From positions 248,001-312,000 of the forward strand of contig AP026155.1 in the NCBI GenBank assembly GCA_030295235.1: DNA of 64,000 bases, in the 5' to 3' direction. This DNA comes from Fistulifera solaris (Eukaryota). Made by a program: the position numbers and the translations under genes. Position 1 is the stretch's first letter. Each line of letters begins with the position of its first letter. The notes beneath the pieces are model-generated. The model was given only the letters and a program-made list of their open reading frames with translations. It did no database searches and was not told the origin of the DNA. Positions 1 through 64,000 of the stretch are shown in pieces.

Positions 1-9
1 ACTAACACC

Positions 10-297
10 ATGACTACCGACAGTAACCAATCCGATCCGCCCAAACGCAGCGTCGAAGACGACGACGTTACATTATCTCCGACGGCCAAGAAGAACAAAC
101 GAGATTGGCTCTCTTTTACGGGGCGTCGTCGGTACGTTGCGTTCGTTTTTTCGTTATCTTCGTAGAATACTTTGTCACTCACTGCACACTTTCTTCTTAG
201 GACGCGAATCGGCGATGACTTTCAAGCCATCAATCTCCCCGAACCCATCACGAAACCCATTGTGGAAGACTCTCCGCCGCGCGACTCGAGTTCATGA
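10..297 (+). CDS. Small two-exon protein with ELM2-like motif (RIGDDFQAINLPE); may be 5'-incomplete
   Basis: ATG at 10, GT-AG intron 132..200 joins frames to give ...GRRRTRIGDDFQAINLPEP..., TGA at 295-297. Confidence 0.5.
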
Positions 298-479
298 AAG
301 CAATAGCACCGAAATCTCCATGTATGCAAACACTCCTTCTCTAAACCACCTTTGATAAAGCAATTTACATAGATTACCTTTTTATAAGTTTATCTGCAGC
401 TATCGTGTTTTATACTACGTATCTTCACACGATTAAAGCATCCTCGTCATCGTTTGTCACTCACATTCATCTACTGCAT

Positions 480-1508
480 TTACTCCACTTCTTCCTCTTC
501 TACTCCATGATCCGGCTCATCTTGTTCCAACTCCAGCAACATACTAGGATCTGGATCTTGACCCAAGATTTGGGAGCAGAAATACAGAATTTGCTTGCGT
601 CCGATTTCCATGGCGGCACGGGGACCCAAGCAATACATCGTCAAGTCCGGATCCTTTTCCTTAATGCACAACAAATAGTCTTGGTGCACGAACTTGATCA
701 GAGCCGCATCGACATTAGGGTGCGAATTGGAACGTGCCGGCGACGATCCTTCCCCCCGCCACGGTTCGTTCGGAATATTTTCATCTAAGCGATGCAACAA
801 CTCGTACAAACGATCATCACGGAGCCATCGTGAACCTGCGACACGCGCGCGTGTGAGAATCCAAATGGCACAAAGTTTCTGTCACGCCAAGCACGTACCA
901 TCCGTTTTGGGTTCGCCCTCGCAGTAACAAAGGGCGAGAATGACCATCAGTAGACCCTTCTCAATCGCGCAGTCTTCATGGACGGAATGCAGGGCCTTGC
1001 TATGCTCGCCAGTTTCGTCTTCTTTCAAGCAGTTCACCAGATAGTAACGATCTTTCTTGGATTGCGGCAAATCTTTCATATTTTCCATCCACACCGGAAT
1101 ACGCTTGAGTTCGAAATCAAACAAATTCTGCAAGCGCTTATTGGCTTCATCAAAAGCTGCCGAAGTGATTCGTGGCGGTAAACCAGCATCCTTGGCGCAT
1201 TTAAGACGATCCAGGGACTCCCCAGCGAGTCCTTTGAACAACAACAAGCGCGTCAAGTCCGATAAGGCCTTTTCTCGCTGAGTTTCATCGAGACGATTTA
1301 GATTCTCGCGTTCTTTTGCTTTGACGGAATGAATCTCCTGGGTATTGAGAATCGTGTCGTCTGGAATGCGTTGTGAGAAGTCCAAGGCTTGAAAAGACTG
1401 CGTCGGTTCGACTTCATCATCGTCGTCGTCGTCGTCAAAGTCTTTCCTTGACGCTTGCGAGGCAAAAGACGTTCTCTGTGATTGTGAGCGTCGTTGTGAC
1501 GGTGGCAT
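480..1508 (-). CDS. NSE3: MAGE/NSE3-like subunit of the SMC5/6 complex
   Basis: Two ORFs joined by intron 836..898; MAGE-like motifs (EANKRLQNLFDFEL, YYLVN, KGLLMVILAL, FVHQDYL, GPRAAMEIG). Confidence 0.8.
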
Positions 1509-2047
1509 GTTGTGAATTTAATTCAATGATAAAAGAACAAGTTGGTTACAAAATGACGCGAATGCGCTTGACGATATTGGCTAAAGAATGATGCGCATTG
1601 ACGCAATGCTGTTGCAAGGGACGAGATGGAAGCAATTCTTGAGGAGCCATTTGCTACCCGGCCGGCTCGCTTCCAAACGCACGCCAAGTCGTCGAAGCGC
1701 CACATTCAAACCGAGTACCGGTACCTACCGGTACAACCTTACGTGGTATTGTCAAAAGTATACATTCTTGATTCTTGATATGGAATATGGAATGTTGACT
1801 GTTGGAAGTTTGGATCCTCATGAATGTTGAAAATTGAAATTCTTCGTTTCAAAACCAAGATTCCATTATCAGAACGTGATACGTGTCCCAGCGTCAACGC
1901 GAGGAAACCACTCGCATTCGTCGCCCACGTCAATTTTTTCGGTTTTCTCATGCAACCCACCACCGTCGCCATCATCTCTTCCTTCATGCCTTCAAGCTGA
2001 ATAAGTCTTGAAAGCGCCAAAGTCATTACACAACAAACAATAACAAC

Positions 2048-4408
2048 ATGTCCCGAAGAATACATTCACTGAGCTTCCTACTGCTGTATTTTTGTGGGAA
2101 CGGCATCGGCGTGGCTCCCTCCCAGTGCCCCTCGGTTGAGTCATCATCGTCGTTTCTCAACGACATCGAGTGGGGAAGCGTCGACCACCACAAGTACTGG
2201 ATTGACGTATGATGCCAAAAAGATTCGCAATTTCAGTATCATTGCGCATATTGATCATGGTAGGACGTATGATTGCTCTGATGGAAAGAAATATGCCAAA
2301 CTAACACTTTCTTAATGATTTTTCGTCCGTAGGCAAATCAACTCTCGCGGATCGATTACTCGAATCCACAAAAACCGTTTCCGAACGTGATATGACGAAT
2401 CAATTACTTGACAATATGGATTTGGTAAGTGAATCGTTGTCGGTAATTTAGGATCGAATGTTGGAACTCACGGATGGAAGGATGGATGGATTATTAGGAA
2501 CGCGAGCGTGGTATCACCATTAAGCTACAGGCCGCAAGAGTACTCTACACAGCGAAAGATGGGGAGACTTAGTAAGTGGTGAAGAACTTGAAATTCGTCT
2601 TGTTTGTTGGATCACAACTGACTTGTATTGTGCGTCCGGGTAGCTGCCTCAACCTAATTGATACTCCAGGTAAGAAAGAAAGAAAGAATCGGCACCCATT
2701 CACGACCGTTTGGCGCTCGTACTCATATCCATTTTGACAGGGCACGTGGATTTTAGCTATGAAGTTTCTCGATCTTTGGCAGCTTGTGAAGGAGCTCTTC
2801 TTGTGGTGGATGCTTCGCAGGGTATCGAGGCACAAACACTGGCCAATGTTTATCTGGCGTTAGAAAATGATTTGGAAGTGATCCCTGTTCTCAACAAAAT
2901 TGATTTACCCGCTGCGGAACCGGAACGGGTTGCCTTGGAAATCGAAGAAACCATCGGGCTTGATTGTTCCGATATCGTTCACGCTTCGGCCAAAGCAGGT
3001 ATCGGTATTGAAGATATTCTCGAAAGTATTGTGCAGAAAGTACCGCCGCCTCCCGCCGCCACAGGAGGACCCTTCCGTGCACTTATTTTCGACTCGTATT
3101 ATGACGCTTACCGTGGAGTGATTGTATTCTTTCGTGTCGTAGATGGCGAAATTAACTCGGGTGATAAGGTTCGCTTTCTCGCGAGCGCGGCGGAACATGA
3201 TGTGTCGGAGATAGGCATCATGCAACCCAATCAAGTTCCTACACAGGCCCTGCGTGCTGGAGAAGTCGGATATTTGTGGGGTAATATCAAGGATGTCTTG
3301 GATGCTCGTGTTGGTGATACTATTGTACTGTCCAAGGAATACAAGCTGCGCAAAGCCGATGTGAAAAATGACGAAGAACCCATTGAACCTTTACCAGGGT
3401 ATGCCGATAGTGTCCCCATGGTGTACTGTGGACTGTTTCCTGTAGATGCTGATGACTATGAGTCTTTGCGTGTTGCTTTAGGAAAGCTTCGTTTGAACGA
3501 TGCAGCACTTTCGTATGAACCGGAAACGTCGGGCGCTATGGGCTTTGGATTCCGCTGTGGATTTTTAGGTCTTCTTCATATGGATGTCATTCAAGAGCGC
3601 TTACAGCGAGAATATGATATTGATCTAATCGTCACAGCGCCGTCGGTTGTTTATAAAGTCCAAAAAAACGAAGGTAAAGAGGAAGTTATCATTGACGCTC
3701 CCTCCAAAATGCCCGACCTTGGACGGAACGATGTTGCACTAGAGCCCTATGTGAAAATGGATATCTTAACACCAAGCGAATACAACGGCGCTATCATTGA
3801 ATTAGGTCAAGAGCGCCGCGGTGTCTTGATCGATATCAAGTACCTCACTCCTACACGATCCACCATTACGTACGAAATACCACTTGGAGAAGTCATCACG
3901 GACTTCTTTGATCAGCTAAAATCACGCACACAGGGATATGCGTCGATGGAGTACTCGATAATTGACTATCGAGAAAGTGATTTGGTCCGTCTTGATGTGA
4001 AAATCAACTATGAAAATGCACCAGCTTTGGCCTGCATCGTTCATCGTGATAAGGCCCAGCAAGTGGGCCGTAGATTATGCGCTTCACTAAAAGAGCTTAT
4101 TCCGCGACAAATGTTCAAGATTCCGATTCAAGCCTGCATCGGGGTCAAGATTGTCGCATCCGAGCATATCAATCCAATGCGTAAGGATGTTTTGGCGAAA
4201 TGCTATGGTGGTGGTAAGTCAAAGTATGTGTAACGAAACTATTTAAGGTGGTCTCGCTGAACTCACAAATTGTTTCAATACTAAGACATAACACGAAAGA
4301 AAAAAGCTCTTGCAGAAGCAAGCTAAGGGTAAGAAAAGGATGAAGTCGATCGGAAAGGTCAACGTCCCGCAAGAGGCCTTCATGGCGGTCTTAAAGCTTA
4401 ACGACTAA
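2048..4408 (+). CDS. lepA: Translation elongation factor 4 (LepA/GUF1), plastid-targeted
   Basis: [53 protein letters not shown]; five introns (approx. 2260-2332, 2425-2497, 2571-2643, 2670-2740, 4214-4285); signal peptide ending TASA-W, with one extra T near 2090. Confidence 0.95.
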
Positions 4409-4469
4409 ATACTTTTTAATGGTGTTGTTTTACTAAACTGGATTTGGATCACGTTTTTGAGAATTTATG

Positions 4470-7030
4470 TCATCTCCTTGTTTGTCGGTGTCTGACTTGA
4501 AACAGGACCCACAAAAGCACCGTCAAAGCAAAGATCATGGCTGTTTCCAATGTAAAAATGTGATCAACGATAACATCGCGGCGAGTCCTTGTCGACTTCG
4601 TCATTTTCGACCCATCATCAAGTTCAGGGTGATTCCATTGGCGAAATTCTTTGTACCAATCACTAAAGCCGTCTTTTTCCTGGTTATTGAACCAATCCTC
4701 CCAAGCCATCCAATATTTTACCAGCTGTTCGTGAACACTCAAGGCAAACAAAGCTACTTGCGCTGGTAATTCGGCCTCATTAGTCCCTGTCGAAATTGCC
4801 AAGTCGTAATGCCGCTTCGCGAGAGGAAAATCTTGTTTCAAACCAAAGCCCCATTCGTATAAAAATCCCAAATTAAAATGCGCCCTTGGACTAGCATTGC
4901 GTTCGGCTGCGAGACGATAGTAATGGGCGGCCGACAATAAGTCCTTCTTCAGCAAATCGTCTAACTCCTTGTCCTTCCGGTTGGCGTCAGTTGAATCGCA
5001 GGTTGCTGCATCTGGTGGTACTACATCACTGCCACTTCGAATTGCAATATTGTTCTTCGTGTCCTCATAAGTGATGAGTTCAAGATCGTGCAAGAGTCTT
5101 GAAAAATACTTTCGGATTGTATCGAACAAAGTAGATATCACTTTTTCGGGGAAGAATACAAAACGTACCCACGCGAAAGGATAGCTGTTTGAATTCTTCC
5201 GTAATCGGCCATAGTAAAAGAAGTCGCCAACCCGTAGACTGGCTTCACTGTATCCTTTTGCAGCGGCAGCTTTCCACAGCCTAATTGCAGCCTTGGAGCA
5301 TGCTATTGTATCTAAACCCAGACACTCACCGCGTTCCATCAAAAACGCAGCATTCAGTAAGCCCAGATCAGACCCAGTCTCCGCAGCAATGAGGTAGTTC
5401 TGCAAGCTCTTCCTGGTTTCACCAGATACGTATTGTTTGTACGCTCGACGCAATCTCTCTGCACGCTGTGGTGATGCGTTATCAATAAACGAGATGTAAT
5501 GTTTTTGTGCTCTCTCACAGTCCATAGGCACCGCCTGTATCATTTGGCTGCCACTACCATTGGGTATTTTAATACCAGTTTCATACATCATGGCCAGGCG
5601 ATGCTTTGCCATGATATTGCCTTTTCCAGCCGCAGCAGTTAACTCAGTCAGGGCAACCTGATAATCAACCATTGAAGGGTAGTGGGAACTTTCGTGAGCC
5701 AAAGGAAATTTGTCTAACATCGTTTGCCCATGTCCTGACAATTCATCTAGCGACTGATAGTGAGTGTGCCAACCCAGTTTCATCACACCTAAATAATACG
5801 ATGCATCGGCATCTCCTTGGTCCTTTCCGAGTTTCAAATATGACGAAGCTATTTCAACGTCTCTTTGCGCTAGCATTGGCACACCAATAAATACAGCAAG
5901 CCCATCCCTGTCAGGCAGACACTATCGCAAAGTGAAATTTCTTCATCATCTTGGCCCTGTTTTAACTTCCTCTTCAATCGCTTTTGACACCCATCAAATC
6001 CTCCAGGAGTACCGACACGGAACATCTTATGCGCAGCAACAACGTCTTGCTTCGTTCCAATACCCCAAAGATACATCATTCCCGCTCTTCCAGCGGCTTC
6101 CCAATGATTCGCATTCCCGGCCATTTCGTAATACTGCAGCGCCAGCGTCAGATTCTGCGGTGCACCCCGTAGTCCTAGATGATAGTAACGCGCCAACGTA
6201 TAGGCGGCACGCGCCGCATCGGCACCACCCCCAAATTGAGTCGCTTTCACCGCATAATATTGCAAGGCATCGGCACGCTCGTCGGGCCGATTGTCGATAT
6301 CCAGTCGAGAGCCTGTCCCACCGTGCAGGTGTACTTGATAGAGAACATGCTTATCTTTCGCGGGTACGACACGACCTCGACTTTCTGATGAAGTTAATAG
6401 CTGGTCCATGATTCCGTGAGCTGCCGCCGCAAGGTACGGAAGTCGTGTGGTACATTGGTCTTCGAGCCGATTCGCCATCGCTAGGGCCGACTCGACATTG
6501 CCTCCGATGGCGGATATCTGCCAAAGAATCTGTGCTTGATGGCTCTCGGGACCATCCAAATCCCAATCCTCTTTTACAGATAGGGTTTTGTCATCGGATG
6601 GCCACAACCAAAACCCAGCCGCTAAACTCATCGCCTCTAAGAATTGTGCCATGGGATGTCCAAACGATGCCGCTTTGCGCAGCAAATACACCGCCACCGT
6701 TCCGTTGACTTCGGACGAATAGAACAAACTGTCGTCATCATCGTGTTCCCAATCGAGATAGGGCAACAGTTGATTCCAGTAAGCTGCCGCTTGTACGGCC
6801 CGTGCCGCACCCGCATCGTAGAGTGGCTGCTCGAACGACTCGGCCGGGCGAGAGGAGCGGATGGTATTGATTTTGTCGCGCGGGAGTCTCGAAAGCTTGG
6901 CCTTTTTCATATCCGCAACGTAAGTGTTTAACGTGTACAGAGTCACTTGCAGAAAGAGAGACAAGCCTCCCAGGCATCCTACGCAAAATAGTTTGCAAAA
7001 GGAACGCGACAAGTCGTCATGCTGGTTCAC
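4470..7030 (-). CDS. SEL1-repeat ERAD protein (SEL1L/Hrd3-like) with C-terminal TM helix
   Basis: Many Sel1 repeats; FNLGFLYEWGFGLKQDFPLAKRHYDLA; C-terminal hydrophobic helix; two ORFs joined by a 1-nt indel near 5884. Confidence 0.85.
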
Positions 7031-8492
7031 AACCGCGATTTGAAAATTAACAGATGAAATTTTACTTTGTTCGCGCAGCCAAAAGCTCTATAACCTTGTG
7101 CAGATGGGGTCTATGCTTATTTATTAGCAGCAACAGGACTACAGGCGGGGGAAGCTCAAAGACATTACATACATGCTCTTCTGACTTTTCCGGAATCATC
7201 ACCATGGTCAATATAATATTGCGCCTTGCGCATGACTTGGGTCTGAAACAGCGTTTGAGAAGCTTCACAATCACTTTTGAAGTACATTCCAGTGCCAGTG
7301 CGCCAGTTACATTCCGTCGTCCCCGCTCTATTACTAGAGAGTGCCCGCCCTCCTTGCGCATGGCTCGAATCTTTTGAACTCTGGCCGCATTCTGCGGCGA
7401 CTCCCCATTTTCGACAACCGTCAGCATCGACAAAGAGATTTACTATCGACGATGCAATGGGAGTATTATTTGTACAAACGAATGGCGGTCGCGACGACTC
7501 GTACGTGCAACATGAACTGTTTGAGCCAAACTGGAATTAAGGCTCCGTTTGCTCTGCTCTAGCTTGGTCAGCCATTACTAATTCATCAAACACATCTACT
7601 AGTAACAGCATTAGCAATACACGCCTCGATTGTTTACGTTGGGAATCCGTGGAAAATCGTGGTCGTTTGTATTTAATACGGAACCTAAACACGACTGCAT
7701 TCCAGTCATGAATGAAGCAGGATCGTTCGGAGCCTAGCTGCTATTCACTTCGTTCTGTTCGCAAAGATGATGGCTGACTCCAAAACTGACATTAAAATAT
7801 TCCCTTTGTCGATCAGGCATCCGCCACATTTGTTGTTCATCGAAAGTAATGGTAACGACTGCACCATGAAGCAGGAAGCATAGACGTTACATGACGATCG
7901 AGACGTCAACTTGAGGTCTATAATTCCTAGATCCTTTCAGATTGTCATGGTACCAGCTATGATTGGACATAGATATCGATTGTACCTGCATGTGTGGTTG
8001 CTGGTTGCGGCCTGATGTCGGTCTTCCACTTGAAGCTTCCAAAATCAAGTCGTGGCCGTTCGAAATGAGAAGGGTGGGCAATGGCAAGGATTTCTGTTAT
8101 AGAACCGAAAAGCGCCCATTGTATTTCTAATATCCTCGTCATTCTTCTGCTGGATATTCAGTGCCGCTTGCCGTAGGACCAGTTGTCAGTTGTTAGTTGT
8201 CAACTGGCGAACTGGGGAAACTCTTTGAGTTCTTTAAACTTCTCTGTGGCCAAAAGAGTACTACGTTTTCTTACGATGGACGAGGACCAATAATTAGAAG
8301 CATCACGAAAGTTCAGAGACGAACCCTAACGACTAACGAATAAAAAAGCCCACAACTTCAAGCTGAAAGGTCCACGTCTATCACCATCACACACGCTCTC
8401 TTTTCCCTGCACATGTAAAACGTGGTTGCCAGTGTCTTGTTTGTTTTCATTTTTATTTTTGTTACAAGCCAATGAATGCATGACAAACAATC

Positions 8493-9008
8493 ATGAACAA
8501 ACCAACGCCCATCATTCGCACCCGAGTCCCCGCAGACTTACAGCAAGTCTTCATCAAAGCCAACCGAGGCGAAGTAGTGGATGTACCGCCGAAATCCTTG
8601 TGTCGGCATTGGGCCCAAGACCGCGCTCACAAAGAATCCATGAAAATAAAGAAATCGACTTCCTTCCACGACCTTATGGAAATAGAGTATGAATCACATC
8701 GGAGTCCTCTTTCCACTGTACTCGTTCCATCTCGCTTATCACTGTTTAACGAATGCGGAGATCACTACTCCGATGTTTCGTCACACTGCTCGACGGACGA
8801 CTCCACAACGTACGAACATTTGGAGCTGTTACAAAGGCAGCCAGCCTTTTTTTTCTCGCTGGGACGCAGAATATTCTCCCAAGAAACGAGATCAGAAGCT
8901 TCGTCCTTTTCGTCGACAAGGGTCTTTTCGATGGGAAATCAAGACCGGAGAGAGGGAAAGCGGAACTCCGAAAATGCCGAGCCGGCATTGATCTTGATAG
9001 CATTCTAA
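8493..9008 (+). CDS. Hypothetical protein
   Basis: 171-aa ATG-initiated ORF after an AC-rich leader; no recognised domain. Confidence 0.45.
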   Translation: MNKPTPIIRTRVPADLQQVFIKANRGEVVDVPPKSLCRHWAQDRAHKESMKIKKSTSFHDLMEIEYESHRSPLSTVLVPSRLSLFNECGDHYSDVSSHCSTDDSTTYEHLELLQRQPAFFFSLGRRIFSQETRSEASSFSSTRVFSMGNQDRREGKRNSENAEPALILIAF

Positions 9009-9548
9009 GCGATTCATTTTCATGCATAGAACAGCGAGATGCAGGCATACAGCTATTGCCTACAGGGATGCACACGCCCTTTCCCCAGAAGTATACTTTG
9101 ACTTCTTTACATAACCTCAACTGGTCTGGAAGTTCGTCGACGCACGACGCACATAATGACGAAAGTGGCTACCAATGCGCTATACCAGCAGATAATTTAA
9201 CATAATCTTAACTTTTAACAAACAAACATTTCATGCAAAGAGAAAAAATCCCTTGTTTTCTTCCATAGCTTACCATTAGTTGAACCGATCGACTTTGTGA
9301 GCTCGGTGCGGCGTTATCATTTCTCCGCAATGGGCCTCGTATTGCCCCTTGGTGTCAAGTGCCCAGCCCTTCCATAATCTCGAGAACTTCATAATCCGCA
9401 ACAAATCGGCCATCAGTTGCCCCCTCCGGAAGCTAATAAATTGAATATTCTCCGTATAATGATTGATGAAGGCGGAGAAGTCGGTCAAGTAGCTTGACAC
9501 CATGGAAAAACTATAGCCTATAGCTAGAGGATATCGTCATCACACTTG

Positions 9549-10668
9549 TTAATCCTGTTGTTTACAAATTGCATATTGTTTGAATCGATTCACGGCATAT
9601 TCCATGTAATCAAATGATTCACATCCTTCCGTGTAGGCTTGATTAACCGCCCAAAGTCCCCAATACAAGTGATTCGCTAATAAGAAGCCGTGCAGTTCTT
9701 GGAGCATAAGCTCCACCGCTTGTTCCGTCGGCGTCTCATTCTTGTAGATGGTCAAATAAGTCCGCACAAATTCTTCTCGTTGCGTTGTACTCGGCAACCA
9801 CTCGTAATTGGGAAAGGGGTCGTGGGGCGGACCACCCGCGTATTCATTGAAGTGATTGGCGATATCAAATGTCAAATAATTGATACCACCGTATTCAAAA
9901 TCAATCAATTGAATGGATCCATCTTGTTCGTGCAATAATATATTGGCGGCCAATAAATCATTGTGACAGAAGACCACCGGTGCATTTGGCGGAATTTGCG
10001 TTTCTCGGAGCCACTGAAGTTCCTGATGCATTGTTTCGAGGGACAACGACTTTGCCTTGTCACAATCCCGCCGTGTTGGAAATTTTCCCAATGCCTGCAA
10101 AGCTTGTTCCAACCATTCTTCCAATTGTGTCCATAAACTCGGTTTCTGTAGGGGATGATATTCTTGCAGATGCATTGGGACGGCAAAATTCCGATGCATG
10201 TTAGCGAGTGCTTTGGCAATTTTCAAATGGTGTTGTCCCATTTCACGGACTTGCAAGGGTCGCGTATATTCCAAGAATTGTTCGACACGACCGTTGGCAA
10301 AACGTCCCCAATATTGAGGAGCAATTTGTTGATGAGAAAGAGCCGCAAAGGTCGCATTTTCAATATCCCGATCAATCATTCCTTCGGCGCCAAAGACGCG
10401 CAATAATACTTTGTGTTGTGGCGAATAGGTGACTAAAAACAGTAAATTGGTGATTCCTCCCGAGAGTCGTTCCACCACAGGTTTTTTCTTCTTGTACATC
10501 CGCGAATGCAGTTACATTGCATTCGTGTTGTACAATGGCGGTAGCTGCTTGTAACACCGTCGCAAGATCGTTGTCATCGACGGACAAGAAAGGAAAGTAC
10601 GGTCGTTCATCAATCACTACAACGGTACTCTTCTTTTGTCGGGCGTCTTTGTAAGCTTGTGGTGACAT
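9549..10668 (-). CDS. Ethanolamine/choline kinase
   Basis: LSGGITNLL, VLLRVFG, Brenner motif CHNDLLAANIL, LIDFEYG, DIANHFNE, HLYWGLW; 1-nt indel in the T-run at about 10485. Confidence 0.92.
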
Positions 10669-11160
10669 TGTGTGATTTTAGGAAGAATCTCGAATGCAAC
10701 AAGTAGAGAGATTGTACTTGTATAGTCAAAGGACAGGCAAAGGTTTATTTATCAAACGATAATCATCGGCACTTTTTGTCTCATCCGTGGGGTCGACGGA
10801 CGGTCGACAGTTTCTGCCCGCCCATCCAGGACTGGATTTAAGTTCGTCAAAGTCGTCATTCTTCCGGCCCACACTTTGTGACTGACTCCTTACTCGAAAA
10901 CCTTAACCCTGACGTACATGACTCATATGAACACGTACTCCGATCCATTTTCCGCCTCTTTTTTTTTTTCTCTTCTCATCAAACAACCAGAATCCTTTCC
11001 GCACATGGAGTGCAATGTAATGTACCAGGTACTACGCATTGATTGAACCCTTTTGATCCTCCAACGTCTATCCTACTTTCAAGTCTCTTTATATAGTGTG
11101 TACGCAGATTAAGTGAAAAGCGAGAACGTCGCTTCCTTGACAATACCAGTACGAAACAAC

Positions 11161-12295
11161 ATGACAAACGCTCGTCGGCTCAGCTTTTGCATCGGGTGTC
11201 TTTACACGAGAGCCGTCGTTGCATTTTTCTCCCATCAATTACAATTACGACAAACACTTTCTCTCTACGCCAGCAAACTTCCCAAAGGTATTTCGCCCTT
11301 TGAAAAATCCGTCGCCAAAGGACTCGACATTCAAGGAGAATTCCGTAAAATTGCCGCCAAAGCCATCCTCCAAGCCATACGGGACGGCCAAACCCAACTC
11401 GAAATTGATTTTCCACCGCTCATTGGTGGCGGTTCCTCAAAAACAGCCTTTGATGATTTTGATAACATTCAAGAATTGAATGCCAACCGCGATTGGTGTG
11501 TCCCCTTGGCGCCCCAAATTGTGCTTCCCTCCAAACAACAATGGCTCATTTTGCCCGACGACAAGGAATGTGAATTGGCGCAAAGGAATGGGGCGGTGGA
11601 CAACTCTTTCGTCGTTCGGCCAAATTTACGTCGATTCGTGCGGCACTCGTGCAAGTTGCGGGAGAATCACAAGTCACGAAAGCGTGGGGATCAACGATTG
11701 CGGCGACGTTGAACAAACTGTCGGGTGGGGATGGGATTTTGGCCGATTCCAGTCTCTTGGATGATTTGTCAGACACTGTCGACTTAGAACGACTGTATTT
11801 GGTGTGTCAACCTGGTAATGGTGGACCCGTCGAAGATTGGATCAATGTCGAACAATTGCATCGCTCGTCTCCGCGCAATACCGTGACGTGTATTGTGAAT
11901 GGTGCTCTTGACAAAGTTCGGGATGGCTATTATCCAGCACTCTTTTTCCGGCACTGGCCAAGACGGTCCCATTCTATCAAGACTTTGAAGCCGTATTCTT
12001 CCTCAAACCCATTTCCGACAAGGGATTGTATGGATGGTACGTATACGGACGTTGTGTCTTTTTTGTTTGTATGTTTTTTGTTTGCGGGCCTTTGTCTCAC
12101 CACACATGTAGGTTGTATCGAGTCTATCCAGAACCATGGCAAGTCATCTTGCAAATACCGGAGCAACAACAAAAAGGCAGTCAAAGCGTGATATCCGTAC
12201 AAGAGTTGGTGGCGTTGACATCGACGAAACGACCAAGTTACTCCGATGCCGTCCAAGCTATGGTGGCTACGTCCAAGAACATACTGAACAAGTAA
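11161..12295 (+). CDS. DUF1995-like plastid-targeted protein
   Basis: LEIDFPP, NGALDKVRDGYYP, GWLYRVYPEPWQV, RPSY motifs; intron 12037..12111; indels at about 11583 and 11945; presequence VVA-F. Confidence 0.75.
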
Positions 12296-12466
12296 AAAGA
12301 AAGAAATTCTTTTTGTTTGTTGAAAATAGATAGAATACTACATCGCTCGCGTCTGGGTAATTTATTATTCGAATGTTTTCTCGCTCGACTACCCACGTCA
12401 TAACATTGACTATATGTCATCGTTTACGTAAAACATTTGACACTTCTTAGATAGCAAGCGACTCCA

Positions 12467-13078
12467 TTATTCGGACGTTTCTTCTACATTTCCCCGTGGT
12501 TGAATCATGGGAATCGTGACACACGAGTCTCTTCCTTGGGGCACTTTAATTTGATGATTTTCCAGATCTGTTTCCATGTTGTAGTGTTTCACGAACTCGG
12601 TACCTAATTTCAATTCAAAGGTTCCATCGTCCGCGTCATCGACCACTCGAATTGGTGTCACGAGATCTAAATGCATCGCGGTACCACCCAAATGAATTTG
12701 ACACGAACCGACGGGCAGCGTCCCTCGTAAAGCCGGATAATCATCTTTTACCAAGTGTTGCATTAGATATTCACTTTTCTGTACAGCGTTCCATTGCATT
12801 ACCGTATCGGCATTCTTCGGGTCCAAGCAAGTCGCTAAATTCAAAGACGAAGGTTTGTCGTTCTTGTCTTTCCAAACGATTCCGGCCGGAATCTGCAACG
12901 AGGAGAACTGTAATGATGATGATGATGATTCTTCATCGTCTCCTTCTTCCGGTGGAGTGTAAGCTTCCATTTGCAAACCGTCCGTCCAAGAATTAGGTTG
13001 TTGTTCTGTCATGGCGAAAGTAGTAGGATAAATGCAAATGAAAAGGAACGAAAGAAACGCCAGCAGCGATTGTTTCAT
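12467..13078 (-). CDS. Secreted protein with a degenerate retropepsin/DDI1-like domain
   Basis: Signal peptide; CLDPKNADTVM and LKLGTEFVKHYNMETDLENHQIKV resemble DDI1-type motifs. Confidence 0.55.
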   Translation of the reverse strand: MKQSLLAFLSFLFICIYPTTFAMTEQQPNSWTDGLQMEAYTPPEEGDDEESSSSSLQFSSLQIPAGIVWKDKNDKPSSLNLATCLDPKNADTVMQWNAVQKSEYLMQHLVKDDYPALRGTLPVGSCQIHLGGTAMHLDLVTPIRVVDDADDGTFELKLGTEFVKHYNMETDLENHQIKVPQGRDSCVTIPMIQPRGNVEETSE

Positions 13079-13295
13079 GTTTCAATTGTGTGCGCCTTTA
13101 TGTGATTGGTTGTTGTTTGCTGTTTTAGAAGAAATCATCGTACCAGTACCAGGTAACGCGCTGTCAATAAAAAAAGAAAAAAACAACAGACAATCATTCG
13201 TGTTTTGTGTCACGAATGGAAAGCGAACTCTGATGTCATCACTAGATCGTACCGGTATAGAAAGACTTCTGACGGATGGACAGGCAGGCACATGA

Positions 13296-13330
13296 CAGGC
13301 AGGCACGCACATACATACATACATACATAC
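13296..13330. repeat. (CATA)n microsatellite preceded by (CAGG) repeats
   Basis: caggcaggcacgcacatacatacatacatacatac. Confidence 0.8.
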
Positions 13331-13553
13331 CAGTTACAAGTACAGGACAACGAACGAAAAAGAAAGTCGAAACAAATTTTTCTCCACATCACCATGCTTG
13401 AGACAGATGACACACATCATTACAAAGAATCTTGCTTGCTTCATTACTAATAATAATCATAGACGACAAAGTCCTTCTTGTCTATTTGTCATATCGAGAG
13501 CTGTAGACGATGCTTAGAAAATATTGTTGCTATCGTTATTCAAGTTGCTAAAG

Positions 13554-15944
13554 ATGCGAAGGAATTCCCAACAACATGACGTGTTCTTTCCCATTGGCAG
13601 CATACATCATCTTTCCTTATTCTTTTTTATTATTCTTGCCATCGCGGCTCAAATTGAGCAATCGGTGGCGGCTTTTGGGAATCTTCCGTCGTATTCTTAT
13701 CGACAACAACGAATATTTGCCAAGATCCATCCATACTTCTCCTTGGTGATGAATCACAACGACAATAATATTCGAACGAACGACAACATGATTCAACCGC
13801 CATTGAATTACAAGAACGAATCATCAAAAACAATACACAAATCACCCAACAATGAACAACCACGAATCACAATATCACCCGAACAAGTCGAAGAACAACT
13901 AAAAGTAGCCCTCGCCGCATTGCAACACGTCAACCGTGAGGATGATACGTTCGCTCAACTTCGTTCCTTCCCTTCGGTCCGCGATTGCAATGCCGCACTC
14001 GCGGCATTTGGAGATGCCGGAGATCTATTAAGGGCCTTGCGACTTTTCGGAAAAATGAGAAAAGCGACCGCCTACACGAACAGCACGATGGTGGTCCCCA
14101 CACCAACACTCGTCACGTACTCGACCCTCATGTCACGCGCCATCAAATTCAGTAAACCTTTGGTGGCACTCCGATTATGGGATCTCATGATTCAAAAGCG
14201 GTCCCCGGGAGCGATACCGATGGAAGACATTGATGTCAAGGCGGCCAATATTCGCATGAATTGTTTTGCTAGAATTGGCCAATGTGCCACAGGCACAAAA
14301 CTTGTTGCAACAAATGATCAACGGCGATGGTCCCGATGTTCCCCGCTTGCCACCCAACATTGTTACATACAATACACTCTTGCACGCGTGTCAACGGGCG
14401 GGGGATTTGGATGCGGCCTTGGCCGTCGTGCGCCATATGCATCACTGTCGTCCCGATGCTCGTACGTACACGAGTCTGATGGCGACCGTCGCTCGACGAA
14501 AAAGTGCTTCGGCGGGACGGAATGATCCGTCCTTGGCGTTTGTCTTGTTGGACGAAATGAAAAGTCGAGGGATCCGGCCGAATGGCATCACGTACAGTGC
14601 CTTGATTGATGCGTGTGGGCGGTGTCGGAGACCCGATTTGGCATTACGAGGATTGCGCATCATGTTGCTGCAGAAAGCGCAAGAAGTGGAGAGTTTGTCG
14701 AAAATCAAAGGGAATCAAAATAATAAAGCAATATACACACTTCCCTATGAAGTGGGAGCTTGGACCGCTGCCATCAACGCCTGTGGGAAAGCGGGTCGTA
14801 TTCAAACAGCACTACGATTATTTCGCGCCATGCCCGGCTTTGGGGTCATGCCGAATACGATCACGTGCGGATCTTTGACTGATTCATTGCTTCGGGCGGG
14901 AGCAACGGCAGAAACACTCGATGTATTGCGGTACATGAAAAGAATGGGATAGTCCCCAGCGAAGTCATGTATACGTCTCTGATGACTCGTGCGGAGCGTC
15001 TGGCCAAAATGGAGCGTGATGGGAAATCGTTTTCGATGGCCACACAAGCACATGTGGTGGCACTAGACAGTCAACCATCCGAAGACCAACCAATCGGTGA
15101 TGCCCGAGCTATCGATGTCTATACCGAACTGATTAAAAGTCTCGTGGAAGGCGGTCGCTCGACAACAGATTATTCTCCACGAAATAATACTCTACTGGTC
15201 GAGGCGAATACCGCTCGTGGCGATGATGTCTTGGTGAAAGTGTTTTTGGTCTTTCAAGAAATGAAAACCGCCGGAACCATGCCGGACCTCGCTTGTTACA
15301 ACGCTCTTTTACGAGCATGTGCTCGAGCTGGGGATCTCGATCATGCGAATGACGTTTTACGACAAATGGTGGCGGCCGATCTATGTCCCAACGACACGTC
15401 CTGGCGACAGCTTCTTCAAGCTGCAGCTCAACAGAAGAATGGTGAACGAGCCCTCCAAGCGTGGAAGCAAGGGGTGGAGTACAGCAAGGAGAGAAAAAGG
15501 AAACGACCTTTTATGGATGAGCCGAACGTCCTTACTTGGAAGCCAAGTTCTTCATCTCTTGCTGCTTTGCTTTCGGCCCTACTCGCCGAGGCAAAAGAAC
15601 CTTTGATAAGTAACGAAAAGAAGATAGCTCTCTACAGGAAAGTAGTTGAGCTTTACGACAAGGTGCTTCTTGGTGACGAGAAGATGGGATTCGATCGCTT
15701 GGATTTAAACGACGTTTTGGAAAATCAGCGGGTTGTTATTCTATTTATACGTGGAATGTTGGGCTTATCTGAGTTTGAAGATGATCCCGTGCGCCTAGAG
15801 AGTCAACGACTTGCCGTGCGGTCAATCTTGGAGTTGGAGTGCCTGAATCAGCGGGACGAGACTTACAGATTGCCGTGGGCTGTGAGAGAAACTTTGAATA
15901 AGGCCGTTGCCTTTTCTCGAGCAAAAGCGTCTGTACATGCTTAG
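13554..15944 (+). CDS. Pentatricopeptide repeat (PPR) protein, probably plastid-targeted
   Basis: Repeated PNIVTYNTLLHAC, PDARTYTSLM, PNGITYSALIDAC, PDLACYNALLRAC; three ORFs joined by indels near 14272 and 14947; signal peptide then VAA-F. Confidence 0.9.
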
Positions 15945-15999
15945 AAGTAGGGAAAACTAGTCGCTATTTTTTATTAATGTCGATCTGTAGCAATTGTTA

Positions 16000-16829
16000 C
16001 TACACTGAGGATTTCTTTGGATACAAGATGTCGTAGTGCCCAGGTCGATAGAGAAGATAAATTTGTAACGCAGAATTTTCCGGTCCAAACACGTGATGTA
16101 TCACATCACCAGCCACTATTTCATGCCCATCCAAGTATTCGATCCGCACCTTGACGCCAAAAGCTTCCGCCAGTGCTAAAACTTGCAGTTGCTCGCATTC
16201 CTTGCCCATAGGCTCCACTTCTCGTCGACAAAACTGCGCTACATACATGCCCGGCTGTTCAATGAACGGCTCAAATCGTTGGGGGTCCATTTTCAAGTGA
16301 GTTGCCGTCACCACTCGCAAATACCAGGTGCAGTAATCCGAAGTGGAATTCTCCTCATTCAATTCCTTCAGAAGCGCTTCCGCATCCACCGATCCGGATA
16401 TTACCCGCTCAATGAGACTCACCGCTTCTTCGTAGAACATTTCTATGGTCATTTCATTGTAGCCAACTTCTTTAACGTGTTTCCATGATACTTCCTTCAA
16501 AAGGTCAAAATGCGTTGACCTTCGGGATGTTTTGTGTCCTGACACAGCGTCTCTGCCAACGCAAACAAGAACGCCCGATAGTAGCAGTTGCCATCGCCTC
16601 GTACCATTCGTATGCCTCCGTACAGTTTCTGGAGAGCCGCTACTCCCGCAAGGAAAGGACCTTCTCTGTATTGTTGTTCCAGCTCCGTCAGTGGTTTCAA
16701 CATCGAGGTGAGTGGGGATTGTTTCGTCTCGTCTTCAATTTCTTTCATTCGTTCTTCCGAAAGACGGAAAGACTCGGCAAAATTGTTGCCGCTGTCGGAA
16801 CTAGAGGCCACATTGTTGTCTTGCGTCAT
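16000..16829 (-). CDS. OTUB1: Otubain (OTUB1-like deubiquitinase, peptidase C65)
   Basis: VRGDGNCYYRA catalytic Cys motif, VEPMGKEC, LLYRPGHYDILY; indel near 16505. Confidence 0.92.
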
Positions 16830-17115
16830 TTTATTGTATTGTTTCAGTTATCATGTAAGCTTTAATGAAGCTATAGGGTCCATAAATTCATGCTTTGCGA
16901 CTCATGATTTAAAAATGCAGTCGCGGTTATGTTGTACTACACTTTGGGACTATAGTGAAGAAAAGGGACCACCACAACAATCCGCAGACACAGCGAGGGG
17001 TAGGGTAAAAGTAAAAGGTAAGAAACAGTTCATGAAGAGGAGGAGTCTTGTTTTTATAGCTTTTATAGTATATAAATCAATGTGTTTATCTCTAACTTGC
17101 TCCGTTACCAAGACG

Positions 17116-18395
17116 TTATAAAGCCACTGAAGGCGCTGAGTTCGGTAAACTAAGCTTTGGTCGGTCCACTTGTTGACTTCCCACATCCGTTTCGGGTTCT
17201 TCTTTTCGAACGTAGGTGACATCATTGAATATTTCTTGAAACGAGTCTACTTGTATACTTTCCGTATCCTCCGGATGTATGGCAGCGTCGGTGCCAGTCA
17301 CCGAATCCGTAATGTGGCTGTCCCCATCGCCAAAGAGTATCCGTGCGGTTCCTCCTCTCCTTTTGAGCGTTACCGAATCGTTACTGCCAGCATAATCGCC
17401 GTAGTCCATGGTGGCATTGAGACTTCCGGGCGTACTTTGCTCGGGTCGATGGCCATCGCGGTCGACAAACGGAGTCGATTTAGCGGTTTTTGTAGATTGC
17501 GCATCATCGTCCTTTTTGCCCTTTTTCGTTTGCTTGCGCCGCACGAAAAACACTACCAACAAAAATACCAGAAAAACTCCCAGCATGGAAATCATGGCTA
17601 TTCCGGCTCTCGTCAAACCTTTATTGAACGTGTTATCCGAAGGTGCGTCATCTAATGGACTGGAAAGAGCAGGCTCCTCGGTCGGTTCCTCTACAATTGG
17701 ATGTTCTGCAAATGTAACACTCGTGATATTTATTCCATCGGATTGCGCCAATTCATTCGCAATTTGTAGCAAGTCAGATTCACCACTTCCTTCTGTCAAA
17801 AAGTTCAGAACGGCACCCAATACTGCGTCCGTTTCACAGAGATCCGTGTATGACACTCGTACATTCCCGCTGTACAATCCGCAAGTCGCACAAGATGATG
17901 ATGATGATGATTCGTTGAGAAAGACATCCCGAGATCCCGAGGTAATTGAGAGCACACACGGCAGCGAATTGCTTAAAAGACGATTCGAAGTGTTGTTGCC
18001 GTCTGCACACAATTGTGCCGCCAAAATGTCAACCGTCGCTCCATCGACCCAAGTAGGGATATTTGTCTTTTGTCGGAAAATAAGAAAGAGTCGTGCCAGC
18101 GATCGAATGCGTGAGTGTGCAGTCCCTACGCCAACATTTCAAAAACAAAATTGTTTCAGAGAGGAAAGCTTACCGACCACGTGAGATCCGTTGCTTCGCT
18201 GGAATCATCATCATCGATTTCCACTTCATACCGATAAGTCACTTCGATTGTGTCAGCATCGGAGGTGGCGGGTGCGCACACCCGGATGGTGGTGGGACGA
18301 GGAACGGATGCAACGGGGGATCGCGTGGGTGCGATGGACGGTCCATCGTCTTCGTCGATAATGGTAATGTTTTGTAAATTTCGTGTCGTTCGCAT
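17116..18395 (-). CDS. Single-pass membrane protein with a Cys-containing lumenal domain (paralog of the next two genes); N-terminus uncertain
   Basis: Exons joined by intron 18067..18173; RNLQ and NRLL motifs, VTYRYEVEI, CGLYSGNVRV, TM helix followed by RRKQTKK. Confidence 0.65.
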
Positions 18396-18971
18396 GCTGC
18401 TTGATCACGGCGTCTTCCTCAACAATTACTCAGCTATTGTTTGATAGCAAACGAATTAGTCTTTTTATAGCAACAAATAACTAGGCCACATGCAATTCCA
18501 AGGCAACGACACGGACGAGAGGTCTGGGAATTTTTTTGAAGCAAGCCAAAAATTCCACTCCATCTATTCGTTGGAGGATTGAATTTTCCGTTGATGAAAC
18601 AGCTCCTCATAGTTTTGAAGAAAACACGAGCGCCAGTCGGCCTGGCTTTGTTTAAGCAATAATCTCCACGGACAAATGAACGTCGAAGAAATCTTACTTC
18701 CAATTAAAGAGTCAGTCGTCCGATTGGTACAGGAAAGCGCACAGCGAAGGGATCGAATACCGGAGAAATAAACTGTATCAGCGTGCTTGCTCTTACGGTA
18801 CCCAAAGCGTTATCTTGTAAACAAGACTTTACAGATTTAGCTCAGTCACATGAAAACAAGGATAACCTCACGTTGTCTCATTATTTGGCGAGCAACCTTC
18901 CACAAAACCTCACCCATTTGCATCGTTCATTTGGACACTTCCATCTCCTACTACGACCAGAACTATACAAA

Positions 18972-20262
18972 ATGAAGTTTGCTGTCACATTTGGTTTTCT
19001 GTCGCTCGCGACAACTCACTCGGCTGCCCAATTTGTTGGATTGGTTCCAGATAAGCCGACACCGGCTCCGGTGGGCGCCAGTGAGCCTACCACGGACGAC
19101 GTTTTCTTGCCCATTCTTGTCGATCCCGACAAACCGTCTGATTTTCCTTCCGTCATGTCGGATTTGCCTTCTGACGTACCGTCGTTTGCTCCATCACTTC
19201 TAATGGCTTCGGACGTTCCATCGGACTTGGTTTCGGATCTACCCTCCGATGTACCTTCGGATGCTCCCTCCGCATCTCCGACAGTTCCATTCGCGGCGGC
19301 ATCAGTAAATGCGTCAAATATCTTGTACGGTTTTTCCGCGGCGTCTGCGGCATCGGATGTGCCATCCAGTAGTCCGTCGGATGCCTTTTCGGACGTCCCT
19401 TCGGATGTACCTTCCCTGATGCCCAGTGGTGTTCCATCGGATGCTCCCTCCAGTAAGCCATCGAGTGAGGCAAATGACTCGTTACTACCGGACGATACCG
19501 TAAACAATTACACAATTTGCGGAGCGTGGAATGAATCCAGCTTGGAGCAAGCGGAAGTATCGCACTCCAAATATGTGTACACGCTACAGCTAGCAGCACC
19601 AGAAGGGGATATTCAAGATACAATCCATTCCGTAGAGAACCTGATTCTGGAGGAGCTCATGAGCAAAATGTGCGGTGTCTTTACATTCGCGGTGGCCGTA
19701 TTGGCGACACCGGATGACTTTGCGACAGGTAAGTGACTAAGCAGTTGACAGTTTCATACCAAAATGATGTTACCTCACATTAATCAAACTATTTCCACAG
19801 CGACGTGCGGTGATGCCTGCTATATGCTTTACGGGTCTGTTGAAATAAAGTCGAATACAAAAAATGCCGATGAGCTGCTGGAGCTGAAATGCCAAGCACA
19901 ACGAACGATTCGAGAAATGTTCATTTATCGGGAATTTGATAGTGTGAGTCAAATAACAGAGGCCACACTTCTATATTTTGATCAAGAAGAAGAACTGCAA
20001 TGCAGCACCTTGAATGGGAACCCGAATAAAGGACTTGTCCCGAGCGAGCAAGTAACCACCGGAGGAGAGTCTTTCGTCAGCGAAGAATCTTCGGATGACG
20101 GCGTCTTAACATCAGGAGCGCTGGTCGGTCTTTTCGTTTTTGGGCGGCACACTGATCGCAGCCATGGTTGTAGGCATGCACTACAAACACACACAAAGAA
20201 ATGCAAGACGGAATGTAAACCTCACAGAGGAAGATTTGAGCATGATTATAGCAGACGTCTAA
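18972..20262 (+). CDS. Signal-peptide, PSDVPS-repeat, single-pass membrane protein
   Basis: MKFAVTFGFLSLA signal; SD(V/L/A)PS repeats; intron 19729..19800; CGDACYMLYGSVEI; TM helix restored by removing one T at about 20140. Confidence 0.75.
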
Positions 20263-20792
20263 TTGGGCTATCATAAAGAATGGAAATAAACTGCAACTGT
20301 TTTTGTAGATTATCCGCTCGAACACCAAAAAAGTGAGGCCGTGAATGCACCAGCTGGAGACCAGCATGGCGGACCGCGAAATCAGGGGCGTTTTCACAAT
20401 TGACTGTCGGCATGTGAGTACTAAGAAATAATACACAATTCTTACTCGGTTTTCATTCTTAACTGCACTCTATCGAACGGATCGCCGGATCTTATCTCTA
20501 GAATTGTACTATGCAGGTGCTGTATCTAGATTTAGTACGCTAAAACACGATAAGGCTTTATGTATTTGAAGCATTCATTTCGCAGTGGCTTTAAATGTAG
20601 AAACCTTTTTCAATCTTCTTAAATACATCATCACTTACATGTTTCACACTGATGACACAGAACGTCCTGAGGATATTTAAGCGATCATTATTAGACTCTT
20701 CCTCCCATCGCTGAAAACGGAGCTGCCTCACATTGTGAATGAAATCAAGGAAAACACACATCGACCATTGCATTGATAAAAATAGATCAGCC

Positions 20793-22842
20793 ATGAAGCA
20801 CCACTGTAGCGTTGTGGCAGCTTTGCTGCTGACCACAGTATGTTCCATCAGCATTGGGCGCATTGAAGCTCAACTAACGGAGGACCTTGTGTCGGCCTTC
20901 CCGAGTGATGTACCCTCAGACTATCCTAGTTCATTCCCAAGCTCATTACCCACAACAGCGCCGAGCCCGGTCAATGACCTTGGAGAGGACGAGTTTGTTG
21001 AAGAAGCGATCGGAGAGGAGGATACTAGCGAAGAAGAATCCTTGATCCCAACCATGCCCCCCTAGTAGTGCCGCCGACGACAGCGTTCTCCCCGAGAGTA
21101 TCGCAACCATGAGTCCGACAAAAGAGGTTAGCTACGAAATGGGCACTGAAAACGAAGAATTCTTTGGTCACCACAATCGGCACGATCGTCACGATGGTCA
21201 TGACGGAGGTCATGATGGGGGCCATGATGGTCACGATGGTCATGACGGCCATCATGATGATGACGACTACAGCTCATCGGGCAAAGGAAAGAAAGGTGGA
21301 AAAGGAGGAAAGGGAGGAAAAGGAAGCTCCTCTTCTTCTGGAAAGAAAGGCAAGAGGGTTAGAAACCGAAAGCTCCAATCAAGCAACGTCTCGCGTAATT
21401 CCCCGCAACAGCTCGAATCGCGCGAGCTCCAGGTGGATTTACTTGAGAAAATCTACGATCGTTTCCCGTTCCTTCGCATGGTCGGTGATGCCGTCATCTC
21501 GCAAATTGCCGTAGAGCTCGATGAACTGATTGGTGAAGAAGCGTCGGATGTTCCATCGGATGTTCCCAGCGACGCCCCTTCTGACATGCCCTCCGAGGCG
21601 CCATCGGTCATTCCCGATGCCCTGGCAAATCTGGCCACGACAAAGTCGAAGAAGGGAAAACGACGTGTGCTTCAGTCCAACAGTACGCCGTCGCGAAAGG
21701 TTGTGTCGCGTCAGCTTCAACTGAGAGGAATCCGATCGCGAGAGCTCCATATTCCGCCTATCATGCTGAAACTGTTCGACAGATTCCCGTTTCTTTATCG
21801 ATTCTATGATGAAACCGACGGGACATTTAATTTCAAAAACTTTGAGTTTGACTTTGGGGAAACTTCCGTGTCAGATATGCCAAGCGATGTCCCTTCGGAT
21901 CTTCCCAGCGTCTTTCCCAGCGATGTCCCTTCAGATGTCCCTAGCATGTATCCCAGCGATGTTCCTTCGGATGTCCCTAGCATGTATCCCAGTGATGTCC
22001 CCTCGGATGTCCCCAGTATGATGCCTAGCGATGTTCCAAGCTTGGCACCTTCGGATGCGCCAAGCATGATGCCAAGTGATGTCCCCAGCTTGGCTCCGTC
22101 TGATCTTCCCAGCGTTGTACCATCCGCATGGACCGACAAACAGTTCCAACTTCCAGAAGGCTACGAAGTATGTGGTTTATCGGAAGCTGTTGACTTTGAT
22201 TCCTTGCACAACATTGCCGTCTCCTACCTGTTCGAGCTGAGTATCTACACTACTGCCTCGATTGAAACCGTCCAAAGTGAAGTGGATAATCTTCTCCGTC
22301 AAGAAATCTTGGATAGCACATGTCACGACGGTGCCGATCGTGCCACCGGTGCCGCCCGTGTCCATGCCATCTCCACTGGCTTGACGGGAATGGAAGCGGA
22401 TCATTGCGGCACGCACTGTTACATTATGCTCGGTGAAGTTTCGCTTCTTGTCGATCCAACTTCTGAAGAGGACTACAAGCGATTTTACTGTGAAGCTTAC
22501 AAGGTTGTACATGATGCCATCAAAGAAGAAACCATTACACTTGTTCCTGGAACCGAGCGATCGGTGTTCCTTCGTGATACTCCCAATCTTTCAGAAGAAT
22601 GCACGTTCACGGAACCACTGGTCATTTCGGAAGTGGATCAACAGAACGCCCCGGATGACAGCGAGAAAGTACTTTCCGTCGAAGCGGACAATTCTCTACC
22701 CGTTTGGGCTTTTGCGGCCGGTGTCGGTTCCATCGTCTTTGCCATCGCCGGAGTTTTTGCGTACAAGAATACCCGAGGGCGAGAGAACAACGACGTCAGT
22801 GAAGATAGCGAAATTTCACAAGAACCCTCCTCGGAACCGTAA
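20793..22842 (+). CDS. Signal-peptide membrane protein with His/Asp/Gly, Lys/Gly, RxL and PSDVPS repeats (candidate biosilica-associated protein)
   Basis: Two ORFs joined by an indel in the C-run at 21057-21062; motifs read directly; CGTHCYIMLGEVSL; C-terminal TM helix. Confidence 0.8.
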
Positions 22843-23177
22843 ACAAAAAGGACCTATGCACAGTTCTCTGTTCGTCGTCTAGTTGCCAACCTAAAATCGT
22901 TAGAAATTTGCATGTAATCATTTTGAATTTCTGTTGTTGGTTTCTATTCTCTGTATATTGAAGCGTAACATAAGCTGAAAGCCGTATACCTAGCTTGCTT
23001 GAAAATGGGGTAACTACCAGTACCGTTCAGATTTTGACGTTGTTTCAATCCGAAGGATTTTTCATCGCACAAGACGAAAAATCTTGGAAACGACGAAATA
23101 ATTCATTACTCCGAGTATTCATTATACTATATCGTTCCTTTCAATAATAACCGAAGCATTGAAAGGAGCAAAACAAA

Positions 23178-23336
23178 ATGACAAGAAGAAAAGGAAATCA
23201 GTTTTATTTGCCTCTTGTGAGCTGGATGACGGCGTCGCTGCTGGCTTTGATCGTGAGCAGAGGGATTGCCTTTTTCTCGACGCGCTCTGCGCGTCGACCA
23301 TCAAGGAGAATGACCACCACAACTTCTTTCTTACTC

Positions 23337-23371
<35 letters not shown>

Positions 23372-24197
23372 CGATAGTTCCGACGGCGACATCAATGACT
23401 CGAACAATCTGTGGAAAACATTACTCGATCGCTTTCAAGGCGATTTTGATAACTACCAGCAAGTAATGCAAGATCGACAAGACGGACTCTATCCCAAAGA
23501 AGGAGGAGGCCACGAGCACATTCATTGTACGCTTATACCCGTCACCGAACAGACTCGTTTAGCGGCATTTTATTTTGATGGCATGCCGCAAGCCATTTTT
23601 CGGTTCCGTTACTATCATTTGCAACCGGTCATGGAACAGAATCATCGTGTCGTGGCGGTCGATACGACCTTGTACACATTACACCCCCACTTGGAGGCGC
23701 AACTGCGATTGCACTCCGTAGAGCCCATGCTTTGGCCGGATATTTTTCGAAACTTTACCGATAATCGGATCAATCTATTATCCAATTGTGAGGTTCGATG
23801 GACCTGGGAAATGGACCCCGTGCAACATGCGTATGCGGAATCGTACCATTCGTCCGACGAAGCGGCGGGGATACACGCCGTCATGGTGCACGGTCAAGCC
23901 ATTGTAGATAGTCAAATGGCACCAGGAACGAAAATACTGATACAAGATCAACTCAGTCTGTGGTCGGACGAATTTTGGATTCATGATCGAGGATATGATC
24001 CGAAAGACACGAGTAAGTTTATTTACGGAAATCAACGGGGAATACCGTATCGCTTGGATCGTGTGACCCGTATTGAACATGGACACCGAAGAGTGACTTC
24101 GAATGACTTGCAATGGACATTGGGGCCATCCTTTCGAACTGAAGCGCTGTATAAGGAGAAACTGGAAGCCGTAGGTGGTCCATCCGCAAAGCGATAA
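23178..24197 (+). CDS. CpcT/CpeT-family (T-type bilin lyase-like) protein
   Basis: FQGDFDNYQQ...HEHIH, IFRFRYY, WIHDRGYD...IYGN..GIPYRLDR; presequence GIA-F. Confidence 0.65.
23337..23372. repeat. (AAC)n microsatellite encoding poly-Asn in the transit-peptide region
   Basis: About 12 tandem AAC units. Confidence 0.9.
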
Positions 24198-24232
24198 GAT
24201 AAAATTCAAGTCTTGTCATGGTTAACTAGCTA

Positions 24233-25212
24233 TTAATTCCACGACAACCACCGCTTCCAACTTCGTCGACGCAACTCAGTTTGCACTCTGTTCAATTCTT
24301 CTCTTACGTCGTCCACAGAGCGTGTACTACCTTTGCGGATTTCGTCTTGCAGTTGTAGCAGTTCGTACTCGAGTCGCTGGCGTTCAATCTCCTCCCATGA
24401 CGTAGTTGCTGATGGATTTTTCTGTTTCTCGGGGATCATGGCGGGATCGACGACTTGCCACGATGACATAGCATAGTGTGTCTGAAACAGGGGATCGTTC
24501 GGTTTCATTAATGACGCTTCAATGATAGTATCACTGACGTTACTACTACTTTCATCAGCGGCGTCATCATCGACAAAGGTAACAACGGGGGAACCCGTCA
24601 TAATTTCGAGTGCATCATCTTTCCGTATCCCCATGAGTGTATCTTTAATAGTTTCCGCATTCGCTAATAAAGACCCCGGAAGTGTATGCTCTTTCATTTC
24701 CGTCGCCAAGTGATAGGCTCCCATATGTTCCGTGACGAAACCCACGTTGACGTGAATCTTCTGTTGATCCATTTTTGTTTCTGTTGTTCTTGCGCACGTT
24801 CCGCAGCCGATAGTTCATCGAGCAATCGGTATTCCTTTTCTGTATTATCACAATAACTAGCAGCATGTACATCTTCTTGACCATAATGGGCACGCACCCA
24901 TTTCATGAACGCACTGGATTCATCGTTCACTGGCAACAACATGTCACGCAAGGTTGTATTCGATGACACAAACCACAAGCCAAAGTACGGAATCAATGTT
25001 CCCGCTGACACGTAAAAGAAACGAATCCAATTCTTCGGCCATGGCTTTTCGTCGGGTGTAATCTTGGCTGTTACGTCGTTCGTATTGTTTTGAAAGCGAT
25101 GGGCATGTTTGATCCAGAGTCGTCGCGACACGACGACTTGCGAACTCATGTGTCGATACGAAGAAATAACGATTCTCGAAGATAGTGCTGCTGTAGTGGA
25201 CGAAAAAAACAT
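24233..25212 (-). CDS. Hypothetical protein with mitochondrial-like presequence and one TM segment
   Basis: Arg/Ser-rich N-terminus; two ORFs joined by an indel in the T-run at about 24773. Confidence 0.6.
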
Positions 25213-25289
25213 GTTAACTATTTCTTTTAGTGATAATTTTATTCAAACAAGCTCGAAATGCGACACTTTTGTTTTGCGTTTGTTGCTAT

Positions 25290-25883
25290 TAGAGGTGTGG
25301 CTAGAGGTAAAAATGGACTCTAGTGAAATGACTAGTGAGCCAAGTCATTCTAGTGAAGTGAAAAGTGAAAAAGTGAAAAGTGGTACTGATATCTGTATAG
25401 TGTAAAGTGTACAAGTCATTAGCTGTGTCCTGAAACCGGATGCACGATACTCCGGAGTAATAGGAAAGAGTTCCCTCCTCTCAATGGTTGCTAGGAAATG
25501 GCTAGGTGTTTGCGCTACATCAACAGCTTCGGAGAGAGTGTTCTCGAGTTGTGGCCTTGCTTTGAAGCGCACAAAATTGAAAGGGACCACACTGGAGACT
25601 CAGCTGAAATTGAAGTATAACCTGGCACCCTGTGGACTGACCATTGGTGAAAATAGGCAAAGCAATTTAAGTTACTAGATAAGTAGCTATTATTTGCTAT
25701 CGCTTCTTATTCCATTTGTGTCATGTTGCCATAGTTTTTTGCACCGTTCATGTCACACGTAGGCGTTACGTAGACATGGTACACTTCTAGTGAATCAAGT
25801 GGAGTAAAAAGTGAGTGAAGTGAAAAAGTGAAATTTTCAACTCTAGTGAAGTGACTAGTTCTAGTGAAAAAGCCACACCTCTA
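25290..25883 (+). mobile_element. Non-autonomous hAT DNA transposon, 594 bp
   Basis: Perfect 13-bp TIR TAGAGGTGTGGCT/AGCCACACCTCTA; perfect 8-bp TSD GTTGCTAT (25282-25289, 25884-25891); internal hATC dimerisation remnant FPLLSMVARKWLGVCATSTASERVFS. Confidence 0.95.
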
Positions 25884-26272
25884 GTTGCTATGTGATAAAC
25901 ATCGCGTGATTTGTTTTTCGTGATCAAGTTTGCGGGTAGTCTGTCCGGTATCCGCTAGTCTGTACGCAGTACTTGTACGTAGTTTCCCAGCAGAGAGCGG
26001 GACTCCCTACTCCTAACCTTACTCGACGACGACTCTTCATTCCTCATCATCATCTTTGCTTGAGTCACTTTAGTCGTGGTGAGACGCGAAAAAGATCTCC
26101 CTCATCAAAGCACCGCGAGTTGAAACATGGATGCCCGACAAAACTTCGAGCACAATATTATGATGATGGAAAACAGCAAAGAAACACAATAGAATAATAG
26201 AAAAAAGCGTTTATTACAACAAGTTCGTACTACAGATAAACACAGAACCGACTCGTATCGAAAATACCGCAA

Positions 26273-26870
26273 ATGACTGCCACCACCAACACTGAAGCCT
26301 ATCAGCTCAAAGACGCCGGTTTGGTTTCCGAACAAGCCCTGGAATCCTTGTTGATTGAACTCTCCAATTATGCGGCCAAATCATGTTTACCCAAAGAGGA
26401 AACACCACCTACTGAAGAGCAATTGACCATTGCTGCCGAAATGGCCGCCGCCAAATTAGAACGCATCGGTTGGACGGTCGGTTACCGGTGGACGGAACGA
26501 TTGGCCCAACACAAAACGTGGAATGCCGTCACGGCGGGCGACGAAGCGGCCGCGGTGGCGGCACAACAACTCGAGGCCGTCAAATTCCTGTGCAAGGAAG
26601 TGTGGATGGAAGTTTTTCGAAAGCAAATTGACAAATTGCAAACGAATCATCGGGGGTATTTGTTCTCAAGGATTTGGATCTGAAATGGATGACGCGGTTC
26701 CCGGCGGGGCCGGAACACTCGCGAGTTGCGGCCATTCGGTTTTTGGCGTTTCCCTGTGGATTGATTCGGGGGCTTTGGCCAATTTGGGGATCCCCGCCGT
26801 GGTGTCGTGTGACTTTTTGGCAGATGGACAGAACATGTCGGCGTGTAGTTTTAATATTAAAGTCAAGTAA
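26273..26870 (+). CDS. TRAPPC6: TRAPP complex subunit 6 (Trs33)
   Basis: LERIGWTVGYR, VKFLCKEVW, KQIDKLQTNHRGVFVL, FPCGLIRGALANLG after correcting indels in two G-runs (about 26655 and 26770). Confidence 0.9.
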
Positions 26871-26919
26871 CTAAGGAAGGAACTAATGATCAAGATTGGT
26901 TAAAAGTTTTTTCTTTCTA

Positions 26920-27400
26920 TTAGTTCTTGTTGGCGCTTTTACATACTTCCACTGTTTCGGGTTTTTCTAGTTTCTCAACCGTTCGTTGTGTAATGGGTTC
27001 GACATGGGTCTGATCGTCTCCTACCGTATGCTCGGGCTTTATTTTCACCTCTGTCGTTAAAATAGAGAAAAAAGTATCCAATGATAAAAAAAGGTGAGTC
27101 TTTCGTGCATCCTTACCGAACGCGCACACACAATCTTCACGTACGATAATTTCCCGTCTCCTGGTTCAATTCACCCCGAACAATATGATGCCGTAACATA
27201 TCTTCGGCTTCATCCACCATGGTCATTAAACCTTCAAAATGATCTCCCACGGTAGGAACTGCCTTATTCTTGACGAATTCGGCTTTGATAGCCAGTCGAC
27301 TTTCCTCCATGGCACGCTGATCTCCGGCAAACAGATTTTTGCGGGCGCGGAACAGTCGACGATATCCGGATAAGACACGAGCTTTCGGTGCGAGTGACAT
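26920..27400 (-). CDS. LYR-motif protein (LYRM7/MZM1-like)
   Basis: VLSGYRRLFRARKNLFAGD...EFVKNK; intron 27051..27144. Confidence 0.75.
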
Positions 27401-27976
27401 GGAGCTAGCGGTATAAAAGGTAAGAAAAGGAAGATGGAGATGTAATCGATGGAGAGCGACTTCAGATAGTTTGCAATAAGTAGTTGTTGCCAGTAAATAA
27501 TAATAAATGCGTCTTTAATTTTCACGGCATATCGGGGGCCTCTGTCAGACTTGGTCATCCAGAAGATTCCAAATTCCCTGCTGGCACAATGCAAAGCCAC
27601 TAAGGACAAGTTTCAAAAAAAAATACTACAGTTAGGTACTCGTAGTACTTTGTACTTGCCTACAAGGTATGGCCGTAAAGGTAGCCTTAGTTAGGTATTA
27701 GGTACATACCGGTAATTGTACGGTGCGCTTGTCATAGTGTCTTTATCTGATCTATGGAGGAATCTATCAAGCGCGTTTTTTAAAGTCAAAGCGGCATTTC
27801 TTACAAACGAAGCCCCTGCTAACCCAATCCTGTAGAAAAGGTGACACGATCCGATCGCTGGAAATACATGCGTAAAGCTCAAAAGAACGATAATATGGAT
27901 ATATAGTTAGATCTAGCTAATTTAAATCAGGTCGTTTCAAGTTTTATCATGCAGATAATTGGATTAATTAAATTGT

Positions 27977-28779
27977 TTAGGATGGGACCAGCACGTAGAT
28001 ATCAAAGGAGTTGTACATAGCCGCCATCAATTCAGAGACATCCGATCCGAGATCGGTGTAAGGAAAAATGCTTTCCAAGCTCTCCCATAGCTCGTTCTCG
28101 GAAGAATGGATTCGTGCATACGCGCCGTTCGCGGCAAATTGTTGCGGACGCGGGTGGGTGTCGATCAATACACTTTTGATCCAGGAGATAGACAGACGAG
28201 GACTGTTTCGGGGGTCTTTGTTATCAAACAAGCAACCCATCCGGAAGAGGATTCCCGTATATAACGGAGCATTTCTGGTAAACCCAATGGACTACTGCGG
28301 TCGTGACACAAAACTCCTTGCCGAATGCCTCCCAAAAGCTGGAGCTGGGGGAAAATGCCCTTTTCTAAAATTTCTTCGGCCGAAAGGTGCTCCGCAGTGT
28401 TCTTCGAAAAATTTTGTTGATAGATTACCAATCCGTTTTGAATGACTTCTTCCAGGAAAGGAGCGTTGACGTGACTCACGGTGTCGTCATTGATTGTTGT
28501 GTTTAGCAAAAAGTTTCTAGCGGCGGATAAAGCCATGCAGGTACATCCCGATCGCCCATCCTCATATGAATACTGGCTTATATTTGAGTGAATCATTTGG
28601 ATAGTCGAAGAAGGAGAGGAATCATTAGTCCTTGTATCACTTGTTACAGTGCCGTGCATCAGGAGATAATTAGCTGCATTTTCAACTTGTCCATCGCAGA
28701 TTCGGAGCGCTTCCGACGCTGCTTCTACAGAGAATCCTAACGCCGTCAACAAGGAAATGGCATTTTCTATATCCGACAT
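27977..28779 (-). CDS. UBA domain plus herpes-tegument-like (VTD/C76-like) cysteine protease
   Basis: UBA (LTALGFS...ALRIC.GQVENAANYL); NISQY..GRSGCTCMAL; ITKTPET; LIDTHPRP after restoring one A at about 28175. Confidence 0.65.
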
Positions 28780-29098
28780 GGTTGCATGTTAAATTAAATT
28801 GCAAACGAAAGAAACAAATGACATCGCCTCCTCAGAAGAAGAAAAGGCAATTCTCTGATTGTGTCGTACCGGTAATTATCTATTGTCAAGCGTTTGTTCT
28901 TCATTGTGAAGCTGTTTTTCGTAGTTCTGCTCTCTAGAATGCCTTTCGTCGAACCAAATGATAATAAAAACTAGATTAGAATATAAAATAGACATCGGAT
29001 TATTTTGCTTAAATTTTGTATGGACAGGAGAACGACGTAACAAAGCAACTTTTTACAATCAAAAGATTGGCGCCAAGCCAAGAATAAATCACCTTTCT

Positions 29099-29984
29099 TC
29101 AGATTTTCTTTTCTTCGTCCTCTTCCTCGTCATCGTGTGAAATATCGTCCTGGTTCTTGACGCCCTTGATTTTATTTCGCTTCATCATGGATGCCAACAT
29201 CGGCTTGTCTTTCACAAAGAGATCGTGATAGTACGCGCCCTTACCACGACCCTCTGTGATGCGTTGAAAGTCATACAAGTTGAGCTGTCTTTGAAAGCTG
29301 GAAAAGCGACTCATGCGGAAGTATTTCGGCATTATAGTCTTGACAAAATCACGCGGCTTGTGGATGGCGAACGCTTTGCCGTGCGGAAGGAACGAAGCTA
29401 TCTCGCGACCTCCTTCCTGTCGTTCCAGTTCTTGAAGAATCTGATGAAGCTTTTGAGGAAAAGATCCAGAGCGTCCCTTGCGCTTGATCTCTGCAGGAGT
29501 TGCTTTATGCAGGATGCTTCCTGAGTCTTGCTGCTCGCGCAGATGCTGTGCTTGGAGAACGTTGGCAAGATCGCCCGCGTGATTAGGGAAGCGAAGATAC
29601 TCCCACACCAGGATCCGGGATGGTGGCTGCTCTAAGAGCTGCCAGTCGATCTAGGGAGCTGTTTTCGATTGGGAAGTTTTGCGGCTGCTGACGTTGAAGC
29701 AGCAGTGCTAGTGCATCTACTGGTGACCGTGCAGCAAGAGAAGCTAGACCATTTGAATCTGCGCCTAGGAGAGCGAGCTGATGAATGAGCAGGGCTTTCT
29801 GCCGTTCTTCGGCTTGCTGTTGAAGAACCAGCGAAGCAAGGATCGACGACATGTTGGGGTTGGCGGATGAAAGCCCGAGGCTTTCGCTGCCCCCCAATCC
29901 GAGGTACGATTGAACGGGAAGCATGCCTGCGTTGCGGTTGAGCAGAGCGGAGAGCTCGGCAGAAATGTTGTTTCGAATGTCCAT
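29099..29984 (-). CDS. Heat shock transcription factor (diatom-type HSF DNA-binding domain)
   Basis: SFPQKLHQIL, FLPHGKAFAIH, YFRMSRFSSFQRQLNLYDF; frameshift near 29605. Confidence 0.9.
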
Positions 29985-30550
29985 GAGGAAAAGCAATTTC
30001 GGCTATTAGATTGCGTTTTACCTGTTGTGAATGTCAATCACAGCTTGTTGTTGTCGTTGGATGGTACTTATGTCTAACTGATGGTTCGGTCGGGAAAACG
30101 TACGAAGGCCGAAAGGTGCAAAAGTTCGGCTCGAGGCAAGAATTTTTGCAACTTTCATTGCCCTCGGGCGTCCGGAGAACGCATCGGAAGTTCTATCTTC
30201 GTAACGTTGTACACTATTCCATATACAATCCAGCAACCGCTTCACCAACTTCGTTCAACTTCTCCGACTTTGGCTCCTGACGCGTGCCGCATTCCGAATC
30301 AGCGAAGAAGTGCGCTTAGAAAAGAAGAAAATCATCAAACTGTAGGGTAGGGATGGTGTAATCAGCATCTAGTGGAAACATACTATCGATTGAAACTAGG
30401 TTAGAGCCAGCCGAACAGCCTCCATCATCCCTCCAAAAGCGAAGACGTCCCGATTTTCTTCAAAATTCTGCCAGTTACATTTGAAGATTTGTTAACAAAA
30501 GGTCCAAAGTAAAGGTTCTCTGTTTCGAATAGATAAAGTTGTGGTTGTGG

Positions 30551-31207
30551 TACCAGATACCAGATACCAGGTACCAAAAGTTGAAAACGGAACATGAACT
30601 ATAGCGTTAGATGTACCGTATTGTTGGTTGGGAAAGAAAAGTAGTAGAGTAAGTTGATTCAGTACCTAGTACCTAGTAACGAGCTAGGTAAAGAATAAGT
30701 AGTCATCAGTCATCAATCATCATGAGGTCATTTTCACGAATCCGAACCTCGAACCTCGATAAACGCAAATTCGTAACTAAAGGTTGTCAAATACTACGGA
30801 GAAAATAAATCTTTCACCTTTCTCTAAACTCCGAAGAGCTTATTGCTTATTGCATGCTTTATTTATCACTCATCACTCCCTACTCTTTTTCTACGCCTAC
30901 TTCTGTCGGCTGTAGCCAAGTCCTCTCGTCTCTCGTCACTCGTTACTCGTTAAAGAGCTCTGAGTCTGATGAGCTCTCCAGCCTTTCAATTCCCAAGTCC
31001 CAAGGCAATACCATGTATTCGTGTTGAATTTACCTGGTACCAGGTACCAGGTATTGTGCCACAAACCACAATCTCAAATTGCGAAAAACAAGAAAAAAAT
31101 CATCCAATTTCGGATGTGCGAGGTGCCACGGGCCACGGATCACGATTACGGAATGCAAGTACGTTTTTTTGTGAAATCAGAAACAGGCCGCTCCGAACTC
31201 CGAACTC
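30551..31207. repeat. Cluster of about 11 unrelated 7-bp-period tandem repeats
   Basis: TACCAGA x3, AGTACCT x2, AGTCATC x3, CGAACCT x2, GCTTATT x2, TCACTC(A/C) x2, (C/T)(T/A)CTCGT x4, TCCCAAG x2, TACC(T/A)GG x3, GCCACGG x2, CTCCGAA x2. Confidence 0.85.
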
Positions 31208-31242
31208 TGTGGACTCTGGGACAGTGATATTTTCTGACATCT

Positions 31243-31323
31243 GGGAACGACGTTAAAATTCTGCCTCATCGTAGACGCTACGTAGAATGTTGTACTGGGA
31301 GGCAGAATTTTAACGTCCTTCCC
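31243..31323. mobile_element. 81-bp MITE-like element, copy 1
   Basis: 25-bp TIR GGGAACGACGTTAAAATTCTGCCTC with one mismatch; flanking direct repeat (C)TGACATC. Confidence 0.85.
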
Positions 31324-31600
31324 TGACATCGTCGGACCACACGTCGCACTCGCACGTCTTTTTTAGCCTCTTCCCTAAGTCTATGGCCATCAAGAGGATT
31401 TAGTCCGCCACTGCCCTCATTTTTTCTGGAGCGATAGACTTTGGGATACTCCGTATAAGATAAACGCATCTGGAAACAAGATATACATAATGCAACATTG
31501 CAAACTGTGCATTTTGAGAATAAATTTCAACTTCTCTGCGCTCTAGCATTTACGCCATATTACCCCACTGTTATTTCCCTTTTCATGGGAATTGCAAAGG

Positions 31601-33210
31601 TCATAACTGCTCTATCTTCGGTTTACACGAAGCAGATTTTGCCGCCAAAGAAAAACAAAGGGCACTTGACAGGTAGCCAAAGCAAACGCCCGAAGAAAGT
31701 AAAGCTGACAGTTCGTCGCTGTTTGCACCACCGGATTGACCGTAGAGGTATCCTAATATACTTGGCGCTAAATTTCCAATAGCGCCGGTCAAAGTAAACA
31801 TACCTTGGGCCGTGCCTCCGACCGTTGATCCAACCGCCGCCTGTAACGTGCTTATTGTTGGCCCGAACCAGCATTCAGCCACCTTAATTTGAATAAATGT
31901 TAGTTTTGTAGAAATCAGACGTGATAAACAAAATACTGTTGCCGAAAACTTACTAAATATTCAACAGCAAGCCAAGCCATCGCGGACTCAAATGGTATGT
32001 CGGGCTGTACTGCTAGAAACCATGCCGGTGCTGCTAGTATTGAGCCGATGACTGGCACCCACATCCGAACTCCCCCATTGTCCTGCACCTCTTGATCGGA
32101 AGCGCGAGATGAGAGCCAGTCAGCGGTTGCCCCACCCAGAATTCCGCTCATGGAAGCTATGCCAGCACTAATAAATGCCTGAGCAACCGCGTATTCTGTT
32201 TGAAAGTCGCTAAATTCCATTCTAAAGAAAGGAGCTGCCCACACTCCGATGCAAAGACCCGAAGAAAAGCGTAGAAAGCTGCCTAAGAAAATCCATCTGG
32301 CGCGCTCGGAGGACAGGACTGACGCTATATCCGATCCGATTTGTGAGAACTGATCGTCCGAATTAGTGTTAAGTGAAGAGCTTCCCTCTTTTGACCTGAG
32401 TTGCTTCTCTTGATTTCGTTCCGTATCATCATCTAATAAGAAAACGGTCAACGCTGTTGCAAAAATACCAAAGCCACCCACCACGTCTAGAGACGATCGC
32501 CAGCCGACCGACTCGTCCAGTAATAACGTCAATGACGACAATCCACTCGCGAGCGCGACTCCCGTTCCATAAATCGACGATGCCGTCGCTTGTCGATCGC
32601 GGGTGACACGGTCGCGCAGCAGCGTGTAAGCTGTCGGTGTCGAAAAGGCACACGCCAATCCCATCAACACTCGCCATCCCAGGACCAGTTCAAACGAATC
32701 CGCCAAGGAGGTTCCGATGGTGGCAGCCGACCACACGACGGCCGACGCTACGGTCAATTGCTTTCGATTAAAGCGATCTGCCGCGATACCCGCACCTAAA
32801 GAAGCTACGGCAAACAACGCTGTGAACGCCAATGAAGCCAACAGACCGTATTGCACTTGACTAAATCCAATGTCCACATTCATCGCCGAAAGGGCCTGGG
32901 CGTCGGCTGAAAAATCCACCAAATAATACAGTGATGATCGACTCCATTGGTTGGATATATAAATGAACCAGAGAGGTAAACAGCACTTCCAAAACCACGA
33001 GATCGATGGTTCGGGTGTGTCGTTCTTAATGACTTGTAAGCGCGTGCGAAGTCTTTTCGGAATCTGTTCGGCTACAAATGCTGAATGCCCGGGGACTTTT
33101 CCCAATGTAACAAGAGAAGGATATGTGGTTATCCTAGACTGAGGAACAAAGGAATAAACGTGTGTTCCGACGAGGAGTAAGCCCCACAAACCAAGTATAA
33201 GAGATTTCAT
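31601..33210 (-). CDS. MFS transporter, Spinster-like, with possible plastid presequence
   Basis: GIAADRFNRK motif A, WRVLMG, about 12 hydrophobic helices; intron 31883..31953. Confidence 0.88.
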
Positions 33211-33262
33211 GAATTCGTATATAAATCAATAGCTTGTGGCGGCTGGAGAATACGAAGCGGCT

Positions 33263-33290
33263 TTCTCTCTCTCTCTCTCTCTTCTCTTCC
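33263..33290. repeat. (CT)n microsatellite in the 5' region of the MFS gene
   Basis: ttctctctctctctctctcttctcttcc. Confidence 0.75.
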
Positions 33291-33639
33291 GTCTGATATA
33301 AGCAGGGACTGGCTCTATCGGCGGAGCAACTTTATGGAAGATCTCATTCGCCATCGTCGGACAGTGCAGGTTTCTTCGTATATTTTCACGTTTTTGTTTG
33401 CCAGTCCCGAATGGATCGTGACCGAGCAAATCCTACAAAGGAAGAACGAGCTGCTCATGTGAAGTACCTACCAATGAGTGACATGTATAGTTCTAAAATA
33501 GGTTTAATGACAAGCTAATCCAAAAATTGCGGCTTCTCGTAGACTTCAATATTAAAATAATGTTTCTACAAAAAAACATGAACTATAACCACGATCCACT
33601 AGAGTTGCAAGAGCAGTGATTGTCTAGCCGTCTCACTGC

Positions 33640-35403
33640 TTAATCTTCCTTATCTTCACCCTTGCGTTCCATGTTGCGCCATTTGTCCTTGATTTGCACC
33701 GTCGTGCGATTACGAAGTATCTCGGCGTACTCGTTTTTGATTTCGGCCCAACATCCCTTACCAAACTTTGCGACGCCTTTCTTCAAAGCGCCTATTTCAC
33801 GGTCCGACCAAGGACGACGCTTTTTCACTCTTCCGTCGGCAGTATAGACATCTTCGTCAGGTTCGGCTCCTCGATAGATTTTGACGTACATCTTCTTTCG
33901 CGGTGGCAGACCGCTTAATTCCAAGGGCCCGACCTCCTCTTGCTCGTCGTCTTCCACAATTTCTTCTTCTTCTTCTTCTTCGTTCCCATTGTCACCATGT
34001 TGTTCGTCCTCCTCGTGATCACTTCTTTCACGAACATGAACATCGCGAACGGGGACATCTTTGTCACGGCTACCTTCGTCACGGACACGAGCCCCTCTTG
34101 CCTGTGCGGCGATTCGGCGACTCTCTTCCAAAGGATCGTCACCGTGATACTTGTTCAGTATCTCGCGTTTCCGTTTGAGAGCTTGCAATCTACGTTCGGA
34201 CGCAGTGCGGGCGATGTAAGTTGAATCCGAATGGTAATCACCATCCGCCATGCGATACTTCTTCTTCACAAGAAACGGTCTATCACCAAAAATTTCCCTG
34301 TTCCATTCTTGAAGAAGCTTCTCTGCCATTTCCTGCAAGTAATGCAACGAAAAGTATTTTGTCTGGAGTATGTCCTTTAGCTCCGTCCATGGTTTGAGCT
34401 TGGCTCGACTGTTGAGACTTTCCGTGTCAAACAAGCTCAAGACTACGTCGTCGACACCCTCATATCTAGTGCCTTCCAAGAATTCACTGATGAAAAAGTG
34501 ACAAGGGAGGTAAGTCAGCGATAAAATCAAAAATGAGACTGCAAGGCGAGTCGTTGATACGTACAGAATATCATCAATGTCGGCTTGACGGACACTCGGT
34601 TCCTTCTGATTCGCCACGGCTACCTCAAGTCGTGCTCGGATGGGAGCAACAGCTTCCTGAATCTCAAATCGTTTTTGAAGACGGTCGTGGCTTCCTTTGA
34701 AAAGCTTCTCGCTCTCCCATTGAGGGTTTATGTCGTCGGGATTACAAAGCTTTCGAACAACCGCATCGTCAAGGTAAAAGTTCAACTTATTCTTTGTATC
34801 GTTTCGGATGGCCAAATCTCGCAAATTTTTGAACTCTGTCTTGATCTGTGACCAGTTGTTGCGGCTTAAAGAAATCATGGGCATGATGGTTTCTTCTTCT
34901 TCGTCGTCGTCATCATTATTATCATTATCTGTGGTACACGGGTACGGGCTTCCGATGCAAGTCGCAAAGACGCAGTTCGTGATCAGATAGCGAGCGTATA
35001 AGCTTCCAAACTCATGGTGTTTCATGGGATGAATTTGCCAGTATTCCTGTTTTCACAAATAGAATCTATAAGAAAAAGTAACACGACAGCAAGGATCCAG
35101 AGTGCGAAACGAGCTTACCTGAAAGGTATTATATAGTTCGAGGCGTTCCTCGCGCTCGGACATGAGCAGCCTTTCGGCATAATATTCCACCATGTCGGTT
35201 AAGCTTCCAATGAACTCATCACTGTAGGTCTTCGGATGTTCACTACCGGCTTCTTTTCCGCCTCCATTGTCACTTTGTGATGATTCCGAAGAATAATTGA
35301 TTTTGGATGGTGTGGTAGCCTCTTGCTTGCGGGGAGATCGTCTTAGGGGCGGTTTTTCTTTTCCTTGCTTGGATGGGGTCTTTTTGGAGCTGGATTTGGC
35401 CAT
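33640..35403 (-). CDS. TRF-like telomere-repeat-binding protein with C-terminal telobox Myb domain
   Basis: RRPWSDREIGALKKGVAKFGKGCWAEIK...RTTVQIKDKWRN; introns 35047..35118 and about 34487..34564. Confidence 0.8.
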
Positions 35404-35731
35404 CGTGGTATGGGTGTTGTCTCGTGTTTCTCGGAATTCACAACCCTAGCAACAGAAAATGACAATCTCTTAGGGTAACGAATGGGGGTTCGCAGGTCGC
35501 AAGTCGCAATGATGAATGCAGGACACAATATTTCACAAGCGTTGTGTTCGCAAACGGCCATTGCAGCCATGTCGTCACATCGTATGTAAGAAACGTCAAC
35601 AGTTGTCTTAGCCGTACAGTCACTTAGGAGAAAAAGAAAGGCACATAGGAAGTTGAAAGAACGTTACAATACAAAGTAAGCAGCAAAGCCGACTTTGAGC
35701 TAAATTGTAGCCTTGTCCCGGTACGGTACCC

Positions 35732-35812
35732 GGAAGGGACGTTAAAATTCTGCCTCCCAGTACAAGATTCTACGTAGCGTCCACGACAAGGCAGAATTTT
35801 AACGCCGTTTCC
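35732..35812. mobile_element. 81-bp MITE-like element, copy 2, inverted relative to copy 1
   Basis: Reverse complement nearly identical to 31243-31323; flanked by direct repeat (C)GGTACCC. Confidence 0.85.
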
Positions 35813-36030
35813 GGTACCCCGGTAGGTAGGTGTCCACCTACAAGTACGTAGGCACCACACTCTGTCACAAGTGTGACGGTGTGACGGCATGACAGCGCAG
35901 AAAGCGTGAAAGAAAACCTGTGAATCCGATGAAAAAAATAGCACCGCAAATCGGCAAAAGATATCGTAAAGGAGGCAAGGTTCAATAGAAGGACAACAAC
36001 AATAACGAAAACAACATTGTTACTACTAAC

Positions 36031-37047
36031 ATGGATCGGCAAACACGACGGACTGCTAATACGCAGCTGTCGCTCGACTCGATTCATGAAGGGCGCGTCG
36101 TCCGGATCGAAGATTATGGCGCGTTCGTACAGATCGGCGATCGGCGGGGGCTCGTTCACATTAGTCAGTTGGCTTCCATGAGAGTCGAAAGGGTAGCAGA
36201 TGTTGTTGAATTGAATGATAATGTATGGGTGAAGGTGATTGACGTGGAAGTTGCGGAAGGAGGACGCGACAAGTTACGTTTGACCATGAAGAATATACCC
36301 CAAGATGGCACAGCCATTGACGCGCAAGAGTCGGAACGACTTGCTCAAGGATTATCAAAAGGAATCGAGCAAAATTTGAACTCCACAATAGGCATAGCCG
36401 TGGCTCGGGATCCAATGGCAAAAGGCCTCATTCTCAAGCAATCGGGTGCACCAGCAAGAATTATAAATGGATACGCTCTGTTAGACGATGAGGAAGAAGA
36501 CCTTACGCCTTCTAATGTACTGGATGGAGAGCCCACAGACAACTTTAAAGAAAAGGTCGTTGAAGTCAAACCAATAGGAAGGGGGCGTGGGGCAACTTTG
36601 CCAGCCTGGATGGCTGCAGGTCAAGCGAAGAAAGAGTTCCATAGCAACAAGAAGCAATCCGATCGATCCAAAAAGAGCGACAAGAAAAAGAAACGGAAAA
36701 AGGAAAAAAGCCGTGGATCGAAAAAGCACTCAAAAGAAAGTCGGAAGAAAAGGCGACGGTCAGAGAGTACCGACAGTAGTGAATTATACAGGAAAGATAG
36801 ACAGCGTAGAAGAGGCTCGTCCAATCGCGATGATCGTAGACGGTATTCTAGCAGTTCTGATAGCTCAACTGACGACTCACAAAGTGAATCTGACCAACAT
36901 CGACGCCACTCGGGTCAGAGACGCCGGCGTGACGATACCCAGGATCGAGGACGAGCGACGGAGCCTTTTAGCAGTATAAACGACGCGAGACGTTTTGTGG
37001 AGCAAATGGAAGAAAGGAAAAGTCAAGGTAACAGCGGGGCTACGTAA
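36031..37047 (+). CDS. S1 RNA-binding domain protein with Lys/Arg/Ser-rich tail
   Basis: GRVVRIEDYGAFV..GLVHISQL...VWVKVIDV..LRLTMK; GRGRGATLPAWM. Confidence 0.85.
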   Translation: MDRQTRRTANTQLSLDSIHEGRVVRIEDYGAFVQIGDRRGLVHISQLASMRVERVADVVELNDNVWVKVIDVEVAEGGRDKLRLTMKNIPQDGTAIDAQESERLAQGLSKGIEQNLNSTIGIAVARDPMAKGLILKQSGAPARIINGYALLDDEEEDLTPSNVLDGEPTDNFKEKVVEVKPIGRGRGATLPAWMAAGQAKKEFHSNKKQSDRSKKSDKKKKRKKEKSRGSKKHSKESRKKRRRSESTDSSELYRKDRQRRRGSSNRDDRRRYSSSSDSSTDDSQSESDQHRRHSGQRRRRDDTQDRGRATEPFSSINDARRFVEQMEERKSQGNSGAT

Positions 37048-37114
37048 AATGATTATATGGAACTGGGACATTGTCAAAATCATTCCAGAGACTGCTGATC
37101 CATATACAAATCTA

Positions 37115-40100
37115 TCAGCGAAAGTTGAAGGATACGTCGTTTTTGAACGAGTGAAGTGTGATCTTACTCGCGCTTGCAGTCTTGTTGCGAACGCGTCGGC
37201 GAGACTGATTTGGGCGCTCGTTCGAAGGAATACCAGAAGTTTGACTTGTGTGACTTTCGCTGTGTCGGCGTTTGGACGACTCCTTTGGGTTTCCGGCAGC
37301 TTTCAGCTCCTTTGATCGTGGATGGGTCTCTTCATGATTCATGGCTTTCTTGTGTCCCTTCTTCGCTGGCTGCATCATTCTTCGCTCCTTCGAAATGTCG
37401 TTCGCTTCCGGCGCCTTCGATCGTGGACGGGAATCTTCTCGATCCATCGCTTCTTTGTGTCCCTTTTTCGCTGATTCCGTGAAGCTTCGCTCATTCGAAG
37501 CCAAACTCTTGTGTTTGGACGACTCTTTTGGCTTGCCGGTCGCTTTCAACTCCTTCGATCGTGGACGGGCGTCTTCTCGATTCAGGGCTTCCTTGTGTCC
37601 CTTCGCTGACTGAGTAATGCTTTGCTCCTTTGGAGCCATACTCTCGTGTTTGGAAGAAGTACTCGTCTTGCTTTTGGGAATGTCGATGAACATCGGAAGA
37701 GGCTCCGAATTATTCTTTGGTGCAGCAGTGTTATCAGGAACTTCTGTAGACCGATGCTTTGTGGTTTGAGATGCAGCTTTCCGACGGTCGACCTCGGCAA
37801 TGGATTTTGGCTTGGACGTGGACCTTTGTAGGTCATCTCCGACAGACTCCTTATGCTTTGATTTGAACTTTTTATTTAAATGGCCAAGCTTTCCTAATTC
37901 AAGAGACACGTCCGAGATCGTTGGACTTGTTTTGGTTCCAGGAACATCTCGAGCTGGATGGCAATCTACATTCTTTCGTGGATCTTGCAAATGGCGATCG
38001 TTTGGCATCGAGGTTTTCGGTTGCTGTGACGAGGATACATCTCGACGCGATGCCTTGCTTTGCTTGTTATGTATGGCGCTGGCTGAACTACTATTCTGGG
38101 TTCTATACTTCTGCTCATTCTTGTGACGCGATCTCTTGTCTGAGTTGCCCCAGTGTACTTTCTTCTCCGATGACGTAGTAACCTTTGGCATATCGTCAGC
38201 GAACTGCACAGATTCCTCTTCAAAAATACCGCTTTTGTGTGTTGCATTATTTGGGCCACGGTTTGATTTTTGACCATCGAAACGCGCCCGAGTGAAGGCG
38301 CTTAATAGCTCTCGCGGCCGGGCTGCGCTCTCGAGGCCCTTTCCTTCTGCTTTGTTCTGCAACTCACTCTCTTGTTCCGCTGTGCGGGGCTTCTTCGAGT
38401 TTGACTGCTCTGATTCAAGACGCATCTTCCGCTTCTCTCGACGGCGGCGTTGGCGCTCCTCTTCGGCTTCCGCTGCCTTTTTGCTCCGTTGGAACTCCTC
38501 TTCCTTCCTTTTGGCCGACGCTTTCAAGGCTTTACTCATTTTCTGAGCCAACTTTATGCGGTCGTCGCAGTGCTCCACCACCGGTTGAAGATATTGCTTC
38601 GCAATCGTCTCATAGTCGCTTAATTTGGGGATGTCGGTGATTCGTATGCCCTGAAGAATAGGATGTTCTATAGCGCAAAAAGGATGTCAGAGCTGAAGGA
38701 ATAATGTCACCCGGGCTAAAGATAGAAGACGTACCGTCGATAAGCTGTGCGATCGCTGCCTTATATTCAAGAGAAGCCATATTGTTTTGGTGCCCTTCGT
38801 CGCCGAAGCTCGCAAGTCTCGCCTCAAGATCAGTCAGCTCGTTGCTCTTAGCCGCTTCTTTAGCGCGAAGTGAACGATTTTTCTTCTTCTCGACTTTTAG
38901 TTCGTTTTGCAAGGAGTCGACATCCGCTAGCAAACGGTCTATATTGCCCTGGTGCTGGACTTCTGTTGCAGTAACGTCGCCCGTCAGCTTTTGGAGGCTC
39001 TGCTTCAGTTCAGCGAGGCGCAATCCGCTATTTGCAATGTCTGCTCCAACGTCGTCCCTCTCTTTATGGAGTGCTACACTTTGCTGCTGCTTGGCAATCT
39101 TTTCTTCCTCGTAAGTCTTTTTCCAGGCTGACACTTCGCTACGCTTCGTGTCTAAATTATCAATCCGCTCCTTGTACTCGTATTGCCGAAACGCCTCGCG
39201 CTCTTTCGCTTCTGCGAGACTCCTTTTCTTTGCGCAACGGACTTCTGGGTTCTTTCCGTATCAGTTCGCACCTTTGAGAGCTCTGTTCGTATCGCGGTCA
39301 TTTCCTCTTTGACGTCAGAACTGGACTTCTCTTCATCCTTAAGAGACTGCTGTTCAGCTTGGATTGACTCTTGGATACGGGCGAAATCCGTGTAGATGCC
39401 ATTCGCTCCAGCCGATTCAAGCTGTGCAACTTCCTTCAACGTAGCGATTTCGCGTTCTAAGACTTTGATTGTCTCCACTTGCTTCTTGATTTCGGATTGC
39501 TCAGTGTGTGCTTGCTGGTCCATCTGTAACAAAGACTCCTTGTGGGATTCCGTCAGTTTCTCTTCATAATCTACCGCAGATTTGTGTTGAGACACCACTT
39601 CTTCAATCCGCTGTTGCATTGAAACCATCTGCTCTTTCATATCGGTCGACAGCTGCAGCTGCTCGTCGATTTCGCTCCGCAATTTCATCTGTTCCGCCCG
39701 CAAAGGTACACTTTGTCCGGCAATCCTCTGAGTCATCAATATCTTTTCGTCGCGCGCTTGACGGAGATTTTTGTCTTGAATTTGAATCTTTTCATACTCT
39801 GTCGACAACGTGATGAAATAAGCATTTTCTTCTCCAATCCTGTTCTTCAAAAGGGTCAGCGTCTCTCGTAGCTTGACAAGATGCAATCGATTCCCCCAAT
39901 GGTGACATAAGAGCCGGCGCTTCGCTTCGATTGCTTGGTGCAGCATTCTCTCAAAGACATCAATATCTTTATTCGCTTTCGCTGCTTTGTGTTTCGCGCT
40001 CCCTACCAAGCGCTGGGCCATGGAAAGCTTCTCGCTGAGATCTTTTTGGAAGGCGCGATCCTGGCCGTGCTGGTAATTAAGCTTTCGGAGCTTCTCCTCG

Positions 40101-40500
40101 CAGGCCGAATACTGCTCCCCCTCTGCGCTGCTTGACGAGTCTAGCGTGATCAAGCTGTCGCTGTCCTTCTTGTTGTTGTTCATGTAGAATCTGTAGATCG
40201 TTCATCACTGTGTAAAGAGAAAAACTTTCATTTCAGACAAGCGACGTTTCGGATGAAAATGTGCGTTCTCAACGACGTACCTTCTTTCATCGTCAAACTA
40301 TGCATTTGCTCCTTCTGAATGTGCACAGCAGTAGGTTGTGGACGCTGAATTTGGACCATGGATTGCCGTTCACCACCTGATGCACCCAAGTCTCTACGTC
40401 CAAAGTTTGATGCCGACTGCCGCAGCGCTGGAAACGATCCACCCGGTCGATTTCCGACTGGTTTCTTTCTATTCATATCATTCCGTAAGAGGAAGGACAT
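37115..40500 (-). CDS. Large multi-exon coiled-coil protein with basic low-complexity C-terminus
   Basis: Four consecutive minus-strand ORFs with GT-AG sites (e.g. 40192..40280) and a frameshift near 39180; heptad-rich; exon boundaries approximate. Confidence 0.6.
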
Positions 40501-40718
40501 TTTTATAAACTATTCTGACGTGAAAAGGTGACTGAAAGGAAAACTGATGTTTTTCTTGTTAATGGATGCGACCCATGAAAGGTTTACGGGTACGGCTTTT
40601 GTGTGTAAGATGATTTTTCGCATTGACGAAAAGGCACAAAAGAAAAAGCAATGACAAGATGTCGCGTGACGTCATTGACGGATCCAACATAATAATTTGA
40701 GTGAGTACCGGTACCGTA

Positions 40719-41744
40719 ATGTCTCACTACGACAATTGCCTCACGACTAAAAAACGCAGAGCGCTCGGTTTATCCGCCGACGTTTCGTTTCGAAAAAACT
40801 GGTCGCAAACCATTCTGCATAAAAATGAAGAGCAACGTTTCTTTTATGAAAACGACGAAGCAGTTTACAAAATCATGGGTCGCCCATACACGAAAGGAGG
40901 ACACAATGTTCTCACAATTCTCTGGAACCCCGATTAACACGGACGCATCGCAGCAAACAACATCATCGTCAAGAAAGGAAACATGGACCACTATATCATC
41001 GTCAAGCAAATGCTGTTGGTCCAGCTGAAAGACACCTGTCTCCTTGAACTCATTGAGCAAACTGGATTGAATCAAAGCCCGACCCAGATACTTGCAAGCA
41101 TGAAAGCGAGCAACCGCCGTAACATTGACTCGAGCAGCCGAGGTCTCTCCGAGAGTTTGTGCGATATGGAGCTGTTTTTGGATGACTCCAGTAGCGTGTC
41201 CTCTGACATTTCGTTAGCAAGACCCGGAGAGTCGGAAGATGTCTCTTACTTACGCGGCTACAATCACAATCTTCGTGACGACATGGAAGTGAAACGCACG
41301 CATTCCTTGACGATTCACATCTTCAGTAAAAATCGCCGCGCGGGTGATACGCTCTGGTTCCGTATCTGGCACAACGAAAGCGACGGCTTCCGTGATTTTG
41401 AAGAAACCGAGATCTTCGACTTTACTCAACGTGTGATTGAGCGCGATCCGTCCCATTGCTTCTACGTTAAGTCGACTGGATGTGGCGGCTACGAATACAT
41501 TGAAATTTACGAGTCGGACCTCATCGATCGTGCTCTGAGTGACATTCTTGAGCGAGCGAAAGACCGAGATACTATCTTTCTTCCAAGCATCAGGAAGTTG
41601 ACACGTGAACGGATGCGTGAGGAAAAACGGGAGAAAAGACGAGAACGCATGCAAATCAAAAAGGCAAAGGGAGGCTTCTGGGCATTTCGCTTCTTGAGAG
41701 GAAAGCAAATATCAGCTGAAAAGAGAAAGCACATTAATATATAA
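40719..41744 (+). CDS. Hypothetical protein with in-frame TAA at 40935-40937 (or start at 40983)
   Basis: ORFs 40701..40937 and 40983..41744 share a frame, separated by one stop. Confidence 0.5.
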
Positions 41745-42294
41745 ATAAAGCACCTGTCTTGTTGCGGAGATGGTCTGTTGATTAAAAAATGTTCAATTAC
41801 TTTGGCATATTAGTTTTTAATAACGTAGATACGTTTCTCGAAGATGCTCATTTTAATACGGATGAAATTTTACCCAAAACCACCGTTCCGAGCAAAATAG
41901 TTAGAACAAAGTCTTGAAGCGATCAGAATAACCCCAGCTCCCTATTGAACTTCGAGAGCTCCCTAATAGCTCTTGATAATCCGACGAAACGATTTATTCG
42001 TTTTCAATAAGCAAAATGCTTTCATAAGTGTTGGTCAGAAAAGTTACGAGCTGCAAATGCGAGCATTTAAGAACCCTTCATTCGAACTATAGGCTGCAGT
42101 TAGCTTAATATCGCACTGGATGTTGAAGTGGACCCTAGAAACTCGGTCACGGCACATCTAATTCTAAGTCACGGATGGCGGATAACGCGTGCGTTCATGG
42201 CAAAAAGTGGAAAGGCAACAGAGCAGGGCAACAAAACCCTTTTCATTGAATGTAGCCGAGAGAGACAATCTTTTTCAGTGTTTAACGCTTAACG

Positions 42295-43050
42295 ATGAAA
42301 CTGTCGTCGTGTTTATTTCTGTCTCTTTCATTTCTAAATAGCAACGCCTTTGTCATGCGAGTCCGCAAGCCCTTCGCCTCTCTTTCTACGGATTCTGATC
42401 GATTGCATGCACAAATTAAAGAAAAGGAAATACAAACGGAGCCGTTGCTGACTCAACGCCCGGATCCATCGATATTGCTTTCCGCCAAAGACGACAATAC
42501 GCAACGATTGGGTTTCTACGTCATTTTTGCGTCGGTCTTATTAGGCACCGCGGGCTTTGTGCAAGTTCTCAATGGTCTCGAATGCTTGCTGCCCACCGGC
42601 TGGTTTGCGACTTGGCGTGATTACACTTGGCCGATTCCCTTGGGCTTAATTTATTCCGCTGCAGGTGTTGCCCATTTCACCATGAAAGATAGTTTCGCCG
42701 CCATTGTGCCCCCGCTGGGAACCTGGGGTGGTCTATGGATCGTTCCGGCGCCCTTCTCCGAGAAGCTGCGTCTCTCGTATGCCGACTATCATACGTATTG
42801 GTCGGGCTTAGCCGAAGTTGGTTGTGGCGCGATGCTCATTGGTGGAGGATTGGGGGTACTCCCGGTGCAGATTCCGGCGTTTTTGCTGTTGTGCCTGACT
42901 ACAGCGGTAACACCAGCAAATATCTATATGGCCACTCACGATGTGCAAATGCCGGGTGCTCCGGTGGTACCTTATCCATCCGGTCACCTAATTCGCGGAG
43001 CCGCGCAATGCATCCTTTTGGGGATATTATGGAAACTGGCTTTTCAATAA
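42295..43050 (+). CDS. DoxX-like membrane protein, plastid-targeted
   Basis: Presequence SNA-F; AGVAHF, IVPP, SGLAEVGCG, TPANIYM. Confidence 0.7.
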   Translation: MKLSSCLFLSLSFLNSNAFVMRVRKPFASLSTDSDRLHAQIKEKEIQTEPLLTQRPDPSILLSAKDDNTQRLGFYVIFASVLLGTAGFVQVLNGLECLLPTGWFATWRDYTWPIPLGLIYSAAGVAHFTMKDSFAAIVPPLGTWGGLWIVPAPFSEKLRLSYADYHTYWSGLAEVGCGAMLIGGGLGVLPVQIPAFLLLCLTTAVTPANIYMATHDVQMPGAPVVPYPSGHLIRGAAQCILLGILWKLAFQ

Positions 43051-43204
43051 TAGTTGCGTAAAGTCAGACACATGATCACGATTGTTATTATTTATGAGTG
43101 ATGTAGGCCCAGCAACCTTTGTCAGAGCCGCGAATGAGAACCTGAAACGTATAACACCTAATTTACATAGCATCCTATTTTGAGATATTCCCTTCGGTTG
43201 TTTC

Positions 43205-45237
43205 TTATGAAGCTTTACTCTTCGGGCAAGGAGTACAGCAATCGCATGACACCTTTTTCTTAGCATTGCAGTGATCCGCCCGGATTGACAACTTTTCGTT
43301 CCGTGTGGCGAGACCAGCCGTGCGTTTTACGCCAGTATCTCTCTTCATGGCAGTAAAGCCCACAAGCTCGCAGATGGATACCGGAACCTGACCGGAGATT
43401 TCGTTGCCATCGATCAAAAGCTCAGTCAGGGCATCTCGCGACTGCCCGGGCTTAATATCAGGAAGTGTGCCATTCAATCGGTTGTTGCTCAAGTACAAGT
43501 CACGGAGCTCAGAACTTGTCAAATAGTTTCCAGGAATGGATCCTGTCAGAAAGTTATCGTTGAAATACAGAGCTGAAATGGTGGGGATATCAAAGATTGT
43601 ACGAGGAAGCTCTCCAGTGAAATAAGCGTTCGAGAAGTCTGCGTATTCTAACTTCTGAAAAGTACCAAACACATCCGGAATGGAACCTGATAATGATGTT
43701 CCGTTCATCGACAAAATAACTGAGCGCCAGGAAAGACGAGATTGAGTTACGAAAGACGCCATGCACGAAGTAATAAATAGTAAGCGGGTTTGCAACGTAC
43801 CAAGATTGGATAGACGCTTGAGCTCAGTAGGAAAAGTCCCTTGAAATCCGTTGTCACCCAAGCGAAGAGACTGAAGGCGCACAAGATTCCCGAGAGCGCT
43901 GCTGATGGTTCCCGAGAAAGTGTTATTTTCAATACGCAAATCGACCAGATTCGTATTGCCGTAAAACTCCTCGGGAATAGTCCCAGCCATCAAGTTATTA
44001 AAAGCTAAGAAGTTGGTAAGATTTAACTTTCCAATTTCCGGTGGAATACTACCTGCGACCATGTTATCGTAAAAGACAAGAGATTCTGGGGTTGCATGGT
44101 GTGACAAGACAAGCGTGAGCAAACGAGAGGGCGACGAAACAAAAGCAAGTCATTTTGGACGTACGAAGCTTGGTCGAGTACATCAGAGACTTTGGAAGGG
44201 TTCCTGTGATTTTGTTGCCAGCCACCCAAAGCTTACGAAGTTCTGGAAGTGCGTAGAAGTCACTAATCATAGGGCCACTTAGATCGTTGCTGGAAACTTG
44301 ATAGGATTCAAGCCGCGACCATTGTGATAACTTGTCGGGAAATGCTGGGCCCGTAAAATTGTTGTCCTCCAAGTCTAGCAAGCGCAGTTCAGTCCATTCG
44401 ACTATTCCATTCGGTACCGTTCCCGACAAAGCGTTCTGATAGACACCAAACGATTCCATCGTATCGAGCAAACTAATCTCCTGGGGAAGTGTTCCTTTAA
44501 GATTATTCTTGTCTTCGAGGGCATTTCTTGTTGTAAGATCATTTTTGACAAAGAGAATGCAAAGTAATTCTCCCTTTGAAGCACTCACCTAACGTAAGCT
44601 CAAACACTTTGTCTTCGAGATCACACGTGACTCCATACCACGAACAATAGTTTTCATCCCTCAGCCAACCATCATTCTTGGTCCAATTGCTTCCGCCCGT
44701 GGCATAGTAAAAGACCAGTAACGAGTACAGCTGAAGGGTCTGCGACGGAGCCCGACAAGGATCCAAGGTACGCTTGAATGTGGTCAACCACTGGAAGGCC
44801 TTACCTCGCGATGTGGTAGGATCCTTCAAATTCGTCGTTGCGGCGTTCTTCGACACTAGTTCCAACACAGCTTGGTTTTGAGGAAGCGACTCGCATTCGC
44901 TCGACTCTCCAAAATCCATGGACATGGACATGTCGTCTTCGCTTACTGACTCCTCCAACATTTTAGACAAATCATCGTGTACCGTCTCCAGCATGTACGA
45001 CAGATCGTCGCTACTACTTTTGCCACCTTTCTTTTTCATTTTTCGTGTCGTCGACGGGTGCGTCTCATTTGGAAACGAGTCCCGGTCTTCCCAAAAGTCG
45101 AGTGATGGCTTTGCATCACCATCTACTTTGGGAACATTTACGGAGATTGAATCTCTTCGTTTTCGTTGAAGTTCTTTGTCGTGACAGATTACGATCGGAG
45201 GTAGAGTCAGCCAGAGAAAGAAATTCCACCGTCTCAT
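43205..45237 (-). CDS. Secreted leucine-rich repeat protein (plant-specific-type LRR)
   Basis: Signal peptide; YYATGG.NW...CSWYGVTC cap; LxLxxNxLxGxIP repeats; ADHC..CDCCTPC end; three introns. Confidence 0.85.
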
Positions 45238-45902
45238 TTTGCAAATTGAGATTGTGCTGTCGCGTAATTACCAAGTACTAATGATTTTGCTTTCTGGTTT
45301 ATGGATGATAAAATGAATGTCATGAGGATGCACTCCGTCCGGTTTGTTATCGAAGGCAAAGTGTTGGCAGTTGGCAAGAAAGGAAGGAGATTTTGCAACG
45401 GGGTGCACCGCAAAATCATGGCAAGTATAGACTTCGCAGGAATGTACTGGTAGGTGCTGTTGGGCCTTTTGCAGTATGGTCGTCTACTTTTATCTCTACA
45501 ACCCCTTCGGAAAATGTCCTACTGAAAAAAGCCCTACCATGGGATACGGAAAACAAACGGGTCGCCGAATTTTCCAGTCTACACTAAACACTAAACCCCA
45601 AGAGTCCTGACATTACTCTTAGCTATCAAGTACGAGCAATGACTTGATGACCACATCAATGACCCTCGTTACAGGAAAAATGAAGATGGGCTTCGGGCTT
45701 CGCGGGGCTTTGCCGTTTGAAGTCACATTATCGATCTCCCCATCTTACTCGTTGCTCATCTTTGGCGTTGAGTCTTTGCACCGCAAATCGTCAACGAAAG
45801 TATCATGTCATTACTAAAAATGACACCGACGAAAGCACATCGCACAACCACATGTTTATCGAAATCTCATTATGAACAGAAAGTCTAAAATTCTAATCTT
45901 CA

Positions 45903-48129
45903 TCAGGGTACTTCCGAGGAGCAGGAGTCGCAGCAGTCACAAACAACTTCGGGGGCTCGGAGCAGTGATCCGCCGTGAGCAGCGTCAATGCACTGGACAC
46001 TCGCAAATCGCAAACAGAGGAAGGCATGACACCCGAGAGGTTGTTGTTATCCAGCAGCAACTCGGTCAAGTTGCTGAATTGACCCTGAACGATGGCTGGA
46101 ATCGAACCGGTCAGTGCATTGTCGTTCAAGAAAAGGTCGTAAAGCTCTGGTGCAGATGCATAGTTCGGAGGAATGCTGCCCGTCAAATCATTGCCATTGA
46201 AATACAACGCTTTGATGGTCGGGACGTCGAAGATACTGGCGGGCAATGTTCCGGTAAACAGTGCTTGCGAAAAGTCAGCGAATTCGAGAGCCGCAAAGGG
46301 TTCAAAGGCATCACGAATGGTTCCCGAGAGCGACGTTCCACCGACGGAAAGAATTGCTTTGTAAAAAGATTAAAAAGAGGAATCAACAGTCAGCTTGGCT
46401 GAAACGGGCTGGCCCACGAGTACGACAGTGTCTACTTACCCAAGTTCGAAAGACGAGTAATTTCCGGAGGCAGCGTCCCAGTGAAACTATTTCCGGCTAG
46501 GCGGAGCGACTGAAGATAAGTAAGATCCCCAATGTCCGAGGCGATTGTGCCCAGCAAGTCATTTTCTTCTAGTCGCAGGTCGACCAAGTAAGTGTTGTTC
46601 CATAACTGAGAAGGGATGGGTCCAGTTAGTAGATTCCCATACGCTAGAAGTTCCGTCAAATTCAGCAAGCCTATTTCGCTTGGAATTTGTCCGGTAATGG
46701 CGTTGTTGTAGAAAATGAACGAATCTGAAAACGATGAAAAATGAGCGACTTTCTTGTCAAATATCACCATTTGACAAAGGGAATTTTATACTACGTACCA
46801 AGCCCCGCCGCTGACGAAATCGTTGTCGGGATGGAACCAACGATGGTATTGGCGGCTATCCATAATTCCCGAAGTTGCTGCAGTTGTGAGAACGGGGCAG
46901 TCGCCAAGTTACCCGTCAGTAGGTTGTTTGAGACGCGATAGACTTCCAAAGCCGTGAGTAGTGCCAGCGTTGTCGGGAATGCGGGCCCGGTAAGTTGATT
47001 GTTTTCCACATCAATGATTTTCAAGTTTGGCCAGTTCAAAAAAGCAGGAAGTGTGCCTGTCAAGTTGTTGCTGAACGCATTCACAACTTCGAGTGACTCA
47101 ATCGCCCCCAATTCGTTCGGTGCAACGCCTTGAAGATTGTTCGAATCTGTTGAAGCGTGAATGTACTGTGAGTCCGTATTCAGGAGCCGAAACTTTCCGG
47201 CCAAAATATGCTTACCTAGAGCGATCTCGATCACGTCTCCATCCGCGTTACAGGTGATCCCATACCATTCACAGTAATTGGGCGTCACTAGCCAGCTAGT
47301 GTTGTTCGTCCACGTAGCCCCCTCTGTGGAAAAGTACAGCACAAGTAAGCCGTATAAACTTAAACTTCTGGCGGGGTCACACAAATCTGCCGATGTATTC
47401 GTAGTCGTGCTCATCCAAAGGTATGCAGCGCCTTGGGGAGTCGACTCGTCTTCAAGTTGACTGGAATTAGACACGGTCGAAAGGACATTCAAAAGTGCCG
47501 AATCCTGCAAAATAAAGTCGCAGTTGTCATTCGATACCACCACGGGTGTCGCACTTGCACTCTCGGATGTAGGTGCCATTGTCGGCGTCGAGGTTCGATT
47601 GCTGGGCACCACCGTCGTCGGGGGGTACAGGCGCTAAAGTAGTGGGATTGCTGGAAACGGGCGATGCCGTTGTCTCTGCCCCAGGTTCAGGTGCAGACGT
47701 GAAAGTGCTTGCGACTGGTGCGACAGTAGTGGAAGTCACGGGTACAGAAGTGGGTACAGCGACAGAGGAAGGTGCACTGGGAATCGATTCTACAACCGGT
47801 GGGAGGGTCGGCACGGAGACGGGTGCTACAGGTGTAGCGCTAGCTATTGTAGACACAGGTGCCATCGGAGAGGGACTAGGTCGCGCAGGCGTCCCGGTTG
47901 TCATGGACATGGACATGCTGGTCATATCTTCGAGAAACCGATCAAAAGCCAAGCGGTGCTCGCTGGTGAAATCTTGAGTTTGCTCCTTGTCCCAGAAACT
48001 GGAATGAGTGATCTTGTTCTCAGCTTGTACAATCGGAATGACAGCATTGCGCTTTCGTCGAATCAAGTTAGTCTCGGAGATGACCGCCGCGAACAAGGTG
48101 GAGAACAGAACAGCAACAAACCGGCTCAT
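45903..48129 (-). CDS. Secreted LRR protein with Pro/Thr/Ser-rich stalk
   Basis: Signal peptide, PQGAAYLW, CEWYGITC cap, LRRs, CDCCDSC end after correcting the G-run at about 45953; three introns; indel at about 47622. Confidence 0.85.
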
Positions 48130-48798
48130 ATTTAGCAACAATACACGTCGTCGTGAAAAACGAAGTCTCGGAATTACAAATAAGCTGTTCCTGTCTTTCT
48201 TACGACTGTCTTGGGAGTAAAACGAATGCTATCGCCTGCGGAATGAGATGCTTGTAACGGACAGGATACGAGACTAAGCTTTGGCTTTTCTCTTTTGTTC
48301 TACGTTTTGCCTTCAGTGATCAAAAATTTGGGTGAAGTGTGCAACTCCTCCTTTTCTGTTTGGCATATTTCCTCCTGATAGTATCTTGTAAAATGAACTA
48401 TCGTTCACGCCCGTCGGGCCATCGTGGCCGTAGTAACCTAGCTCAACAATCCCTAATACTCAATTACTTAAGGGTCAAACAATTTCTACAGATAAGAACA
48501 CGTCATGGCGGGAGATGATGATTGGGGCTCATTTGTATCACGTGTGATGGACAGACGAAAAATGGGGCTATCCGGGACTCGTATTGATTCACGCGATGCC
48601 GACATACTCCCACCGACATATTACGCGGGTACTTGTACCAGGTAAGGCGAAAGCGTCCATGGTCTCTTCACTTTTCACCCGTTCTTTCTTCAATCTCCCT
48701 TTGTTTAATGATAAAAGCGCCACAAATATACAGCTTTTATATCAATTACAAAGAAGAAAGGTTCAAGCGAACTTGAATGGATTTACGCCAGCAGAGAA

Positions 48799-49779
48799 AT
48801 GAGATTCAAGGCCAAGCTCGCGCCCGAACAAGTATCATTGCTGTACTCGGTAATCGTGCCATTGGCGCGTCTCTCTTCGTCCTCAAGTGCTTCCGAGACA
48901 AGTTGCTAATCGTGGGCTCGGAACGGGAGCATCTTGTACCTTGATTCGGATCGGTTTCTTATTTCCTGCAAAGGACGGTCACAAGAAACGGACGGGATTT
49001 CATGTTTCGCTGAATTTCGTGCTGCTGAAGGTATTTTCTTAGAGCATCGCATCGAAAGTGTGGCGGAGAACAATGGGATCCTCATAGAAATTGACCTAGG
49101 TCAGTTGAAATTAGCCCTTCAGTCGGTGTGTGCGAATAACATGAACCCGTCCGAAAGAGGTACGATTGAAGCCGCTTACAATCTCGACGAACGATCCGCC
49201 GTATTCAAATTAGCGAAACGAAATAATATGGCGTGTTTGTGCATCGAAGCACTTTCAGCTTCCAAAATTCAAGTGCATCATGCTGTTCCAGTGCGTATTC
49301 TACGTGTCACAGACAAGCAACAGTATATGCCTCCCATGATTGACGATCCGACCGTCAAGCTGCAGATTGTGACGCCGCATCAAGTGCAAACACGACCTTT
49401 ACGTACTATATTAGAAAATATGCGCTCTATGGAGACAGCACGAAGCACACATCCCACGGTTCTTGTATACGGCAATCAGCAAAGTGGGGAATTAACGATT
49501 AGTTTAGAAAGCGAGGGGGCGTCTATTCGCGCCTATTTTGCGGATGTAGCCCCAGCTGGCACTGCAGATCCCGAAAAGTATGAATGTAAAGTCAAAGTAG
49601 ATGCGCGGAAACTTTCCGCTGCTTTGCAATGGCAGCAGCAGCCTCAATACATTTCGTCGGCGCTGTTGGGGTTGTTGGAGAATCAGCAACTGGTTCTACA
49701 CGTCAGCTTGGAACCCTCAGGAGTTGGTTTTTTTACCTATTACGTTCCTGTTCACTATCTATCGAAAGAAGCGGACTAA
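48799..49779 (+). CDS. HUS1: Checkpoint clamp 9-1-1 subunit HUS1, interrupted by in-frame TAA at 48907-48909
   Basis: MRFKAKL N-terminus; FLEHRIES..NNGILIEI, FKLAKR, HAVPVRIL, VKVDARKL, TYYVP. Confidence 0.8.
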
Positions 49780-50789
49780 TTTTGTACTCGCTCCTCGCAT
49801 TGTGTAATTTAACTTTCATAGGTTCTTCATACTTAGAAAACATGTCAATGATTCCTGCAAACTTGTCATCATATTGCAATAATAACTTGCTATGAGGCGT
49901 TTCTGAAGCTCGTTGGCCATAAAGGGTGGCTATAGGGTGAAGTTGTTAACTTTGGAATCAAAGTTGGAGAGTTGCGGTCGAGCATTGATGGACTGCAATG
50001 ATCACTATCCAATCGAATGTATCTTCTACGCAGCCACGACTAAACCAGCCATCAATTAAAAAACAATTATAACGGCGAAAAAGGTTCACAAACCCGTGTG
50101 CGAACTGCATTTTCAGACGCAGCAGCGTTGACTGTGTCGTTACCCAAATATTAACTTCATTTGAAACGCATCATCTGATTGTTTGCATCGACAAGCGTCG
50201 GCACCTTTCCTACCAACTTTACTATACCTCCGAAGTGTTGGGTCTCGTCACCACGACTGGATTCAGCCACGATTCATGATCAAAATACGGTAAACGATAA
50301 AAGGGGCAGAGCAAATGGGCCCTTCAAATAAATAAAAAGTGTTGATTCCTTATCGAAGGGTATTGTCCATGTCGATTCTTACTGTTGATTTAATTTGAAA
50401 TGTCGAAAGGCGAAAACGAATCATGGCTTCTTGAAGCAAGACCTTTGGTGTCTGGCCATCACACGCTAATTTAAACAAGTTAGTCTCTACGGTACCTGGT
50501 ACAATCGTCATCTTCCAGTTGAGACACGTTATTTATGTCCATCAAACGCCAGCCGAGCCCAAAAACTCTTACCCCCACTTATTGATGCAACGAAAATCCA
50601 TGCGTTGAGAATGAAGTGTCGACACTTTGAGAGTCGAGGCATTAACAAGTCTTGTAGAAAAGCTTCTTTTGAAAATAAAATTGCCGATTTTGTTGAATAG
50701 ATGGACAGAGTCCCTTGATTCGTATCCTCCGCTAATTTTTTGACCATTTGTAGCACTATCATCTGCATGTTTGTGCAACCACCACGACG

Positions 50790-52953
50790 ATGAGAATGCT
50801 TTTAAGAGCAATAATAAGCTGCAGCGTCCTAAAGCAGGCGTTCGCAAACAGCCTTTCTGATGGTCTACCCGATGAAGCGGCGATGGTGCGACAAGAAGCG
50901 GGGGCGGGAAAATTAGAGAAGGACACAATCGATGCAATATTCGATGAAGACGGAAGCTTGAGCGCGATGTGGGAACAAGAAGCAAAACGCGCTCAACTGG
51001 AAACGAGACGATTATTTTTTTCAAACCATGGTAGTATGCCTCTTGTGCCAACATCGAGTCCTGTTACTCTTCAAACAGCCAGTCCTTCCATTGCACGAAC
51101 CCCGCCACCATCTAGTGGGACATTCCCTCCAGCTTCTGGAGAGACTTTATCACCCTCATCGGAAGGAACACCAGCACCATCTTCTGCAGGAACGTTCTCT
51201 CCAGACTCTGGAGGAACATTGGCTCCCGCTTCCGAGGAGACATCAGCTCCTGCTTCCGAGCAGACGTTGCCTCCAGATTCTGGTGGATCCATAGCTCCGG
51301 TTTCCGAGGGAACTCCCGCCCCTTCCCCGTCGCAGACCAATGGCGGTGATTGTTTGGAGGGTACAACACTGGACGCATATGTGACTACACTTCTGAGTTC
51401 GATAACGTCCGAGGATATTCTTTTAGATACTGCTACACCGCAAGGTCAGGCATTTGCCGCCATGATTAGTGACCCTTTTGTTGAACAGAACGCTTGTAGG
51501 GAAACAATCGATCAGAGATACGGTTTGATGACATTCTACTATTCAACGGGTGGAGACGAGTGGTCAACACAAACCAGCTGGTTGACCGATTCAGATGAAT
51601 GTGCATGGTTTGGTGTAATATGTGGCGACGCTGACTCGCGTGTTACCAATCTGACGCTGGGTACGTCGCTACCGACTAACTGTTCCCTGTCTTGAAAATC
51701 TGCGTCTCATTTTGTCTTTATATATTACTATAGGCGTCAACAACCTTGCCGGACCCATTCCCGAGGAGATATCAACCCTCTATAAATTGACTCGATTGGA
51801 ACTTTTTGGAAATAATCTGACGTCGACCATTCCTGCCGGAATTGCAAATTTGACCGAACTAGCGGTGATTGATTTGGAAGAGAATTCATTGACAGGAACA
51901 CCGCTTTCCGATGCCGTGATGCAGCTGACGAGCCTCACTCAGGCATTTTTCTCGAGAAATGCCTTTGAAGGCACTATTCCGACTACCATTTCGAACTTGG
52001 CTTCATTGCAAGATTTCTGGATCGCTGCCAATTCAATGTCTGGATCACTCCCGGTGGATATTGGGGGTCTGACCATGTTAAGGTCACTGATTATGTATGA
52101 GAATGAGTTCGACGGTCCACTACCAGAGACATTCTCATTCTTGACGAATATTACCAATATGCAGCTTTATGACAACGATTTCAGCGGAAGTATTCCGTCG
52201 TCGATGTTTGGTTTAACTCAGCTCAGTGTTCTCCTCCTGGATGGAAACTTCTTGGATGGATCCATATCCTCCGAAATATCATTTCTAACAGCCTTGACGG
52301 ATCTTCGTCTCCATGATAATAACTTTGACGGCGTGATACCTGATGACATTGCCTTCTTATCTAGCCTGAAATTCCTGACATTGGGCGACACAATGCTGAA
52401 TGGGGCAATTCCAAACGTCTTTACTCTGATGGAAGGCTTGGAAACCATCGATCTTGGAAATAACATGCACACCGGAATTATACCCGACTCTCTCTTCTTC
52501 TTACCTCTTGTATCAAGAGTGTATCTCCAAGGCAATGACTTGACTGGAGCGATACCAGAGAGTTGGTCCGACCCGCCTAATTTGATTGATCTCTTCCTGA
52601 ATGACAATTTGCTTACTGGAAGCATCCCAGCCATCGACGATGGAGAATTCGCTAACTTGCAAGAACTTACCTTACAATTTAATAGCTTGACAGGAGCGGT
52701 ACCAGAGTCCCTTTGTGCCTTGCGAGCTGATGACGGACTCGCGCGGTTATTCACTGATTGCGGCGGAGACGAGCCCGAAGTGGAATGCTTGTTCCCTACC
52801 TGCTGTAACCGGTGCTTTGAGGGAGAGAATCCGGAAGCAGCGTCACCCGAAGCGGGCGGCAACTCCACAGAGCGATTACTAATGGAAAACAAGTTGGATG
52901 GCCGACATTCAGGAACAAGGAGTGATCGATATAGCGGTCTAACACGAAGATAA
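50790..52953 (+). CDS. Secreted LRR protein with PxSxxTxxP repeat stalk
   Basis: QRYGLMTFYYSTGG..W..ECAWFGVIC cap; intron 51661..51733; more than 12 LRRs; TDC...CCNRC end. Confidence 0.88.
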
Positions 52954-53182
52954 TTACGTAGATGTTAAAAGGGGGGCCATAGTTCGGATATGCTGAACAA
53001 CTTATCTGAGTAGAAAAACAAAGAAAACACTGCTTTAAAATAATATGTAACGACATTGTAACGATAAACGTAGCTTTTTGTAATGTGTAAGTCGCCATGA
53101 TGAAAGGACTGGCATTTTGAAAGGAAAGTTCGAAAGATTTCCTTTTCGGTGACAATTTTGTGCGCGGCCTGTAGAAAAGTGA

Positions 53183-53759
53183 TTACTGACGACCCCTTCC
53201 ACGGCCCGCAAAGCCACCACTTCTCCCACCGAAACCTCTTCCTCCGCCTCGACCAGGACTTCTGCCTCCTCGACCACCCGGTGAAAAACCTCGTCCGCCA
53301 CCGCGGCCACCACCTCGTCCTCCTTCTCGCCCTCTACCTCCCCCCGCGACCAGCTCCTCTACCCGCGGGTTTGCCTCCTCCTTGTGGATTTGTGAAACGA
53401 GATAATGGCAAGAGTTTATCAGTGCCAACAAAGACTTGGTCCTTGGGTTGAAAGCTCTTACTCAATACGCCCGGATCCATCTTGACGGTAAAGAAGGTTT
53501 CGTTGACAATCTTGCCGAAGATTTCGTCGACTTTCCCAATTTTTCGCTTATTTTGCAAATAGACGCCGGCATTGAAATAGGGAACTTTGTCGGTGACCGT
53601 CCAACGGCACACCAACTCGGATTCACAATCGTGCTCGACGTAACCGGCTTCGATAATCTCCGCCGGAGGACCTTCGTCGCGGAAACTACTACTGCGACCG
53701 CCTCCTCCGCGTCCACCTCCTCGTCCTCCAGGAGATCGTCCTCGGCCTCGGAATGACAT
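53183..53759 (-). CDS. GAR1: H/ACA snoRNP subunit GAR1
   Basis: RGG-rich ends; GPPAEI, KVPYFNA, IGKVDEIFG, KLLPLSRF; indel in the C-run at about 53343. Confidence 0.95.
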
Positions 53760-53918
53760 TGTTTGTTTGTGCTTGTATTTGTATTGAATGGAAAGAAGAA
53801 CGGCAGTCAAGTAATGTCTGATTGCCGTCAACAGAATCCGGAAGGATACCGGTATTAACCGAAAAATCGGTGGATGGTTGTCGTTCACTTCCCCGAGTCA
53901 TGAGTACCGGTCCCAAGG

Positions 53919-54469
53919 GACTCTAATCCAAAGTGTTGTCTCAACGAAACCACGACTGCATTCAGTCATGAGTCAATTACGTTCAAGCCATAAACGTTTC
54001 TCCGTTTCTTCTGCAGCTTGATGGATGAGCTCTATTGGTTGACGTAGAATACACACATCGAGCCTTCAGTGGCATGAACAATGCACACACACGTCTGTTC
54101 ATGATGACGAAAAAGTCGTGCGGATCGTCGTCTTCCATTTTTACTGTATATTCCAAGTGTAGACGAGGCGGAACACTACCATGACTGCATTTCAGTCATG
54201 AATGACATTCTCGATTTAGCCAGGCGACCCTCCTCATCTATCTCTGTTCGTTCGGAGAGCTTAAGACGGAGTTTGATTTTCTTTTACAAAAGTAATACAT
54301 CACACTTTTTCCGCACGAATCATGCTCGCATCGGTTCCTGAGATGTCGAACATGCGTTTCGATAACGTTTTTGACGATTTTCTTTCGTTCCATTGATGAT
54401 CCGCCAGCATGGACTATAACTCCGAAGTGTAAGAAACCTTTTCGCATGACTGGATTTCAATCATGAATC
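53919..54469. repeat. Three spaced copies of a ~55-bp bipartite repeat ending in a CAYGACTG-N4/5-CAGTCATG hairpin
   Basis: Hairpin cores at 53951, 54180 and 54445, each preceded by ACTnTA..CC.AAGTGT-like sequence; further copies at 50252 and 7690. Confidence 0.8.
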
Positions 54470-54652
54470 CAAATAGTTTTATTGTTGTATCATCGCATTG
54501 TTTTTTCGTAGCAAATACTGAGTATTTTGTAGTGATGCATTTTTTTGTTTTCTTTTTTCTGTTTCGTATCGTCGCATTACCACAAGACGTTTCGATCCAT
54601 TCGCATTATTACTATTACTATTATTATTGCAACAAGATAAACAAAAACACAA

Positions 54653-56080
54653 ATGAACAAAGCTGCACATACGGACGATACAACTTGCTTCACCCGCGCC
54701 CGACCGTTGCACGTTGTGTTGGTGCACGTCGATTTGGGGATTGGGGGTGCGGAACAACTGATATTGCAATTGGCGCAAGCCTCGAAACGCGCGGGACACA
54801 CTCTGGATATTGTGACGACAAGATGTGATCCCGATCATTGCTTTGCGGCCGTGAAACCGGGCGGTGACTTGTTTCCGCATTTGCAGGTCGTGGGCCGATG
54901 GATTCCAGCGACGCTGTTGCACGGAAAAGCCAAGGCGTTGTGTTCGACATTGCGATTGGCGTATTTGGCGTGGTGGACGGCACGGAAACGATCCAAAGCC
55001 GATGTGTATGTGTTAGATGTCTTACCGCTGCCGTTGTGGATCTGGAATTGGATTTCTTCCGCGTCATTGTTGTTTTATTGTCATTTTCCCGACCTTTTGT
55101 TGTTGCGGCGAAATCCCAGCAGTCTTCTCCAACAATGCTATCGACGCGTCATGGATGGAATGGAAGAACATTGTATGAAATATGCGGATTTGATTGCTGT
55201 TAATTCCCAATTTACACGAGAAACGGTACGAAAGACGTTCTCCTCGTTGCAGGATACGGAGCTCCATGTGTTGTATCCTGCTTTGGATACGGCGAGTCTC
55301 GAAAAAAACGAAATTATGCAAGAAGAAGAAGAAGAAGAGAAGGAGGATGGACGTCCCATGATTGTATCACTCAATCGCTTCGAACGGAAAAAGAACCTAG
55401 AATTGGTGTTGGAAGCGGCGGCGTGGTACCAGTCGAATGTTCCTCAGGCATCTCTACCTCGAATTGTCATTGCGGGAGGCTACGATCTGCACTGCACCGA
55501 GAATGTCGAATATTTAAAAGAGTTGCAACAGTATGCCGCAGCCAAGAATATCCCGGTGATTTTCATGAAATCCATTTCCGACGCGACGAGGGCATCGCTG
55601 TTGAAACGGGCAACGGCGGTCATGTATACACCCACCAACGAACATTTTGGTATTGTGCCTCTCGAAGTCATGTATTCGGAAACCATTGTGATTGCAGTCA
55701 ATGCGGGTGGGCCGAAAGAAACCATCGTCGACGGAGTATGCGGATATTTGTGCGAGCCGACGGAGGAAGCGTTCGGTCGAGCGCTACAAACGGTATTAGA
55801 GGCCACTCCCGAGCAGCGAGCGGCCATGGGTCGGGCCGCGAAAGAACGCGTGATTGAGTTCTTTTCAGAAGAGAGACTGATGAGAGAATGGCAAGACTTG
55901 CTTTCCAAAGCGGTATGCGTGGGTCGAAGTCGACAATCGAAATTATGGTGGAGTCCCAAAACGACTCTACAGATCATTCAAGCACTTAGTACTCTTGTCT
56001 TGTATTACTGTTTGACGCGAGTGCTGACCATCGTTTCCTGGTGGTCTTGGTCGTCCGACCATGTCAACAATGAACTGTAA
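54653..56080 (+). CDS. ALG2: Alpha-1,3/1,6-mannosyltransferase ALG2
   Basis: HVDLGIGGAEQLI, LFYCHFPD, VNSQFT, SLNRFERKKN, NEHFGIVPLE. Confidence 0.95.
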   Translation: MNKAAHTDDTTCFTRARPLHVVLVHVDLGIGGAEQLILQLAQASKRAGHTLDIVTTRCDPDHCFAAVKPGGDLFPHLQVVGRWIPATLLHGKAKALCSTLRLAYLAWWTARKRSKADVYVLDVLPLPLWIWNWISSASLLFYCHFPDLLLLRRNPSSLLQQCYRRVMDGMEEHCMKYADLIAVNSQFTRETVRKTFSSLQDTELHVLYPALDTASLEKNEIMQEEEEEEKEDGRPMIVSLNRFERKKNLELVLEAAAWYQSNVPQASLPRIVIAGGYDLHCTENVEYLKELQQYAAAKNIPVIFMKSISDATRASLLKRATAVMYTPTNEHFGIVPLEVMYSETIVIAVNAGGPKETIVDGVCGYLCEPTEEAFGRALQTVLEATPEQRAAMGRAAKERVIEFFSEERLMREWQDLLSKAVCVGRSRQSKLWWSPKTTLQIIQALSTLVLYYCLTRVLTIVSWWSWSSDHVNNEL

Positions 56081-56163
56081 CTATATTATTCTATTCTATT
56101 CTGTGAAGTAACAAATTCTGATGCAATGTATTTTTCTTAGTAAAAACGATTTATAATATGCAT

Positions 56164-59100
56164 TTACAAAGCGTCAAGTTGCTTCTTGAGAGCCTCGATT
56201 TGCGCCTGAACACCTGCCGCTTTGATTGCCTTGACCTTGGCAAGCACCTCATCGGCTTTCTCTTCGAAAAATGCAACGACGGCTTTGTTATCTTCCCAAT
56301 CGCCGCCAAAGAGTCCCTTGAGGTTGTCAATGGCTTGCTCCTTGCTCAATAGCCTGTTGGCAGAGCACATCTGCTCAACGTAAGCATCTTCTGCAATGCG
56401 TCTCTTGGCACGCCAGTAGAAGTATTCACGGGAATCTTCCCAGGCCACGGCATCCCTGATAACTCCCTTGGCCTTCATGCGACCAGTCTTGTCGTGCAAG
56501 TCGCAGAACTCAGTCGCGGCTTGCAGGTACACAGGCTTCAATTGTTCTTCACGGGCGGCAATCTGATCCTTAATGGCGGCCTTGTCCTCTTCGTCGTCAC
56601 ACATCTCAAGCTCGGCGTCGAGCATCTTTAGCTGAGGATCGATGCGGTGCATGACCTTGAGCTGATCAGGGAAGCGGAATTTAATCTCGGCAATACCGGC
56701 GGGCTCCAAGATACCACCACGAGAGTCGGGGTCGGCGTACATCTCCATCTTCTCACTGTTGATGGTTGGGTCAACAACGACCCACGATCCACCACGAAGT
56801 TCACCATGAGGAGGAAGGTAAATGTAGACGGGGTTGCTGTATTCGCGAAGAGCATCAACAATCATCGCACCGAACTTTAGAATCTCACCGGCCATATCAC
56901 GACTTCCTCCGGAGAATCCACGCCAGTTGGCGAAAATCATAACAGGAAGACCCTCCTTGTCGAAATCACGGAGAGCTTGAGCAACCTTGTAAGAAGAGTC
57001 GGGGAACAAAACTTGGCCAGCTTGTGGTTGAACGGCCTCGCGAGAGTTGGGATCAGCAGGGTCGGCGGGAATGATCTTATCAACAAGACGAGTTTCAACG
57101 GCGATGGCACCCATGGGAATACCACCCAAACGACCACGACCAACAACGACACTCTTGCCCCATCCGGACAGGTATTCCTTCCATGTTCCTTCATCGAAGA
57201 AACCAGGCTTGTCGCTAGTACCTGAGAGCATAAAGCGAGGATCATATGGTGTGGGGGTCGGTCGCCAAGCAACCTTGCGGTCGATGGGATCTCCAGCCAT
57301 TCTGGCGGCAGGGGTGGCACCAACTGTCTTGGGGACGAAACTCAACCACTTCATCATTGACGCAACACCGGCCTGGTCGTCTTCTACGACATCGTGGGCA
57401 ACACCGTTGGGGTACATGATTTGTGGTCCACCAAGCTGGTCTTGAGATGTGTAGACTTCGCGACCAAGGAGCTTGTTAAGGGCGGAGTACCCTGTAAGAA
57501 TGATAGGACCCTGTTCCATTTGGATGACACGCTGTCCGAGACGAACCAAGTAGGCTCCGATACCAACACTGCGGCCAGTCACATAACTCAATGTGAAGAT
57601 TTCGTCATAGGATCGTGAAGTCTCTCCTGCAATCTTTCCACTGCCTTGGAGGTTCTCAACACCGATGCCGTGCTTGGTACCAATGACGTCCGTAAGAGCC
57701 CAACCCTCAGGAACCTTCTTTGCAAGCACAGTACCTTCAGCGAGACCCTTGTAATCTTCGTCCGAGAGGTAGAGGTAATCAAAACCCTTGCTGGGGTTGG
57801 AGGGGTCGGAGAACTTGATGTTAATCTTAGACTTGAGCTCATCCACGAGACCGATGCGAGCACCGGCATTGCAAGCAATATAAAGACGAGGGAGTTTATG
57901 CTCACGAGCATATTTGGATGCCTTGAAATACATCTCATCTTCCTCGACTCCGAACGAACCACTCTGAACAGTGACATCATTAGCAATCAAAACAACATCA
58001 CGACCTTCGGGGTATTCAGGGGTTTTCATGGTGAGCTCCCAAGCAACCATACCAACATTGTTGGTTCCTACTGGGCGCGATCCTTTGATCAATTCACCGT
58101 CAGAGCCTTCAATGAGTTCTGTGGACTTGAAAGGCTCAACCGGAATTTCAACGCTGGAGCCTGCCGGAAGCGAATCAATGTACTGGTCCCATTCACTGTA
58201 AAGGGCGACCTCCATAAGTCCCAAGAAATCGTATGCGTAAGTAGATCCAACACGACGCGCAATGGCACGCTTTGTCTGGACGGTCGTCGAGGCACCGTAG
58301 TTATCAAGCAAGCAGGAATCAGTGACACCGGTTTCATCCAAGCTGCAAAACTCAACAGTCAAGCCCGAGGCCGGATCAGGGTTCTCAATGTAAACTGTAG
58401 GTTTCAACCACTCTCCGTCAACCGAAGAAGCAACAAGTCGGATGTTCTGGATGACTCCTCCTTCCGATGCAACACGAACCTTGACTTCGATCTCGTCAAC
58501 ACGGAGCTTGAGAAGACGCTGTGCTAGCTTGGTCTTCAAAACCGACATGGTCTTCTTGAAGTTGGCGGCCAGCTGCTGCGGGGTAACACCCTCGACCTCG
58601 TAAAGAGAATGGAGGAATACACGAGAAGACGACTGCATGCTGACTTTGGGGTTCGACTGGACGCGTTCGAGTTCATCGAGACCGGTTTGCAAAGCGCGAA
58701 TAGCACCATGTTCGGTGACAAGGCCAGGGCTGTGAGAGATACCGCGGACGAAGACCACTTGAGGAGCGCCTCCACGAGGAGCGCGTGCCATCTTTTCACT
58801 TCCGAGGTAAATCTGGACGTTGCGTCCAATAGCAGGAAGACGGTCAAGGTCGAAGTTGGCACTCAATCGTCCCAACTCAAGGAGGTGGTGGAACGTAGGG
58901 CGCATGTTACGTCGGAGAGGGTCCTCACGGTAATCGTCGCATTCAGGGAAGGTGTAGTAAGCAGGGTCTTTCTTTTCTTGGGGGAACAAGATATTTACCG
59001 TACGGACGCCTAGAAGCTGAAGTTTGGCCTTTTCTTTGGCAAGAATTTTTTCAAGTTCGGCAATGTCAGCTCCACCAGTTGAAAGGGCGATGTGGAGCAT

Positions 59101-62100
59101 GTTCAAAGGTCCGGCTTCATTGCGGGCAGGCTTATCACCGATGGCTTCGGACAAGTCATCCAAGATGGCGGGGAATTGCTTGGCAAGGGCAGCAGCATCG
59201 TCCACAACAGAGAGCATGCCTTGGCGTACGGGTGCTTTCGACTTCTCGATTTCGGCCCATTGGAACTGGAAGGTGGTGGTGGCTCGTCCATTGATGTCAC
59301 TGACTTTCACATCCAACATGCGCTGGGCGCGGTAGACACGACGAATGTACGTCTCAAGAGCAGCTCGCTGGACGCTCTTGTCGGAGTCGGCGAACAAGTT
59401 GCTGAGAAGATCGACACCGGCAGAAAGAGTCGAGCTTCTCGATAGCATTTCCAGATCAGTCTTGGAGTCAGCAAGTTGGGAACGAAGTTCAGCGACGCGG
59501 CTTTCGAAGGGAGGAACCTTCGAAAGACGGATCAAGTTGTCGGCCAACAAAGCAATCTCACCATAAGCCTTTCCTTTTAGCGCAGTGAGGTCTTTAAGAA
59601 GACTATAGAACTGTTCAGAAAGTTGAGAAGCTCCGAAGCGATCGATAAGAGCTTCAGCTTGGCGCAACATAGCAAGAACAAGACCGCAACGCTGCTTGAG
59701 AGCAATGTGGGCCTGGTTCTCCTTGATAACGACATCCAAGTTCTCGGTGTTGGCCTTGGTCAACTCGCGAACGACATCATCGCGTAACTTTCCGGCAAAA
59801 ATACTTTCAACACGCAAGAATTCGCTAAGACCTTCGGTGATGAGGGTTGTGGAAGCCTCGAGATTGTCCATGTCAAAAGCGGCTTGCACGGCACGGTCAG
59901 CATCGCCGTTGTAACCCGCAAGAATGTTCTTGATAGCGCTTTCAGGGGGGACGACAGTCGGGACTTCAGGCAAATCAAGCTTGTCGGTGAATGTACCAAT
60001 CTTCTTCACCTTAGAGGGATCCTTCAACTCGAGCGAGGCGAGAAGATCCCCGGCAGAGATGACGGATCCAGGAGAAAGGTTATGGGTAATCTTTCCGCTT
60101 TCTCCAGCCTTGAGCGGCATAATCATCTTCATTGCTTCAACCTCGACGAAAGGCTGACCGGCTTCAACCTCGGCACCATTATCCTGCAAGTAACGCACAA
60201 CCTTTCCAGTAACGTCCGTTCGCAACTCAGATGGATCGAAAATCGTCGGCCTGTAACAAAAAAAATTAAGTTAAACTTCACAACAAGCTTTGACAAGTCG
60301 GCTCACACAAGCGCTTACATGAGAATGGTGTTTCCGTCCAAAACGAGACGAAGACCAAGGGGCTCGTCCATACCGTCAATGCGATGGGTCTCTCCTCCAA
60401 AGGTCGCGAGAAGAGCACCTTCCGCAGTCACAGTGTACGAAACATCAATGGCATTGGAACCAAGAGTGAGGCGGAATGATTCATCAGATGTTCGCTCGAC
60501 ATGGAACGGGTATTTGATGTCCTTGTAGGCCACTTCAACATCGAACGAGTTGAGCGATGGAATGGCAGCCACCGAAACTTGACCTTTCTGGAACGACTCT
60601 TTGATTTCTCTTGCGACAGTCTCGACATGCTTGAAAGCACGGTGCACGGCAGCCGAAACAACCACCAAGTGAGGAGGCAACTCAATCTGGACAAGTTTCT
60701 CGCGGATGATTCCATCCAACCACGAAGTGTCGATCGTGTTCTCAATGAAAGCAGGCGTTTCCAAGAGTTGAACCAAGTATTCCACAGTGGTGCGGATCTC
60801 ACCACGTACTTCCATTTCTTTCAAAGCCAAGATAAGAGATCGGCGGGCCGCTTCACGGTTGGGTCCCTTGGCGAACAAGTGACCGAACTGACTGTCAGCA
60901 AACTCGTGAATTCCACCGTTGGCTCCGACGCTGAAGTAACCCCAAACGTTGCTTGTGGACTGGAACTTGATGCGCTCAATCGATCCAGATGTGGGCTTGA
61001 AACCTTCATCGGGATTCTCGGCAGTGATACGAGCCGCAATGACGTGAGAGTCAATGGGCTGGTAGTCTTCCTCCATAAAGTCAATCTTGTCCGTTCCCCA
61101 CAAATCTTCGCGTCCGTAGAGCTTGCGAATTTCGGGAATGTTGTACAGCGGAATACCCATGGCAACCTGTAATTGAGTGGCAGGCATGTTGACTCCAGTG
61201 ATTCCTTCCGTAACAGGGTGCTCGACTTGCAAACGGGGGTTGAGCTCGAGGAAAAAGTACTTGTCGGTGTCGGCGTTGTACAAGTATTCGACGGTACCGG
61301 CGCCAATGTAGCCAATGGACTGCGTTAATCGCTGGGCGGCACGCTGCATCTCCTTGAATGTGTCGGGCTTGGCAATGGTGGGTGGACCTTCTTCAAAAAT
61401 CTTCTGGAAACGACGCTGCGTTGAGCAATCACGACCGTTCAAGGCCACGGCGTTACCATGCTGGTCACCCACAATCTGTACTTCCAAGTGACGAGCATTC
61501 TTACAGAGTTGCATGACAAAGATAGGGGAACCAACAACTTCGTTTTGAACTTGAATGTAGGCGTTTCGAAGATCTTTCTCGTTGTCAACAAAACGAATAC
61601 CCTTTCCACCACCTCCCTCGGAAGCCTTGATCATGAGACCGTTCTCGTATCCGATGCGCTCGGCGGCTTCCACGGCTTCTTCCACAGTACGGCAGGTGGC
61701 TTTCTCAAAAATAGCGTCGGGGATGGTTCCCTTTTCGTTGAGTTCGGCTTGCAAAGGACCATCGTCGGGGCCTCCGTAACTTCCACTCCACGGAATGGAG
61801 GGCACATTGGCGGTCTGCGCCAAAATGTTGGCGGCAATCTTGTCTCCCAGTACCGCCATGACCGGAGCCGTGGGTCCGATGAATTTAATGCCCAAAGCGT
61901 TCAGTGTCTCGGGCAGTTCGGGCTTTTCGGACGCGTGTCCCCAACCGGGCCAGACGGCGTCCACGCCTTGTTCTTGCGCAATCTTGCTAATAACAGCCAC
62001 GTTGGCGTAGTTGTTCAAGTTCTTACCGCCGGGAACTTCAACAAAGGAATCGGCCAAGCGAATAAACTCAGCGTTGGCCTTCAAGTCTTCCGGAGTGGCC

Positions 62101-62764
62101 ATGGCCACAAAGGTAATGGCGCGCTCGTCGCCGAGTGTCATGTACGCCCACTGACGCATCGAGAGAATTGATTTGGTCGCCGCCATACCGTTGTTCGCAA
62201 TGAGGACTTTGCGAATGACACGGTCACCACCACGGCTCTTGACGTAATCTTCGAGTGATTTGATGGTCGAGACGCCGCTCGCACTGGTGGCACTCGACTT
62301 TTCGACCGTCGACCAGAGTGCCGTGTCGAAATGCTGGAGTGATGATTTGTCGGCTCGGGAAAGACCATTCTTCAAAAATGCAGAGGGTGCTTGAAGAAAA
62401 GAAAGGATGGGTGAGAAAGAGGGTCACAAAGAACAAAACAGAACTGGGTCGAAACACAATAAAACAAGACATGGATCGACAAGATCCGTGTCCAGCGAGA
62501 ATTAGGATCCAGGAACAACTCCGAGGCATGACGAGACAGCCTGGAACTATAGATACCGCTGTGATGAATCCAGTCAAAAGGAGGAAATCCGTACAAAATT
62601 GAGACAAAGCAACACGCCTTGCTCTCAGGAAGCACACGTCCTCAGTTGCGACAACGAGGTGCGTGTGATTGGGTCGACTTACAATTTTGAGTAAATGCTG
62701 ATACACCACTAGCAGCACTCCACAGTAAGTAGAGTGCCGCGGCAGCGTACCCTCGGTGAAACAT
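56164..62764 (-). CDS. ACC1: Plastid-targeted homomeric acetyl-CoA carboxylase
   Basis: BC domain (VLIANNGMAA, IKASEGGGGKG), biotin motif EAMKM, CT domain; exon 1 with signal peptide and VSA-F (62764..62683); intron 60251..60318; first acceptor uncertain. Confidence 0.97.
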
Positions 62765-63612
62765 GGTTTCAATCGAACGTAACCTTTTGGGTTTTTTTTT
62801 TATGCGAAAACAATGTTGTTGTGATGATGATGGATTTGATGGGGAAAAAAGGGATGAATGGGAAAAAGATCTCCGAGGAGGAGAGTGGAGAGTAGGAGTA
62901 CGTATGTGGCAGAATCGCACCCACTGCACACTTCATAGAGCCGTTGTCTCCGTACTCAACCCTACGTGGACCGTACGAAGGACGGGGAAGTGACGTATTC
63001 CGGTTCGAGATGTCATTTTTTATGAGATCGCCGTCGCGGTTTACGTCACGGTGTAGCGAGTGGAGTTAAAAGGATGATGTCACCGATTGCCGCTGTTCTG
63101 GGAGAGTTTGGGAAGTGCCAAACGAGGATGTGTCTGGATTGGGTCGCACCGACTTTCAGCATTTATCAGTAACGCAACGTCAGGCCACCATCAGTCTTAC
63201 GTCACTCTTTTCTAATTTCGGACCGACCTGCTTCCATTCACGATCTGTTCACGATTCAAGACACGATCATTTATTTCAACGATCAACGATCACACGATCA
63301 CTCGTAATGCAGCAAAAGCAATAGGTTTATTCTACAGGCGGATTTTTTTTCTTTCAACTCTTTTTACAGTGGAACGAAACGGTTCACAACGACCTCAATT
63401 GTGCATCAACTCCTTGTAAGGTTATCTTGAGTCAGGTCTCCATTTTTCTCCATGGCCAACTGGATGTTCGGCAAGGAGCCTGGCCTAGAGACAAATTGCG
63501 TTTTCCCGATTGATCAGCTTGGCAGGTTCAACGAGGATGAAAACGGATGTACAATGAATAAAAGTCACACTGCAATATGTTAATGGCGATTGCTCTTTTT
63601 AGGTTTTTTTAC

Positions 63613-64000
63613 CTAATCACCAAAACCCTCTTCCTGCATTTTCTTGTACAGTTCCTTGTAGTCCACCTGATTCCGTCGGCGCTTCCGGCTGGGTGCATCG
63701 GGATCTTCCGGTGCATCCATTCCTACCGCCAACGCTGAGAAATTAGCTCGTCGCGAAACTTCCTCCATCGCTCTCAACTGATCGCGCTCTTGCTCCTTCT
63801 TTTTCTCTCGTTTCTCAAAAAGATGATGCTCGAAGGTGCTTTCCCATTCGCAATCTTGAGCATCGTACAGTTCGCGAGACTTGCAGCCGTCGACCAAGGC
63901 TCGCACGTGACTCGCCACGGACCGGGCAAACGGTGACACTATCCCACCATGGATTTTGTACCCACCCTCCAGCACCGATACAATTCGTCCGTTGCAGCAT
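63613..64000 (-). CDS. C-terminal part of a histone deacetylase-family protein, truncated by the window edge
   Basis: Frame reads CCNGRIVSVLEGGY, the class II-like HDAC C-terminal motif. Confidence 0.75.
   Translation of the reverse strand, partial: CCNGRIVSVLEGGYKIHGGIVSPFARSVASHVRALVDGCKSRELYDAQDCEWESTFEHHLFEKREKKKEQERDQLRAMEEVSRRANFSALAVGMDAPEDPDAPSRKRRRNQVDYKELYKKMQEEGFGD

Follow-up and report, generated by a model that had tools for sequence, protein, structure and literature searches.

Exact tandem duplications of seven base pairs crowd the promoter-side spacer of a gene for an HSF-type transcription factor in Fistulifera solaris, an allopolyploid diatom (PMC5935921), and the same period is in excess outside open reading frames (ORFs) in an unselected sample of the genome. 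On balance, we favor the reading that these duplications are stereotyped hAT excision footprints that keep 15 of the 16 bases of the target site duplication (TSD). That a hAT transposase is the agent, be it by excision or by abortive cutting, appears quite likely. Coordinates given below without a contig name refer to the window, i.e., the whole stretch of 64,000 nucleotides that was analyzed.

Period-7 Arrays in the HSF Promoter

The hotspot (30551..31207) lies upstream of a minus-strand gene encoding an HSF-type transcription factor of 294 aa (29099..29984; Pfam PF00447, E 1.2e-20), whose protein is 100% identical over the query to the F. solaris protein called FisN_19Lh128 by its source, and downstream of the minus-strand ORF of an MFS transporter (31915..33210; Pfam PF07690, E 7.6e-31), the 3′ end of which forms the right limit of the spacer. 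It contains 12 exact period-7 runs, each with at least seven matching positions and two to three copies of differing units, starting at 30551, 30661, 30701, 30743, 30838, 30865, 30923, 30938, 30991, 31036, 31125 and 31191, as well as two further runs with six matches; all 11 of the array starts claimed in the initial annotation were recovered within a few bases. The excess of period 7 over other periods and over shuffled sequence is confirmed, since the remaining periods between 3 and 15 together gave a single run of at least seven matches (period 6), and dinucleotide shuffles of the interval (n = 2000) yielded 0.04 period-7 runs on average and one at most. Autocorrelation reached 0.443 for a lag of 7 and 0.337 for one of 14; at other lags it was 0.23–0.29. 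A 13th duplication (TCTGACA twice, 31233..31330) is interrupted by a miniature element (MITE), and its CTGACAT is single in the homoeologous spacer. The sole comparable clusters of other non-codon periods in the window are period-4 runs at 12900–13800 (6–7 per 600 bp) and four period-11 runs near 49800–50400.

The duplications in the HSF promoter are real. Their confirmation in reads had been proposed at the outset, and every array is present in short-read contigs: a contig of run X1 over 29884–31280 differs from the assembly by no substitution and one 1-base gap, three more contigs over 30815–31373 are identical to it, and the arrays are reproduced in runs X1–X3 (contigs from four of the five listed runs were compared, X1 possibly being of the same strain as the assembly). 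An assembly or sequencing artefact, which could point to 1-base indel differences between assembly and short-read contigs at 29585/6 and 30575, is virtually inconceivable and was rejected, as the short-read contigs carry all arrays and the homoeolog has its own set. At 30575 the assembly lacks one A relative to these contigs; at 29585/6, within the HSF gene, it has one extra base, and because both short-read haplotype contigs are without it, the resulting frameshift at 29585–29586 is probably an assembly error. Contigs that we guess to be RNA cover the HSF gene and extend to about 30413, and low-depth contigs of two runs likewise guessed to be RNA span 30815–31373, which takes in the MITE and the right-hand half of the hotspot, without joining the HSF contigs. 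These low-depth contigs may represent a non-coding transcript or DNA carry-over; since no listed run is recorded as RNA, a transcript cannot be deduced from them. In a freshwater metagenome run (X5), one 231-bp contig, at a depth of 2.4, is identical to 31378–31608.

The homoeologous spacer (C38:281181-281842) has nine period-7 duplications, mostly of other units, and carries no MITE, which identifies the HSF promoter site as a hotspot: what is common to both subgenomes is the site and not the sequence, and at this locus the promoter was filled with duplications separately in both. Between the subgenomes, six period-7 units are shared, and 89 and 115 are private. Private doublets correlate between subgenomes over 64 non-coding bins (r 0.66), a correlation that is weak once the HSF locus is taken out (r 0.24, P 0.06). 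Among alignment gaps between the subgenomes, exact duplications make up 8 of the 66 gaps of 7 bp, compared with 6 of the 156 gaps of 6 bp and 1 of the 36 gaps of 8 bp. At 85% identity the alignments break within hotspots, and the duplications were not polarised by them (a net +7 was seen for 1 of 99 runs). Fields of a palindromic CCAGA..TCTGG motif, found in one subgenome only, were also noted at C38:73.7-74.7, 121.4-123.4, 136.6-137.4 and 163.0-163.6 kb.

The Period-7 Signature Across the Genome

An unselected sample of three contigs (C2, C38 and C39; 734 kb) contained 271 period-7 runs, against 43–78 for the control periods. A comparison of intergenic with coding sequence by period had been suggested in the initial annotation, and it places the excess outside ORFs, where the density is 95.6 per 100 kb (control periods 5–19), against 9.8 inside ORFs. 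Scaled from these 734 kb, with C2 poorer than C38 and C39, the genome would hold roughly 10^4 excess period-7 events. When genes are approximated by long ORFs, the duplications are densest in divergent spacers (1.05/kb), followed by tandem (0.72/kb) and convergent ones (0.27/kb).

These properties bear on whether the arrays arose by replication slippage that favors steps of 7 nt, or by selection for the doubling of cis-elements, which we consider very improbable. Triplets do occur among the period-7 runs, as does a tail of long ones, and purifying selection alone could give the non-coding bias. However, run length peaks sharply at exactly seven matches (151 runs in 623 kb, against 30–44 for non-codon periods), so that microhomology is not needed for the commonest class, and the observed lengths come close to those simulated for exact duplications placed at random, with a triplet tail. 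Moreover, few units recur (of 292, 227 are distinct), they are unshared between subgenomes, and slippage predicts neither their base bias nor the phase of hAT targets described below. As the origin of the first duplications slippage is largely refuted; it may extend existing ones. In units of unambiguous phase, T is preferred at position 2 and A at position 6 (85 and 83 of 186), a bias replicated on contig C2 (27 of 54); a preference for G1, A3, T5 or C7 was not seen in the units. The class of exact 8-bp duplications is weak (29 against about 13).

In diatom-like metagenome loci (about 144 kb of unique sequence; 80 of 504 confirmed loci were kept, 24 of the 80 being at least 3 kb long), period 7 accounted for 32 runs, against 35 for period 4 and 17–27 for periods 5, 8, 10, 11, 13 and 14, and 14 of the 32 units had T2/A6; this is only suggestive of an excess in other diatoms, and of a weak one at most. 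The four closest HSF loci of at least 3 kb in the metagenomes carry no period-7 duplications. A literature search, which lay mostly outside subscription papers, supplements and the F. solaris genome papers, retrieved no published description of a 7-bp pattern in diatoms, and bioRxiv 2022.05.23.493040 yielded nothing on it.

The Adjacent 79-bp MITE

The MITE that interrupts the 13th duplication had been described as an 81-bp element with terminal inverted repeats (TIRs) and a target duplication of 7–8 bp. It measures 79 bp (31244..31322), has GG..CC ends, is flanked by a 3-bp CTG duplication (31241-31243 and 31323-31325) and is absent from the homoeolog; the apparent longer duplication arose because it landed inside the pre-existing TCTGACA doublet. 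At least 40 copies of the family exist, and among 29 of them (30 were fetched and one nested copy was dropped) the TSD is exactly 3 bp in 18 (CTG, CAG or CCG, i.e., CNG) and 7 or 8 bp in none. From its TSD and ends we take the family to be PIF/Harbinger (Tourist)-like. A second copy, inverted relative to the first, occurs at 35733–35811 in a site rich in TA-bounded words.

The distance between the MITE and the last array is 36 bp, and of 18 targets of its family 3 fall within a period-7 duplication. That the arrays are its footprints is nevertheless highly implausible, and we rejected it as their source given its 3-bp TSD and the MITE-free hotspot of the homoeolog. Since a 3-bp TSD is unable to give 7-bp scars, this MITE is a co-resident of the hotspot and not its cause. 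The earlier suggestion of cut-and-paste footprints accumulated at a hotspot is supported, yet not for the neighboring element: the evidence points to hAT elements, with 8-bp TSDs and +7 scars, and to a minority of TA-site scars.

hAT Elements and the Phase of the Duplications

A scan of 833 kb (1.6% of the genome) for TIR elements revealed five with 8-bp TSDs, three families of which were followed, and no credible one with a 7-bp TSD (there were two weak matches, one of them inside a giant inverted repeat). The three families (53 loci, five of them without a TIR pair) have an exact 8-bp TSD in 38 of 48 paired copies and never one of 7 or 9 bp, with T2 and A7 at 0.57 (nTnnnnAn). At least two hAT transposase loci exist, detected with PF05699 at C8:760084 (E 8.5e-16) and on C30; the reading frame at C8, the one of the two that was read, is broken by a frameshift. 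Family F1 is 72% identical over 183 bp to the transposase locus at C8:760144, and F2 and F3 are putatively hAT as judged by TSD and ends. At C20:554428-555225, two F2 MITEs lie in inverted orientation at a distance of about 130 bp, an arrangement that local hopping would produce.

The flanks of the hAT MITEs (±400 bp) hold 158 duplications in 38,256 bp, i.e., 4.1/kb, compared with 0.96/kb in non-coding DNA and 1.8/kb in Harbinger-MITE flanks, and their number declines with distance from the element (43, 27, 22 and 15 in successive 50-bp bins). Because Harbinger-MITE targets also fall in duplications, this co-location may partly reflect shared site accessibility. A more specific association is that of phase: of 42 hAT targets, counted after collapsing, 12 lie within a duplication and have the phase that re-insertion would give, against 1.8–2.6 for shifted positions (0 of 1000) and 3.65 after weighting by the target matrix (P 2e-5), and among runs overlapping a target 12 of 14 are in phase, with 6.0 expected (P 6e-4). 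The matrix of hAT TSDs, when slid along the units, scores positively only at offsets 0 and −1 (+28.8), the other offsets giving −30 to −89, and still reaches +20.2 on the 171 units outside hAT flanks.

A competing reading is a true 7-nt stagger made by a nuclease, a transposase (of the P-superfamily type, such as Galileo) or a repair route on open promoter DNA, with hAT elements merely favoring the same sites; we hold it unlikely. The Galileo TSD shares T2/A6 (PMC4168063), Harbinger targets are likewise enriched inside duplications (3 of 18), and a symmetric nTnnnAn matrix fits at least as well in cross-validation (the palindromic 7-mer matrix scored 24.0 after fitting, against 20.2 with the hAT model held fixed and 15.6 with an 8-mer refitted), so that base composition alone is not decisive between hAT and an enzyme of this kind. 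T at unit position 1 (0.285) barely exceeds background, whereas about 0.34 is predicted from the TSD matrix. Against a 7-nt stagger stand the lack of a credible 7-bp-TSD element in 833 kb, a phase bias that survives weighting by target preference, and an indicator model on T1/T2/A6/A7 that prefers two phases: its negative log-likelihood is 583.3 for the two-phase 8-mer (three parameters), 587.5 for a symmetric 7-mer (two parameters) and 586.4 for a one-strand 7-mer. Profile searches with PF21787 (P) and PF05485 (THAP) gave no match, the controls likewise giving none, and a search for the Merlin transposase family (PF12762) was also without a match. The undescribed process with a fixed 7-nt stagger, which the initial annotation had offered as its other option, is weakened but keeps some probability, given the fit of the symmetric 7-mer.

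Within hAT chemistry, it is also conceivable, and we judge it rather unlikely, that the transposase cuts targets with an 8-nt stagger without integrating, fill-in and a one-base overlap of the tips then giving +7. The same sequence signature is predicted by this route as by excision. Among 14 insertions of at least 3 bp inside MITE copies, polarised against the consensus and with one oversized copy left out, four are exact +7 duplications, the sole exact ones longer than 3 bp, which speaks for the excision model too. All four lie within 35 bp of an element end; this position, the highest flank density in the first 50 bp and the large excess of scars over resident elements suit such cutting. 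Yet it has no cited precedent, local hopping with excision accounts for this clustering as well, and the elements demonstrably insert with 8-bp TSDs. Excision footprints remain our preferred reading, against which the numbers must be set: two transposase loci, a lower bound, face some 10^4 scars. Nor was any site seen that is occupied in one allele and scarred in the other: three occupied hAT sites inspected against their homoeologs showed no +7 scar (one was a plain empty site and two were too diverged), and a fourth homoeologous site was not alignable.

In the HSF hotspot (30551–31207) itself no hAT element is resident. The nearest hAT MITE, a 594-bp member of family F1 with TAG..CTA ends and the 8-bp TSD GTTGCTAT, lies 4.7 kb away (25290..25883), and the TSD matrix scores +2.7 on the window's own 12 runs and +0.5 on those of the homoeolog. 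Therefore, the assignment of these arrays to hAT rests on the genome-wide pattern, from which we infer that they are mostly hAT-type scars, with two to three of the twelve being of the TA-site type instead or additionally.

Probable TA-Site Scars

A probable second class of scar is marked by words bounded by TA. In 734 kb there are 55 occurrences of TACCWGGTA where 2.5 would be expected, 52 of TACCGGTA where 6.4 would be, and 26 of TACTCCGTA where 3.7 would be; together with TACCAGTA and TACGTAGTA these words are 3- to 22-fold enriched and form mixed stacks joined at TA, while TACCATGGTA has no occurrence. All five complete copies of a 790-bp MITE, the ends of which are CCA..TGG, have TA on either side (eight loci were fetched, four of the eight being incomplete). 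The TA-site type covers about 6 of the 271 period-7 runs of the sample.

In the window, the array at 31031..31053 (TACCTGG TACCAGG TACCAGG TA) consists of three such modules with a varying middle base and, given the enrichment of TACCWGGTA, would be a stack of Tc1/mariner-type scars. The same probably applies to 30551..30576 (TACCAGA twice, TACCAGG and TA), which contains a TACCWGGTA module, is 21 bp longer than its homoeolog and was possibly duplicated further, and to the TA-bounded array at 30661..30678 (TACCTAG twice and TA), perhaps a decayed TACCTGGTA module. Enriched TA-bounded words of the window occur at 30565, 31031–31053 and 31447. TACCWGGTA is also common in some of the diatom-like metagenome loci (27 distinct in 144 kb). 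A promoter motif published for F. solaris, TABASTA (PMC5935921), includes TACAGTA, a Sleeping Beauty-type footprint, so the “enhancer” motif may partly consist of scars; TACAGTA is not among the top enriched words.

Proposed Mechanism and Implications

In the proposed scheme, a hAT element enters an 8-bp target, x1..x8, which has the nTnnnnAn bias, and duplicates it, as shown for the resident MITEs. Upon excision, one junction base would be lost per flank, on one strand, in keeping with established hAT chemistry, in which one flank base is removed per end and flank hairpins are opened by host enzymes (PMC5499845, PMC1978519). The host would then join the ends with an overlap of one base, to x1..x7|x1..x8 or x1..x8|x2..x8, and the predicted product is an exact 7-bp tandem duplication with 15 of 16 bases and no complemented base. 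Hairpin opening could leave one-base overhangs that are joined overlapping, the mismatch being resolved to either base; alternatively, one end may be filled and the other trimmed. The scar would retain the preferred target in four phases, allowing re-insertion and hence triplets and piles, which the phase test supports, and promoter-side spacers would be the preferred targets. TA-targeting elements of the Tc1/mariner type would add the TA-CCWGG-TA stacks of two to three window arrays. A broader proposal, to which we attach only limited credence, is that a single F. solaris rule, by which transposase breaks are rejoined with an overlap of the last base even if mismatched and without P-nucleotides, explains both the +7 hAT scars and the TA-CC(A/T)GG-TA scars (with TACCATGGTA missing), that hAT transposase may in addition cut promoters without integrating, and that all this amounts to a targeted mutator, with about 10^4 promoter-spacer rewrites made separately in each subgenome, that may feed homoeolog expression bias.

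If the excision model is true, counting doubled 7-mers amounts to a map of some 10^4 earlier visits by hAT elements to a compact genome, for which only two transposase loci were detected, and promoter hotspots turn over almost beyond alignment between subgenomes. The old idea that footprints generate regulatory diversity would become countable in an allopolyploid, one for which homoeolog expression bias has been measured (PMC5935921). The repair signature would be unlike the hairpin type of Ac/Ds, and the outcome of end joining would be predictable for hAT tools in this oil-producing diatom.

Comparison With Known Systems

The likeness of the HSF hotspot to PIF/Harbinger (Tourist) elements is confined to the adjacent MITE, with its 3-bp CNG TSD and GG..CC ends. 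Larger elements were also observed in the sample. A 3.8-kb TIR element at C39:174466-178320, Harbinger-like by its ORF as seen by eye, has a TAA duplication, an empty homoeologous site and TIRs different from those of the 79-bp MITE, and lies beside another period-7 cluster. At C39:160554-164520 there is a non-LTR retrotransposon, CRE-like by eye, whose frames resemble reverse transcriptase, and at C38:206369-207737 a 5′-truncated non-LTR copy with no clear TSD. Contig C2 carries a 4.3-kb element whose TIRs are long and whose frames are MULE-like (964.6-969.0 kb) and a giant inverted repeat with arms near-identical over more than 1 kb (905.5-911.1 kb).

Galileo, of the P superfamily, has a 7-bp TSD, GTANTAC (PMC4168063), and resembles the F. 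solaris duplications in this length and in T2/A6. The latter differ in having no G1, A3, T5 or C7 bias, no credible element with a 7-bp TSD in 833 kb and no TIR remnants between copies.

Tc1/mariner and Stowaway footprints consist of TA, 2–4 terminal bases and TA. F. solaris shares with them the enriched TA-bounded words, the mixed stacks joined at TA and a TA-flanked MITE with CCA..TGG ends, and re-use of a scarred TA site has been described (PMC1925063). Sleeping Beauty leaves TACAGTA or TACTGTA (PMC6943129), whereas the commonest F. solaris module adds 7 bp and TACCATGGTA does not occur.

The arithmetic resembles that of the footprints of Ac/Ds, TcBuster and Hermes, where an 8-bp TSD loses one flank base per end and the net product is one base short of both TSDs. 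Of 17 Ds footprints examined in Arabidopsis, 14 had lost a base on each flank and gained one (PMC1978519, Table 1). The gained base in hAT footprints is the complement of the lost base, a hairpin P-nucleotide (PMC1978519, PMC5873905, PMC3499496), Ds footprints having complemented or palindromic junction bases (PMC1978519, PMC5873905), and their repair depends on the host (PMC1978519). In F. solaris, by contrast, the scar is an exact duplication: complemented junction bases of the Ac/Ds type showed no excess over control periods (about 44–67%), with either-end complements in 143 of 292 units and, in hAT flanks, in 76 of 147 and 12 of 31, so that Ac-type junctions were rejected. The junction base would thus be the lost base itself, which makes the F. 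solaris scar a variant and not an Ac-type footprint. A further difference from other hAT footprints lies in the number of scars, about 10^4, and in their piling up in promoters.

A precedent for the proposed product may come from a green alga. Gulliver of Chlamydomonas reinhardtii, described by Ferris in 1989, reportedly left two footprints keeping 15 of the 16 bp of its target duplication. The element is of the hAT class (bioRxiv 2022.06.16.496473), and the arithmetic reported for it is that proposed here, with two events in Chlamydomonas and a genome-wide pattern in F. solaris.
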